Source of the DNA: Candidatus Sumerlaeota bacterium
GTDB lineage: Bacteria; Sumerlaeota; Sumerlaeia; JADFCW01
Assembly: GCA_017161705.1 (NCBI GenBank)
Contig: JADFCW010000004.1
Coordinates: 1 to 53,860 of the forward strand
Length of the DNA stretch: 53,860 nucleotides
Reading direction: 5' to 3'
A program made the position numbers and the translations under genes. A model generated the notes under the pieces. The model did no database searches. It saw nothing but the letters and a program-made list of their open reading frames with translations, and had not been told where the DNA came from. Shown in pieces: positions 1-53,860 of the stretch; positions within the stretch are counted from its first letter, which is position 1; every line of letters begins with the position of its first letter.

Positions 1-881
1 AACGCCGCGATGTTGGCCAACATCGCGTCGGACCGCCGGACAATCATCAGAATAAACGCTGTGTCTCGAATGTAAGCATAGCCGAGGATATAGGGCTGGC
101 CGTTGCGGTCCACGCCTTCTTGCACCTCCGGCAACTCCGAGTAAGGCGGACTGGAAACGGGGCTGGGTTCGAGGATGCCTCCGCCCAGGCGCGACGGCGT
201 TTGGAGGATGCCAGCCTGATTGATGATAAACACATCGGTCGAGGGGCCGATGCTCAAGGATGCCACTTGCTGGGTGAGCGCCTTGGTGTCAAACGTGGCA
301 CGGACAATGTAAAACCGGCCGTCGCTGGTCTCGTGCTTGACTGCCACGGCGAAATGCGGAATATGCCGGTGGCCGACAAACACATCGCTGAAATACGTCC
401 TCCGATACAGAATCTCGTGGAACCACTCCTGATCGCTATAGTCTTTTCCCTTGAGATCATACGGCCCCACATAGGCTCGCTGCAACCCGTCCGAGTCAAT
501 GACTCCCAGGTCCACATAGTTGCCGAACGAGTTGCGCAGATGATACAGGACGCGCTGCAGCTCGGTCTCATCGCTGAGTGCTTCGTAGGTTCGTTCCGCC
601 GTGATCAAGCGCAGTCCTGCAATGGATTGTTGGACAAAGCTCTCCAGCGAAGCGCGCGCATTGGACGCCAGCTGAAAAACATCGCGGTTCAGCTCCGCCT
701 TGATTGCTTCCGCATAATGCGAATAGCTGGCGATCGTTGTGATGACAAGAGGGATGATGGAGAAGGCGGAGGTAATCAAGACCAGAATGGCCCAGAGCCG
801 GCGGTAGGCACTGTCGCGCGGCTCGGAGAAATCCACACGGCCTTTCCCCCCAAAGAGTCGTCCCAGAAGCAGCTTCCACAT
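1..881 (-). CDS. Membrane sensor protein, N-terminal part (TM helix plus Cache/PAS-like extracytoplasmic domain). Probable histidine kinase partner of the adjacent receiver protein. The 3' end lies beyond the window start.
   Basis: Absent from the ORF track because no stop codon falls in the window. Manual translation of the minus strand from the ATG at 881..879 stays open to position 1: MWKLLLGRLFGGKGRVDFSEPRDSAYRRLWAILVLITSAFSIIPLVITTIASYSHYAEAIK...YFSDVFVGHRHIPHFAVAVKHETSDGRFYIVRATFDTKAL...DVFIINQAGILQTP. It shows one hydrophobic TM segment followed by a Cache-like pattern. The start lies 2 nt after the stop of the receiver gene at 884. Confidence 0.5.
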   Translation of the reverse strand, partial: MWKLLLGRLFGGKGRVDFSEPRDSAYRRLWAILVLITSAFSIIPLVITTIASYSHYAEAIKAELNRDVFQLASNARASLESFVQQSIAGLRLITAERTYEALSDETELQRVLYHLRNSFGNYVDLGVIDSDGLQRAYVGPYDLKGKDYSDQEWFHEILYRRTYFSDVFVGHRHIPHFAVAVKHETSDGRFYIVRATFDTKALTQQVASLSIGPSTDVFIINQAGILQTPSRLGGGILEPSPVSSPPYSELPEVQEGVDRNGQPYILGYAYIRDTAFILMIVRRSDAMLANIAA

Positions 882-883
882 GA

Positions 884-2104
884 TCAAGATCCGCTTTTGC
901 CGGACCGCTGGATCTTCTGGTGGGCTTCCTTCATGACCCGAGTCAGCACGGCCAGGTCCACCGGTTTCTCCAGATAGGCAAATGCGCCGAGTTCCTTGGC
1001 CATGCGCTCGTCGGCTTCCGAGCCATGACCGGTCAGGATGATGACCTCGACCGCCGGACGCTCGCGTTTGATCCGGCGAAGAACCTCCATGCCGTCTATG
1101 CCCGGCATCTTCAGGTCCAGGATCATCACTTCGGGCTCGTCGCGCCGCACGGCTTCGAGCGCCTGTTCGCCGTCATAGGCGACGGCCGGCTGCAATTCCC
1201 GCGCCCGCAAGCGATCCGACAAAGTCTCCACAAACTCCCGTTCGTCGTCCACGAGGAGAACCTTGATCGGAGGTTCAGCTTCGAGCGGGCCGAACGGCGT
1301 TTCCATTTGCACGGAAGCATCCACGCGGACCGAGACATCGAGGACGCCGGGGACCTCGCTGGCAAGGCGGCGCAGCTTCGCTTCGAGGCGCTTCCTCATA
1401 AAGACCTCCCGGTCCAACGTAATCAGAACCCGGCCGTTCTCGGAAGTCACGCGAAAAAAGTAGCCTTGCTCGACCAACCGCCGGTTCACTTCCGCCGCCA
1501 GAAGAAAGTCGCGGGCGGCCTGGCGCGAGCTCTCGGTCGGCTGAAGCGCCGGCCGACGGGCATGCTCGCAGATGCGTTCGATTGCATCCGCTGGCGGCCG
1601 CTCCTGCATGGGAAGAACCATGTCATAGAGCTGGGGGTCCCATGGTTTTCGCATGGTAAGTCGAAAGACCCAGTCATAACAAGCGTGGTCGTCGGCCTGG
1701 ATCATCCTGGCAGCTTTTCGGGCGGAAACTCCAAGCGCTTTCCGGGCCGCTTCGATCCGCCAGTCGCGGTTGGCAATCAGACAAACGCGCAGAACATGCG
1801 AGATTGCGCGGGGAATCAAATGACCCGCAAAGCCGTAATACACCAAATCCGAATCCTGAATCAAACCGGCCAGCGTCAGCCTCAGGCAGGCGAGGCACCG
1901 CTCGCGCTCGCGGGTGAAGCTGTTCAGAAGCGAGCGGCGGCCGCACAAAACGCGGCGGATCTTCTCTGGGGTCATCCCAAATTGCGCTGCGGTCTTTTCG
2001 ACCAAATCGTCGGCCACCAGCGGATATCCCATCTCGCGGGCCACGCCGCGGGCTACCTCATCCGCCCCGCAGTAGGATCCGCTGAAGAGGGTGATGATGG
2101 GCAT
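884..2104 (-). CDS. Cytidylate-kinase-like (Cytidylate_kin2-type) / BON-like / C-terminal receiver (REC) domain protein
   Basis: 406-aa ORF. The N-terminal half fits the cytidylate kinase-like family pattern (ITLFSGSYCGADEVARGVAREMGYPLVADDLV ... RVCLIANRDWRIEAARKALGVS ... LYDMVL). The middle is BON-like (GRVLITLDREV...VPGVLDVSVRV). The last ~120 aa are a CheY-type receiver (KVLLVDDEREF, VMILDLKMPGIDG, VIILTGHG, AFAYLEKP). Confidence 0.75.
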   Translation of the reverse strand: MPIITLFSGSYCGADEVARGVAREMGYPLVADDLVEKTAAQFGMTPEKIRRVLCGRRSLLNSFTRERERCLACLRLTLAGLIQDSDLVYYGFAGHLIPRAISHVLRVCLIANRDWRIEAARKALGVSARKAARMIQADDHACYDWVFRLTMRKPWDPQLYDMVLPMQERPPADAIERICEHARRPALQPTESSRQAARDFLLAAEVNRRLVEQGYFFRVTSENGRVLITLDREVFMRKRLEAKLRRLASEVPGVLDVSVRVDASVQMETPFGPLEAEPPIKVLLVDDEREFVETLSDRLRARELQPAVAYDGEQALEAVRRDEPEVMILDLKMPGIDGMEVLRRIKRERPAVEVIILTGHGSEADERMAKELGAFAYLEKPVDLAVLTRVMKEAHQKIQRSGKSGS

Positions 2105-2156
2105 GGACAGACTCCTTTCCGCGCCGACAGGCTCCGGCGGCGCGGCGTGCGTCCGG

Positions 2157-4340
2157 TTACACGGGCGCCGCCTTTTTCTTGAACCGGACGAATTTCAACG
2201 GGCAATCCGCGGCGCGCGGGCAGTCTTCGCCGCTAAAACACAAGATATCCACGGCCGTCGCAACATTGGGATAAAAGTGGTCCCGCCCGATCCGGTCATA
2301 CAGTCCTGTTCGTTTCATCACATCCAGAACTGCGTCGTTGACTCCGCTCATGGACAGATCATAGCCAGCCTCGCGCAGGCGCTTGACCAGTTTGGCCAGC
2401 ATCTCCTCGCCCGACGCATCCATTTCGTTGATGCCGTTGCTGACGATGAGAATGTGTTTGACGCCGGGCATCGAAGCCACACGGTCCAAAATGGCCTCTT
2501 CCAGATAATTGACGCTGGCAAAAAACAGCGACCCGTTGAATCGGATCACCGCAATGCGGTCGCACGTCTCCAGCCCCCAGCGCTCGGCGCTCCGATAGGC
2601 GCCGTCGGGATGCTTCGATAGAAACGCGATTTCCGGCTTCATGTTCTTGAGCAGGAACAAAGCGATGGTCAGGACCACGCCCACCAGAATTCCCTGGTCG
2701 AGTTCCGGTGCGAGAATCAGCGTGCTGAAAAACGTGATCACCGCAATTGCGCCGTCGCTCTGGTGCACCCTCCAGTGATAGACAAATGCGCGGATATTGA
2801 TCAACCCCAATACAGCCATCATGATGATCGCCGCCAGGACCGACTGCGGGAGATAGTAGAGCAGCGGGGTAAAAAACAATAGCGTAACCACGACCATAGC
2901 GCTGCTGAAGGCGCTCGAAAAGCCTGTCACAGCTCCCGCCTGCAAATTTACCGCCGAGCGCGAAAAGGAGCCTGACACCGGATAGCTTTGCGTGAACGCG
3001 CCGACGATATTCGCCAGACCCTGTCCGATCAATTCGCGGTTGGGATTTAGTCTCTGGCCCGTTCGGGTCGCCATGGCTTTGGCAATGGAGATGGCTTCCA
3101 TAAAGCCGATCAGCGAGATGATAACTGCCATCGAAGCAAGATGGCCCACCGCCGACAGCTCCAGGTGCGGAAGGCGCAAACTTGGCAGACCTTTTGGAAT
3201 GGCGCCGACAACGGCGCCCCCTGCCGTCATGGTCAGGGCGTCTTCCGGGAGCCGGCCTTCGCCGACTTTCAGCCTCCAAATCCTTCCATGGGCCCGATTC
3301 TCGTTGTCGCTTTCTGTTCGCAGAATAAATCGCGGCGGGCCCTGAGCCGTTGCCGGACTGAGAAAAAGAAAGCCTCGCAGCTGGCTGCGCAGCGCGCGTG
3401 CGTCCTCTTTCATCTGTTCATCCTGAAGCGCGAGAATGGCCAGCTCGTGTTGGACCCTCGCGGCCTCGACGGAATGCGCGCCGTAGGCTGCTTTGGCCCG
3501 GCTGTAGTCCTCCGCTTTCCGGACCCGCTCGACCCCTTTGGCCTCGATCTCCGACAAAATGGCGTTGTACTGCCGAATCCCTTTCTGAACGGCTGGCGAA
3601 TCAATCTCGCCGATGGTAATTTTTTTTTGGCACTCAAATCCCAGCAAATAAGAAAGGACTACCGTACACAAAGCCGCCACCAGGACATAGGGAACCCGGG
3701 GCGCCAGCTGTTTCAGAACCAGCATCAGCACCAGCGCAAAGGTTCCCATCGCCAGTGTCGGCCAATGCGTGTATTGCAGGGCGGCCATAACCACTTTTAC
3801 CACCGTCTCGTAATGGTGCCGGCCGCTGTCCACCGACACGCCAAGAAACGCCGCCAGCTGGGAGGTAGCGATAATCAGCGCCGCCGCATTGGTGAATCCC
3901 GTCACCACGGGATGGGAAAGAAGATTGACCACCAGTCCTAGCCGCAGGACCCCGAGGGCAAATTGAAACATACCCACCATCAGTGCGAGAAGGATCGCAT
4001 ACTGGATAAATCCCGGCGATCCATGCGCGGCCAACGGCTCCAGCGCTGTGGCGGTCATCAGCGACACAATGGCGACGGGGCCGGTGGCCAGCTGGGCGCT
4101 CGAACCAAACAGCGCGGCAACCACGGGCGGAAGAAAGGAGGCGTAGAGACCGTAGTAGGGCGGCAAACCGGCCAGCTGGGCATAGGCCATGGACTGGGGG
4201 ATCAAAACAAAGGCGACGGTCAGCCCTGCAAAAAAGTCGGCCTGCAGATGCGCAACCGAATAACCTTTAAGCCACCGCAGAAAGGGAAAAAGGCCTAGAA
4301 GGATAGCGGCCGATGTTTGCTTCTGTGTTGCCGTCGGCAT
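2157..4340 (-). CDS. sulP: SulP family sulfate/anion permease with C-terminal STAS domain, carrying a ~140-aa insertion
   Basis: 727-aa ORF. SulP hallmarks are LRWLKGYS, DFFAGLTVAFVLIPQSMAYAQLAGLPPYYGLYASF, many TM segments and GAIPKGLPSL. The C-terminal STAS-like region includes IAVIRFNGSLFFASVNYLEE...HILIVSNGINEMDASGEEML. It starts 25 nt after the qmoC stop. Confidence 0.9.
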   Translation of the reverse strand: MPTATQKQTSAAILLGLFPFLRWLKGYSVAHLQADFFAGLTVAFVLIPQSMAYAQLAGLPPYYGLYASFLPPVVAALFGSSAQLATGPVAIVSLMTATALEPLAAHGSPGFIQYAILLALMVGMFQFALGVLRLGLVVNLLSHPVVTGFTNAAALIIATSQLAAFLGVSVDSGRHHYETVVKVVMAALQYTHWPTLAMGTFALVLMLVLKQLAPRVPYVLVAALCTVVLSYLLGFECQKKITIGEIDSPAVQKGIRQYNAILSEIEAKGVERVRKAEDYSRAKAAYGAHSVEAARVQHELAILALQDEQMKEDARALRSQLRGFLFLSPATAQGPPRFILRTESDNENRAHGRIWRLKVGEGRLPEDALTMTAGGAVVGAIPKGLPSLRLPHLELSAVGHLASMAVIISLIGFMEAISIAKAMATRTGQRLNPNRELIGQGLANIVGAFTQSYPVSGSFSRSAVNLQAGAVTGFSSAFSSAMVVVTLLFFTPLLYYLPQSVLAAIIMMAVLGLINIRAFVYHWRVHQSDGAIAVITFFSTLILAPELDQGILVGVVLTIALFLLKNMKPEIAFLSKHPDGAYRSAERWGLETCDRIAVIRFNGSLFFASVNYLEEAILDRVASMPGVKHILIVSNGINEMDASGEEMLAKLVKRLREAGYDLSMSGVNDAVLDVMKRTGLYDRIGRDHFYPNVATAVDILCFSGEDCPRAADCPLKFVRFKKKAAPV

Positions 4341-4365
4341 GGGACTTCCCCTGCCGGAATGGGCA

Positions 4366-5586
4366 TCACGCGGCTTTCTTTTCTTCCAACGCCCCAGCGC
4401 CTAGTGCCCCTTGCGCTGCTTCGCGTCCGGAATATCGGCAGTAGATCATCGCCACGGTCCGATAAAGCAGATGGGCAAATTTGGAGTAAGGAAGATAGAC
4501 CAGCAGGAAAAACACAAACAGAAGATGAACGAAATACCAGCCGTAAGCAGGAATCGGCGTATTGACCAGCCGTGCAGCCTGGCAAATCATCCCCGTTACG
4601 ACCGTCAATCCAATCACGGCCAGAAACAACCAGTCATTGTAGCCGCTGGCCGGCGCCAGTTTTCCCCCGCGCAGCCGTACCGCGATCACGATCGCCAGAC
4701 CGGCCAAAAACACGACGCCGCCGAGATTGCCCAGCAACTTTACCGGATGCCATAGGCTCATAAACGGATAGCCGATCGTGTAGTATGCAAGGGCCGCCAA
4801 ACAGGTGGTCAGGAACATGGCGCCGAAGCCGTAAAACAGCAGGAGATGGCCCCAATAGCGGTTGGCCGTCGCCTCGCATTGCGTGAATTTTTTGTGGAGC
4901 AGGATTTCCTTGATGGTTTCAACGGCGCAGGCGATCAGGCTGGGGCTGCCCTCAGCCCGCCTGCCGCCCGCCCGTGCATCCATGGCCTTCCAGTAACGGA
5001 CCAGTCCGGCCAGAGCGCCGAGCAAGGCCAGACCGACGAAGGCCGTGAAAAAGATGATGATGGGATAGTGGGCGAAGAAGTGATCGAAGTTGGCCTGCTT
5101 GAATCCCTGTCCGTCGGGCAGAAAAATACCGGCGGCGAAAAAGTGCGAGCTCCCTTCGGGTCTGGCCGAAAATCCGCCCGTCGCCCAGATCGCCAGCGCC
5201 ATAAGCACGGCCGGAATTGCAAACAGAACGGGGAGCCATTTGGGCGATGCCACCATGCGCGCCAATATACTGGGCACCGCGTAGTGCTCGACGACCTGCT
5301 GGCGCACTGCCGCCAGCACATCGCCCGGATTGGCTCCGCGCGGGCACAACTGCGAGCAGTCGTTGCACTGGTGGCACATCCAGACATCGGGGTCGGCCAT
5401 CAGGCGGTCTTTGAGGCCCCACTGCGCCCAAAGCACTTCTTTGCGAGGAAAGGGTTCGGTGTCGGGCGACAAAGGGCAGGCCACCGTGCACGTGCCGCAC
5501 TGAAAGCATTTTTTCAGGGTGTCGCTATCGGCCAACAGCCGCCGCTTGAATTGAAGGTCGGGTTCAATCCATACCGGTTCTGCCAT
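4366..5586 (-). CDS. qmoC: Quinone-interacting membrane-bound oxidoreductase subunit C (HdrC-like Fe-S domain fused to HdrE/NarI-like membrane domain)
   Basis: 406 aa. Two ferredoxin-type motifs (CFQCGTCTVACP and CHQCNDCSQLCP) are followed by about 6 hydrophobic helices. It sits directly downstream of qmoB. Confidence 0.88.
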   Translation of the reverse strand: MAEPVWIEPDLQFKRRLLADSDTLKKCFQCGTCTVACPLSPDTEPFPRKEVLWAQWGLKDRLMADPDVWMCHQCNDCSQLCPRGANPGDVLAAVRQQVVEHYAVPSILARMVASPKWLPVLFAIPAVLMALAIWATGGFSARPEGSSHFFAAGIFLPDGQGFKQANFDHFFAHYPIIIFFTAFVGLALLGALAGLVRYWKAMDARAGGRRAEGSPSLIACAVETIKEILLHKKFTQCEATANRYWGHLLLFYGFGAMFLTTCLAALAYYTIGYPFMSLWHPVKLLGNLGGVVFLAGLAIVIAVRLRGGKLAPASGYNDWLFLAVIGLTVVTGMICQAARLVNTPIPAYGWYFVHLLFVFFLLVYLPYSKFAHLLYRTVAMIYCRYSGREAAQGALGAGALEEKKAA

Positions 5587-5616
5587 GATTTTCCCCCACA
5601 GTCCGTGCCGAATTCG

Positions 5617-7821
5617 CTACATTCCCTTGAACGGGTTGAATCCCACTTCTTTGATGGTTTCCATGAAGCCGCCGATCAATTCAGGAATCCGGTGATATTC
5701 CGTCAGCGCGAGCTGTTCCAGTCGTACGCGTTCGGATTCGAGAACCATGCTGGTCAGCGCTTCCTGAATATTGTCGCTGCGCGTGTTCATCAGCTCGCTG
5801 CCCTTGATAAAGTGGCACTGATAATCGTCGCCGTATTTGCAGCCGATCATCAGGATGCCGTCAAATCCGCGCGACAGAGCGTCCTTGATCCACACGACGT
5901 TGATCGAACCGAGGCATCGCACCGGGATGATGCGGATGTTGGGATCATACCCGAGGCGATAGCGGCCGGCAATGTCGAACGCCGGATAGGCGTCGTTCTC
6001 GCAAACCAGAACCAGCACTCGCGGTTTCTCTTCGGTCTCGTCGGGCACCTCGACCGCCTTAATCATCGCGCTCATCATCTCGATGCTGTAGGTGGCGAAA
6101 TTGATGATGCGCTCGGGGCAGGCGCCCATACAAATCCCGCAGCGCCGGCAGCGCGTGGGATTGGGCTCGGGCGTCCCCTTGACGTCTTCGTTGAGCGCTC
6201 CGAAGGGACATTCTTCCGTGCAGCGTTTGCATTGCGTGCAGCGTTTGAGATAGAAATCCGGCCAGCTCAGGTCGTTGGCCCGCGGATGGACCGCCGCGCC
6301 CCGCGCGGTCATCGCAATGCACTGCAGGGCTTTGAGGGCCGCGCCCGATGCATCGCGCACGGCCGCCGCGCTGTCCATCGGCTGGCGCACACAACCGGCG
6401 GCATAAATGCCTGTGCGGCGGGTTTCATACGGGAAACAAATGAAGTGCGAGTTGGGAAATCCATATTGGTCCACCGGCAGGTCGCCGCCTTGCCGATAGG
6501 CCAGATGGAGAATTTGTGCATTGAGCGTCGAAGGCACCATGCCGGTGGCCAGAACCACGAGGTCGGCCTTGATCTGGATGTTCTCGCCCAGGAGGGCGTT
6601 GCGCACTTGAATGACGAGGCTTTTGTCGGGCTCTTCGGCCACCTCGGCCACCTCGCCTTTGGTCAGGAAAATGCCCTCGTCCTCCTGCACGCGGCGATAG
6701 AAGTTTTCATACTGGCCCGGCGTTCGCATGTCCTTGTAGAGGACATAGACCTGCGCGTCGGGGTTCTGCTCGCGGATATACACGGCCTGCTTGAGCGAGG
6801 TCATGCAGCAGGTGGTGGAGCAGTAGGGAAGACGTTCGGGGTCGCGCGAGCCGGCACATTGAATAAACGCCACGCGGCGCGCGGGCCGGCCGTCGGATGG
6901 GCGGACGATTTTCCCCGCCTTTGCCATAGCCTCCAACTCCGCGTGCGTGATTACATTCTGGCAGCGGCCAAAGCCCAAGTGAGCCAGTTGCGCGGCATCA
7001 TAGGGCCGGGCGCCCGTGGCCAGGATGATGGCGCCGATTTGAAATTCCTTCCTGGCGCCCGTGGTTTCCGTCTTCGCCGCCTCGGCTCCTGCTTGCTCCG
7101 GTTTCTGCCCGTTGCCCTGCCGAATCGTCACGCCGAACATTCCCGGCTGGCCGGTGATTTGCTCGATCTCCACGGAGAGCAACACCTCGATGTCCGGGCA
7201 TTTGCACACTTCCTCGATTTTTCGGGCAATCTCGGGGACTTCGAGGTCGCGGTAAGGCGGTTTTTGCGGCGTATCGCGATGGAGGCCGGCGACATGGCCG
7301 CCGAGAGCAGACTCTTTTTCGACGAGAACCACTTTTGCACCCGCACGCGCGCAATCCAGCGCCGCGGTCAGGCCGGTCAGGCCGCCGCCGACCACCAGCA
7401 CGGAGTTGTGAACCGCCGGGGCGATGTACGGCTCGGGGATATCGGTTTTCCTGGCCTTTGCCACGGCCATCCGCATAATGTCTTCGGCCAGCATCCGCGT
7501 GTCGTCCGGATCCTCGTCCGCCATTCGACGCCAGGCCATTTGCTCGCGCAGATTTGCCCGCTCGACAATGGTCGGCGGCGGGAAGGCAAACAGGTCGGTG
7601 TTCACGCGGCCGGAGCACGCGCCGATGACCACGGTGCACGGACGCTCGCCCGTCAGGTCTTTCCGGATCGCAGCCAAACCCTCCTCGCTGCATAGACAGG
7701 GATGCGTGATGCAGCTGGCGGGTTTGGAGTCTTTCTGTACCGTTTTTGCCAGCGCCTCGATATCCACGGCTTCCCCGATGCCGCAGCCGCTGCACAGATA
7801 CACTCGGATGTCTCGTTCCAT
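5617..7821 (-). CDS. qmoB: Quinone-interacting membrane-bound oxidoreductase subunit B (HdrA-like flavoprotein with 2x[4Fe-4S] and MvhD-like C-terminus)
   Basis: 734 aa. FAD fold VVGGGLTGLTAALDCA. HdrA-like CAGSRD..LPYCS..CC motif. Ferredoxin motifs CTQCKRCTEECP and CRRCGICMGACP. The C-terminus is MvhD-like (VLVCENDAYPAFD...GCKYGDDYQCHF). Confidence 0.9.
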   Translation of the reverse strand: MERDIRVYLCSGCGIGEAVDIEALAKTVQKDSKPASCITHPCLCSEEGLAAIRKDLTGERPCTVVIGACSGRVNTDLFAFPPPTIVERANLREQMAWRRMADEDPDDTRMLAEDIMRMAVAKARKTDIPEPYIAPAVHNSVLVVGGGLTGLTAALDCARAGAKVVLVEKESALGGHVAGLHRDTPQKPPYRDLEVPEIARKIEEVCKCPDIEVLLSVEIEQITGQPGMFGVTIRQGNGQKPEQAGAEAAKTETTGARKEFQIGAIILATGARPYDAAQLAHLGFGRCQNVITHAELEAMAKAGKIVRPSDGRPARRVAFIQCAGSRDPERLPYCSTTCCMTSLKQAVYIREQNPDAQVYVLYKDMRTPGQYENFYRRVQEDEGIFLTKGEVAEVAEEPDKSLVIQVRNALLGENIQIKADLVVLATGMVPSTLNAQILHLAYRQGGDLPVDQYGFPNSHFICFPYETRRTGIYAAGCVRQPMDSAAAVRDASGAALKALQCIAMTARGAAVHPRANDLSWPDFYLKRCTQCKRCTEECPFGALNEDVKGTPEPNPTRCRRCGICMGACPERIINFATYSIEMMSAMIKAVEVPDETEEKPRVLVLVCENDAYPAFDIAGRYRLGYDPNIRIIPVRCLGSINVVWIKDALSRGFDGILMIGCKYGDDYQCHFIKGSELMNTRSDNIQEALTSMVLESERVRLEQLALTEYHRIPELIGGFMETIKEVGFNPFKGM

Positions 7822-7833
7822 GCTGGAATTCCC

Positions 7834-9135
7834 TCAGGCAGTAATGGACGGAGTGGACGTTGTGGAATGAATCCACTGGATCGCTTTGATGGCCGCTCCC
7901 GTGGCGTCTTGAATGGCTGTGGCCACGTCGGTCGGCCCTTTGGCTGTGCCGGCCGGAACGATCCCGGGCAACTGGCCGTCGGGCGCGCAGAAGCCGTATT
8001 CGTCGCAGACCAGTTGGAGCGGCAGAGGCGCGGTGCGCACACTGGGCACCATGCCGGTGGCCAGAACGACCAGGTCAGCCCGCATTCGCAGTTTGCCGCC
8101 GCCGAGAATGTCCTCGACCTCGATGTTGAGATCGCGCGTGGCCGGGTCTTCCCGGACTTTGGCCACTTTGCCTTTCTGCACCACGATGGCCGGATCGTTT
8201 TGCATACGCGTGAGGAAGTCCTCAAAAATGCCGCCGGCGCGCAGGTCTATATAAAACACATAGGCTTTCGATTCCGGGTTTTGCTCGCGCAGGTAGCCGG
8301 CCTGCTTCAGCGAGGCCAGACAACATACGCTCGAGCAGTAGGGCAAGTGGTTTTCGTCGCGGCTGCCCGCGCATTGCACAAACACGGCCGTCTGCACGGG
8401 CTTTCCGTCCGACGGCCGCAGGATCTTTCCCTGCGTCGGGCCGTTCGGCGCCGCCAGACGCTCCATCATCACGTTGGTGATGACGTTGGCGCATGTGCCG
8501 AATCCGAGATTGGCGAGGCCCGAGGCATCATTGGGCACCCAGCCCGTCGCCACGACAATCGCGCCGACGTTCAAGGTGATCCGCGTGCTCTTCATGTCAA
8601 GGTCTATCGCGCCGTATTGGCACGCTTCGACACACTTGGCGCATTCCTTCCCCTTGCAGGTTTTCATATCGATCACATAGCGCATCGGCAGGGCCATCGC
8701 GTGGGGAAGGTAAATGGCCCTGGTTGTGCCCAGACCATAGTCGTTCTCGCTAGGCCGCTCGACCGGACAGACCTTGGTGCAGTCATCGCAGGCCGTGCAC
8801 TTCTGGTTGACATAGCGGGGCTGGATTTCAAGCGTCGCTTCAAAGGCGCCGACCCGGCCTGTGATGGCGACCGCGCGGGCCAGCGTCAGCACTTTGATTT
8901 TGTCGTGGGCTTTTCGGATCCGCTGGTAATTGATCTCCAGTCCGCAGGCGGGCGGGCACAGCTTGGGAAAATACTTGTTCATCAAAGCGACGCGTCCGCC
9001 CAGCGACGCCGTCTGTTCCGCCAGATAGACCTCATAACCCATCTCGGCGAGTTCGACCGCCGCCGTGATTCCGCTGATCCCGCCGCCGAGAACCAGTATG
9101 GCGTTGGAGCGCGATTTTCCGTTATCCTGACTCAT
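7834..9135 (-). CDS. qmoA: Quinone-interacting membrane-bound oxidoreductase subunit A (HdrA-like flavoprotein)
   Basis: 433 aa. FAD fold ILVLGGGISGITAAVELAE. Fe-S motifs CTACDDCTKVCP and CAKCVEACQYG. HdrA-like CAGSRDENHLPYCSSVCC. It stops 12 nt before the qmoB start. Confidence 0.9.
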   Translation of the reverse strand: MSQDNGKSRSNAILVLGGGISGITAAVELAEMGYEVYLAEQTASLGGRVALMNKYFPKLCPPACGLEINYQRIRKAHDKIKVLTLARAVAITGRVGAFEATLEIQPRYVNQKCTACDDCTKVCPVERPSENDYGLGTTRAIYLPHAMALPMRYVIDMKTCKGKECAKCVEACQYGAIDLDMKSTRITLNVGAIVVATGWVPNDASGLANLGFGTCANVITNVMMERLAAPNGPTQGKILRPSDGKPVQTAVFVQCAGSRDENHLPYCSSVCCLASLKQAGYLREQNPESKAYVFYIDLRAGGIFEDFLTRMQNDPAIVVQKGKVAKVREDPATRDLNIEVEDILGGGKLRMRADLVVLATGMVPSVRTAPLPLQLVCDEYGFCAPDGQLPGIVPAGTAKGPTDVATAIQDATGAAIKAIQWIHSTTSTPSITA

Positions 9136-10027
9136 CTTGCTTCCCCGCAGGTTTTTTATCGAACGGACTGGACAACCCTGGACCCGCCGCTTGGGCGCCC
9201 GGCCGAGCTTCCATCGCCGCCTTTATGACTGCAGCAACCTCTTTCCGGACCTCCAGCGTCGGTTCCTGCCAAAGCGCAAAGCGAATCCACTCGAAGCCAA
9301 ATTTCATCAGCTCGACATCGTCCGTTCGGATGGCCTCGATGCGGTCTTCGGCCACCTGGAACTTTCGCAGAAACCGGGTCTCGAATACAAACCGGCGAAA
9401 CTTGTCTAGATCATACAAGACCATGAAGAGCATGTCCATTTGTTCGGGCGTCAGCGACTTGCCGGCGCCCAGCCGCTCGTCCTGGGCAAGGTCCTGGAAA
9501 AATCGTCCCTGGGCTTCATATTCCGGGACGCCCTGGTCGTCGAGCCATTCGGCCACGCGCCACTCGCGGCTTTCTCCCAGCCCGCAACAAAAGTCCTCGC
9601 GGATCAAAAAGTAGAAGGCGGGGTCTTCGCCGCCCGATGTTCGGGGAGGGGCTGCCCGGCCCAGAGGATACGTGCGGCACGACCACGGACGGTTCTCATA
9701 GATCGAGCACCCGGCCGGCTCCTCCAAAAAGGGACACGCCAGTTGTGCGTCTTCCCTCATCCGAAGAAGCACCACCGGATAGCGCATCGTTTTGCTGAAG
9801 GGGATGATGCAATAGCGGTCCAGAAACTCGCCCGATGGGATGCCCAGAGCGCGCTTCATTCGAAGGACGTCATAGGGGGTGAGGAAGATGTTCACATCGT
9901 GGCAGCAATGGTTGAAACAGGTCAGATTGCGGTGGCAAAGAAAGTGAAAGCGGCCGTCCGCGCCGAGGCGCGGCCCGTCGCGCAGAATTTGCTCTTTGAA
10001 CTTCTCGAACGCGTTATCTTCCAACAT
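9122..10027 (-). CDS. YkgJ/UPF0153-type (CxxCxxCC family) cysteine-cluster protein
   Basis: 301 aa. Motifs: C-x5-C-x3-CC (CHRNLTCFNHCC) and ACPFLEEPAGCSIYENRPWSCRTYP, typical of the putative zinc/iron-chelating CxxCxxCC family. Its 3' end overlaps the qmoA start by 14 nt. Confidence 0.7.
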   Translation of the reverse strand: MLEDNAFEKFKEQILRDGPRLGADGRFHFLCHRNLTCFNHCCHDVNIFLTPYDVLRMKRALGIPSGEFLDRYCIIPFSKTMRYPVVLLRMREDAQLACPFLEEPAGCSIYENRPWSCRTYPLGRAAPPRTSGGEDPAFYFLIREDFCCGLGESREWRVAEWLDDQGVPEYEAQGRFFQDLAQDERLGAGKSLTPEQMDMLFMVLYDLDKFRRFVFETRFLRKFQVAEDRIEAIRTDDVELMKFGFEWIRFALWQEPTLEVRKEVAAVIKAAMEARPGAQAAGPGLSSPFDKKPAGKQDESG

Positions 10028-10033
10028 TATGGT

Positions 10034-10315
10034 TTAGTCCTTCCGATCGGCCTCCGGCTGCGCGAGTATGCGGTTCTTGTGTGCCTCGTAAGACCAGCAC
10101 GGCAGGGGGCCGCTTTCGCCCGTGGCCGGATCGAAGCGATGCCGATAGGAGGCCCTCTGGTGATACTGGCTCATCATCCATTGCCATCCCCGAACGAAGT
10201 AAGGACACTGGTCGTTGAAGCAAACGTATTGCGGGGCCGACCCCCATGATGAGTCCTCCGGCGGCAACCAGAGCGTCATGGGTTGGCTGCAATGGGGACA
10301 AGCGGGAATGGACAT
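10034..10315 (-). CDS. Small four-cysteine zinc-ribbon protein (93 aa), function unknown
   Basis: I place the start at ATG 10315 ([13 protein letters not shown]...), which has GAAGGAA 10 nt upstream. The GTG-started extension in the track (to 10438) has no such support. Cys pairs are CPHC and CFNDQC. The stop lies 6 nt before the next gene start. Confidence 0.6.
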
Positions 10316-10450
10316 GGTTACAACATTCCTTCGCGTGGTGTTCCATTCATGGTTTGGCCGGCGCGCCTCGGAGAACTCTTCCGCACCGCCGGTCGGGAGA
10401 AGGCAAGCGATGAACATGCAGAGATGGAAAAATTCCACGCGCCTTTCGAC

Positions 10451-10475
10451 GGGGGGCGCCTTTGCAGCGCCCCCC
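10451..10475 (-). other. GC-only RNA stem-loop (9 bp, 7-nt loop) about 30 nt downstream of the aprA stop
   Basis: Plus strand reads GGGGGGCGC-ctttgca-GCGCCCCCC, a perfect 9-bp stem. No immediate U-run follows on the minus-strand transcript, so this is not a canonical terminator. Confidence 0.6.
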
Positions 10476-10505
10476 GGTCAAAAAGCAGGCTGCCGCTTGC
10501 GTGGT

Positions 10506-12428
10506 TCACCCGCCCAGAAGCTCGTGTTCCTGGGGTTCGGGATAGATGTGCAGCATGGGCCGCTTGATCATCTCCCATTCTTTCTTTTCGGGGTCCCAGC
10601 GGCAATTGGCAAAGCAGTGCCAGTTCTTTTCGTCCAGACGCGGGAAGTCCGCCCGCTTGTAGTAACCCGGCCAACGGGTTTCCTCGCGGAACAGGACCGT
10701 GCGCGTATGGGCTTCGGCCTGCCACATGCGCTGGATATTCTCCCAGCAGCGGAGCAGCTCGTGGAGGTCGCTGGCGGCCAGCTTTTCGGAGTCTTCCTTG
10801 AGATAGCCGAGCAGCTCCAACGCCCGCTCCAAACAGGCCTTGTTGGTGGTGAACTGAGCCGAGACGCCGCCCACGTATTCGTCCATGATCTTTTGCAGGC
10901 GGAACATAAACATCTTCGGCTTGATGAAATTCGGGTTGATGTCCGGATCGCTCGACGCGTGTTTGTGTTCCTCGAACAGCTGGAGCGGTTTGTAGATCCG
11001 GGCTTTCAACTCTGCGATCTGGGCCGGGTCGACCTCAGGCAGTTTGTTGTTCTCGACGATGAATTTGATGGCCGCCTTGCCGACGATGCGTCCTTCGGCA
11101 TGGGAGCCCGACGAGAACTTGTGCGACGAAGCGCCCGAGGCATCGCCCGCGCAGAACATCCCCTTGACCGTCGCCATGTGGGCGTAGCCCCAGAAGTATT
11201 CCTTCCGGGTCTCATCGGTCTGGAGGTCTTCGGGGCCGCTGACCCATGCGCCCGACGCGCCCGAATGCGAGCCGATGAAGTACGGCTCGGCCGCTGCGAT
11301 CTCCGAGGATTTCTTCTCGGGCTCGACGTTCGTTGCCGCCCAGAGAACGGCCTGGGAAATGGTCATGTCGAGGAAGTCTTCCCACGCCTCGTTCTCCAGC
11401 TCTTTGAGTTTCTTCTTGGCGGCTTTTTCGTCGCCCGCTTCGGCGGCAATCTTTTGAATTGCCTCCTCGGTGCGCATATAGATCGGGCCTTTGCCTTCCA
11501 TGATGTCGAGCATGCCCAGATAGTTGCGCAAATTGGCCGGAATCGGCTTGACCAGCCCGTACGGGCGCCAGTTCTCCAGTTCCGCCTTCCGCTCGACCAT
11601 ATAGTCGCCGCCTTCAGAGTTGGTCGCGCGCGACTTGAAAAGCAGGAACCACGCGCCCACTGGGCCGTAGGCGTCCTTGAAGCGCACGGGGATGAACCGC
11701 ACTTCCTGGCTGGTCATTTCCGCGCCGGCCTGGATGGTGAAGAATGCGCTCGAACCGGAGTTCCACGGCGGATACCAGGCGCGGCCGAGACCCTCGCCCG
11801 AACTCCGGGGTTTGAATACGTGCACGGCGCCGCCCATGGCTACGATGACGGCCTTGGCGCGGAAGACGTAGAACTTGTTCTCACGCACGCTGAATCCGAC
11901 AGCCCCGGCGATCCGGTCGCCGTCCATGAGCGGATGCGTGATGAACACGCGCTCGAAATACTCGCCGCCGGCTTCCGCCAGGGCGTTCTTGGCCGCCTCC
12001 GCCACAACGACCTTGTAGGATTCGCCGTTGATCATCAGCTGCCAGCGGCCCTCGTGGACATAAGCGCCCTTCTCGTCCTTCCAGATCGGCAGGCCCCATC
12101 GTTCATACAGGTGGACGGTGGAGTCCACATGCCGCGCGATGTTGGCCACAAGGTCCTCGCGCGTAATGCCCATGAGGTCCATGCGGACGTAGTCCACGTA
12201 GTCCTTGACCGTGTTTTTGCCGTCGCACAGGCCGACATACTGGTTGATCGCCGACAGGCCCATAGCCACAGCGCCCGAACGGTCCATGGCCGCCTTGTCC
12301 ACCAGCGTCACTTTCAGGCCGTATTTCTTGGCCCAATACGACGCCTCGACGGCCGCACCACAGGCTGACATACCACCACCGAGGATTAGAAGGTCGGTGG
12401 TGACTTCAATGGTTTCGAAGTTCTCCAT
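10506..12428 (-). CDS. aprA: Adenylylsulfate (APS) reductase alpha subunit
   Basis: 640 aa. FAD fold LLILGGGMSACGAAVEA with full-length AprA-like sequence. Strong SD (AGGAGGAGAGGAT then ATG). It follows aprB after 18 nt. Confidence 0.95.
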   Translation of the reverse strand: MENFETIEVTTDLLILGGGMSACGAAVEASYWAKKYGLKVTLVDKAAMDRSGAVAMGLSAINQYVGLCDGKNTVKDYVDYVRMDLMGITREDLVANIARHVDSTVHLYERWGLPIWKDEKGAYVHEGRWQLMINGESYKVVVAEAAKNALAEAGGEYFERVFITHPLMDGDRIAGAVGFSVRENKFYVFRAKAVIVAMGGAVHVFKPRSSGEGLGRAWYPPWNSGSSAFFTIQAGAEMTSQEVRFIPVRFKDAYGPVGAWFLLFKSRATNSEGGDYMVERKAELENWRPYGLVKPIPANLRNYLGMLDIMEGKGPIYMRTEEAIQKIAAEAGDEKAAKKKLKELENEAWEDFLDMTISQAVLWAATNVEPEKKSSEIAAAEPYFIGSHSGASGAWVSGPEDLQTDETRKEYFWGYAHMATVKGMFCAGDASGASSHKFSSGSHAEGRIVGKAAIKFIVENNKLPEVDPAQIAELKARIYKPLQLFEEHKHASSDPDINPNFIKPKMFMFRLQKIMDEYVGGVSAQFTTNKACLERALELLGYLKEDSEKLAASDLHELLRCWENIQRMWQAEAHTRTVLFREETRWPGYYKRADFPRLDEKNWHCFANCRWDPEKKEWEMIKRPMLHIYPEPQEHELLGG

Positions 12429-12446
12429 ATCCTCTCCTCCTAACCC

Positions 12447-12887
12447 TTACTTGATGGTGTAGACTTCCTTCAGACGTAGTGCTTCGGGTTCCTGAGCCAG
12501 TGCCTCACTGTTCAGATCGTCCTGAGCAGTGGCGTAACCGCCGTTGGGCTGCGCCTTGCCCTCTTCGGTGGTCCGGGTCGGGAACTTGAACCGTTTGACC
12601 ATTCCATTGCGGAATTTCACGGTCCAGAGAATGCTGTCGGAGCTGCGCATGGGAAGCACACTGGCGCCCATCGGCACGAAGTCCGCGTAGCCGCGAACCT
12701 CGATGGCCTGTGTCGGGCAGATTTTCACGCAGTTGTAGCATTCCCAACACATTTCGGGTTCGCGGTTATACGCCTTCATGATCTCCTTGTTCAAGACCAT
12801 GAGGTCGTTTGGACAGATATACTGACATGCCGTCTTGTCCAATGCCTTGCACCCATCGCATTTCTCCGGAATGACGAAACTCGGCAT
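12447..12887 (-). CDS. aprB: Adenylylsulfate (APS) reductase beta subunit
   Basis: I place the start at ATG 12887 (MPSFVIPEKCDGC...), preceded by AAGGAGGTG at 7-nt spacing. The track ORF extends 8 codons further. Two ferredoxin motifs (CDGCKALDKTACQYICP and CWECYNCVKICP) plus a long C-terminal tail are typical of AprB. Confidence 0.93.
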   Translation of the reverse strand: MPSFVIPEKCDGCKALDKTACQYICPNDLMVLNKEIMKAYNREPEMCWECYNCVKICPTQAIEVRGYADFVPMGASVLPMRSSDSILWTVKFRNGMVKRFKFPTRTTEEGKAQPNGGYATAQDDLNSEALAQEPEALRLKEVYTIK

Positions 12888-13182
12888 TACATCCACCTCC
12901 TTTCCTTCCAAAGTCTGGTTCGATCAAAAGCCTGGTTGGACTCACGGGCAGGGATATCTCGCCCGCTTGTTCAAGAAAAAAATCACAAACTTCCTTCCAC
13001 TCTCTTCCCCCTCCAGCAAGCACCTTTTTGCCTATCAGGGTATTATCATCAGTCTGGTATTTGCTAAGAACCGAATAACTACGGAGCAACGGGATTAGGG
13101 TTGTTTTTTGGCATTGTAAAGGAAAATCAGCATCTGTTTTTCAGTTTTATCTGTATAATATTTACATACACAGGTTGGTTCG

Positions 13183-13234
13183 AAAAAAGACAAGGGCGAA
13201 ACCCGAAGCAGGAAAACTGCCGATTTTCGCCCTT
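13183..13234 (-). terminator. Rho-independent terminator downstream of sat
   Basis: The minus-strand RNA forms AAGGGCGAAA-(23 nt containing an inner GCAG/CTGC pair)-TTTCGCCCTT, a 10-bp perfect stem. It is followed by GTCTTTTTT. It lies about 80 nt after the sat stop. Confidence 0.6.
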
Positions 13235-13311
13235 TCTTCCGGCCTTTTATCGTGTATTTCGGCCCTCCAACCTGCTTTTCTCTCCGCTTTCCGAGAGGCT
13301 GTTCCCTCGGC

Positions 13312-14529
13312 TCAGCCGCCAGTAGCCGCACGATGAAGTTTGATCTCCACCTTTTGCGAGGCATCCAACTGCTTGTAGTAGTCGCGGAGAATTTCCAGCA
13401 CTTCGGGACGGCTGAACTGCGGTGGAACCTCGCCTCCCTCGGACAGGGCTTTTCGCAGCGCGGTTCCGCTCAGCAGCAACCGGTCTTCTTTGCCATGCGG
13501 GCAGGTTTTCATCGAGGCCATGCCCTCGCACTTGAAGCAGTAGAACGTCCAGTCAATGTTCAGCGGCTGGATGACCAGGGCGTCTTTGGGAATCTCCTCG
13601 AAAATCTTTTGGGCATCGAACGGCCCGTAATAGTTGCCCACACCGGCGTGGTCGCGGCCGACGATCAGGTGGCTGGCTCCGTAGTTCTGCCGGAAGCACG
13701 CATGGAGCAGAGCCTCGCGCGGGCCGGCGTAGCGCATCTCAAGCGGGTAGCCTTTTTGAATCACGCTGCCCTTGGGGAAATACTTTTCGACCAGCACGTC
13801 AATGCACTTAACGCGCACCTCGGCCGGAATGTCGCCCGGTTTGAGCGCTCCGACCAGCTGGTGGATGAACACGCCGTCCATGACTTCGAGGGCAATCTTG
13901 GCGAGATATTCGTGGGAGCGGTGCATGGGGTTGCGCAGCTGAAGGGCGGCGATGCGTTTCCAGCCGCGCTCTTCGAACAGCGCCCGGCATTCCGCGGGCG
14001 TGGCGTAGAGTCCCTTGAATTTTTCCGGATACTCGCCCTCGCTGAAGACCTTGACGGGTCCGCCCAGATTGACTTCGGCTTGCTCCATGACCTTGGCCAC
14101 GCCCGGATGCTCGGGGTCGGTCGTCTTGAAGACCTCTTTGCACTCATGCGCCTTATCTATGGTGTATTTCTCTTCGACCTTCATGGACCCCATCAGCTCG
14201 TTGTGCTCGGGATCAATCAAGGCAATCTCTTCGCCCTCTTTGATCGAGTTGGCAAACTCGCGCGACACCGACAGGGTGATGGGAATCGGCCAGAAGATGC
14301 CGTTGCTTAGCGTCATATGGTCGCACGAGCTTTGCCAGTCGGCCTTGTTGAAGAAGCCGGTCAGCGGGGAAAACGCCCCGATGCCCATCATGATCAGGTC
14401 GTCGCGCTCGCGCGTGGTCATGGTCCAGGACTTGAACGTTCGGGCTCTCTGAACGGCCTCCTTGAGGGCCTCGCCCTCCAGTTTCAAGGGTTTGAGCGTG
14501 CCGCCATGCGGAGGAACCAAACCAGACAT
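13312..14529 (-). CDS. sat: Sulfate adenylyltransferase (ATP sulfurylase)
   Basis: 405 aa. ATP sulfurylase motifs [11 protein letters not shown] and [19 protein letters not shown] lies upstream of the ATG. Confidence 0.95.
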
Positions 14530-14555
14530 TGTGTTTCTCCTTTCTTTTGCATTCG

Positions 14556-14571
14556 GGGGTTCGAGAACCCC
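14556..14571. promoter_or_regulatory. Perfect 7+7 palindrome GGGGTTC-GA-GAACCCC in the sat leader
   Basis: Read directly from the sequence. It lies about 27-42 nt upstream of the sat ATG (14529), between the upstream gene stop (14628) and the sat SD. Confidence 0.4.
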
Positions 14572-14627
14572 GTTTTGATTGTAAACCCACCTCGTCGCTC
14601 GGCCGAACCACTCCGGCTTTCAAGGGT

Positions 14628-15065
14628 TTATCCGTAAGGATACATTGCCTTCTTGATCAGAGCCAGACGCTTCAAAATACGCTCGTGTTTCAGTTCGTCG
14701 AGGAGAAGGTATTCGAGCAGATACGCCTGCACAGGCATCTTCTTTCCTTCCAGCTGCTTCAACGATTGGCGGGCAAGCGAGATGGTTTCTTTCTCCAGCC
14801 GAACGTGGTTTTCGATCATGTCCCAGACTTTGCCGATGTCTTCCGGGGTCAACGAGATCGTTTTGGTTTCAAGACTATCGGCGATCAGTTCCTGCACGCG
14901 GTAATGCATCTGAGAATCGCGCTGAATGATTTCCATAATCAGGCGCACAATTGGGTTGTCGGTTGCCTCGATAATCCGTCCGGTCGAGGCTACCGAGGCA
15001 TTTTCGATTCCCTTCCATTGTTTCATGTTTTCAACGATTTTTTGCTGAATTTCCTTGGTTTTCAT
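14628..15065 (-). CDS. Uncharacterised all-helical protein (ferritin-like/four-helix-bundle suspected)
   Basis: I place the start at ATG 15065 (MKTKEIQQKIVENMKQW...), with AAAGGA 8 nt upstream. The track ORF extends to 15158. It is helical and charged and contains LLDELKHERIL (ExxH). I cannot assign a family confidently. Confidence 0.55.
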   Translation of the reverse strand: MKTKEIQQKIVENMKQWKGIENASVASTGRIIEATDNPIVRLIMEIIQRDSQMHYRVQELIADSLETKTISLTPEDIGKVWDMIENHVRLEKETISLARQSLKQLEGKKMPVQAYLLEYLLLDELKHERILKRLALIKKAMYPYG

Positions 15066-15336
15066 GGCAGGTATCCTTTCTTTTAGGTTTATTGGCAACT
15101 CTGCATAAACGCATCCGATTTTGGCCAGGTGCATGGAAATTCTATTCATGTCAGACAAATCTACGCTGCGAACGACCCATACGTGATATCGCCCCTCCCT
15201 CTTGTCAAGTCGGAATTCACAGTCAATTTCGGGCCGCCTGCGTCCGGCATCGCGAGAAGAAACATTTTGCAGGTTATTCTGATTTCCCTTGCGCGGTATG
15301 TCCCCGTGGCTCTATTCTCTTTGTCGAATAATCAAA

Positions 15337-15368
15337 GGCGGGCGAGGCAGCCCCGCCGCATTCTTTTT
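15337..15368 (+). promoter_or_regulatory. Terminator-like hairpin plus T-tract in the trxA leader
   Basis: GGCGGG-cgaggcagc-CCCGCC is followed by gcaTTCTTTTT and ends 16 nt before the trxA ATG. A possible sigma70-like promoter, TTGCGC-18 nt-TATTCT, sits at 15289..15318. Confidence 0.35.
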
Positions 15369-15383
15369 GAGGGGAAAAAGGTT

Positions 15384-15716
15384 ATGGCCGGCGGAAACGT
15401 GCTCGAAATCACCGACGCGAATTTCGATACGGTTGTTGCCAAGTCCGATGTTCCGGTTTTGGTGGACTTTTGGGCGCCGTGGTGCGGCCCCTGCCGCGCA
15501 ATCGGTCCAACGATTGCGCAGCTGGCCGATCAATTCGCAGGCAAGATCAAGGTCGGCAAGGTCAACGTGGATGAGAACCAGGACCTGGCACTCAAGTATG
15601 GCATTTCCAGCATCCCAGCGGTTCTGCTGTTCAAAGGCGGCGAGCGTGTGGATGAATTGATCGGGGCGGGGCCCAAGTCGTCTTATGAGGCGATGATCAA
15701 TCGCCATATAGGCTAG
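15384..15716 (+). CDS. trxA: Thioredoxin
   Basis: 110 aa counted from ATG 15384. Has the WCGPC active site and a typical thioredoxin length and pattern (VLVDFWAPWCGPCR...IPAVLLFKGG). Confidence 0.93.
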   Translation: MAGGNVLEITDANFDTVVAKSDVPVLVDFWAPWCGPCRAIGPTIAQLADQFAGKIKVGKVNVDENQDLALKYGISSIPAVLLFKGGERVDELIGAGPKSSYEAMINRHIG

Positions 15717-15784
15717 CCGCCGCAACGCCCGCCCGTTGTCGCCGGTTTTCAGGCCGCCGGGCAAAGGCACAAACTCGACGCATC

Positions 15785-16279
15785 ATGCGATGTCCATATT
15801 GCGGCAATTCCGATAGTCGGGTGGTCAACTCGCGGGTGTCCCAGAAGGGGCTGGCGATTCGGCGTCGGCGCGAATGTCCCCAGTGTAAGTCGCGTTTCAC
15901 TACGTTTGAATACGTCGAGAAAATGCCGATTATCGTCATCAAGAGCGACGGCACGCGCGAGCAATTCGACCGGCAGAAAATTGTGAAGGGATTGACCAAG
16001 GCCTGCGAAAAACGCGGTATTCCTTTTTCAGAACTCGAGCGTCTGGCCGAGGAGGTTGAACGAACCCTCCATAACTCGATGGAACAGGAAGTGCCCTCCA
16101 AATGGATCGGGCAGCTGGTGCTCGAACGGTTGCGGGAGCTGGACAAGGTGGCCTATGTGCGGTTTGCGTCGGTCTATCGCGACTTTCGCGACATCAGCGA
16201 GTTCAGCCAGGAAATTCAGGCCCTGCTCCAGAGGGAACAAGGCAGTCGGAAACCGCCGAAAGAAGGAAATCTCCCATGA
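15785..16279 (+). CDS. nrdR: Transcriptional repressor NrdR (Zn-ribbon plus ATP-cone)
   Basis: Begins MRCPYCGNSDSRVVNSR...CPQCKSRFTTFE and continues into an ATP-cone region. 164 aa. Confidence 0.92.
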   Translation: MRCPYCGNSDSRVVNSRVSQKGLAIRRRRECPQCKSRFTTFEYVEKMPIIVIKSDGTREQFDRQKIVKGLTKACEKRGIPFSELERLAEEVERTLHNSMEQEVPSKWIGQLVLERLRELDKVAYVRFASVYRDFRDISEFSQEIQALLQREQGSRKPPKEGNLP

Positions 16280-17886
16280 CAAAAGACGTGCTCCTGTTTG
16301 ACACCACATTGCGCGACGGCGAACAGGCCGAAGGCGTATCTTTTTCGCTCGAAGACAAATTTCGCATCGCCTACCGGCTCGATGAATTCGGCATTGACTA
16401 TATCGAGGGGGGCTGGCCGGGGTCCAATCCCAAGGCGGTCGAGTTTTTCGATCAAATAGACCGGCGCCGACTCAAGTACGCCAAGCTGGTGGCGTTCGGC
16501 AGCACGCGCCGCAAGAGGATCAAGCCGGACGCCGACGAGAATCTCCGCGCGCTCATTCAGAGCCAGACGCCGGCCGTGGCCATATTCGGCAAGAGCTGGG
16601 ATTTGCATGTGCGCGAGGCCCTTCAGGCTTCGCTGGAAGAGAACCTCGAAATGATCCGCGATTCCGTGCGGTTCCTCCACGACGCCGGCCGCGAGGTCAT
16701 TTACGATGCCGAGCATTTTTTTGACGGTTACAAGAACAACCCCGACTACGCGCTGAAAACCATCGTTGCCGCTGCGGAAGCCGGCGCCGCCTGTATTGTG
16801 CTTTGCGATACCAACGGCGGGACGCTTACGACGGAAATCGCCCCCATCATCGAGGCCGCACGTCGCGCCGTCAACATCCCGATTGGCATCCATTGCCACA
16901 ACGACTCGGGCGTGGCCGTGGCCAATACGCTGGTGGCCGTGCAATACGGCGCGGTTCATGTGCAAGGCACGATCAATGGCTACGGCGAGCGGTGCGGCAA
17001 TGCGGATCTGATCCCGATCATTGCCGGGTTGGAGCTCAAGATGGGCAAGAAGTGCCTGCCGGAAGGCAAGCTCCAGTCGCTGACCAGCCTGGCGCATTTT
17101 GTGGCGGAGATCGGCAACTTTATTCCCGATCCGCGCCAGCCTTATGTGGGGCGCAGCGTTTTTGCGCACAAGGGCGGCGTGCATGTGAGCGCCATGCGAC
17201 GTCATAACAAGACGTATGAACACATAGACCCGAAGGCTGTCGGCAACAGCACCCGGATTCTGGTGTCCGAATTGTCCGGCCAAAGCAACATTATATCAAA
17301 GGCCGAGCAGTTGGGCCTCGACGTCAAGGAGATCAATGAAAAGATCAAGCCCATCCTGAACAAAATTAAAGAGTTGGAGAATCAAGGGTATGAGTATGAG
17401 GCAGCCGAGGGGTCGTTCGAGGTTTTGGCTCTCAAGGAGCTCGGGCGTCATAAGACTTTTTTCGATCTGGAAGGCTTCCGCGTGATCATCGAAAAGCGCG
17501 GCCCGTCCGACCGGTGCTATGCCGAGGCGACCGTGAAGTTGGATATCGCCGGCGAGCGGAGCTTGACGGCCGCGGAGGCCGTCGGCCCGGTGAATGCATT
17601 GGATCAAGCCCTGCGCAAAGCCTTGCGAGACAAATATCCGCAACTGTCCTCGGTCCATTTGCAGGATTTCAAGGTGCGCGTACTCGATGCCCAAAAGGGC
17701 ACGGCCGCCAAGGTCCGCGTTCTCATCAACTCGACTGACGGCGAGGACGAGTGGGCTACCGTTGGGGTCTCCGAAAATATTATCGAGGCCAGCTGGCAAG
17801 CGCTGGTTGACAGCATCGAGTATAAGCTCCTGCGGGATGAGCGTCGTGGGAAAAAGCCGCACCCAAAAGGCGGCGCGAAAGCGTAG
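16276..17886 (+). CDS. cimA: (R)-citramalate synthase (LeuA/CimA family)
   Basis: Start at ATG 16276 (MTKDVLLFDTTLRDGEQ), overlapping the nrdR stop as ATGA. Contains GIHCHNDSGVAVANT and a C-terminal LeuA-dimer-like regulatory domain. Overall it closely resembles the Geobacter-type CimA that I recall. Confidence 0.85.
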   Translation: MTKDVLLFDTTLRDGEQAEGVSFSLEDKFRIAYRLDEFGIDYIEGGWPGSNPKAVEFFDQIDRRRLKYAKLVAFGSTRRKRIKPDADENLRALIQSQTPAVAIFGKSWDLHVREALQASLEENLEMIRDSVRFLHDAGREVIYDAEHFFDGYKNNPDYALKTIVAAAEAGAACIVLCDTNGGTLTTEIAPIIEAARRAVNIPIGIHCHNDSGVAVANTLVAVQYGAVHVQGTINGYGERCGNADLIPIIAGLELKMGKKCLPEGKLQSLTSLAHFVAEIGNFIPDPRQPYVGRSVFAHKGGVHVSAMRRHNKTYEHIDPKAVGNSTRILVSELSGQSNIISKAEQLGLDVKEINEKIKPILNKIKELENQGYEYEAAEGSFEVLALKELGRHKTFFDLEGFRVIIEKRGPSDRCYAEATVKLDIAGERSLTAAEAVGPVNALDQALRKALRDKYPQLSSVHLQDFKVRVLDAQKGTAAKVRVLINSTDGEDEWATVGVSENIIEASWQALVDSIEYKLLRDERRGKKPHPKGGAKA

Positions 17887-17948
17887 GGGCAACCGCAGCC
17901 AATAAGCGTAAAGATTCCAAAGCCCAAGATCTGTTGTTTTGCGTTGCA

Positions 17949-17983
17949 GGGGCCGCACTATCATCTTGACGCGCGGCCCTTTT
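17949..17983 (+). terminator. Candidate rho-independent terminator after cimA
   Basis: GGGCCGC-(16-nt loop)-GCGGCCC followed by TTTT. The loop is long and the T-run short, so this is only moderate. Confidence 0.4.
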
Positions 17984-18039
17984 CCAAATACACCATTCCG
18001 GCTTTTTGACAATTGCGCCCAAAATGAGCGGAATTCCTT

Positions 18040-19848
18040 ATGAGTGATAATACAAAAACCGACCTTCGGTCTCAACCGCGCTCGTGCTACTGCGGCGAGG
18101 TGCGGCGATCCCATATCGGCCAGCGTCTCGTGCTGAAAGGCTGGATCCACCGTCGGCGCGATCACGGCGGGTTGATTTTTATTGACTTGCGCGACCGCGA
18201 GGGCCTCTGCCAGATTGTTCTCAATCCTCAGGAGATGAACCCCGAGAAATTTGAGCAGGCTCATCGCCTGCGCGATGAGTGGGTGCTGGCCATCGAAGGC
18301 GTGGTGCGCGAGCGCCCGGAAGGAACCGTCAATCCGAATCTTCCGACCGGCGAGATCGAGGTCGTTGCCGACCGGTTTGAGATTCTGAACGTCTCCGAGC
18401 CCCCGCCGTTCAAGTTGGATGAGTACGCTTCCGTCAATGAAATGGTGCGGCTGAAATACCGCTACCTGGACTTGCGGCGGCCGGAAATGCAGCGCATCAT
18501 TCGGGGGCGCGCCAGGTTTGTCAGCATTGTCCGCCGGTATTTCGACAGCATTGGTTTTGTCGAGGTAGAAACGCCGATCCTGACCAAGAGCACGCCGGAA
18601 GGGGCGCGAGACTTTTTGGTGCCCAGCCGGATGAATCCTGGATGCTTTTACGCGCTTCCGCAATCGCCGCAGCTGTTCAAACAGATTCTCATGGTTGCCG
18701 GCTACGACAAATACTACCAGATTGCGCGGTGCTTTCGAGACGAGGACCTTCGCGCCAACCGACAGCCCGAGTTCACCCAGATTGACGTCGAGATGTCCTT
18801 CATCACGCGCGACGATATCATGCGTGTGATGGAAGGCATGATTGTGACGATCTACCGCGAGCTGCAGGGGCGCGAAGTCCCTGTCCCTTTTCCCCGCTAC
18901 TCTTACAGCGATGTGATGCTGCGGTACGGCATAGACAAGCCCGACCTTCGTTTCGGTTTGGAGATCGTTGATCTGACGGACACCATCGGCGAGGGGTGCA
19001 GTTTTCAGGTATTCCGCAAAGTCATCGAGAGCCGCGGCGCGATTCGGGGTTTTTGTCTTCCCGGCGGAGCCGCTTTCAGCCGCAAGCAGTTGGACGATCT
19101 GGAGAAATTCGCCCGGGAGCAGGGGGCAGGCGGTCTGGCGTGGTTCAAAGCCGGCGACGACGGCGTTCAATCGCCGGTGGCGAAGTTTTTTGAGCCGCCG
19201 GCACTCGATCGCCTGCGCCAGAAAGCAGGTCTGGGCGAGGGCGCGCTTCTTCTGGTGGTCGCCGACAAAGAGGAGGTCGTTTGCAACACGCTGGCCCAGC
19301 TGCGGTTGAAGCTGGGGCGCGAAGCGGGATTGATTGACAGCAACAAGCTGGCCTTTGCGTGGATCACCGATTTCCCGCTGTTCTTTTACAATACAACCGA
19401 GAAGCGTTGGGACCCCGCCCATCATCCGTTCACGGCCCCCATGCCCGAAGACCTCCCGCTTCTGGAAAGCGACCCCGGGCGCGTTCGATCGCTGGCCTAC
19501 GATATGGTGCTGAACGGCGAGGAGATCGGCGGCGGGAGCATCCGTATTCACGACCGCGAGACCCAGCGGAAGGTGTTCCGCACCATCGGAATCAGCGACG
19601 AAGAGGCTGCGATCAAGTTCTCGTTCCTGCTGGAAGCGTTGTCCTACGGCGCCCCGCCCCACGGGGGCATCGCCATGGGCGTCGAGCGTATGGTGATGTC
19701 GCTGTTCGGGGTTGACTCCATCCGCGAGGTTATTGCATTTCCCAAGACGCAGAGCGGAACGTGCGTCATGAGCGGAGCCCCTACGCCGGTGTCGGAGGCG
19801 CAGCTGAAGGAACTGTTTATTCGGACGATCGAGCCGATCAAAGTGTAA
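18040..19848 (+). CDS. aspS: Aspartyl-tRNA synthetase (bacterial type)
   Basis: 602 aa. Class II motifs FRDEDLRANRQPEFTQ, GGGSIRIH and GIAMGVERM. The bacterial insertion domain is present. Confidence 0.95.
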   Translation: MSDNTKTDLRSQPRSCYCGEVRRSHIGQRLVLKGWIHRRRDHGGLIFIDLRDREGLCQIVLNPQEMNPEKFEQAHRLRDEWVLAIEGVVRERPEGTVNPNLPTGEIEVVADRFEILNVSEPPPFKLDEYASVNEMVRLKYRYLDLRRPEMQRIIRGRARFVSIVRRYFDSIGFVEVETPILTKSTPEGARDFLVPSRMNPGCFYALPQSPQLFKQILMVAGYDKYYQIARCFRDEDLRANRQPEFTQIDVEMSFITRDDIMRVMEGMIVTIYRELQGREVPVPFPRYSYSDVMLRYGIDKPDLRFGLEIVDLTDTIGEGCSFQVFRKVIESRGAIRGFCLPGGAAFSRKQLDDLEKFAREQGAGGLAWFKAGDDGVQSPVAKFFEPPALDRLRQKAGLGEGALLLVVADKEEVVCNTLAQLRLKLGREAGLIDSNKLAFAWITDFPLFFYNTTEKRWDPAHHPFTAPMPEDLPLLESDPGRVRSLAYDMVLNGEEIGGGSIRIHDRETQRKVFRTIGISDEEAAIKFSFLLEALSYGAPPHGGIAMGVERMVMSLFGVDSIREVIAFPKTQSGTCVMSGAPTPVSEAQLKELFIRTIEPIKV

Positions 19849-19961
19849 GGCGGACTCAGGATGCTTGAGCCAGGACGCTCGCCTGACGAATACAACGAGC
19901 TTCGTGTGAGGAAGGGAAAATTCGGCTGGAAAGATAATCAGTACTCTATATGGAGGAAACA

Positions 19962-20276
19962 ATGTTTGCAATTGTAGAAACCGGCGGCAAGCAATACCGG
20001 ATCGAGCCGGGCGACGTTGTGCGCGTGGAGCGCCTGGAGGGCGAGGAAGGCAGCCAGGTCACTCTGGACTCGGTTCTTGCTGCACAAACCGACGCGGGGT
20101 TTCAGGTGGGCCGCCCCAAGCTCGAAGGCGCAAAGGTCGTGGGAACCATCCTAAAACAGGGGCGCGACAAAAAGATTCTTATTTACAAGTATAAGCGTCG
20201 AAAAGGCTACCGCCGTACGAAGGGGCATCGGCAGGAGTTCACCGATTTGCGGATTGATCAGATTGCTCTGAGCTAA
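19962..20276 (+). CDS. rplU: 50S ribosomal protein L21
   Basis: [18 protein letters not shown]... GGAGGA lies upstream of ATG 19962. The track ORF starts 4 codons earlier. Confidence 0.93.
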
Positions 20277-20350
20277 AACAGGTCTATTCTTCGGATTTAT
20301 CGGACCCGCAAGGTCCGAGGGATCCGTCGGTTTACGTGGAGGAAGCACCC

Positions 20351-20608
20351 ATGGCACACAAAAAGGGCGTAGGCAGTTCACGAAACGGCCGCGACAGCCA
20401 TTCCCAGCGGCTGGGCGTCAAAGCGTTCGGCAGCCAGCTGGTCAAGGCGGGCGCAATTCTGGTTCGCCAGCGCGGAACGCGTTTTTGTCCCGGCGTCAAT
20501 GTCGGCATCGGCCGCGACAATACCTTGTATGCCAAAGCAGACGGCTTTGTGGAGTTCATTCCGCGCGGCGGAGACAAGCGTGTGGTGAATGTCCGCCCCG
20601 CCGCCTGA
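20351..20608 (+). CDS. rpmA: 50S ribosomal protein L27
   Basis: [24 protein letters not shown]... GGAGGA lies 7 nt upstream of ATG 20351. Confidence 0.93.
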
Positions 20609-20625
20609 TCCTGTGCAGTCCCGCA

Positions 20626-22431
20626 CTACTCGTTCCCCAAAAGCCACTGGTCGAATCCCAAAGGATTCCGGGGCGGAGTCACAGCAATCTCGCCTTTGGC
20701 TTTAGCCATAACATCGGCACTTTGGCGGGCCATGGCGACGGCGGAATCCGATGCGGCAAGAATGGTGGGCGTGAGGACAAAGACGATCTGCGTTTCGCGC
20801 TGCGCGCCGGTTTCCCCTCCAAACAGATAGCCCAGTACGGGAATTTTCCCCAGAATCGGCATTCGGGCATTCGTGTTGATCCGCGTCATGCGCGACAGGC
20901 CGCTCAGCACAATCGGCTTGCCGTTAAACGCCGTTACCTGCGCCGAAATCGTCCGCTGAGCCAGAATTGGAAGACCGTCGGGCCCGACGCCGGCCACACT
21001 TGATGCCCCAGCCTGAATCTCCAACTCGCACGCTTCGAGCGCCACGTGCGGGATCACCTCGAGGAACAGGCCAACCTTGCCGCGCAGACTGTAACGGAGC
21101 GTGCGGTTGTGCACTGCGGTATCAACCTCGATTTGCGTATCGTCATAGGTAAAAGATGGATTGCCGTCATTGTCGCGGATGGCGCGGGATGTGACCCCGT
21201 CTACAAGCAGCATGCCTGTGGTTGTGGCCAGCCGAGTTGGCCGCGCACCCAAGCCGGCGTCTACGCCCGGATCATTAGGATTGATTTCAAAACCCGCGAT
21301 GTCATCCACGGCCTCAAAGCGCGCGGGCGTTGTGCCGGCATTGCGCCCCTGCCCGCTGGTGGCCAGCAGTTGGGTTGCCGCCAGAGTCTTTGCGCGCCCT
21401 TTCGAAACCAGGAAGTCCAGATAGGCCGAGGTCAGAAGATAGTTGGCGAACGCACTGTATTGTTCGGTGGTGAACTCACGCGTCAGATGCAGATCGCGCG
21501 GTCCGGGATTGACCACGCGGGGAAAAACGGGGTTGTAAATGGACGAAACGTTGGTGAACCGCTCACGGTTTTCCATGCCCGCAGCGATGAATTCCGCCAG
21601 GTTGCGTCCGGCACCGTTCTTCCAGGCGATGTAGTCCAGCCCCAGCTTCATATCGTTCGTCACGTCTACCTCATAGATTTTCAGATCGAGCAGGACCTGA
21701 TTGACGGGAATGTCCACGGCCGGTGCGCCCTCGTGGACATACTCGCGAATGCGATAGGGCTGGTCCCAGCGTAGGACCGCGTTGCGGGCGAGGTCTACGT
21801 GACTTTCGCCGCGGCCACCCCAAATGGATGCGATACGGTCTACGGCGCGAACGTCCCGAAATCTGGCCACATAGTAGGTCGAGGAAGCACCGTCGTCCAT
21901 GGCGCGCACCCAGGGGTGGTCGAGAGCGGCAATGGCGGCGCGCAAATGGGGCAGCTGGAATTCGGGACAAATGACTTGGACAAAATACTCTTTGCTTTTT
22001 TTGTCGCGAATAATCTCCGCACGGCCGCCCTCAGCAGCGCAGATATCGCGCACCACATTGCGGATTTCCCGCACGCGCACATTGCGGCACGGAATGGCCT
22101 CGGTCACGTAGTCATGGATCAGGTTCTTCTGGTTGACCCGCAGCACTTTGACCACTCCGCTGTCGGGGGCGATGTTGATTTGTTCGTCCTGGAATGTGTA
22201 GTCGTCGAGGTTGCTTTCGAGCGCGGTAGGGCTAGGGTCGCCGAAGCGGGAATTGACGCCGGAGCTCTCGTTGAATTGCGCGGCCGGACACAACGGCGCA
22301 ACGAAGGCGAGAAGGGCGGCCCCGAGCCAGGAGGCCCATTTGCTCGTATGCACTACATCCGCGCTCGAAACGTTTCCTTGTCGGGGGCCTGGACGGGATG
22401 AAAAGCCTGAAAAGAATTTCTGGTTTTTCAT
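20626..22431 (-). CDS. Secretin family outer-membrane channel protein (paralog B)
   Basis: I place the start at ATG 22431 (MKNQKFFSG..., signal-like WLGAALLAFVAPLCPAA), with AAGGAG 9 nt upstream. The C-terminal secretin domain reads LEVIPHV...GKPIVLSGLSR...RMPILGKIPVLGYLFGG...QIVFVLTPTIL. One secretin-N-like domain is present. The tail ends in GFDQWLLGNE. Confidence 0.8.
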   Translation of the reverse strand: MKNQKFFSGFSSRPGPRQGNVSSADVVHTSKWASWLGAALLAFVAPLCPAAQFNESSGVNSRFGDPSPTALESNLDDYTFQDEQINIAPDSGVVKVLRVNQKNLIHDYVTEAIPCRNVRVREIRNVVRDICAAEGGRAEIIRDKKSKEYFVQVICPEFQLPHLRAAIAALDHPWVRAMDDGASSTYYVARFRDVRAVDRIASIWGGRGESHVDLARNAVLRWDQPYRIREYVHEGAPAVDIPVNQVLLDLKIYEVDVTNDMKLGLDYIAWKNGAGRNLAEFIAAGMENRERFTNVSSIYNPVFPRVVNPGPRDLHLTREFTTEQYSAFANYLLTSAYLDFLVSKGRAKTLAATQLLATSGQGRNAGTTPARFEAVDDIAGFEINPNDPGVDAGLGARPTRLATTTGMLLVDGVTSRAIRDNDGNPSFTYDDTQIEVDTAVHNRTLRYSLRGKVGLFLEVIPHVALEACELEIQAGASSVAGVGPDGLPILAQRTISAQVTAFNGKPIVLSGLSRMTRINTNARMPILGKIPVLGYLFGGETGAQRETQIVFVLTPTILAASDSAVAMARQSADVMAKAKGEIAVTPPRNPLGFDQWLLGNE

Positions 22432-22474
22432 AGCCGGGGTCTCCTTATAGATTGGGCGATGCCGCATTCGTCTT

Positions 22475-24142
22475 TCATTTTGTTCCATCCACTAACCATT
22501 GATCAAAGCCTGCTTGTGGCGGCGGCAGCGGTGTTTGGGCGTTGCCGGCGACCTGCTCGATCAGGCGGGCGGCCTCGGGAGTAAGGCCGTCGGGCTGTCG
22601 GGCGGCGCGGATCACTGTGACCACCATTGTCTTTTTGACGCTGCTGATTTCATGACCAAATGCCCAGCCGATCCCCGGCAGCGAGCCAAGGACGGGCATT
22701 TTGCGGACGGATTGCAATCGGGTGGTGCGCTCGATTCCGCCGAAGACCAGTTCCTCGCCGTCGCGAACGCGCACGTCGGTCTCGACCCGACGGGCGCTGA
22801 TGCGGGGCGCGCCCGTTCCATCAAAGCCCAGGAGACTGGAGACTTCGAGGCGGAGTTTGAGCAGCAAGGTTTCGGCGGCAATGCGGGGCGTAACTTGCAG
22901 GAGCGTTCCGACGTCCACGGCGGCGAGGGTTCGCTGGTTGACTGTCGTGCCGCCGGCGGACAAAGGGGTTATCTGCCCGACCAGAGTGCGATTGTCGGGA
23001 AACGTCAGGTCGTCGCCGTAAGGATCGAGGACAAGTCCGGGCGGCCGGGCACCAGCGCGCGCTGCGGGTCCTGTCACTGTCCGATAGTAGAGCACTTCAT
23101 CCTGGGCCCGGAATTCAGCCGGCACGGTGAGCGCCGGACGGTCCGTCTCGGGAAGGAAAACTCCCTGTCCGAATGCATTCAGCCCGGTTTTGTATGTTGT
23201 TGGGATTTTGCTAAGCACGCTGCCAGCGGTGACTACGCGCCCCATGCCTTTGGTGATCAGGAAATCAAAATAGGCGGAGGGAATATCGAGAAAATAGGCG
23301 CCGTTGGTCCCGCGGTTGCGGAAGCGGTTTTCCGGCAGACCGAATGTGTTTACGCCGCTCTGAAACAGAGGCACGCCGCCGCGAAGTTCTTCCGTGCGTT
23401 CATATTCGGCAAAGGCACCGACGGCAAAGAGATTGCGTCCCGGTCCGTTTTTCCACGCATAGTAGTCAAAACCGATTGCTCCGTCGTTATTGAGGTCCAG
23501 CTCATAGACTGTTGCGGTGATGAGGACCTGAAGGGCGGGAACATCGAGGGCGCGGAGAGTTTGTTCTGCGCGCTCGGCCTCGCTCTCCGATCCCTCGACG
23601 AAGACCGCATTGGTTTCCAAGTCGCAGAGCAGCAAGGTGTCGGCGGCGCGGGTGCCGCTGGGCGGGGCAGTGGATGTGTGGTTGGCCTCTCCCCAAATAG
23701 CCCCGAGCAATCCAACATCGTCGGCCGCGCGATACTTCAGCTGCAAATATCTTCGGTCATCATCCCCCGATGTGGTCAACTCTGGCCGGTCAATCACCGC
23801 CATTAGCTTGTCCAGCGAGGGAATGACATGTTCGGGGACAACGACCAGAGCCAGACCGCTCTTGCCGTCGGGTGCGGCGAACGTGGCAAAACGTCCTTCT
23901 TCCAATTCGATCAGCCGACGATAGAAACGCACAACATCGAAGGGATTGATGTTTTTGAACTCATAGACCTTGGGGATATACCGGTTGGTCTGCGCTTTGT
24001 TGGTCGTGCGCAGGACCTTGACCAGGTGTTCGGGGGTTTTGGATGAGGCAGTTGGAGATGTTTGGAGAGTTGCGGGTTCCACAGCCCATAGCCCTGTCCA
24101 AGCCATTATTGTTACAAACAGCACCAGGGAAAACCATCGCAT
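22475..24142 (-). CDS. Secretin family outer-membrane channel protein (paralog A)
   Basis: I place the start at ATG 24142 (MRWFSLVLFVTIMAWTGLWA, a signal peptide), with AAAGGAG 9 nt upstream. The secretin domain reads LQVTPRI...GEELVFGGIER...KMPVLGSLPGIGWAFG...MVVTVI. It shares with paralog B the blocks DY.AWKNG.GRNL and Y.DFL..KG. The tail ends in GFDQWLVDGTK. Confidence 0.8.
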   Translation of the reverse strand: MRWFSLVLFVTIMAWTGLWAVEPATLQTSPTASSKTPEHLVKVLRTTNKAQTNRYIPKVYEFKNINPFDVVRFYRRLIELEEGRFATFAAPDGKSGLALVVVPEHVIPSLDKLMAVIDRPELTTSGDDDRRYLQLKYRAADDVGLLGAIWGEANHTSTAPPSGTRAADTLLLCDLETNAVFVEGSESEAERAEQTLRALDVPALQVLITATVYELDLNNDGAIGFDYYAWKNGPGRNLFAVGAFAEYERTEELRGGVPLFQSGVNTFGLPENRFRNRGTNGAYFLDIPSAYFDFLITKGMGRVVTAGSVLSKIPTTYKTGLNAFGQGVFLPETDRPALTVPAEFRAQDEVLYYRTVTGPAARAGARPPGLVLDPYGDDLTFPDNRTLVGQITPLSAGGTTVNQRTLAAVDVGTLLQVTPRIAAETLLLKLRLEVSSLLGFDGTGAPRISARRVETDVRVRDGEELVFGGIERTTRLQSVRKMPVLGSLPGIGWAFGHEISSVKKTMVVTVIRAARQPDGLTPEAARLIEQVAGNAQTPLPPPQAGFDQWLVDGTK

Positions 24143-24576
24143 GTTCGAAAACTCCTTTCTTTGCATTTTGCCGGCGTTATGGTCCCAAACCATGCAACCT
24201 TTCTGGGGGTGCCCGCATAACGAATACAGGATAAAAATATCAACACTTTTTGAAAGCCGAGCAATTATTGTGCCTGTGCCCATGCCTACGGCCATGCAAT
24301 TAGAATTAGCATTATTGGTTAAAACTATGCAGTGCGGCTGCCCGCTTCTAAAGAATAAGCCATCCGAACAACAATCATGGGAGGCCAGCTCTCAAGCAAT
24401 TTTTTTCGAGAACCGATAGAAGGAAAATCGAATGTTTTTTGCAAAAAGCGTAAAAATACGCTTAAGAATTTGCGCGATTGGAGCAAATGTATTGTTTGTT
24501 TTCGTTTAGGATTCAGCTGAGCTGTGGTTAAGATAGAAAAGGAACAGCGCAATGTCCCGGGATCCGTTAAGTTGCG

Positions 24577-25587
24577 CTATGAGTTTCGCAGGCAGGTCAG
24601 TTCGATACCGGCTTCGGCAAAAAGCCGCCGAGTCGTTTGGTCCATTGCATAGGCCTCGCGATAAACCACTCGCGCAATGCCTGCGTTGATGATGGACTTG
24701 GCGCAATAGGAACACGGGCAAAAGGTCGTGTAGAGTGTTGCGCCCTGAATGCTGATGCCGTTGCAGGCGGCCTGCACGATGGCGTTTTCCTCGGCGTGGA
24801 CGCACAAGCATTCATCGAGGCGCGTGCCGGACTCGGCCATTCCCCAGCAGCGGGGACAGCCGCCCTCGTTGCAGTTTTTGATCCCTTTGGGCGTGCCGTT
24901 GTATCCGGTGGAGACAATCTGCCGGTTGCAGACAATGACCGCGCCGACGTGGCGGCTGAGGCAGTTCGAGCGCGAGGCGGCCACGCGTGCGACATTCATG
25001 AAGTATTCATCCCACGAGGGACGGGGCGGCCGGCGGTGAATGAGAATTTCGCGCAGCGCCTTGTCAATGCGGGCGTGAAACGTGTCGAGCGAGCCGTCAT
25101 TGCGCAGAACGAGATCGGCCTCTTCACGGCAGAGGGCCAGTTGCTGGGCGTCGGGGTTTTCATTGGCCATCTGACGTTTTTCGGCAGCCACGAACTGCTC
25201 GAATGTCGGCAGGTTATCGCCCGGCCGCGCCCGGGCCAACGACCGTTCATAGCGAACGCGGCGCGGGGCGTCCACGAACAGGAGAAGGAAATCGCGCCGC
25301 AGCCGCAGCGTGGCCACCTCGGCCGGATGGCGGATGGAGGTCACCACGTAGCGAGAGTAGTCGTTCATGCGCTGGAGGGCGCGGACCGCCAGAATCCCCG
25401 CCCCATAGCGCCGCCGCAATTCATTGCCCACGGCTGTTAGCCGATCGAGCGTCACGTCCTGTCCGCGCGACGCGATCTCCTCGCGGATCATATCCGAGAG
25501 CGAAATGTGGGCAAATCCCTTTTGCATTAGATAGTGGGCCAGAGAATCCTTGCCTGCGCAAAAAAAGCCTGTGACGCCGAGTATCAT
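24577..25587 (-). CDS. Fusion protein: N-terminal P-loop nucleotide kinase-like domain plus C-terminal dCMP (deoxycytidylate) deaminase
   Basis: 336 aa. The P-loop is GVTGFFCAGKDS (dephospho-CoA kinase/dNMP kinase-like). From about aa 188 it matches ComEB-type dCMP deaminase, with Zn motifs CVHAEENAI and PCSYCAKSI. Confidence 0.8.
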   Translation of the reverse strand: MILGVTGFFCAGKDSLAHYLMQKGFAHISLSDMIREEIASRGQDVTLDRLTAVGNELRRRYGAGILAVRALQRMNDYSRYVVTSIRHPAEVATLRLRRDFLLLFVDAPRRVRYERSLARARPGDNLPTFEQFVAAEKRQMANENPDAQQLALCREEADLVLRNDGSLDTFHARIDKALREILIHRRPPRPSWDEYFMNVARVAASRSNCLSRHVGAVIVCNRQIVSTGYNGTPKGIKNCNEGGCPRCWGMAESGTRLDECLCVHAEENAIVQAACNGISIQGATLYTTFCPCSYCAKSIINAGIARVVYREAYAMDQTTRRLFAEAGIELTCLRNS

Positions 25588-25738
25588 GGCGCACCTCGTG
25601 CGATTCGATCGGAGTTGGACTGTCGGAGCGCATCGGGTTCATTCCGGAGTAGTTTCATAATCCGGCAGCGCGGACGGATGCAACGCCTTTCTCGGGAAAC
25701 GGCCGGTCCCATTTGCAGAGGTCGTAGGTTCCGACGGT

Positions 25739-26914
25739 TCAGTCTGTTCCGCGGAGCAGGCGGCGCTGGAAGTCGGCTGTGGGGGGGAGATAGCTGCGCG
25801 GGTCTACGAGAACTTCGCGGCCGGCGCGTGATTGGCGCATTTCAAACCGCAGACCGGGACGGTCTTTGTCTTCGATGAATCCCGACCGGCCGATCACCTC
25901 GCCGCGCGCCACCGAGGTGTTGGCGGTGACGCGAACCTCGCTAAGAAATCCGTAGAGAGTTAGAATGCCGTCGGCATGTTCGAGGATCACCAGATTGCCA
26001 TAGCCCATGAAGCGGCCCGCATGGAGCACCTTGCCGGCTTCGAGGGCGTGGATGTCGGTGCCTTCGGCGACCAACAGATCGAGGCCCGTTCCCTCGCGAA
26101 GTCCCTGCGGCGTGGGCGCGCGGGACTGCGGTGCCGGAGTGGACAACTTGGGCTTGGGCGTCGGGGTGCGGGCGACCGTAGGTTTGGCTGACGTGGAGCG
26201 CGATTTCGCGGCTGCTTCGATGGCGGCGATCTCCGATTCGGTGGACTTGCGGAGCTTTTCCAAAAGGATCAGACGCGACTGTGCCGTTTTCCGCTCGCTG
26301 CGGACCTTGTCGAGGTCTTTTTCCAATTGCTGGATTTCCGCGTTCATTTTTTCGATCGTGGATTTCGAGACGCCGCCCGCCTTGCGGATCTCTTGCAACG
26401 CCATGGTCGCCAGCATTTGCGATGCGCGAATGCGGCGGATGGCTTCGTCCAAAGCCGCTGCTTCGCTGGTTTGCGACTCCACACAGAGCAGGGCCTGATG
26501 GAGAGCAAAAGATTCGGCCGGCGGGTTGCGGCGCAGCCGCGTCTGGCAGAGAAGGTTTTGCGTTGCGACAAATGCGTGGAGGGCGGGCAGCCGGGCTTCG
26601 AGTTCGCCGCGGCGGGCCTGTTGCGATTCGAGGGCGGCCGATGTGGCGGCGATTTGCGCGGCAAGCGTATCATATCCGCCGAGCGCCTCGTCGGGAGCCT
26701 GGCGCGGCTGGGCGAGGATTTTTTTGCGGGCGGCAATGCCTTCCTGCAGGTCCTTTTCCCGCTCGTTGAGCGACGAGAGTTGTTTCTGTATGGCGGCGAT
26801 CTGACCTTTCACGTCAGCGAGGCGGTCGCGGCGTTTCTGCAGCTCTGAAGAAGGAGACGATGCCGTCCCTCCTGCCCCAGTCCCTAAAAGAACGGCGAGC
26901 AGCGGAAACGCCAT
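25739..26914 (-). CDS. EnvC-like murein hydrolase activator (coiled coil plus degenerate LytM/M23 domain)
   Basis: I place the start at ATG 26914 (MAFPLLAVLLGTGAGG, signal-like). The track ORF begins at a TTG at 27022 that overlaps the upstream gene. A long coiled coil is followed by a C-terminal LytM fold (GYGNLVILEHADGILTLYG...). The usual HxH is replaced (GLRFEMR), as expected for a non-catalytic EnvC-type activator. Confidence 0.7.
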   Translation of the reverse strand: MAFPLLAVLLGTGAGGTASSPSSELQKRRDRLADVKGQIAAIQKQLSSLNEREKDLQEGIAARKKILAQPRQAPDEALGGYDTLAAQIAATSAALESQQARRGELEARLPALHAFVATQNLLCQTRLRRNPPAESFALHQALLCVESQTSEAAALDEAIRRIRASQMLATMALQEIRKAGGVSKSTIEKMNAEIQQLEKDLDKVRSERKTAQSRLILLEKLRKSTESEIAAIEAAAKSRSTSAKPTVARTPTPKPKLSTPAPQSRAPTPQGLREGTGLDLLVAEGTDIHALEAGKVLHAGRFMGYGNLVILEHADGILTLYGFLSEVRVTANTSVARGEVIGRSGFIEDKDRPGLRFEMRQSRAGREVLVDPRSYLPPTADFQRRLLRGTD

Positions 26915-27002
26915 CGTGGCGCACACCTGCGTCCGCCGATTCGTGCGTCTGTTCTCGCTCGATCTCACGCCGCACACCTCAGCTCTCCCGCACGCGGCAG
27001 GC

Positions 27003-27836
27003 CTATGCCAGATACCATCCAAGCGCTGCCCCTATCCAATACGGGCCGAAACTTCCCAGAACGGTGGCACACGCGGCGACGGCATGGTGGGCCGCTGTCA
27101 GCGCCGGCGCCGCCGGCATCGGCCACAAACTCCAGATGAGACACAAACATCCCCATGCGGCCAGTGCCGCAGCGACGCTCTCGGCGAAGGCCCGCCAGCC
27201 GGCAGGCGCAAGGTTTTCCGCAAGGCGCGGCTGGACGGCGACTTCCGAGCCGATTACTTGAACCGGCGCAGACCCGCCGCGAGGCCGTTGCCATGTGGTT
27301 CGCACGCCGGCAACAAAAGCGCCAAGACCTGCCGCGGCCAGATAGGCGAGAAGCAAACGGCAGAGCGATTGATACAGGTTCATGGCGCGCTCGATGCTGC
27401 TCTTGTCGTAAAATAGCTGTGCTAGACCGGCATGGCTCCGGAGAGTCTCGATGGTTTCAGCAAAGGCTCGGGGCGAGCGAATAGGACGGCGCAACTGGAT
27501 TTCCACCACAGGGGCAAGGAAGGTTGTTGCTGCGGCGACAGGAGCCGTCGTCCCAACCGCATCCATCGCATCGGCCAGCCGCCGAGCCAGCTCGCTGGAT
27601 TCTACCCAGCGGGCCTGTTGGACACCAGGATTGCCCGTCAGCGATTCAGTCAGGGCGGCAGGGTTGGGTGGAACAGACGGTTGAGGCACGGCGAGGACGA
27701 CCATCTCGGATTCAACCGAAGCGGCCCATTGGAAAACGGAGAGCCGGGCATAAAAACCGGCACCGAAAGCCAGTGCCGCACAGAACAGAACGGAAGCCGA
27801 TCGGTTTTTTCGAGCCTCGACAAGCGCGGAGAACAT
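27003..27836 (-). CDS. FtsX-like cell-division permease (divergent)
   Basis: 277 aa. The topology is one TM, a ~110-aa extracytoplasmic loop, then three TMs. It sits immediately upstream of the EnvC-like gene. Sequence similarity to FtsX is weak by eye. Confidence 0.5.
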   Translation of the reverse strand: MFSALVEARKNRSASVLFCAALAFGAGFYARLSVFQWAASVESEMVVLAVPQPSVPPNPAALTESLTGNPGVQQARWVESSELARRLADAMDAVGTTAPVAAATTFLAPVVEIQLRRPIRSPRAFAETIETLRSHAGLAQLFYDKSSIERAMNLYQSLCRLLLAYLAAAGLGAFVAGVRTTWQRPRGGSAPVQVIGSEVAVQPRLAENLAPAGWRAFAESVAAALAAWGCLCLIWSLWPMPAAPALTAAHHAVAACATVLGSFGPYWIGAALGWYLA

Positions 27837-28322
27837 TATAAGTCCTTACAATTCAGAAATCAAAAATACAAGCATCCAACACATAGTAAAGAATCTTAGG
27901 TCATGAAAGTAAAGAAAAAACTGAAAATTCCTATTGAATGTGGAAAACTAAGGCGCTACATATTGTATAGAGTTCCGGCAAAAAAGCAATATACAGTATC
28001 TGTCGGTTGCTCCATTGCCGGAACAGATAATATCGGCTGTTTTCAATATAGGGCAAAATGAATTCTTGCGCACTCGTTGGCCTCGCACTCCGCATGAGGG
28101 GACATTGATCTGTTTTGACTAGCGGACAAGACCGGCACAGGGTTCTGCCGGCAATACAGTTTAGACCCGCGGAGGAGGTCGTTCGGTTTGGCGGCTCCTT
28201 TTTCCAAAACCAGGCAAATTCTGCGGAATCAGGTGCTGTTCGAGGGCCGTCGGCGTATCCAGCCATTCGCCGGTTATCCCAGCGGCGTTCGTTGAATTCG
28301 TAGCGAAAGCAGGAGAGGCAGC

Positions 28323-31300
28323 ATGTTCTTCAAACGACTCGAAATGGTGGGTTTCAAATCGTTCGCCACCAAGACAGTGTTGGAGTTTTTGCCGGGGATC
28401 ACAGTGATCGTGGGTCCCAATGGTTGCGGCAAGAGCAACGTTTTCGACGCCGTGCGATGGGCGCTGGGCGAACAGCGGGCGCGGTCGCTTCGCGGCCAAC
28501 GCATGGGCGACGTGATTTTCTCGGGCAGCGCATCGGTCAAAGCCCAATCCATGGCTTCGGTCACGCTGGTGATCAACAATGAGGATCGGCGGCTGCCGAT
28601 TGACTTTACGGAAATCCAGGTGGCCCGGAAACTCTACAAAGTCGGCCCCGAGGAATACGAAAGCGAATACTATCTCAATCGAACCCCGTGCCGGCTGCGC
28701 GAAATCACCGACTTGTTCATGGACACGGGAGTCGGAACGGATTCCTACTCGATCATGGAGCAGGGGCAGGTGGACTTTATCATCAACGCGCGGCCTACCG
28801 AACGGCGGTTCCTGTTCGATGAAGCGGTAGGGATTTCCAAATACCGCACGCGGCGCGACGAGGCGCTCCGAAAACTCGAACGCGCCGAGGCCGATCTGGT
28901 GCGGCTGAACGACATTCTCTCGGAGCTGAAAACGCGTCTGCGTTCCTTGAAGATCCAGGCCAATCGCGCCGAGCGCTACAAACAACTGGTTGCCGAAGTC
29001 CGCCAACTCGAACGCAATTTGCTGCTGCTCAGCTATCGCGAATTGCTGGCCGAAAAACAGCGCGTGGACAACCAGTTCGATTCCCTCAACGCTGTCGTGC
29101 AAGGCCTGGTCGCCCAGATTGCCCAACTGGAACAGGCCCTACTGGACAAACAGGTCGAGATGGACACTCTCGATCACGACATCCAGTCGGTGCGGTCGCG
29201 CCGGTCGGAAACGGCGGCCGAACTGGAGCGGGTGCAAAGCCAGCGGGCGGTTTTGCGCGAGCGGATCGAAACAACGGAGGCGCAGATGCGGCGCGACGAA
29301 GCCCAGATCGCCTCGCTGCGCCAGAGCCGCGAGGAATTGATGGAGCGCCGCGCCCGTCTGGCCGGCCAAATCGCCGAGGTCGCCGGGGAACTGAGCCAAC
29401 TGGACGCGGAATACCAGACGCGCCGCGCGCAATTTGAGGAACTTCTCAAGACGCAGTCCGACGCACGCGAACGCCTCGCCGAATTGCGCGAGCAAACGCG
29501 ACGCGCCGTCGAAGAAAAAACCCGCCATGAAAATGAACGCCGGATCGCCGGCCTGATGAAGCAACAAGCCATCGAAAACCTCGCCCAAGCCCAGTCGCAG
29601 CTCGAACAGCTTGCCGCCCGGCGCCTCGCTCTCGACGAGCGCCTGGCCACACTCCAAACCAACAGCGCCGCTTTAGCGGAACGAATTGCGCACCTGCAGG
29701 GTGAAATCGAGCGCCTGGATGCGGTGCGCCGGGAATACGCGGAGCACCTGCGCGCACTCGAACAGGAAAAAACGGCGACGGCCCGCGCCCGCAGCGACGC
29801 CGACTCGCGCCGCCAGGCCCTTCGCTCCCTGCAGGACAACTACGAAGGCTACCTGCGCGGGGTGCGCGAACTCATGAACGCCGCCGGACGCGGCGAGCTC
29901 CCCGGCGTTGCCGGCATCCTCGCCAACTGCATCGAATCGCGCCCCGAAGACGACCTCGCCATCGAAACCGCGCTGGCCGGCCACTTGCAGGACATCCTGG
30001 TCGAAACCGAAGTTGCCGCGCTAGCGGGGATCGAGCTGTTGCGGCAAGGCCAGCTGGGCCGGGCCACATTTCTCCCTCTCGACCGCATCGCTCCGCCGCC
30101 GCGCGATCCCCTGTTGACGGCTCTTGCGACCCGCGATGGCGTGGTGGGAATCGCAGCCGATCTGGTCCGGTGCGAGCCGCGTCTGCGCGCGGCGGTCGAA
30201 GCGGTCCTGGGGCACACCGTTATTGTCGAAAGTCTCGAAACGGCCCGCGTGCACCGCGACGAGGGCTACGCAGTTCGTTTCGTCGCGCGCGACGGTGCGG
30301 TGCTGGCGGCCGACGGCTCGATCAGCGGCGGCGATGTTCGCGCGACAGGGCTTCTCGGACGCGAGCGCGAAATCCGCGAACTGGGCGAACAGATCGCCCT
30401 CTGCGACGAGCGTCTGCAACGGATCGAATCGCAGATTGATGAACAGACCTCGGCTCTCGAAGCCGCCGCCGCCGAGCGCGAGTCGGTTCAAGGCCGTCTG
30501 GCTCAAGCGCGCACAGAGCGGGCAGCCATGGAGCACGACCTTGAGCGCGCCGCCGAGGATCGCGCCGAGGCTCTGCGCGCGTTGGAAGCGGCCCAGCGCG
30601 CAATCGAACGGCTTCAGCAGAAGATCGCCGAATATGAGCGCGTCGTCGAGGAGCATCAGCGGGCGCTGGACGCAAGCGATGCCCGCAATGTCGAACTCGA
30701 ATCGCAGCTGGCGCAAAGCGAGCGGGCCCGCGAAAGCCACGACCGCCAGGTCGCGCTCGTGCAGGAATCGCTGGCGCAGATGATGGCGCAGGTTTCCGCG
30801 ACGCGCGAGCGCCACGAAGCCGCACGGCAGCGTCTGGCGGAGTTGGACAACGAAATCCGGCGCAGCGACGAGCAAATCCTTCAGCACCAGCGGCATCTGG
30901 AATCGCTGGCGCAAACGCTCGACCACGCCGTCGCCGAGCTGGAGGGCAGCCGGCAGCGCCACGAAGAATTGACCGCTGCCCTGGCGGAGCTCGACCGGCA
31001 GATCGCCGGCCAGTCGAGCGCGCGCGAAGCGGCCCACGACGCCCTGCAACAGTTGCAACACCAGGTCCACGCCGTGCAGCGCCAATACAACGAGCAACAA
31101 AACGAGCTGCACGAAATAGACCGGCGCCGGGCGCAGTGCGAGGTGCAAATTCAGAATCTCACCGAGCAGGCGCAGGAGAAATTTCACACCCCGCTCGCAC
31201 GGCTGGCCGAGGAGAGCGACGCCGTGGACATGCCCCGCGAGCAAATCGTTGCCGAGATTGCCGCCCTGCGCGGCCGGATCGAGTCTATGGGCGAGGTCAA

Positions 31301-31907
31301 CGTGATCGCCATCGAAGAACACCGTCAGCTGTCGGAGCGTTTTGAGTTTCTCGAACGCCAGCGGCTCGACCTCGAAGAGGCGCGCACATCGCTCCGCAAG
31401 ACCATCCAGACCATAGACGAGACCAGCACCGAGATGTTCAACAAGGGCATGGCCAGTATTCGCGAGAAGTTCCACGAAACGTTTCGGCGGCTGTTTGGCG
31501 GCGGACGGGCCGACTTGATCCTGACGGATCCGGACGATCTGCTGAATTCCGGCATCGAGATCGTGGCCCAACCGCCCGGCAAGCAGCCCCAAAGCATTAC
31601 GCTGCTTTCGGGCGGCGAGAAGGCCATGACCGCCATCGCTTTGCTGTTCGGCATCTTTCTCCATCGGCCCAGCCCGTTCTGCGTGCTCGACGAAATTGAT
31701 GCCCCGCTGGACGATGCGAATATCGAGCGGTTCAAGAACATGGTCTCGGAATTCAGCAAGAACGTTCAGTTCATCATCATCACCCACAACAAGCAAACCA
31801 TGGCGCTGGCCGATACCCTGTATGGCGTGACGATGGAAGAGCCCGGTGTTTCGCGCATCGTGTCGGTGCGGTTTGATCAGCTCGAACAGTCGGCCTTTGC
31901 AGGATGA
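28323..31907 (+). CDS. smc: Chromosome segregation protein SMC
   Basis: 1194 aa. Walker A GPNGCGKSN, long coiled coils with a central hinge, signature LSGGEKA, Walker B FCVLDEIDAPLDD. Confidence 0.95.
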   Translation: MFFKRLEMVGFKSFATKTVLEFLPGITVIVGPNGCGKSNVFDAVRWALGEQRARSLRGQRMGDVIFSGSASVKAQSMASVTLVINNEDRRLPIDFTEIQVARKLYKVGPEEYESEYYLNRTPCRLREITDLFMDTGVGTDSYSIMEQGQVDFIINARPTERRFLFDEAVGISKYRTRRDEALRKLERAEADLVRLNDILSELKTRLRSLKIQANRAERYKQLVAEVRQLERNLLLLSYRELLAEKQRVDNQFDSLNAVVQGLVAQIAQLEQALLDKQVEMDTLDHDIQSVRSRRSETAAELERVQSQRAVLRERIETTEAQMRRDEAQIASLRQSREELMERRARLAGQIAEVAGELSQLDAEYQTRRAQFEELLKTQSDARERLAELREQTRRAVEEKTRHENERRIAGLMKQQAIENLAQAQSQLEQLAARRLALDERLATLQTNSAALAERIAHLQGEIERLDAVRREYAEHLRALEQEKTATARARSDADSRRQALRSLQDNYEGYLRGVRELMNAAGRGELPGVAGILANCIESRPEDDLAIETALAGHLQDILVETEVAALAGIELLRQGQLGRATFLPLDRIAPPPRDPLLTALATRDGVVGIAADLVRCEPRLRAAVEAVLGHTVIVESLETARVHRDEGYAVRFVARDGAVLAADGSISGGDVRATGLLGREREIRELGEQIALCDERLQRIESQIDEQTSALEAAAAERESVQGRLAQARTERAAMEHDLERAAEDRAEALRALEAAQRAIERLQQKIAEYERVVEEHQRALDASDARNVELESQLAQSERARESHDRQVALVQESLAQMMAQVSATRERHEAARQRLAELDNEIRRSDEQILQHQRHLESLAQTLDHAVAELEGSRQRHEELTAALAELDRQIAGQSSAREAAHDALQQLQHQVHAVQRQYNEQQNELHEIDRRRAQCEVQIQNLTEQAQEKFHTPLARLAEESDAVDMPREQIVAEIAALRGRIESMGEVNVIAIEEHRQLSERFEFLERQRLDLEEARTSLRKTIQTIDETSTEMFNKGMASIREKFHETFRRLFGGGRADLILTDPDDLLNSGIEIVAQPPGKQPQSITLLSGGEKAMTAIALLFGIFLHRPSPFCVLDEIDAPLDDANIERFKNMVSEFSKNVQFIIITHNKQTMALADTLYGVTMEEPGVSRIVSVRFDQLEQSAFAG

Positions 31908-32069
31908 TCGAACGCGGCCGGAAAGATGCTGCTGGAACGCAAAAGTGTTTGACAAACGCGCCAGTTGATGCCTCTCCTCATATCCTGATTTCTGGTGGAT
32001 AAAGCGGGAGTTCATTCCGACCGTTGATGCCGGTTCTCGTGGGTAGATCGCAGAAAGGAGCAAACGAAC

Positions 32070-32816
32070 ATGGGCAAAGGGATGAGAACATTTTTATATT
32101 GGGCATGGGTTGGCGGGATCACGGCGGCCCTGATTGGCTGCGGGCCGGATGTCCGCAAGGATCCGTTTATCGCCGACAAGTTCACCCAGATTGATAATGC
32201 TCTGGCCAAAACCAAAGACCTCCCGGCGCGAATGCAGGAACTCAACGATGAACTGACATCCTTGAAAAGCAGTATGAAATCTCTGCGGGCCGACGCGCTG
32301 GCGGCCTCGACTCCGATTGCTCTGGCCAATCGCGTCAACCAGATTGATCAACGCGTAAGCGCGATCGAGGGACGTTTGGCCGCGCTGGAAGGTGCCATCA
32401 AGGCTCTGGGCAAAGGGGCGGCGGCGCCGCCGCCGCCTGCGGCTCCAACAAAGGTCGCAGCGTCGCCGGCTGCTCCTGCGCCGGCTCCTCCGGCAAAAAC
32501 GGCAGCCCCTGTGCCTGCGCCCAAATCCGCTCCCATCGCCTTGAAAACCGGTGTAACCGGTGCTCCGACCACTCCCGTCAAGACGGCGGCAAAAGCGCCG
32601 TCATCCGCCGCCAAGGCCGCCGGGACCGGACAGGCGGGTCAGCCCAGCACGCCTAAAACCACCGCCGGCTATTACACGGTTGCTGAAGGCGATACTTTGC
32701 AAAGCATCGCCCGCAAACGGGGCGTGACCGTCGAGGCAATTTTGCGCGCGAATACGTTCCTGCGCAGCGACACAACCTTAGTGCCGGGCGAGAAACTGTG
32801 GATTCCGGCCAAATAA
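32070..32816 (+). CDS. LysM-domain lipoprotein with coiled-coil and Ala/Pro-rich linker
   Basis: Signal peptide with lipobox (AALIGC). AAAGGAG SD. C-terminal LysM domain (YYTVAEGDTLQSIARKRGVTVEAILRAN...LVPGEKLWIP). Confidence 0.8.
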   Translation: MGKGMRTFLYWAWVGGITAALIGCGPDVRKDPFIADKFTQIDNALAKTKDLPARMQELNDELTSLKSSMKSLRADALAASTPIALANRVNQIDQRVSAIEGRLAALEGAIKALGKGAAAPPPPAAPTKVAASPAAPAPAPPAKTAAPVPAPKSAPIALKTGVTGAPTTPVKTAAKAPSSAAKAAGTGQAGQPSTPKTTAGYYTVAEGDTLQSIARKRGVTVEAILRANTFLRSDTTLVPGEKLWIPAK

Positions 32817-32961
32817 GGCCGCCGGAAGTTCGAGGAAGGCAGTTCAGCGGGTCGCCTCGCGAGCCAAAAACCGCGGGGCGATCTTTGTTTGCGGCGCGCG
32901 TCGTTTTCTGAGCGGGTGAATTGCAACTTCTGCAGCACTCCAGGGCAACGAGGCGGGACGA

Positions 32962-33645
32962 ATGCCCGAGCGAATTGTCAAACTTCGGGTAATGCGCAAA
33001 CGCGGCTGTCAGCGCGTGCGCGTGGAGTTGGGCAGCGGCGACTCGATCGAGGTGGCTCCGGAAATCGCCGTCGGCTGGCAGTTGAAATCCGGCGATGAAC
33101 TGCGTGAGCAGACAGTCCAAGCCCTGCTGGCCGAGGACGAGGCTCTTCGGGCCCGCCAGCGTCTGGCGCGGTATCTGGCGCTGCGCATCAAGTCGGTCGC
33201 TGATGCGCGGCTGCATCTGGAAAAAGCCCGGTTCAGCGAGAGCGCAATAAACTCGGCTCTAGCCGACGCCCTCGCGCATGGGCTGCTCGACGACCGACGG
33301 TTCGCTGTCCGGTATGTGCGCACGAAGCGGAAAATCGGCGGGGTCGGCCCCTTACGACTGGTCCACGAGCTGACTGCGCAAGGCATCGCGCCGTCGCTGG
33401 CCGAAGAGATTGTGCAGCAGGAGTTGGATTTGGATCAGCAGCGGCGCGCTGCCGACGCGCTGGCGCGGAAACTGGCGCGAAAAACTGCCGGTGCCGGCGA
33501 GGCCGAGGATATTGTTCGGCGGATTTGCGATTCGCTTCGCCGCCGGGGATTCGAGGACGACATCGCCTATGCCGCGGCAGAGTGCGCTGTGAAAAACCGC
33601 CCGATTGATCCGATGCATCCGCCGCCCGCCGCCCAGGATGTGTGA
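32962..33645 (+). CDS. recX: Recombination regulator RecX
   Basis: 227 aa. Shows the three-repeat helical RecX pattern (ARQRLARYLALRIKSVADARLHLEKARFSE...LLDDRRFAVRYVRTK...). Confidence 0.8.
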   Translation: MPERIVKLRVMRKRGCQRVRVELGSGDSIEVAPEIAVGWQLKSGDELREQTVQALLAEDEALRARQRLARYLALRIKSVADARLHLEKARFSESAINSALADALAHGLLDDRRFAVRYVRTKRKIGGVGPLRLVHELTAQGIAPSLAEEIVQQELDLDQQRRAADALARKLARKTAGAGEAEDIVRRICDSLRRRGFEDDIAYAAAECAVKNRPIDPMHPPPAAQDV

Positions 33646-33690
33646 ATGTATCGAATGGAAGAGCGGGAGAAACGCACGCGAATTGGAGGG

Positions 33691-33732
33691 AGGGCAAACT
33701 GCTCAGGGTCTTGGGCTTGCCCTAAGTTTTTT
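33691..33732 (+). terminator. Candidate terminator after recX
   Basis: AGGGCAA-(19-nt loop)-TTGCCCT followed by aagTTTTTT. The long loop lowers confidence. Confidence 0.35.
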
Positions 33733-33826
33733 CGTTCAAAGATCTAGCCAGCGTGGATGTATCTTTTGGGATTTAGCTGTCTTGCGAAGATCTTTTTGGT
33801 TGTGTAAGTCGAGGCCACAGGTTCTA

Positions 33827-34924
33827 CTAGGCTTTTGCCACGGTTTCGAGGACGCGGACAATGCGCTCGGCGGCTCGGCCGTCCCAGTATTTGGGAATCT
33901 TGCCGGATTTCCATTTGCCGGCGAGAATGCGCTCGACGCCGGCCAGGATTTTCGCCCGGTCGCGCCCCACCAGCTCGCTCGTGCCCTCGGCCACGGTAAC
34001 CGGGCGCTCGGTGTTTTCGCGAAGCGTCAGACAGGGCACCCGCAGGACGGTGGTTTCTTCCTGAATGCCGCCGCTGTCGGTCAGAACCAGCCGCGCATCC
34101 ATCATCAGTTTCAGGAAGTCCAGATAGCCCAGCGGTTCGATCAAGAGAATGTTCGGATGGCAAGCGGCGCGACGAAGAGCGGGCGAGGATTCGATGCGCG
34201 TGCGCGTGCGCGGATGGATGGGAAAAACCACGGGCAGGCGCGAGGCCGCTTCGCGCAGCGTGCCGAGAAAATGGCGCAAGTCGGCAGGGCGGTCCACGTT
34301 GCTGGGGCGGTGAAGCGTCAGCAGGGCGTAGCCGCGCGGCGACAGCCCGAGCCGTCCGACCACGTCCGACTTTTCAGCGAGGGGGCGGACCCGTTTCAGC
34401 GAGTCTATCATCACATTGCCCACGAAGTGAATTTTCCGCCGGTCAATGCCTTCCGCGACGAGATTGTCAATCGCGTCGTTGCAGGTCACGAACAGAATAT
34501 CGCTGATCTGATCGGTCAGCAGGCGGTTGATTTCTTCGGGCATGGTGCGGTCGCGGCTGCGCAGGCCGGCCTCGACATGGATGACCCGGACGCCCATCTT
34601 GACGGCTACCAGCGCGCACGCGATCGTCGAGTTGACATCGCCGACCACCAGGACGGCGTCGGGCCGTAAGCGCTCGACAACCGGCTCAAAGCGCGCCATG
34701 ATGGCGGCGGTTTGCTGGGCATGGGAGCCGCTGCCGACCTCGAGGTTGACGTCGGGCCGCGGCAGACCCATCTCTTCGAAAAACAACTTCGACATATTGT
34801 GGTCGTAGTGCTGGCCCGTGTGGACGAGCCACGAGCGCAAGCGCCGCGATTTTCTCATCGCTGCGACAATGGGGGCAATCTTGACAAAATTCGGCCGCGC
34901 ACCGACGACGTTAAGGATTTTCAT
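33827..34924 (-). CDS. wecB: UDP-N-acetylglucosamine 2-epimerase (non-hydrolysing, WecB/MnaA type)
   Basis: MKILNVVGARPNFVKIAPI...HTGQHYD...GSGSHAQQTA...VVGDVNST...HVEAGLRS. I use the ATG at 34924; the track ORF starts two codons earlier at a GTG. Confidence 0.9.
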   Translation of the reverse strand: MKILNVVGARPNFVKIAPIVAAMRKSRRLRSWLVHTGQHYDHNMSKLFFEEMGLPRPDVNLEVGSGSHAQQTAAIMARFEPVVERLRPDAVLVVGDVNSTIACALVAVKMGVRVIHVEAGLRSRDRTMPEEINRLLTDQISDILFVTCNDAIDNLVAEGIDRRKIHFVGNVMIDSLKRVRPLAEKSDVVGRLGLSPRGYALLTLHRPSNVDRPADLRHFLGTLREAASRLPVVFPIHPRTRTRIESSPALRRAACHPNILLIEPLGYLDFLKLMMDARLVLTDSGGIQEETTVLRVPCLTLRENTERPVTVAEGTSELVGRDRAKILAGVERILAGKWKSGKIPKYWDGRAAERIVRVLETVAKA

Positions 34925-34945
34925 GATCACTGTCCATATACCCGA

Positions 34946-35887
34946 TCACAGATGGCGATCCAGAGCCGCAAAATAGGATTGTACAAAACAGTATTCCAGC
35001 ACGCGCTCATACCATCGTTGCGGCAAACCAATGCCCGCCAGATCAGCTGCTACGATCAATCTTGTCAATAGCGTATTTTGTGCACGCCGACTGCGCCCCA
35101 GCCGCGCCCGATGCGCCTCGGAGGGGATCAGACCTTCGTCGGCGCGCAGCTCCGGATACTTCTGCGCAAACCGCACCATGCTCTCGCCCAGCCGCTCCAT
35201 CCGCCTCACAAACTCCCCGAAACGGATAATGTGGTCGTGCCAAGCTAGCGCCAGCCGATGAAACACAATCCGCATCCCGCGTTTCTCCAGCCGGTAACCC
35301 AAGTCGGCATCTTCGAGCACGGCGTAAGGATAGTCCTCGTCAAACCGCTCGAGGTCCAGCCAGTGGCGCGCCAGCGAAATGTTCGAGGTGTAAAAGAACT
35401 GATAGCCGCAATTGCGGGGATCACGAATTGTGGCGTAGCGGAACTGCGGGCCGCGGTCGGGCGCCAGATAGCGCATGAAGGGCGTGACGGGCAGGTCGGG
35501 CGCCCAGTCGGTGAAACCCAGAACCGCGCAATCCTGGCACCCTCTGGCCGCAGCCAGATGCTCGGCCAGGAGCGTCCGCGAAGCGACGATGTCGTCGCCG
35601 AGAAAGAGGATGCGTGTGCCTCGCGCCGCCTCGATGCCGCGATTGCGCGCTGCCGCCGGACCTCGTTTTGGCTCGAGGAGCACTGTCGTGCGAAACGGCG
35701 TCATTGCCGCCGCGCGCTGGACATCCGCCAACTCCGACGGACTGCTTCCGTTGTCCACAATCACCACTTCGAACCGTTCCGGTGCGAGCGTCTGCTGCTT
35801 TAGCGCCAACAGGCAGCACGCCAGCTGTTCCGCCCGGTTCAGCGTCGGAATGATCACCGTCAACTCGCGATCCCCAGCCGCGCTCAT
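34946..35887 (-). CDS. Family 2 glycosyltransferase
   Basis: I place the start at ATG 35887 (MSAAGDRELTVIIPTLNR...VVIVDNGS...LFLGDDIV), forming an ATGA overlap with the stop of the upstream radical SAM gene. The long N-terminal extension in the track ORF overlaps that gene. Confidence 0.85.
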   Translation of the reverse strand: MSAAGDRELTVIIPTLNRAEQLACCLLALKQQTLAPERFEVVIVDNGSSPSELADVQRAAAMTPFRTTVLLEPKRGPAAARNRGIEAARGTRILFLGDDIVASRTLLAEHLAAARGCQDCAVLGFTDWAPDLPVTPFMRYLAPDRGPQFRYATIRDPRNCGYQFFYTSNISLARHWLDLERFDEDYPYAVLEDADLGYRLEKRGMRIVFHRLALAWHDHIIRFGEFVRRMERLGESMVRFAQKYPELRADEGLIPSEAHRARLGRSRRAQNTLLTRLIVAADLAGIGLPQRWYERVLEYCFVQSYFAALDRHL

Positions 35888-37020
35888 CGGAAAATCCTGT
35901 ACAGCCGTCCCCTGAGCCGCAACCAGCGCTCTATCCAGCGCCGCCGGCGCTCGCGGGGGATGCCGTGAACGGCAAAGGCTTCGTAGATGAACACGCAATG
36001 CGTGCAGCTGCACCGGGTCTCGACAATGGTCCGGCGTTCGGCCTGTGCTTCGGGCGACCGCAACACGGCAGGGAGGTCGTAGGCGCTTTGCCGAAGGTCG
36101 CCTATGACGCCGCGCAACTCGCACGCCCGCACACGACCGTCCGACTCGATCACCGCCATCTCGCGTCCCGCCGGACAGGGTGCCGGCCACCGGCCGCCGC
36201 GCAGCACGTGTTCTTGCCAGCGGTGCAGCTCGCGCAGGTAAGGCGTTTCGTGCGGCCAGCGGCGTTTTTCCGCGTCGGCGTGATACAGCAGGTGGTTGCG
36301 CAGCACGAGCCGGTTAATGCGCCGAAGGGCGCGATAGGGCGGAAGCGCCAGACGGCTGTCGCGCGGAGAACCGCGAAGCATCTCGACGTAGTGGCCGTTC
36401 ACGTCCAGGCGGCTGCGCACGAAGTCGAGCAACTCGGGCAGATGGCGCCAGTTGGCGTCGGATACGACGGTGGAGATATTGACGCGGAGACGGTCGCATT
36501 GCTGGCGTAATTCCGCCGCCATGCGAACCGTTTCGCAGGCTTTCTCGAAGGCGCCCGACACGCCGCGGATCGCATCGTGGCGCGGGCCGATGTCGTCGAG
36601 CGATACGTTCACATCGAGCGCCATTCCGGGACACAGTTCGAGGATGCGCCGCGTGAATAGCCGTGTGCGTTCGGGCAGAAGGCCATTGGTTGGCAGCCCA
36701 ACGTTGCGCAGTCGGTTACTAAGAAAAAATGCGGCAACCACCTCCGGCAGATCGTTGCGCAGGGTTGGCTCGCCGCCGGACAGAAGAAGCGTTTCGAGGG
36801 GGCCGATCTTTGCCGCCACCGCCTCGATCTCCTGCAGCGATAAGTCCGGCCCCGCCCCGTCCATTTCCTTCCAGTAAAAACAGGTCTGGCAGCGCGAATT
36901 GCAGCGCGCGGTGACAAAATAGATCAAATAGCGAAGGGGACTGGCGGGGAAGGAATTCAAGTGTGGATTCTTGCCGTCCACGGGGGCGTGAAAGGGGGGA
37001 CAAGGTTTGGTTGCGGCCAC
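35884..37020 (-). CDS. Radical SAM protein with C-terminal SPASM/twitch-like Cys-rich domain
   Basis: 378 aa with a GTG start. CX3CX2C motif (CNSRCQTC), SAM-binding-like LLSGGEPT. The C-terminal Cys cluster reads CPAG...ACELRG...CSCTHC. Confidence 0.8.
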   Translation of the reverse strand: MAATKPCPPFHAPVDGKNPHLNSFPASPLRYLIYFVTARCNSRCQTCFYWKEMDGAGPDLSLQEIEAVAAKIGPLETLLLSGGEPTLRNDLPEVVAAFFLSNRLRNVGLPTNGLLPERTRLFTRRILELCPGMALDVNVSLDDIGPRHDAIRGVSGAFEKACETVRMAAELRQQCDRLRVNISTVVSDANWRHLPELLDFVRSRLDVNGHYVEMLRGSPRDSRLALPPYRALRRINRLVLRNHLLYHADAEKRRWPHETPYLRELHRWQEHVLRGGRWPAPCPAGREMAVIESDGRVRACELRGVIGDLRQSAYDLPAVLRSPEAQAERRTIVETRCSCTHCVFIYEAFAVHGIPRERRRRWIERWLRLRGRLYRIFR

Positions 37021-37089
37021 AGGCCGTGTCAGGTTGTTGATGTTGGATCGAACGATCAGACAGCAGCGTCTTTCTTCCGTTCCGTTGTT

Positions 37090-37461
37090 CTACGATGGCG
37101 CATTCTCGCGCAGTGCCAATCGCACTTTCTCTTTCAGGTCGTCGAGGTCAACGGGTTTGGTCAGATAAGCGAATACCTCGGCATCCCAGATCGTAAAGTC
37201 GTCCTTCAATCCGCGCACGGCGGTGCACATGATCACCGGCAGGTCGGGGTGTTTTTCCCGAATAGCGTGCAGCACCTCGATGCCGGTCATATCGGCCATG
37301 CGGATGTCGAGGATGACAAGGTCGGGGGGCGAGGCCGCGATCTTTTGTAGAGCCTCGGCGCCCGACTCGGCCAGTTCGACAATGTAGCCGGCCTCTTCGA
37401 GCTCATCGCGGAACAAAATGCGGATGTTCTTTTCGTCGTCAACCACAAGGATTCGGTGCAT
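37090..37461 (-). CDS. Single-domain CheY-like response regulator
   Basis: I place the start at ATG 37461 (MHRILVVDDEKNIR...LVILDIRMADMTG...VIMCTA...YLTKP), with GGGAGG upstream. 123 aa and no output domain. Confidence 0.88.
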   Translation of the reverse strand: MHRILVVDDEKNIRILFRDELEEAGYIVELAESGAEALQKIAASPPDLVILDIRMADMTGIEVLHAIREKHPDLPVIMCTAVRGLKDDFTIWDAEVFAYLTKPVDLDDLKEKVRLALRENAPS

Positions 37462-37726
37462 AGTGGCCTCCCGGACAACCGTGCGCGTATTCGAACAGAC
37501 CCACTCCCGGTGGTTCGCGGGCGGGAACACAACACCGAAATGCGCCGAACGGCCGGTTCATTTCAATGAATTTCTTTGCGTTGGCCGCTCGTTTCCCGGC
37601 GGTGGACGCGAAAAGGTCTTGACGCGCGCCCCCCATTTTCGGCTATTTTAGCCAAAGCTGGGTTTGCATGAAGGGCCAAAGAGAATTCACACTTGAGAAT
37701 CATTCCTAACAAGCTTGGCTAAGGTT

Positions 37727-39805
37727 ATGTCTCCGACTGCCATGAACTTACTCCATCCGATCTTTCATCTTCACGGATACCATATCGGCTCCCGAATTGA
37801 CATTGAGCGAATTCTTCCGAGCAACCTCGAGGATGAAGACTGCGACCTTTTGATAGACGACCTGTCGGAACCGCCGCATTTTATCGAGCGTCTCGCCCCT
37901 GTCAGCACCCAATTCGGCAAGGAGACCGTCCGGGGCAAGAACTGGACGGAGTTGATGATCAAAAGCCTGCGGGCGCTCGAACGCCTGCTCGCCCAGATTA
38001 CCCTTTCGATCCATCAGCTGGTACAGTCCAAACTGGGCGAGCGCGGCATGGTGCCGTTCATGTCCGCTGACTTGGATGCCGATACGCTCCACCGCATCAT
38101 CGAGATGGATTACGAGATCGGTGAAAACATCTACGGGCGCATTCTCGATCTGTTTCGCTCCGGTGTCCTCGCACCCACCCTGACCGTTCCGTTCCAGATC
38201 ATCCTGCCGTTGGTCGAGCGCGAGGACGATGTCCGGCTGCTCATCCGGATGGGGTTGAATTTCTACTGGCCCCTCATGATGCGTTATCAGCGATACGTGG
38301 CCAAGGTGCACGGGGAGGACTTGTTCGTGGGCACGTTCTGGCTGCCCGAAGCCGGATACAGCTCCCGCGTGCTGGCGATGCTCCATGAAGAGTTCATGGC
38401 CAAGTGCAAGGAGGAAAAAATTGCGCAGGCGCACTTGCTCCTGCTGCTCGACCATGACCAGTGTGTGCAGCACAACGGCGATGCCCTGATGAAGTCGTGG
38501 AATGTCATTCCGCTCGACGACAAAGGCCGCACGCTTGTTTCGGTAGTCCTGCGCGACCGCACCTTCAGCGAATGGGTCATGTATAGCAACCCGTCGGTCA
38601 AAAAACTACTCGACCGCACGATAGCCAAGGCGGATTCGGACCTCAACAGCAAGGGAATCGAATACTGCTGGTCGCATTTCGACGATCTGCCGGCGCTGTG
38701 CTACAGTCCCAAGACGGCGCTCAACTTCGAGCAGAAAGTGGTCAAGCTGACCGAGCTGGGGTATCTGCCGATTTCCCCCGATGTGTTTGTGCGGCGCAAA
38801 CTTCTCGAACGATATGGCCGCGCTCCCAACGAACCTGTGCATGTCCGCATTCTCGAACGCACCGCTCGGCGAGACTGGCATCCGGCCAATCCCAATATGG
38901 GCCGCTGGGAGGGTTTTCTCGACGGCAATGTCGAGACGCGCATTGTGGACGAAAACCATCCCTATTTCCGCCGCACGCCCGCTGGCCGCAAGGAAGAACC
39001 CGGCCCCCAGTGCTGGAAGATCGCCTTTTGCCGGGCCCTCCGCACCTGTTTCGATACCGTGCGCGGCGACTATGACAAGGCCGGCCCGGGCATGTTACGC
39101 GTGCTGGCCGAGATGGTTCCCACGGGCGACCGGAAAATCCGGCGGCAAAATGTCGAGCGGTTCCTTCTGGCTTATTCCTACGTCTATTGGCGGGAGCATT
39201 TCCTTAATTTTGATCTGTCCGAAGGCGATCTCAATCTCCACGTCCTCGCGCCGGAAAATCTCCTTTACGGTCTGCGCGGGGCGGAATTGACCGACGAGCA
39301 GATCGTCATCGCCGCCGTTGCCGCGCAAGCCTACTACTTTGCTCTCAGCAGCCTCGAATCTTTTGCCACGCTTTGGGAGAACATGGACCAGCGCGCTGCT
39401 TATCAATGCGTGGTGATGGCCTGCCTTGCCATGATCAATGCCATCCACGTGCACCATTGGATGGGTCGGCCCGAAATGGCGCAGAAGATCGTGGGGGTCT
39501 ATCGCGAGGAACTGATCGGGTTCGAGTCCGCCTATACGCGCTACAACCTCGCCTCCTTTGGCGTTAAACCCGAAGAGTGGAAACAAGCGATCAAGTCCGA
39601 GGTTCCGGATTGCCAGTTGAACATGGTCGAGCGGGCGGCCCGGCGTCTGGCCGCGCGGCATTTGCGCGACCTCGGTTACAAGCGCGAGTTCCCCAAGACC
39701 GATGAAAGCCTTTCTACCAATGTCGGCCACATCTGGTCGGCCGAGGTCGAACAGGGCAACTTCATCTGGGAGAATCCGCTCTTCTACGGCACGCCGGAAT
39801 CCTGA
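37727..39805 (+). CDS. Large (about 690 aa) uncharacterised cytoplasmic protein, distantly GH57-like / DUF3536-like
   Basis: The frame stays open for about 2.08 kb. Motifs reminiscent of glycoside hydrolase family 57 are HPIFHLHGYH near the N-terminus, TVPFQIILPL, and GTFWLPEAGYS (compare the GH57 WLPE nucleophile region). The start is uncertain: TTG 37715, ATG 37727 or ATG 37742. Confidence 0.4.
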   Translation: MSPTAMNLLHPIFHLHGYHIGSRIDIERILPSNLEDEDCDLLIDDLSEPPHFIERLAPVSTQFGKETVRGKNWTELMIKSLRALERLLAQITLSIHQLVQSKLGERGMVPFMSADLDADTLHRIIEMDYEIGENIYGRILDLFRSGVLAPTLTVPFQIILPLVEREDDVRLLIRMGLNFYWPLMMRYQRYVAKVHGEDLFVGTFWLPEAGYSSRVLAMLHEEFMAKCKEEKIAQAHLLLLLDHDQCVQHNGDALMKSWNVIPLDDKGRTLVSVVLRDRTFSEWVMYSNPSVKKLLDRTIAKADSDLNSKGIEYCWSHFDDLPALCYSPKTALNFEQKVVKLTELGYLPISPDVFVRRKLLERYGRAPNEPVHVRILERTARRDWHPANPNMGRWEGFLDGNVETRIVDENHPYFRRTPAGRKEEPGPQCWKIAFCRALRTCFDTVRGDYDKAGPGMLRVLAEMVPTGDRKIRRQNVERFLLAYSYVYWREHFLNFDLSEGDLNLHVLAPENLLYGLRGAELTDEQIVIAAVAAQAYYFALSSLESFATLWENMDQRAAYQCVVMACLAMINAIHVHHWMGRPEMAQKIVGVYREELIGFESAYTRYNLASFGVKPEEWKQAIKSEVPDCQLNMVERAARRLAARHLRDLGYKREFPKTDESLSTNVGHIWSAEVEQGNFIWENPLFYGTPES

Positions 39806-39912
39806 ACTGCGCCGCAGGACATTTACGTATTGCGTGTTGGGGATCAGGGGGGCTTTTTTGACAGGATGTGCGCGATTCGCACGATTCTTGCAGTTGGCGA
39901 TAGAACCATTCT

Positions 39913-40509
39913 ATGAGCGAAGCGATCCGCTGCTTTCTGGCTGTCGAGGTCTCCGAGTCGGTGCGCGCCGCTGCCGCCCGTCTGGCCGACAACCTCCGCA
40001 AAGGCATTCAATTCACCAAAGCGCACCCCGCATGGGTGAAAATGGAAAACCAGCATTTCACGGTGGTCTTTCTGGGCAACCAAACCCCCGCGCAAATCGA
40101 ACATATCCAAAGCGCCCTGAGCGATTTGCCGCAGCGCATCGCTCCGTTCGCGGTGGAAGTGGCCGGCCTGGGCGTATTCCCCAATGAGCGAAGTCCGCGG
40201 GTGCTGTGGGTGGGAGTCCGCCGGGGGCGTGAAGCCTTCGGGGCGCTTTACGAGCAGGTGACCGGCCGCCTTGTGCCGCTGGGCTTTCAGCCGGAAAGCC
40301 GCCCGTTTCATCCGCACCTGACTTTGGCGCGGATCAAGTCGTTTCGGGGCATTGCCGAGATGATGGATGTCGTGCGCAGCCACAAGGAGTACAGCTGCGG
40401 ATCGTTCACCGCGTCCGGTCTGACGCTGTTTCGCAGTCAACTCCATCCCGACGGGGCGATCTACACGGTGCTGGCGCAATGGCCGTTTGGCGCACCGTCG
40501 GCCCATTGA
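39913..40509 (+). CDS. thpR: RNA 2',3'-cyclic phosphodiesterase (2H family, ThpR/LigT)
   Basis: 198 aa. Carries the two HxT/S motifs of the 2H superfamily (HFTVVFLG and HPHLTLAR). Confidence 0.85.
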   Translation: MSEAIRCFLAVEVSESVRAAAARLADNLRKGIQFTKAHPAWVKMENQHFTVVFLGNQTPAQIEHIQSALSDLPQRIAPFAVEVAGLGVFPNERSPRVLWVGVRRGREAFGALYEQVTGRLVPLGFQPESRPFHPHLTLARIKSFRGIAEMMDVVRSHKEYSCGSFTASGLTLFRSQLHPDGAIYTVLAQWPFGAPSAH

Positions 40510-40555
40510 CTGCGCGAAACCGCGCTTTCTCCGTCGAGACAGGAATTCCTTTCTC

Positions 40556-42022
40556 ATGCCCACTCCCACGCAGCGGCTGTTTCGGCACTCTGCCGGTTAT
40601 ATGGCCGGCCAGGGTGCCTTTTTTCTCAGCCGTCTGATTTTCTATATTGCTTTTACGCGACTGTTTGATCCCGCCGACTACGGAACGCTCAATCTCATAT
40701 CGAGCGCGCTGCTGTTTTTCATTGTTGCCGTGCGGCTGGGGCAAAACGACTCCATTGTCCGTCTGCTGCCCGACGGCAAGAAAAGCGGCAAGGCGCCATG
40801 CTATGTCGCCTCGATTGTTTTGCCCATGCTGGGTTTTGGCCTTGCGGCGACCGCGCTGTTATTCGGGGCGGTTGCCGGCGTGGCCGCGCTGCGACCGCTG
40901 CCGCCCGACTTGCGCTGGGCCTTCTATTTTGCCTGTCCCATTGTCGGGCTGCGTCTGGGCGCTGATCTGACGTATGCGATTCTGCGGGCGCTCGAACGCC
41001 CTGTGCCGGCTGTGATTCTCGACGCGGGCCGCAACTGGCTAACGATCGCGGCCAGCCTGGCGATGGTATTCGCGTGGCAGGCTTCGATGGCGCCGTTTTT
41101 TCTGGGGCAGCTGGCAGGGGAATTCGTGGTGTTTTTCCTTTGCCTGAGGTTTCTGGCGCGGCAGTTCTCGCTTCGGCCGGCGGAGTTCGACCGGGGGGTC
41201 TGGCGACAGGCGTTGGCCTATGGTCTGCCGATGGTCGTGTATCACTTGTCGGCGGTTGCGCTGCTTTACGTGGACCGCTATATCGTGCTGGGATACTTCG
41301 GGCCGGGGGCGGTCGGTCAGTATTCGGCGGGGTATAATCTGGCGGCGATGGTGCAGCAGATTTTTGCACTGCCCGTTACGCTGGCTGTCGTGCCGCTGTA
41401 TATGAACCTGTGGAGCCGGGGCGAGCCGGAGTCGGCGCGGATGTTTGTCGAAAGCACTTTGCGCTGGTTTTGGGCGGGCGCGTGGCCGTGCATTTTCGGC
41501 GTGGCCGCCATCAAGTCCGATCTCATTTTGCTTCTGGCGACCGAGAAATACCAGGAATCCAGTCCCGTCGTAACCTATGTGCTGGCCGGCTACATTGTGT
41601 ATGGCGCCTATCCCATTTATGCGGCGGGGCTTCTGATTCACAAGAAGACGGGCGCGTTGTGCCTGTGGATGCTGGCGGCGCTGGCCGTCAACGTCGGGGT
41701 CAACTTGTTGCTCGTCCCGCGGTTTCATATTGTGGGAGCGGCGGCCGCCACGACCGTTGCCTATGTCTTTTTTGCCCTGGCCGTCGCGTTGGCTTCCCGC
41801 CGTTACCTGGCTGTGCGGCTTTGGCCGCCGCAGGCCACACGCTATCTGGTCGGTGCTCTGGCCATGTATCTCGCCGTGCGGGCCATTGCATTGCCTCATC
41901 CCGCTCTATCGTTGACAGCACGCCTTGCCGCAGGAACGGCATTCTACGGTGTGTGGTTGTATTTGACCGACAGCGACGTGCGCCAGCAAGCGGTCCGCGT
42001 CCTGCGCCGCCCGCGACCGTAA
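40556..42022 (+). CDS. Polysaccharide/oligosaccharide flippase (MOP superfamily, Wzx-like)
   Basis: About 488 aa from ATG 40556, with about 12-14 predicted hydrophobic helices. The N-terminal pattern is typical of polysaccharide biosynthesis proteins. The start is uncertain. Confidence 0.7.
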   Translation: MPTPTQRLFRHSAGYMAGQGAFFLSRLIFYIAFTRLFDPADYGTLNLISSALLFFIVAVRLGQNDSIVRLLPDGKKSGKAPCYVASIVLPMLGFGLAATALLFGAVAGVAALRPLPPDLRWAFYFACPIVGLRLGADLTYAILRALERPVPAVILDAGRNWLTIAASLAMVFAWQASMAPFFLGQLAGEFVVFFLCLRFLARQFSLRPAEFDRGVWRQALAYGLPMVVYHLSAVALLYVDRYIVLGYFGPGAVGQYSAGYNLAAMVQQIFALPVTLAVVPLYMNLWSRGEPESARMFVESTLRWFWAGAWPCIFGVAAIKSDLILLLATEKYQESSPVVTYVLAGYIVYGAYPIYAAGLLIHKKTGALCLWMLAALAVNVGVNLLLVPRFHIVGAAAATTVAYVFFALAVALASRRYLAVRLWPPQATRYLVGALAMYLAVRAIALPHPALSLTARLAAGTAFYGVWLYLTDSDVRQQAVRVLRRPRP

Positions 42023-42130
42023 CGCCGGGCCAGACTCTTGTTGCAATCTTCCGACAGCATGCCCAAGGTTTTGTCGAATTATTGCCGCTGCTGGCGCACT
42101 CCCATCCTGTCCTAAGCGGGTGAAAACATC

Positions 42131-43354
42131 GTGGAACAAGCCGAAACGATCGTCCCTTGGCAACAACGCCCCGACGCCGATGGTCATTTTGGCGAATTCG
42201 GCGGACGCTATGTGCCCGAAACGCTTATGCCCGTTCTGCTGGAACTGGAGCAGCAGTATTACCGCTTCCGCGACGATAAGGGTTTTCGTGCCGAACTGGA
42301 TCATCTGCTTCGCACGTATGCGGGCCGGCCTACGCCGCTCTATTTCGCGCGGCGCCTAAGCGAGCGGCTCGGCCGGGGCATCCGTGTGTATCTCAAGCGC
42401 GAAGATCTTCTCCACACCGGCGCGCATAAGATCAACAACACGCTCGGCCAGGGACTGCTGGCCTGCCGCATGGGCAAGCCCCGCGTGATTGCCGAAACCG
42501 GGGCGGGCCAGCACGGCGTGGCCACGGCCACCGCGGCTGCGCTCCTTGGCCTACAGTGCGAAGTGTTCATGGGCGAGGAGGACATGGCGCGCCAGGCGCT
42601 CAATGTCTTTCGCATGGAGCTGCTCGGCGCGCGCGTCGTGCCTGTGCGCTCCGGGAGCCGCACGCTCAAGGACGCCACCAACGAGGCCTTTCGCGACTGG
42701 ATGGCGCGGTGCGAGGATACGCACTATATCGTCGGGTCGGTCGTCGGCCCGCATCCGTTTCCGATGATCGTGCGGGATTTTCAATCGGTCATCGGCATCG
42801 AAGCGCGCGCGCAGATTCTGGAAATCGAAAAACGTCTGCCCGATGTGCTGCTTGCGTGCGTCGGCGGCGGGAGCAATTCCCTCGGGCTTTTCCATCCGTT
42901 TTACGAAGACCACACCGTGCAATTTATCGGCGTCGAAGCGGCGGGCCTGGGGCGCCACACAGGCAAGCACGCCATGTCCATCAGCACGGGGCAGATCGGG
43001 ATTTTTCATGGCGCGCGAGAGTACGTACTCCAGAACGACGACGGCCAGATTCAAATTGCGCATTCGATCTCGGCGGGGCTGGACTATCCGGGTGTCGGCC
43101 CCGAGCACTGCTTTTATGCGGCCAGCGGGCGCGCGCGCTATGCCGCCATCACGGACGCCGAGGCGCTCGAAGGCGTCAAGGTGCTGTGCGAACTGGAAGG
43201 GATCATTCCGGCGCTCGAATCGGCCCACGCCGTCGCACATCTGGTTCTCCACCTGCGCGATGAACTGCCCGAAGGTGCTGTCGTCATCGTCTGTCTTTCC
43301 GGCCGCGGCGATAAAGATGTCTATGTGCTGAAAGAGCATTTGCGGAAAACGTAA
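42131..43354 (+). CDS. trpB: Tryptophan synthase beta chain
   Basis: 407 aa. PLP-lysine motif [11 protein letters not shown] and GGGSNSLG. Full-length TrpB pattern. Confidence 0.95.
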
Positions 43355-43495
43355 GGAGCAGGGCCATAGGAATCGCGCGCCCCAAATAGGGCGCGCACCT
43401 GGCTCGACATACCAAGAGACACTCGACAACGAACGGTCGGAATTGCGCATAACCCTTGGTCGTCGCGCGAGCAAATCGTTCGGAGGGATGGCAAA

Positions 43496-44614
43496 ATGAA
43501 AAACCTCGTTTCTGTCATCGAAGAGATGCGCACGAAGCGGGAGAAGTATCGGAAGGAAGAACTGAAGGAATACCCGACGCGCACGATCTTTATAGACCCC
43601 CTTCTCCTAGCCTTGGGTTGGGACGTTCGGGATCATGACGAGGTTCAGTTGGAATACCCCACGATTGACGGAAAGTCTGTGGATTATGCCCCCAAGATCA
43701 ATCGAAAGCCTGTCTTGTTCATCGAAGCGAAGCCGCTCAATGATCCGCTCACTGATGTTAAAGCCATCACGCAGGTCGTCGGCTATGCGGCCAACGAAGG
43801 GGTTGTGGGGTGCATCCTGACCAATGGGGCAACATATAAAGTCTATCGGAGCACAGAAAAGGCCGAGGCGCCGGATCAACTCTTGTTCGAGGTTTCGATA
43901 GACCCAAAGCGATCCGAAGGGCAATCCCTCGGGCAGGTTGCCGAGCCACTTCATCGCTTTTCGCGCGAGGCGATGGCCCGCGGCGTGCTCGACGAGATTG
44001 GCGAGCAGGTGTTCACAACGGGAAAGGTCCGCAAAGCTTTGGAGCGGCTCTTTTTGGACCCGCAACCGTGGCTGATTCGGAAGATTCGATCGGCCATGGG
44101 CGATCAGTCTGTCCAGCCGATCCAAGTCAAAGCCGCGCTTCGCCGGATATGGGGGCTGCCGGCAGAAGCGGACAGCAGCATGGGAAAGGGCGCCCATCCA
44201 CTTCGCGCGGAGAAACCCGTCCCAAGCCGTCGAAGAGAACGACCAAAGCAGGACTATGGCGAAGAGCACCATACAAAAGAGATTCCTCAAGAGGTCCTGG
44301 AGCTGTACCGTGCTTTCGATAGATTCTGTCGAGAGTTGGACCCGTCCCTTCAAAAGAGATATCTTGCCACGTACATCGGCTATGCGCGCGGCAAAAGGCT
44401 GTTCTGCTGTGTCCATTTACAGAAACACGGTCTAAAGGTTGGGTTGAATCTGGACTACTCGGAATTGGCAAGTCCTCCGGAAAACATTACCCTCCGCGAC
44501 GTTTCGCAACTCGGCCATTGGGGAGTAGGCAACGTCGAAGTTCGAATAGACAGCCAGCAAGCGCTGCAGGCAGCGAAACCGTACATCCAGCAGTCGTTTG
44601 AGAAGAATAAATGA
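43496..44614 (+). CDS. PD-(D/E)xK nuclease-fold protein: HsdR_N-like N-terminal domain plus DUF5655-like C-terminal domain
   Basis: 372 aa with GGAGGG SD. The N-terminus reads IFIDPLLLALGWDV...SVDYAPK...VLFIEAKPL...QVVGYA, which gives the D...ExK...Q..Y pattern of type I restriction HsdR N-terminal domains. The C-terminus reads YLATYIGYARGKRLFCCVHLQKHGLKVGLNL...LRDVSQLGHWGVGNVEVRI, which is DUF5655-like. The first 60 nt have 29 G+C by hand count, which looks lower than the flanks by eye. Confidence 0.6.
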   Translation: MKNLVSVIEEMRTKREKYRKEELKEYPTRTIFIDPLLLALGWDVRDHDEVQLEYPTIDGKSVDYAPKINRKPVLFIEAKPLNDPLTDVKAITQVVGYAANEGVVGCILTNGATYKVYRSTEKAEAPDQLLFEVSIDPKRSEGQSLGQVAEPLHRFSREAMARGVLDEIGEQVFTTGKVRKALERLFLDPQPWLIRKIRSAMGDQSVQPIQVKAALRRIWGLPAEADSSMGKGAHPLRAEKPVPSRRRERPKQDYGEEHHTKEIPQEVLELYRAFDRFCRELDPSLQKRYLATYIGYARGKRLFCCVHLQKHGLKVGLNLDYSELASPPENITLRDVSQLGHWGVGNVEVRIDSQQALQAAKPYIQQSFEKNK

Positions 44615-44665
44615 CCAATGGTCTCTCCGAGTGTGTTGTATGATTGGCGGTTTGGATCCAACGGT

Positions 44666-44735
44666 TTTGGAGTGCGGCAGCCATGCTGCCGCTTTGTTTG
44701 TGTCTTTGGAGTGCGGCAGCCATGCTGCCGCTTTT
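44666..44735 (+). repeat. Two perfect copies of the 31-bp palindromic element TTTGGAGTGCGGCAGCCATGCTGCCGCTTTG, starts 39 bp apart
   Basis: Copies at 44666..44696 and 44705..44735 are read directly. The core GCGGCAGC-cat-GCTGCCGC forms an 8-bp stem. Confidence 0.9.
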
Positions 44736-44757
44736 TGGCCTCAAGTCAGGTCGTTGC

Positions 44758-44816
44758 TTTTGGGCCGGAAGCCTTGCTGCCGTTTTTCGGCCGGAAGCCG
44801 CGTTGCCGCTTTTTGG
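44758..44816 (+). repeat. Two degenerate copies of the same palindromic element
   Basis: TTTTGGGCCGGAAGCCTTGCTGCCGTTTTT and TTCGGCCGGAAGCCGCGTTGCCGCTTTTTGG keep the TTTGG...GCTGCCG..TTT frame but have lost stem complementarity. Confidence 0.6.
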
Positions 44817-44867
44817 CCCGAAGATGCGCTTCGGGCTATGACCGGCCAACAGGGTTGGCCGGTTGGG

Positions 44868-44898
44868 AAAGCGCAAGCATGGCTTGCGCAGTCCAAAG
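44868..44898 (-). repeat. Inverted-orientation variant copy of the palindromic element
   Basis: AAAGCGCAAGCATGGCTTGCGCAGTCCAAAG has compensated stem changes (GCGCAAGC/GCTTGCGC). The orientation is opposite to the copies at 44666-44816. Confidence 0.75.
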
Positions 44899-44961
44899 CG
44901 CTGGCAGTCCAACGCGCTGGCAGTCCAACGCGCTGGCAGTCCAACGCGCTGGCAGTCCAAC
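44898..44961. repeat. Perfect 16-bp tandem repeat (GCGCTGGCAGTCCAAC) x4
   Basis: Four head-to-tail identical units, read directly. The unit resembles the tail (GC.GCAGTCCAAA) of the adjacent palindromic element. Confidence 0.9.
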
Positions 44962-45067
44962 GCGCCAAAGGCGCACTTAGCAAGGCATGCTCTTCGAGCA
45001 CATTTGATGTGCTGACAAGGGGCGATGATTTTCACCGTCTGAGGCATGAAACGTGGAACGTGAACGA

Positions 45068-45871
45068 ATGAATCGAATCGAAGCGATGTTTGCCGAAAAG
45101 GCGCGACGCGGCCAACGCGCATTCATCCCTTACATCACGGCGGGATTTCCCGATCTGCCGCGCACGGAACGGATCATAACGCTTCTGGCGGAAAACGGCG
45201 CGGATCTGATCGAGTTGGGCATTCCGTTTTCCGATCCGATAGCCGACGGGCCGACGATTCAGCGCGCGTCGGCAGCGGCGTTGGAAGCCGGGGCCAGCGT
45301 GGCCCGAATTGTAAGACTCGTCCGACAGGTCCGACGCCGGACGGACGTTCCCATTTTGCTTTTCAGCGCCTACAATCCGCTGTTTCATCGCGGGCTGGCG
45401 CGCGTAGCCGACGAGGCCAGGGAGGCCGGCGCTGACGGATTTCTCGTTCCCGATCTTCCGCCCGAAGAGTCGGCGGAGTTCGACGCCATTCTGCACGAGC
45501 GCGAGATGCCGCTGATCTATCTGGTTGCGCCGACCACGCCGCCGCAGCGCCGCGAAAAAATTGCCCGAGTCGCACGCGGTTTCCTTTACTATATCTCGCT
45601 CAAGGGCGTCACGGGCGAGCGCGCGGCGCTGCCGGCCGACCTCGAAGCGGGCGTGGCCGAGTTGCGCCGCCATACCGCGCTGCCGATCGCTGTCGGATTT
45701 GGCATTTCGCGGCCCGAGCATGCCCGCGCTGTGGCGCGGTTTGCCGACGGCGTGGTGGTCGGCAGCGCAATTGTCAAGAAGATTGATGAACTGCGCGACG
45801 ACCCTCAATGGGAGAGTCGCCTTGCCGAATTCGTTCGCTCGCTGGCAACCGCGGCAAAGACCGGCGGATAA
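45068..45871 (+). CDS. trpA: Tryptophan synthase alpha chain
   Basis: MNRIEAMFAEKARRGQRAFIPYITAGFPD...IELGIPFSDPIADGPTIQ...GFGIS. I use the ATG at 45068; the track ORF starts at GTG 45053. Confidence 0.92.
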   Translation: MNRIEAMFAEKARRGQRAFIPYITAGFPDLPRTERIITLLAENGADLIELGIPFSDPIADGPTIQRASAAALEAGASVARIVRLVRQVRRRTDVPILLFSAYNPLFHRGLARVADEAREAGADGFLVPDLPPEESAEFDAILHEREMPLIYLVAPTTPPQRREKIARVARGFLYYISLKGVTGERAALPADLEAGVAELRRHTALPIAVGFGISRPEHARAVARFADGVVVGSAIVKKIDELRDDPQWESRLAEFVRSLATAAKTGG

Positions 45872-45987
45872 GCCAGGCGGAACCGCATCGGAACCTGTGC
45901 GAAACGCACGAGGCGGCAGATTGGCGGTTGACAGCCGCCGGCGGAAGGCTCACATTTTTCTCACTTTTTGATCGAGGATTGTCCGTC

Positions 45988-46872
45988 ATGGCCTGGTTTC
46001 GAAAACCGCAATACACCGCCCTCCGCGCGACGCCTCCGCGCGACGCCATTCCGGAGGGCCTTTGGTTCAAATGCACTGAGTGCGTGAATTTCATCTATCG
46101 CAAGGACTTCGAACGCAATCTGATGGTGTGCCCGAAGTGCGGCGCGCATTTCAAAATGTCGGCCATGGAGCGTATTGGCATGCTCGCGGACGAGGGCACG
46201 TGGGAGGAATTCAACGCCCATATTCGGCCGACCGACGCGCTGAAGTTCTGCGACTCCAAGCCGTATGAAAAGCGGCTCAAGGACGCGATGTCCAAGGACG
46301 GTGCAAACGAAGCGGTGCGCACGGGCCGGTGCAAACTCGACGGCCACACTGTGTTGCTGTCGGTCATGGACTTCAATTTCATCGGCGGCAGCATGGGTTC
46401 GGTCGTCGGCGAGCGCGTCACGCGCTTGATGGAGCGCGCCTGCGCCGAGCGCCTGCCGGTGATCTCGGTGGCCACGTCGGGCGGCGCCCGGATGCAGGAA
46501 AGTATTCTGTCGCTGATGCAAATGGCCAAGACCAGCGCGGCCTGCGCCATGCTGGCTCGCGAGCGAATCCCGTATATCAGCGTGCTGACCGACCCGACGA
46601 CCGCCGGCGTCATGGCCAGCTTTGCCAGTCTGGGCGACGTGATTGTGGCCGAGCCGGGCGCGTTGATCGGTTTTGCAGGGCCGAGGGTGATTCAGCAAAC
46701 GATCAATCAGATTCTGCCGCGCGGCTTCCAGCGCTCGGATTTTGTCCTCGCCCACGGATTTGTGGACATTGTCGTCGAGCGCAAGTATCTGAAAGCCACG
46801 CTGGCCAGACTGGTGTCTTTCTTCTGGGATGAACCGAAAAGCACGGCAAAGGTGGTGCCGCTGGCCTTGTGA
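45988..46872 (+). CDS. accD: Acetyl-CoA carboxylase carboxyltransferase beta subunit
   Basis: I place the start at ATG 45988 (MAWFRKPQY...). N-terminal Zn ribbon CTEC...CPKCGAH. Carboxyltransferase motif FIGGSMGSVVGE...SGGARMQE. Confidence 0.92.
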   Translation: MAWFRKPQYTALRATPPRDAIPEGLWFKCTECVNFIYRKDFERNLMVCPKCGAHFKMSAMERIGMLADEGTWEEFNAHIRPTDALKFCDSKPYEKRLKDAMSKDGANEAVRTGRCKLDGHTVLLSVMDFNFIGGSMGSVVGERVTRLMERACAERLPVISVATSGGARMQESILSLMQMAKTSAACAMLARERIPYISVLTDPTTAGVMASFASLGDVIVAEPGALIGFAGPRVIQQTINQILPRGFQRSDFVLAHGFVDIVVERKYLKATLARLVSFFWDEPKSTAKVVPLAL

Positions 46873-47016
46873 GCGGAAAACGGGACCGGCCGGAGGCGCG
46901 GAAGGCCGCCAACCGGCTGAATGCTGAAGGCGGCGCGCCCGTCCAACCCTGCGTGTATTCTTCTCTGTGCGCGTTCGGCAACCTGCCGCCCGATTCTCTG
47001 AACTCGAGACCCCGCC

Positions 47017-48123
47017 ATGGCCGACGTTGTCCTGCGCAATGTAACCAAAGTCTATCCTCCCGGGGTGGTGGCCGTGAACGATCTTTCGCTGGAGGTGCGC
47101 GACCGCGAATTCATGGTTCTGGTCGGCCCCTCCGGATGCGGCAAGTCCACGACGCTCCGCATGATCGCGGGTCTGGAACCGGTCACCGCAGGGGAAATTT
47201 TTATTGCCGACCGCCAGGTCAACGATGTCGCCCCGAAGGACCGCGATCTGGCCATGGTGTTTCAAAACTATGCGCTCTATCCGCACATGAGCGTGTATGG
47301 CAACATGGCATTTGGGTTGCAATTTCGGGGCGTGTCGCGCGCCGAAATTGACCGCCGCGTGCGCGAGGCCGCCGACATTCTGGGCATCCGTCATTTGCTC
47401 GACCGCAAACCCCGCGCTCTGTCGGGCGGCGAGCGCCAGCGCGTGGCCGTCGGCCGCGCCATTGTTCGCCAGCCTCAGGCGTTTCTATTCGACGAGCCGC
47501 TGAGCAATCTGGATGCGAAGATGCGCGTCCAAATGCGGGCCGAACTCAGCAAACTGCACGGACGGTTGGCCGCCACGATGATTTACGTCACGCACGATCA
47601 GGTCGAGGCCATGACCATGGGGCACCGAATTGCGGTAATGAAAAACGGCGTCATTCAACAGGTGGCCGAACCGCTCGACCTCTATGAGCATCCGGCCAAC
47701 CGCTTTGTGGCGGAGTTTATCGGCAGCCCGCCGATGAATTTGATCGAGGGACGGATCGAAAGCGCCGGCGGCGGATTTTTCTTTACGGACGGACGGTTCC
47801 GCGTCGAAATGCCCCTCGCCCGCCGCGACCGGATCGCCCCGCACACCGGCAAGCCGGTTATCTTTGGCATCCGGCCGGAGCATCTGTGCGAACCGGCGAC
47901 GGGCGCAGACCTTGCCGGTCCTCTGGCCCCCGTGACCGCGCGGGTCGAGCTCATCGAGCCGATGGGGGCCGAGCAGTTCATGTATCTCCGTCTCAACGAT
48001 ACGACGTTGATCGCGCGGTTGGACTCCCACATTCGTGCCGAAGTGAATGAAATCCGGACGTTGTATATGGAAATGAACCAGGCGCACTTGTTCGACGCCG
48101 CAACGGGACAGGCGATTTTTTGA
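47017..48123 (+). CDS. ABC transporter ATP-binding protein, MalK/UgpC/MsmX (sugar importer) type
   Basis: 368 aa. Walker A GPSGCGKST, signature LSGGERQR, Walker B FLFDEPLS. C-terminal TOBE-like regulatory domain. No permease or binding-protein gene is adjacent. Confidence 0.9.
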   Translation: MADVVLRNVTKVYPPGVVAVNDLSLEVRDREFMVLVGPSGCGKSTTLRMIAGLEPVTAGEIFIADRQVNDVAPKDRDLAMVFQNYALYPHMSVYGNMAFGLQFRGVSRAEIDRRVREAADILGIRHLLDRKPRALSGGERQRVAVGRAIVRQPQAFLFDEPLSNLDAKMRVQMRAELSKLHGRLAATMIYVTHDQVEAMTMGHRIAVMKNGVIQQVAEPLDLYEHPANRFVAEFIGSPPMNLIEGRIESAGGGFFFTDGRFRVEMPLARRDRIAPHTGKPVIFGIRPEHLCEPATGADLAGPLAPVTARVELIEPMGAEQFMYLRLNDTTLIARLDSHIRAEVNEIRTLYMEMNQAHLFDAATGQAIF

Positions 48124-48184
48124 GACGCGGCGCGCGGACGACGGCGGCGAGGCTGTTCACCCGCCTTTGCAGGGAGGCAACAGG

Positions 48185-49306
48185 ATGTTGCCCGAAAAAC
48201 GACTGCTGATCATTGACGATGAGCGCCGCATGGCCGACAGCCTCCAGTCGCTGTTCGAGGCCGAGGGCTATCGCGCCGATGTTGCCTATGGCGGCGTCGA
48301 GGGAATCGAGAAAATTCGCGCCAACGACTATCAGGTTATCATTACCGACATCCGCATGGGCGACCGCGACGGCTACGAGGTGATGCGGTTCGTGCGCGAC
48401 AACCGGCCCAAGGCTCTGGTGATCGCCATCACCGGCTATGTCTCGACGGAATCGGTTATTCAGGCGATCCGCCAGTCGGCTTTCGACTATGTGCCCAAGC
48501 CGTATGAGTTCGACATGCTGCGCGGGGTGGTCGAGCGCGCCTTTGCCCAGATCGAAACCCACCAGATGCGCGAGGATTTGATTTCGATGATCACCCACGA
48601 TATCAAAGTCCCGCTCGGAACGATAATCGGCTACGCTCATCTGGCGCTGGAGGGCGGGAGCGACAAGCTGCCGGCTCAAACACGCGAGTATCTGGAGCTG
48701 ATCTCGATCAATAGCCAGCGCATTCTCTCGCTGGTGGATAACTTTCTGACCACCTGCCGGGTCGAAGCCGGCCGGCTCGAGATTCTGGAAATGCCGGTGA
48801 ATCTCCTCGAAGTGATCGAGGACTTGCAGCCGATCAGCGACCTCGAAGCTCGGAAGCGCGATGTCGAACTGCATGTTCGTATCGAGCCCTGTGAAGCGAT
48901 CATTCTCGGCGACGCGAATTTGCTCTTTCGCGCCCTGGGAAATCTTTTTCATAATGCGATCAAATACGCCGGCCAGAAGGGCTGGGTCGAAATTGCCCTG
49001 CGCAACGCCGACCTGGAGCGCGAAGGCCGAAGCATCCGCTGCGTGCTGGTCGAGATCGCCAACAGCGGCGAAGGCATCGCTCCCGATGCGCTGCCGCGCA
49101 TTTTCGAGCGCTTCGAACGCTGGGGCACTGCGCGCGGTTCCCACGAGGGCGCCGGCCTGGGCCTTTACGTCGTCCGCTGCATCGTCGAGTCGCATCACGG
49201 CTTCATCGATGTCGAAAGCCAGCCGGGCGAACGCACCGTGTTCCGCGTGTATTTCCCGGTGGCCCCGAACGATGGCGCCGGTACAGCCGGGCAACCGGCA
49301 GAATGA
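48185..49306 (+). CDS. Hybrid sensor kinase: N-terminal receiver (REC) plus HisKA plus HATPase_c, with no recognisable sensor domain
   Basis: I place the start at ATG 48185 (MLPEKRLLIIDDE), with GGGAGG 7 nt upstream. H-box SMITHDIKVPL. N and G boxes: LFHNAIKY and GAGLGLYVV. Confidence 0.85.
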   Translation: MLPEKRLLIIDDERRMADSLQSLFEAEGYRADVAYGGVEGIEKIRANDYQVIITDIRMGDRDGYEVMRFVRDNRPKALVIAITGYVSTESVIQAIRQSAFDYVPKPYEFDMLRGVVERAFAQIETHQMREDLISMITHDIKVPLGTIIGYAHLALEGGSDKLPAQTREYLELISINSQRILSLVDNFLTTCRVEAGRLEILEMPVNLLEVIEDLQPISDLEARKRDVELHVRIEPCEAIILGDANLLFRALGNLFHNAIKYAGQKGWVEIALRNADLEREGRSIRCVLVEIANSGEGIAPDALPRIFERFERWGTARGSHEGAGLGLYVVRCIVESHHGFIDVESQPGERTVFRVYFPVAPNDGAGTAGQPAE

Positions 49307-49318
49307 AACGAGCAGGCC

Positions 49319-50503
49319 ATGCTGGTTTTGGGGATCGAAAGCTCTTGCGACGAAACATCGGCCGCCGTTGTGCGCGACGGACGCCATGTCCTGTCCAACA
49401 TCGTCTGGTCGCAGGTGAAGCTTCATGCCCCCTACGGCGGGGTGGTTCCAGAGCTAGCCTCGCGCGCGCATATTCGCAACATCTCGACCGTTGTGGGCCT
49501 GGCGCTCCGGCGCGCGGGTATTGGGCTGGAATCTATTGACCTTGTTGCCGTCACGCGCGGGCCGGGCCTGGTCGGCTCGCTTCTCGTCGGGGTCGAGTTC
49601 GCCAAGGCGCTGGCGTTTGCGCGCAACCTGCCGCTGGTGGCCGTTCATCATATTGCCGCTCATCTCCACTCGCCATTCCTGCGGCAGGCCCCGCATACGT
49701 ATGATCTGGCTTTCTCCGATGAGTCTGACAGGTCCGACAGATCCGACAAGTCTGATAGGTCCGACAAATCCAGCCCGGCCCCGGGCGCTCCGCGCCCGCG
49801 TTATCCTTATCTGGGGCTGGCCATTTCCGGCGGACACACCAGTTTGACGCGAGTCGAAGGGCCGGGAGAATATCGTACGCTGGGCGAGACGCGCGACGAC
49901 GCCGTCGGCGAAGCATATGACAAAGTGGCTAAGTTGCTCGGTCTGGGTTACCCCGGCGGCCCGCTGATTGACAAACTGGCCGCCGAGGGCGATCCGCGCG
50001 CTGTGCGGTTTCCCCGGCCGATGCGCGGCGAAAAAACGCTCGACTTCTCTTTCAGCGGCCTCAAGACCGCTGTTCTTCATCACGTCGAGTCGGTCGGCCT
50101 CGAAGCAATTCGCGCCGACCGCACTCGATTACGCGGCATTGCTGCCTCGTTTCAGGCCGCCGTAATTGATTCGCTCATCGAGAAGACCTGTCTGGCGCTT
50201 CGGCGCGAACGTCTGGACTCGCTGGCTGCTGTCGGCGGCGTGGCTTGCAATGCGGGTCTGCGTCGGGCGCTGGCCGCACTGCACCGCAAACCCGCCGGCT
50301 CTGCCGCCGCATCTTCATCTCTCATCCCTTACCCCTCATCCCTCAGGAATTTGTGGATTCCACCGCCCCCGCTGTGCACCGACAATGCGGCGATGGTTGC
50401 CGCTTTGGGTTATCAGTTGTATCGCGCCGGCCGCCGCGATAACGACCTTTCGCTGAACGCCGATCCGGGCTGGAGATTGGAAACCCCACTCCGGCCGGAG
50501 TAA
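49319..50503 (+). CDS. tsaD: tRNA N6-adenosine threonylcarbamoyltransferase TsaD (Kae1/Gcp family), with two low-complexity insertions
   Basis: LGIESSCDETS, YGGVVPELASRAH, GPGLVGSLLVG, HHIAAHL, SGGHT, LGYPGGP, FSFSGLKT, GGVACN, CTDNAAM. Confidence 0.92.
   Translation: MLVLGIESSCDETSAAVVRDGRHVLSNIVWSQVKLHAPYGGVVPELASRAHIRNISTVVGLALRRAGIGLESIDLVAVTRGPGLVGSLLVGVEFAKALAFARNLPLVAVHHIAAHLHSPFLRQAPHTYDLAFSDESDRSDRSDKSDRSDKSSPAPGAPRPRYPYLGLAISGGHTSLTRVEGPGEYRTLGETRDDAVGEAYDKVAKLLGLGYPGGPLIDKLAAEGDPRAVRFPRPMRGEKTLDFSFSGLKTAVLHHVESVGLEAIRADRTRLRGIAASFQAAVIDSLIEKTCLALRRERLDSLAAVGGVACNAGLRRALAALHRKPAGSAAASSSLIPYPSSLRNLWIPPPPLCTDNAAMVAALGYQLYRAGRRDNDLSLNADPGWRLETPLRPE
49724..49768 (+). repeat. In-frame 9-bp tandem repeat x5 (TCYGAYARR) inside tsaD, encoding SDR-SDR-SDK-SDR-SDK
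   Basis: Units are tctgacagg, tccgacaga, tccgacaag, tctgatagg, tccgacaaa, read directly and in frame with tsaD. Confidence 0.9.
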
Positions 50504-50525
50504 TGTCCTTTCGGTCATAACACCT

Positions 50526-51413
50526 ATGGCGTCTATCCCCAAAACGCTCTTCCAAAAGATTCTGATTGTTTTAGAAATGATCAAGTTCGAGCACACGCTG
50601 TTTGCCCTGCCGTTTGCCCTGATGGCCATGCTGCTTGCCGCGCGCGACTTCCCCGCACCGGGCAATCGTCTGCCGTCAGCCCGCGTGATTATTCTTATTA
50701 TAATCGCCTGCTATGCCGCGCGGTCGGCGGCCATGGCGTTCAACCGTCTTGCCGACCTCGAACAAGACCGCGAGAACCCGCGAACGCGGAATCGCGCCCT
50801 GCCGGCTGGACTGCTCACGCCCCATTTTGTCTGGGCCTTCACCCTTGCCCACATTGCGCTGTTTCTCTGGGCCGCCTGGATGCTCAACTGGCTTGCGTTC
50901 GCCCTGTCGCCGGTTGCATTGGCAATCATTTTGGGGTATTCGTATGTCAAGCGTATTTCCTTTACAACCCACTTTATTTTAGGTTTGGCCCTGGGAATTG
51001 CTCCGATGGGCGCCTGGATCGCTGTTCGCGGCAGTTTTGACATCCGGCCGATGATCCTCAGTCTCGCCGTGCTGCTCTGGACCGCCGGTTTCGACATTAT
51101 CTATGCCTGTCAAGATTATGCTTTCGATGTTGCCAAGGGGCTGCATTCCATTCCGGCGCGCTTTGGAATTCGCAAGGCTTTGGCTATGTCTTCCGGCCTG
51201 CATGTTCTGGCGTGGCTGGCGCTGATGGGTTTTGCGTGGGCTGCCAGGAGCGGGTGGCTGTTTGCGGGAGGGGTGGTCCTGGTGGGCTTGCTGCTGATTT
51301 ACGAGCATGCTATTGTCAAGCCTGATAACTTGTCACGCGTAAACGTGGCATTTTTCAATGTCAACGGCATGGTCGGCGTGTTGCTATTCTTGTGCTTCCT
51401 GTTGGAGATGTAG
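50526..51413 (+). CDS. UbiA-family aromatic prenyltransferase (4-hydroxybenzoate polyprenyltransferase-like; possibly quinone biosynthesis)
   Basis: 295 aa, about 8-9 TM segments. Asp-rich motifs NRLADLEQDRENPRT and DIIYACQDYAFD. Confidence 0.8.
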   Translation: MASIPKTLFQKILIVLEMIKFEHTLFALPFALMAMLLAARDFPAPGNRLPSARVIILIIIACYAARSAAMAFNRLADLEQDRENPRTRNRALPAGLLTPHFVWAFTLAHIALFLWAAWMLNWLAFALSPVALAIILGYSYVKRISFTTHFILGLALGIAPMGAWIAVRGSFDIRPMILSLAVLLWTAGFDIIYACQDYAFDVAKGLHSIPARFGIRKALAMSSGLHVLAWLALMGFAWAARSGWLFAGGVVLVGLLLIYEHAIVKPDNLSRVNVAFFNVNGMVGVLLFLCFLLEM

Positions 51414-51436
51414 CGGTCAGGGCGAGGAGTTCGACA

Positions 51437-51586
51437 GTGTTCTGTCGCAAATGCAAAGTGAAAATGGTCGAGCAGAAACGCGTTTTTCACAAACAGCGCA
51501 AGTGGGTTTGCCCGCGCTGCGGTCGAGCCCGAATGCAGCAACAATCAGGCAAGCCGAAAGAATCGGGGCGTCGCATTTGCGTGTGA
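51437..51586 (+). CDS. Small basic four-Cys zinc-ribbon protein (49 aa), hypothetical
   Basis: GTG at 51437 is preceded by GAGGAG at 7-nt spacing. The protein reads VFCRKCKVKMVEQKRVFHKQRKWVCPRCGRARMQQQSGKPKESGRRICV (CxxC...CxxC). The longer track ORF overlaps the ubiA-family gene end. Confidence 0.4.
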   Translation: MFCRKCKVKMVEQKRVFHKQRKWVCPRCGRARMQQQSGKPKESGRRICV

Positions 51587-51605
51587 ACTGCAGGCTTGAC
51601 GTTTG

Positions 51606-52385
51606 TTATCGCGACAGCCAGCCTCCGTCCACAGCCACAATGAATCCGTTGACATAATCCGAGGCCGCCGACGCTAGAAAAACCACCGCGCCTTTCAACT
51701 CATGCGGTTCCCCCCAGCGTCCAGCCGGAATTCGCGCCACGATATCCGGATTGCGTTTCGGGTCCTCGTAAATCGCCCGCGTCAACTCCGTCCGCATGTA
51801 GCCCGGCGCGATCGCATTGACCTGCACGTTGTATTTTGCCCATTCGTTGGCGAACGCTTTGGTCAACTGCGCCACGCCCCCCTTGCTGGCTGCATAGGCC
51901 GGCACCAGAATTCCTCCTTGAAACGACAGCATCGAGGCAATGTTGACGATCTTTCCCCCGCCCTGCCGGATCATTCGGCGGCCGGCCTCCTGACAGGCAA
52001 TGAAGACGCTTTTGAGGTTCACCGCAATGGTGCGATCCCACTCCTCTTCGGGATAGTCCTCGGCCTTCGTGCGGGGACAAATCCCGTGGGCATTGACCAA
52101 AATATCCACGCGGCCGAATTCGCGGTCGGCCAGTTGAAACAGCTCGCGCACCGACTGGGGCTCGCGCGCTTCGACCTCTGCCGCAACACAGACGCGTCCG
52201 ATCCGCGCGGCAAAACGGCACAGACCGTCGAGTCGGTCGCGCCGACGGGCAGCGGCAATCACGTCGGCGCCCATCTCCAGCAGCGCTTCGGCCATGGCAT
52301 TGCCCAGCCCGCCCGAAGCGCCGATGACCACAGCCTTCCGGTTGGCCAGACTGAACAGTTCGCATGTGGGAACTGGTTTGGACAT
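51606..52385 (-). CDS. Short-chain dehydrogenase/reductase, KduD (2-dehydro-3-deoxy-D-gluconate 5-dehydrogenase)-like
   Basis: I place the start at ATG 52385 (MSKPVPTCELFSL...), with GGAGGG upstream. Contains VIGASGGLG and YAASKGG (YxxxK). The C-terminal half, as I recall E. coli KduD, is very similar (GGKIVNIASMLSFQGG...NEWAKYNVQVNAIAPGYM...RIPAGRWG...DYVNGFIVAVDGGWL). Confidence 0.8.
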   Translation of the reverse strand: MSKPVPTCELFSLANRKAVVIGASGGLGNAMAEALLEMGADVIAAARRRDRLDGLCRFAARIGRVCVAAEVEAREPQSVRELFQLADREFGRVDILVNAHGICPRTKAEDYPEEEWDRTIAVNLKSVFIACQEAGRRMIRQGGGKIVNIASMLSFQGGILVPAYAASKGGVAQLTKAFANEWAKYNVQVNAIAPGYMRTELTRAIYEDPKRNPDIVARIPAGRWGEPHELKGAVVFLASAASDYVNGFIVAVDGGWLSR

Positions 52386-52460
52386 CGGAACCCTCCGTCT
52401 GAAATCATGAGACTGTTCGCAGAAATTGGAGCTGCAGCGATTAGCGGGATCCAGACAAAC

Positions 52461-52492
52461 TTTGGAATGCGCGCAGCCCTGCTGCCGCTTTG
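52461..52492 (+). repeat. Solo degenerate copy of the palindromic element
   Basis: TTTGGAATGCGCGCAGCCCTGCTGCCGCTTTG lies in the spacer between the SDR gene and dapB. Confidence 0.7.
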
Positions 52493-52723
52493 TCCAGCGA
52501 CAGGCATACACTTGCCAAACGCTGTCCTTTCCGGCAATACAAAACGGTTTTTTGATAATGTGGCGTCTGGCCACAACCAAAGGCGTGCGCAATTCCAAGG
52601 TCCCGCTAAAGATACATCAGCAAACCGACCTTCGCAAGAGCCTCTTTTGTCTTGCATTGGAATGTTCAACGGCAAGAAACTTTTCGGTGAGGATTAGTTT
52701 CATCCGCTGAAAGGAGCCGTTCC

Positions 52724-53479
52724 ATGCGGCTAGCACTGATCGGATACGGAAAAATGGGCCGGGCCATCGAGGCGCTGGCTCCCGCGCGCGGTCATGAAGT
52801 GGTCGCAACGGTGGACTTAAAAGAGCGCGCAGCCGGATTTCGCCGCCTGACCCGCCAGGCCGTCGAGGCCGCCGACGTTTGCATCGAGTTCACCGCGCCT
52901 CATGCGGCGCTCGGCAATCTCCTGCGCCTCTGCCAACTGGGCAAACGCGTGGTGACCGGCACGACCGGGTGGTTCGATCATCTCGACGAGTTGGCGGCAG
53001 TGGTGGCGAAAAAGAAGGCCACGGTACTGTATGGGGCGAACTTTTCCATCGGGGTCAACTTGTTTTACCGGGTGGTCGAGCGTGCAGCCGAGTTGTTCGG
53101 CAGGCTCGACGACCGCGATTTCTATGTGGCCGAGGCGCACCATCGCGCCAAACTCGATGCGCCCAGCGGCACGGCGAAACGTCTGGCCGAGATCGTTCTG
53201 GCCAAGAGCCGCGCCAAGAAACGCACGCTCCATCGCCTCGACGGACCGATCGCTGAAGACCAGGTGCAAATCGTCTCGACGCGTGCGGGCTGGATCACCG
53301 GCATTCATCGCCTCGGCATCGAGGGGCCTCATGACTCGATCGTGATCGAGCACCAGGCGCGTTCGCGCGATACGTTTGCCGACGGCGCGCTGCGCGCCGC
53401 CGAATGGGTTCTATCCGCACCCCCGGGTCTTTATCGCTTCGAGGATGTCCTCGATCAGCTCCTGCGCATACCGTCCTGA
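52724..53479 (+). CDS. dapB: 4-hydroxy-tetrahydrodipicolinate reductase
   Basis: 251 aa with AAAGGAG SD. Motifs GYGKMGR (NAD(P) binding) and EAHHRAKLDAPSGTA. Confidence 0.92.
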   Translation: MRLALIGYGKMGRAIEALAPARGHEVVATVDLKERAAGFRRLTRQAVEAADVCIEFTAPHAALGNLLRLCQLGKRVVTGTTGWFDHLDELAAVVAKKKATVLYGANFSIGVNLFYRVVERAAELFGRLDDRDFYVAEAHHRAKLDAPSGTAKRLAEIVLAKSRAKKRTLHRLDGPIAEDQVQIVSTRAGWITGIHRLGIEGPHDSIVIEHQARSRDTFADGALRAAEWVLSAPPGLYRFEDVLDQLLRIPS

Positions 53480-53522
53480 GCGGGCGAGGGCGAAGAAGCT
53501 CGACAAGCAGGCAGGCCGGAGG

Positions 53523-53548
53523 ACGAATGCTGCGGCGTTCGTTTTTTT
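53523..53548 (+). terminator. Rho-independent terminator after dapB
   Basis: ACGAATGC-tgcg-GCGTTCGT gives an 8 bp stem with one G-U pair and a 4-nt loop. It runs into TTTTTTT and lies about 44 nt after the dapB stop. Confidence 0.7.
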
Positions 53549-53567
53549 GCGGAAGATCTTTCCGTCG

Positions 53568-53627
53568 GACTGTGCGTGACCATGCTGCCCTTTTCCTTTG
53601 GACTGCGCGCGGCGATGACGCCGTTTT
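53568..53627 (+). repeat. Two degenerate copies of the palindromic element
   Basis: GGACTGTGCGTGACCATGCTGCCCTTT and TTTGGACTGCGCGCGGCGATGACGCCGTTTT, in the orientation opposite to the copies embedded in the following tandem array. Confidence 0.55.
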
Positions 53628-53652
53628 CCTTTTTGCTTTTGCCGAGGAAGGC

Positions 53653-53860
53653 GACGTTCAAGCACTAGACCTGCCAGTACAGCAAAGCGGCAGCATGGCT
53701 GCCGCAGTCCAAAGATAAAGATGGCCTTTTCTCCATTTTATGGGACGCTTCAAGCGCTAAACCTGGGAGTACAGCAAAGCGGCAGCATGGCTGCCGCAGT
53801 CCAAAGATAAAGATGGCCTTTTCTCCATTTTATGGGACGCTTCAAGCGCTAGACCTGGGA
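53653..53860. repeat. 92-bp tandem repeat, at least 2.25 units, truncated by the window end. Each unit embeds one perfect palindromic element.
   Basis: Units start at about 53653, 53744 and 53836. The 68 nt from ACAGCAAAGCGGCAGCATGGCTGCCGCAGTCCAAAGATAAAGATGGCCTTTTCTCCATTTTATGGGACG are identical between units. Variation is confined to about 20 nt (TTCAAGCACTAGACCTGCCAGT versus CTTCAAGCGCTAAACCTGGGAGT). Confidence 0.9.

Follow-up and report, generated by a model that had tools for sequence, protein, structure and literature searches.

Two genes lying between aprA and qmoA in a Candidatus Sumerlaeota bacterium encode a soluble, co-inherited and usually translationally coupled pair of proteins that belongs to the dissimilatory APS reductase cluster of many phyla. 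We analyzed a window of 53,860 nucleotides (contig JADFCW010000004.1) and refer to the 93-aa zinc-ribbon protein as Z and to the 301-aa YkgJ/PF03692 protein as Y. Z and Y very probably form a complex that works on or with AprBA; the functional clues, which are leads only, may point more towards protein modification (methylation) than towards electron transfer. APS reductase holds a central place in the global sulfur cycle. Two puzzles surround it: its electron supply, as purified Qmo and Apr show no electron transfer in vitro, and the maker and purpose of its methyl-lysines. Z-Y is a concrete, clonable candidate for both.

The cluster in the window runs sat-aprB-aprA-Z-Y-qmoABC-sulP. An earlier note made from the letters of this DNA had described two ORFs between aprA and qmoA, one of 93 aa with four cysteines and its own GAAGGAA, the other of 301 aa, separated by 6 nt and with the second overlapping the qmoA ATG by 14 nt; all of these details are exact, on the minus strand. 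The Z stop and the Y start are joined as TAA ACCATA ATG, the Y Shine-Dalgarno sequence GGAAGGA lies within the 3' end of Z, and the Y/qmoA overlap reads ATGAGTCAGGATAA. Because homologue N-termini agree, we place the Z start at the 93-aa ATG, 10 nt downstream of GAAGGAA, and not at that of a longer GTG ORF reaching 10438; the ATG at 12887 (MPSFVI) is the probable start of aprB. The A. fulgidus enzyme can be aligned with AprA and AprB over their whole length, and neither has extra or missing elements. A lineage-specific AprA/AprB feature demanding a partner was rejected, since both proteins are canonical over their full length.

Table 1. Coordinates in the window of the APS reductase cluster, the aprA 3' stem-loop and the two lysine codons discussed in the text.
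Feature	Position	Strand	Description
sat (ATP sulfurylase)	13312..14529	-	First cluster gene; Pfam ATP-sulfurylase 302 bits, plus PUA_2
aprB (APS reductase beta)	12447..12887	-	Pfam APS-reductase_C; 207 bits to 1JNR_B, end-to-end alignment
AprB Lys in SILWTVKFR	codon 12615-12617	-	Equivalent of the ApsB lysine that is trimethylated in D. vulgaris
aprA (APS reductase alpha)	10506..12428	-	TIGR02061 908 bits; 792 bits to A. fulgidus 1JNR_A
AprA Lys265 (GAWFLLFK)	codon 11634-11636	-	Corresponds to methylated ApsA lysine of D. vulgaris (PMC3125180)
aprA 3' stem-loop	10440..10487	-	CCGGGGGGCGC-UGCAAAG-GCGCCCCCCGG core and flanking extension; about 20 nt past aprA stop
Z	10034..10315	-	93-aa soluble C4 zinc-ribbon protein
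Y	9122..10027	-	301-aa soluble PF03692 (YkgJ/CxxCxxCC) protein
qmoA (HdrA-like flavoprotein)	7834..9135	-	HMM matches; start overlaps Y stop by 14 nt
qmoB	5617..7821	-	HdrA-like, C-terminal FlpD/MvhD domain (Pfam)
qmoC	4366..5586	-	HdrC-like Fe-S domain and NarI-like membrane domain (Pfam)
SulP-family sulfate permease with STAS domain	2157..4340	-	Last cluster gene; Pfam Sulfate_transp 342 bits, plus STAS

Confirmed relatives comprise at least 583 stretches of the Y type in species-representative genomes and at least 553 of the Z type in metagenomes. We retrieved 160 loci from about 10 phyla, sampling genomes from the Y side and metagenomes from the Z side. Carriers include Zixibacteria, Ignavibacteria/Kapabacteria, Gemmatimonadota, Acidobacteriota, Planctomycetota, Sumerlaeota, Abyssubacteria, Omnitrophota and some Deltaproteobacteria MAGs, so that the pair sits in the apr clusters of hundreds of genomes, in phyla newly implicated in sulfur cycling. 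Z and Y occur together throughout the 160 loci, usually translationally coupled (median spacing −4 nt across 131 loci; 69 overlapping, 49 lying 0-30 nt apart), and their immediate 5' neighbor is aprA, hppA or qmoC in about 95% of cases. Among the 80 genome loci, Z adjoins Y in 79, the remaining locus ending at its 5' side; aprBA lies directly 5' of the pair in about 68, hppA stands between aprA and Z in 4, and sat-aprBA is inverted in 1. In the metagenome sample Y is near Z in 69 of 69 informative loci, and the gene before Z is aprA in 44, hppA in 2 and qmoC in 11 by automated count, with 4 more (L117, L125, L137 and L152) in which the preceding qmoC is diverged. Apparent Z-Y and AprA-Z gene fusions at L025 and L071 were rejected, as in-frame stops are present.

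The earlier note had asked whether homologues occur mostly away from apr/qmo; orthologues are instead almost always in apr/qmo clusters. Its proposal that the two proteins are accessory factors of a Qmo-Apr module holds insofar as these are conserved accessory genes of apr/qmo clusters, but their linkage is chiefly to AprBA and not to Qmo, the exception being one lineage with Z after qmoC. Downstream of the pair in the genome loci we found qmoA (36 loci), qmoC directly (15) or a dsrM/dsrK-like pair (3), while in about 20 loci qmoAB is absent within 10 kb and the operon ends at Y. The whole operon of Zixibacteria and Ignavibacteriales is sat-aprBA-Z-Y. Elsewhere qmoAB lies 5' of sat or at another place, and Z-Y usually remains with aprBA. 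The constant qmoABC adjacency or co-occurrence of a Qmo subunit was not seen for Z-Y.

Even between phyla that differ greatly, AprA from Z-Y loci is 69-99% identical. This suggests that the apr cluster spread laterally, and would suit a reading in which Z and Y are functionally unrelated passengers fixed in a laterally mobile apr island. We consider that reading extremely improbable: the pair keeps its position through at least five different cluster rearrangements, just about 3 of 65 informative metagenome loci lie away from apr/qmo, the genes are co-expressed with the pathway, and both are under purifying selection. Relative to the closest relative, dN/dS is 0.08 for Z and 0.115 (about 0.12) for Y, with QmoABC at 0.07-0.09; because these values are low and the conserved families large, Z and Y are real genes and not chance ORFs. 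In Ca. Thermonerobacter, a Kapabacteria mat population, Z-Y is transcribed in situ with sat, aprBA and dsrABC (PMC6338057 Tables S1 and S2).

A strong stem-loop separates aprA from Z, and the earlier note had raised the possibility that transcripts terminating there leave the pair silent. This is not the case in the Kapabacteria population, where, the hairpin notwithstanding, Z-Y transcripts share a diel cluster with sat, aprBA and dsrAB (PMC6338057). The best 56-nt window folds at about −40 kcal/mol, and the 221-nt region has an MFE of −93.3 kcal/mol (z = −2.5). All 70 of 70 related spacers contain a strong equivalent hairpin, just 23 of them with a T-run, and a strict CCTCCGG...CCGGAGG variant has 18 of 18 sites at the aprA 3' position and none elsewhere in 1.22 Mb. 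Rfam returned no family for it. Because stem pairing is perfect while the sequence varies, the palindrome behaves as expected for an RNA hairpin.

Z has a mass of 10.9 kDa and a pI of 6.4 and lacks a hydrophobic segment; its ribbon cysteines are Cys6, Cys9, Cys32 and Cys37, the last two within CFNDQC. An alignment of 74 homologues contains 17 invariant and 15 near-invariant positions, and identity across phyla is 55-70%. The AF2 model (pLDDT 91) predicts a conserved alpha/beta extension beyond the ribbon, and Foldseek searches with it gave nothing significant in the PDB (best E 0.47) and, in BFVD, a best E of 0.29 with no Ogr/Delta match. Against Pfam Ogr_Delta (PF04606) the window Z scores 25.6 bits, slightly below the cut-off of 26.3; PF04606 is precomputed for most homologues, many of which exceed the threshold. 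These scores, together with the sequence-conserved palindrome between aprA and Z and the oxygen sensitivity of FliB-type clusters, would fit a regulatory pair, with Z as an Ogr/Delta-like zinc finger binding nucleic acid and Y as a sensor of redox state or oxygen, controlling the cluster possibly via the aprA 3' stem-loop. Such a role appears very unlikely: Z is Trp-rich and near neutral, not basic, it matches no phage Ogr-type structure in BFVD, and its cross-phylum identity seems high for a transcription factor. The hairpin, moreover, pairs as an RNA would, and in hppA-containing loci it stays 3' of aprA and does not accompany Z.

Y matches PF03692 (CxxCxxCC) at 39.3 bits (gathering cut-off 23) over aa 33-123, as had been expected from its letters, and all 120 of 120 homologues among the matches listed have this domain. 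The protein contains CPFL..GCSIYENRPWSCRTYP and the motif C31-x5-C37-x3-C41C42, the latter in an N-terminal Cys-rich domain at about aa 27-150, and eight cysteines are invariant among 93 sequences (C31, C37, C41, C42, C98, C107, C117 and C147). This domain is followed by a subfamily-specific helical domain (about 155-275) and a disordered, lineage-specific tail (276-301). Y is soluble and lacks a hydrophobic segment; its AF2 model has a pLDDT of 88.5 and a pTM of 0.82. Neither a sequence profile search nor Foldseek found a relative in the PDB. Y as an HdrB/CCG-like catalytic subunit was rejected, there being no PF02754 CCG in Pfam and no HdrB in the PDB profile search or Foldseek.

Our leading hypothesis, a tentative one built on three weak hints, is that Z-Y may be an Fe-S methylase acting on Apr, one of its two subunits serving for targeting. 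Y would be a FliB-like Fe-S enzyme whose CX5CX3CC holds an oxygen-sensitive [4Fe-4S] cluster and which uses SAM; Z would direct it to its substrate; and the two would install methyl-lysines on AprA (at the lysine of GAWFLLFK) and AprB (at that of WTVKFR), a modification that might tune Apr interactions or activity. In Desulfobacterota lineages, an equivalent task may fall to the same Z-type targeting domain fused to an ordinary class-I SAM methyltransferase. FliB is the sole characterized PF03692 member found, and its CX4CX3CC holds an O2-sensitive [4Fe-4S] cluster that it needs in order to methylate protein lysines with SAM. Its model, NF038110, is the only NCBIfam model matched repeatedly by the Y subfamily (12 of 30 members), which scores 10-15 bits (cut-off 85) across positions 6-85 of the 373-position profile; the window Y is unmatched. 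Transfer of function from FliB to Y is weak, because PF03692 is a general metal-binding module and the similarity is limited to the Cys domain, and we identified no SAM-binding motif in Z-Y. Z-like domains are also fused to Methyltransf_11 domains, in both orders, and one such family numbers 1971 proteins from Desulfobacteraceae and Deltaproteobacteria MAGs. These fusions carry remote Z paralogues in gene contexts unrelated to apr, qmo or dsr, and thus give a domain-level hint only.

Methyl-lysines are known from D. vulgaris, whose ApsA and ApsB bear them in mono-, di- and tri-methylated form with the enzyme unassigned; MetK and AhcY co-purify with ApsA (PMC3125180). The proteins in the ApsA pull-down supplements include no methyltransferase, and we found no literature follow-up on an Apr-methylating enzyme. 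The AprA lysine is kept in 104 of 105 Z-Y-linked AprA sequences, a conservation that does not discriminate because A. fulgidus conserves the lysine too. At the AprB site, 90 Z-Y loci encode Lys in 73 cases, Gln in 15 and Thr in 2, and the replacement in 17 of 90 counts against the methylase reading. So does D. vulgaris, where methylation was seen and which has only the unrelated DVU0851 after aprBA-qmoABC. A fuller version of the methylase hypothesis, which we hold to be doubtful, makes Z-Y the missing APS reductase lysine methyltransferase, a new kind of two-subunit enzyme that would combine FliB-superfamily [4Fe-4S] chemistry with a zinc ribbon recognizing AprA and AprB; in classical Desulfobacterota, this recognition domain would act in fusion with ordinary class-I SAM methyltransferases. 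If true, Apr methylation would serve widely as a genetically encoded control point in dissimilatory sulfate reduction or sulfite oxidation.

The main rival to the methylase reading is an electron-transfer adaptor, in which Z-Y, with one or two Fe-S clusters, docks on AprB and relays electrons between AprBA and a membrane quinol module (QmoABC, QmoC alone or a DsrMK-like pair). In most loci Z-Y has aprA on one side and genes for a membrane or Hdr-like module on the other, and in the window the Y gene itself overlaps qmoA. In mirror-tree comparisons Y tracks QmoA (rho 0.71) and QmoB (0.63) more closely than AprA does (0.37); these correlations are weak evidence, because every pair correlates moderately and a shared history confounds the comparison. 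Purified QmoABC and AprAB show no electron transfer in vitro, and the third partner proposed for them is, in keeping with the debate mentioned in the earlier note, a published open question (PMC3333476). Even so, we judge the adaptor rather unlikely. About 20 genome loci have no membrane module after Y, one lineage has its Y genes on a separate convergent transcript, and Pfam, the PDB profile search and Foldseek gave neither a ferredoxin-like nor an HdrB/CCG-like sequence or fold. We know of no PF03692 protein that is an electron carrier. The textbook sulfate reducers D. vulgaris and Thermodesulfovibrio have qmoABC directly after aprBA, the order that the earlier note had given for D. vulgaris.

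The strict linkage to aprBA, the eight invariant cysteines of Y and a place behind a strong aprA 3' hairpin, which fits a sub-stoichiometric helper, would also accord with a factor that assembles or repairs the AprB [4Fe-4S] clusters or the AprA FAD. Such a factor could help oxygen-exposed lineages, and genes for aa3 and bd oxidases are present in at least one lineage that carries Z-Y (Thiel et al. Table S2). We regard this as unlikely, since AprBA has nothing extra or missing compared with A. fulgidus and searches of Pfam, NCBIfam, PDB sequences and folds matched no known Fe-S or flavin assembly factor.

Published mention of Z-Y is limited to one passing "hyp-hyp"; the pair is absent from the synteny papers Neukirchen 2023 and Anantharaman 2018, we found no literature linking YkgJ with aprA in a relevant way, and the named clusters yielded no cultured host. 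Z-Y could be a genomic marker that separates types of apr cluster, and would give functional context to PF03692, for which one characterized member was found.

QmoABC and AprM, the known partners of AprBA, probably link Apr with the quinone pool and, like Z-Y, are encoded beside aprBA. Z-Y differs from them in being soluble, in lacking HdrA-, HdrC- or NarI-like domains (none was found in a Pfam domain search of Z and Y) and in co-occurring with Qmo genes instead of replacing them. DVU0851 ("QmoD") of D. vulgaris is likewise an uncharacterized extra gene of an aprBA-qmoABC operon, co-expressed and seen in the proteome, and its position after qmoC is that of Z in one metagenomic lineage. At 25.8 kDa, reported to be Desulfovibrio-restricted and without recognized domains, it is not homologous to Z or Y, and on its size and reported restriction was rejected as a Z homologue.

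Generic YkgJ/COG0727 members are short (about 100-150 aa), have no assigned function and are not known to be linked to apr. Y shares a Pfam domain with E. coli YkgJ (COG0727, "Fe-S-cluster containing protein"), and its homologues carry COG0727/YkgJ-type annotation at NCBI and IMG; by contrast, Y has an additional, conserved helical domain (about 120 aa) and is strictly tied to aprBA in its genomic setting. The phage P2/P4 Ogr/Delta activators (PF04606) have a C4 zinc ribbon with cysteine spacing like that of Z, whereas Z has an alpha/beta extension, an acidic-to-neutral pI and a Trp-rich, non-basic composition, and lies in an apr operon without phage genes. Z as an Ogr/Delta-type transcription factor was rejected, because the zinc ribbon alone matches and charge and fold speak against it. 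Salmonella flagellin lysine-N-methylase FliB shares with Y an N-terminal Cys-rich PF03692 domain, a CXnCX3CC motif and eight conserved cysteines. The similarity is confined to this Cys domain of about 80 residues; the C-terminal domains are unrelated, the Y motif is one residue longer at an equivalent N-terminal position, and FliB has about 400 aa compared with about 275 aa for Y. Y also has an obligate zinc-ribbon partner gene and, in place of the flagellar context of FliB with its fliC neighbor, a sat-aprBA-qmo context in 160 loci.

Every detail that the earlier note had given for the two ORFs between aprA and qmoA proved exact, the cluster lying on the minus strand: GAAGGAA stands 10 nt before the ATG of Z, a 93-aa zinc-ribbon protein; the ATG of Y, a 301-aa protein, comes 6 nt after the Z stop, with GGAAGGA within the 3' end of Z; and Y overlaps qmoA by 14 nt. 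AprA and AprB are canonical, aligning end to end with the A. fulgidus enzyme at 792 and 207 bits. Long antisense ORFs (352-949 aa) opposite qmoB, qmoA, aprA and sat are regarded as shadow ORFs arising from the G+C-rich coding strand, not as genes.

Features of the window, and of surveyed loci (L) and Z-like-domain proteins (P)
Feature	Location	Strand	Remark
Kinase-receiver fusion	884-2104	minus	cytidylate-kinase-like protein fused to response-regulator receiver domain; downstream of sulP
SulP/STAS sulfate permease	2157-4340	minus	HMM match
qmoC	4366-5586	minus	HMM match
qmoB	5617-7821	minus	HMM match
qmoA	7834-9135	minus	HMM match
Y	9122-10027	minus	301-aa ORF
Z	10034-10315	minus	93-aa ORF
aprA-Z spacer			190 nt
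aprA 3' stem-loop	10440-10487	minus	strong, near-perfect, GC-rich
aprA	10506-12428	minus	HMM match
aprB	12447-12887/12911	minus	HMM match
sat	13312-14529	minus	HMM match
176-aa ORF	14628-15158	minus	no Pfam match; upstream of sat
Thioredoxin	15402-15716	plus	divergent from 176-aa ORF
ORF after thioredoxin	15785-16279	plus	NrdR-like by eye
Antisense ORFs	4846-7695, 7702-9228, 10215-12368, 13252-14310	plus	taken as shadow
aprA-qmoABC-Z/SEC-C/tandem-Y	L094, L117, L119, L125, L130, L131, L133, L137, L156, about 7000-10000		
NarI/DsrM-like + DsrK/HdrD-like pair	L006 10856-13394; also L008, L060, L022, L063, L065		
~230-aa LWxMNDESGxxCWxAPEAIAE protein	L003 10915-11604, L010 10860-11537, L012 11016-11759	minus	
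aprA-Z interval; qmoB match in two pieces	L087 5585-7001 and 11539-13908		
Z-like fusion proteins	P0282, P0293, P0295, P0316, P0361, P0368, P0373; P0275, P0309, P0333, P0340, P0375; P0318, P0390		

Z and Y are real, conserved genes. Y matches the Pfam CxxCxxCC family (PF03692, 39.3 bits versus 23), as the earlier note had expected; Z scores 25.6 bits against the Ogr_Delta zinc finger, just under the 26.3 threshold, and an NCBIfam search named neither. Both are soluble, acidic to neutral (pI 5.4 for Y, 6.4 for Z) and without a hydrophobic segment. Of 1808 detectable Y relatives, the best 120 (46-88% identity) belong to Sumerlaeota, Zixibacteria, GN15, Planctomycetota, Acidobacteriota, Actinobacteria and Abyssubacteria MAGs; eight cysteines (31, 37, 41, 42, 98, 107, 117, 147) are invariant across 93 sequences. 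Z has 292 relatives (52-95% identity); over ~80 residues, 17 positions are invariant and 15 nearly so. The Z family is small, since an exhaustive profile search of 1.84 billion representatives returned only 277 clusters at 50% identity. Against the closest relative (L001, JAOAGV010000021.1, a 53.9-kb contig of Ca. Sumerlaeia MAG SKW40), dN/dS is 0.08 for Z, 0.115 for Y and 0.07-0.09 for QmoABC. Identity between the window and this contig is uneven, falling from AprA (99%), Sat and AprB (97%) through Z (94-95%), QmoC (94%), QmoB (93%) and QmoA (91%) to Y (88%), the fastest-evolving protein.

AlphaFold2, run with family alignments, modelled both proteins confidently. The Y model (pLDDT 88.5, pTM 0.82) has a Cys-rich alpha/beta domain at its N-terminus, then a helical domain spanning ~155-275, and ends in a tail (276-301) that is disordered; the Z model (pLDDT 91, pTM 0.81) combines a zinc ribbon with a helix and a beta-hairpin. 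The tail of Y creates the qmoA overlap and, among aligned homologues, is common only to the window and L001. Neither model had a significant match in a PDB fold search (best E 1.5 for Y, 0.47 for Z), Z also had none in a search of predicted viral structures (best E 0.29), and a profile search of PDB sequences gave no real match.

A Y-side scan of one genome per species yielded at least 583 confirmed stretches, and we mapped neighbours by tblastn with the window's proteins in the best 80, from Zixibacteria, Ignavibacteria, Kapabacteria, Gemmatimonadota, Planctomycetota, Acidobacteriota, Omnitrophota, Abyssubacteria and others. Z lies directly upstream of Y in 79 of these 80 loci, the last being truncated, and where the contig extends aprB-aprA directly precedes Z, except for one inversion of sat-aprBA and four Ignavibacteria loci with an H+-pyrophosphatase gene (Pfam H_PPase, 942 bits) between aprA and Z. 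Such hppA insertions (L019, L032, L045, L062 from genomes; L134, L147 from metagenomes) give the order qmoAB-sat-aprBA-hppA-Z-Y-qmoC in Ignavibacteria-type clusters, linking PPi removal and sulfate activation in a single operon. Downstream of Y, qmoA-qmoB(-qmoC) follows in 36 loci, qmoC directly in 15 and a NarI/DsrM-like plus DsrK/HdrD-like pair in 3; in ~20 Zixibacteria and Ignavibacteriales loci Y terminates a sat-aprBA-Z-Y operon with no related gene downstream, and a QmoC-like gene lies upstream of sat in divergent orientation. Several loci carry qmoAB upstream of sat. The NarI/DsrM-like membrane protein and DsrK/HdrD-like Fer4_8+CCG protein, found after Y or qmoC in some Zixibacteria and other loci, suggest a DsrMK-type module tied to Apr instead of Dsr. 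In Zixibacteria and Ignavibacteriales loci a conserved ~230-aa protein is encoded convergently right after Y.

The Z-side metagenome scan gave at least 553 confirmed stretches. All 69 downstream-informative loci have a Y gene near Z (in 55 it adjoins Z on the same strand, in 14 it is convergent at up to 4.5 kb), and in the 65 upstream-informative loci Z follows aprA in 44, qmoC in 11 (automated count) and hppA in 2. Among the remaining eight, L117, L125, L137 and L152 have Z after a diverged qmoC, and L087 has ~1.4 kb between aprA and Z; the split qmoB match of L087 may reflect a frameshift or insertion. Only L122, L142 and possibly L099, about 3 of 65, lie away from apr/qmo, so the survey bears out the claim that the pair is accessory to apr/qmo. 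One architecture, absent from the Y-based scan, runs aprA-qmoABC-Z, then a 252-aa SEC-C-motif protein and, oppositely oriented, two Y paralogues in tandem (37-44% identity to the window's Y, Cys motifs intact); its Z sequences are similar to those named from 'Deltaproteobacteria bacterium' MAGs. Across 131 loci the median distance from Z stop to Y start is -4 nt, with the genes overlapping in 69 (27 at -4, 22 at -8) and 0-30 nt apart in 49. Together, both surveys and this spacing establish that Z-Y is one unit belonging to the APS reductase cluster; that they are passengers is scarcely credible. In rearranged clusters the pair tracks aprBA more than qmoAB. A doubtful alternative makes Z-Y the "third partner" of Ramos et al. 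2012, an adaptor for electron transfer: gene position and the co-divergence of Y with Qmo support it, but some operons end at Y, and no ferredoxin- or HdrB-like feature was found in the pair.

A GC-rich stem-loop follows the aprA stop in 70 of 70 measurable aprA-Z spacers among L001-L080 (median about -31 kcal/mol), with a T-run in only 23. Its stem, CCUCCGG...CCGGAGG, is common to many phyla; the strict palindrome was counted 18 times in 1.22 Mb of loci, each time immediately 3' of aprA, and in hppA-inserted loci the hairpin precedes hppA. An Rfam search returned no family for this element, which is probably an mRNA 3'-end stabiliser or an attenuator setting AprBA above the downstream genes. 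Silencing of Z and Y by termination here, a possibility raised by the earlier note, is not borne out in Ca. Thermonerobacter thiotrophicus, where their counterparts are transcribed. Thiel et al. 2019 (PMC6338057) give "sat-aprBA-hyp-hyp-qmoC" without comment, and their Table S2 lists consecutively ...37015 sat, ...14 aprB, ...13 aprA, ...12 "hypothetical protein", ...11 "Predicted Fe-S-cluster oxidoreductase" (COG0727) and ...10 NarI-like protein, the order of our Kapabacteria locus L004. Their Table S1 places sat and aprB under "Cluster_E_Strong evening" with dsrAB and dsrC; because the other four genes, including the Z and Y counterparts, stand in the same alphabetical run, we infer that they share this cluster, and therefore that the hairpin does not prevent Z and Y from being transcribed and co-regulated with the pathway. 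The conserved, expressed, co-translated pair is part of the apr cluster. That it is a regulatory pair seems quite improbable; very probably the two proteins associate in a complex that works on or together with AprBA.

FliB is the one PF03692 protein that we found to have been characterised; for SAM-dependent methylation of flagellin lysines it needs an oxygen-sensitive [4Fe-4S] cluster, bound by its CX4CX3CC motif (PMC8598068). The FliB NCBIfam model is the only one matched repeatedly by Y-family members (12 of 30), but only the N-terminal 80 residues align, scoring 10-15 bits where the cut-off is 85; we regard Y as a superfamily relative and not as a FliB itself. Remote Z-like domains are fused, in both orders, to Methyltransf_11 class-I SAM methyltransferase domains, and elsewhere to HEAT repeats with a second, C-terminal zinc ribbon or to a lipocalin-like (Lipocalin_5) domain; the Z-like domain is a mobile module. 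One methyltransferase fusion makes up a family of 1971 proteins, each of ~353 aa, with names from Desulfobacteraceae and Deltaproteobacteria MAGs and neighbourhoods unrelated to apr; in two of three methyltransferase-fusion loci the adjoining genes encode a 2-thiouracil desulfurase/DUF1722 protein and a PNPOx-like protein. In D. vulgaris, ApsB carries a trimethylated lysine (SADSIMWTVK*FR) and ApsA one found mono-, di- and trimethylated (...GAWFLLFK*AK); MetK and AhcY co-purify with ApsA, and the methylating enzyme was left unassigned (Chhabra et al. 2011, PMC3125180). We found no later identification of it. Both lysines are kept in the window (AprA GAWFLLFK, Lys265; AprB SILWTVKFR), the former in 104 of 105 Z-Y loci and the latter in 73 of 90 (Gln in 15, Thr in 2). 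A cofactor assembly or repair factor is an unlikely reading of the pair. Since FliB, the methyltransferase fusions and orphan Apr methylation are three independent, weak hints that converge, we tentatively favour Apr methylation: Y would carry out an Fe-S-dependent modification of Apr, Z would be its targeting subunit, and the product would most likely be the methyl-lysines already known there.

In print we found the pair only as the "hyp-hyp" in Thiel et al.; it goes unmentioned in the large papers on synteny and diversity (Neukirchen 2023, Anantharaman 2018), and its named carriers are all MAGs, with no cultured host found among them. Z-Y is a widespread module, not described before, that is accessory to a well-known enzyme system and drawn from two poorly understood protein families. 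DVU0851 ("QmoD") is its positional analogue, unrelated to it, and FliB, with CX4CX3CC and eight conserved cysteines (PMC8598068), compares with Y at CX5CX3CC and eight invariant ones.
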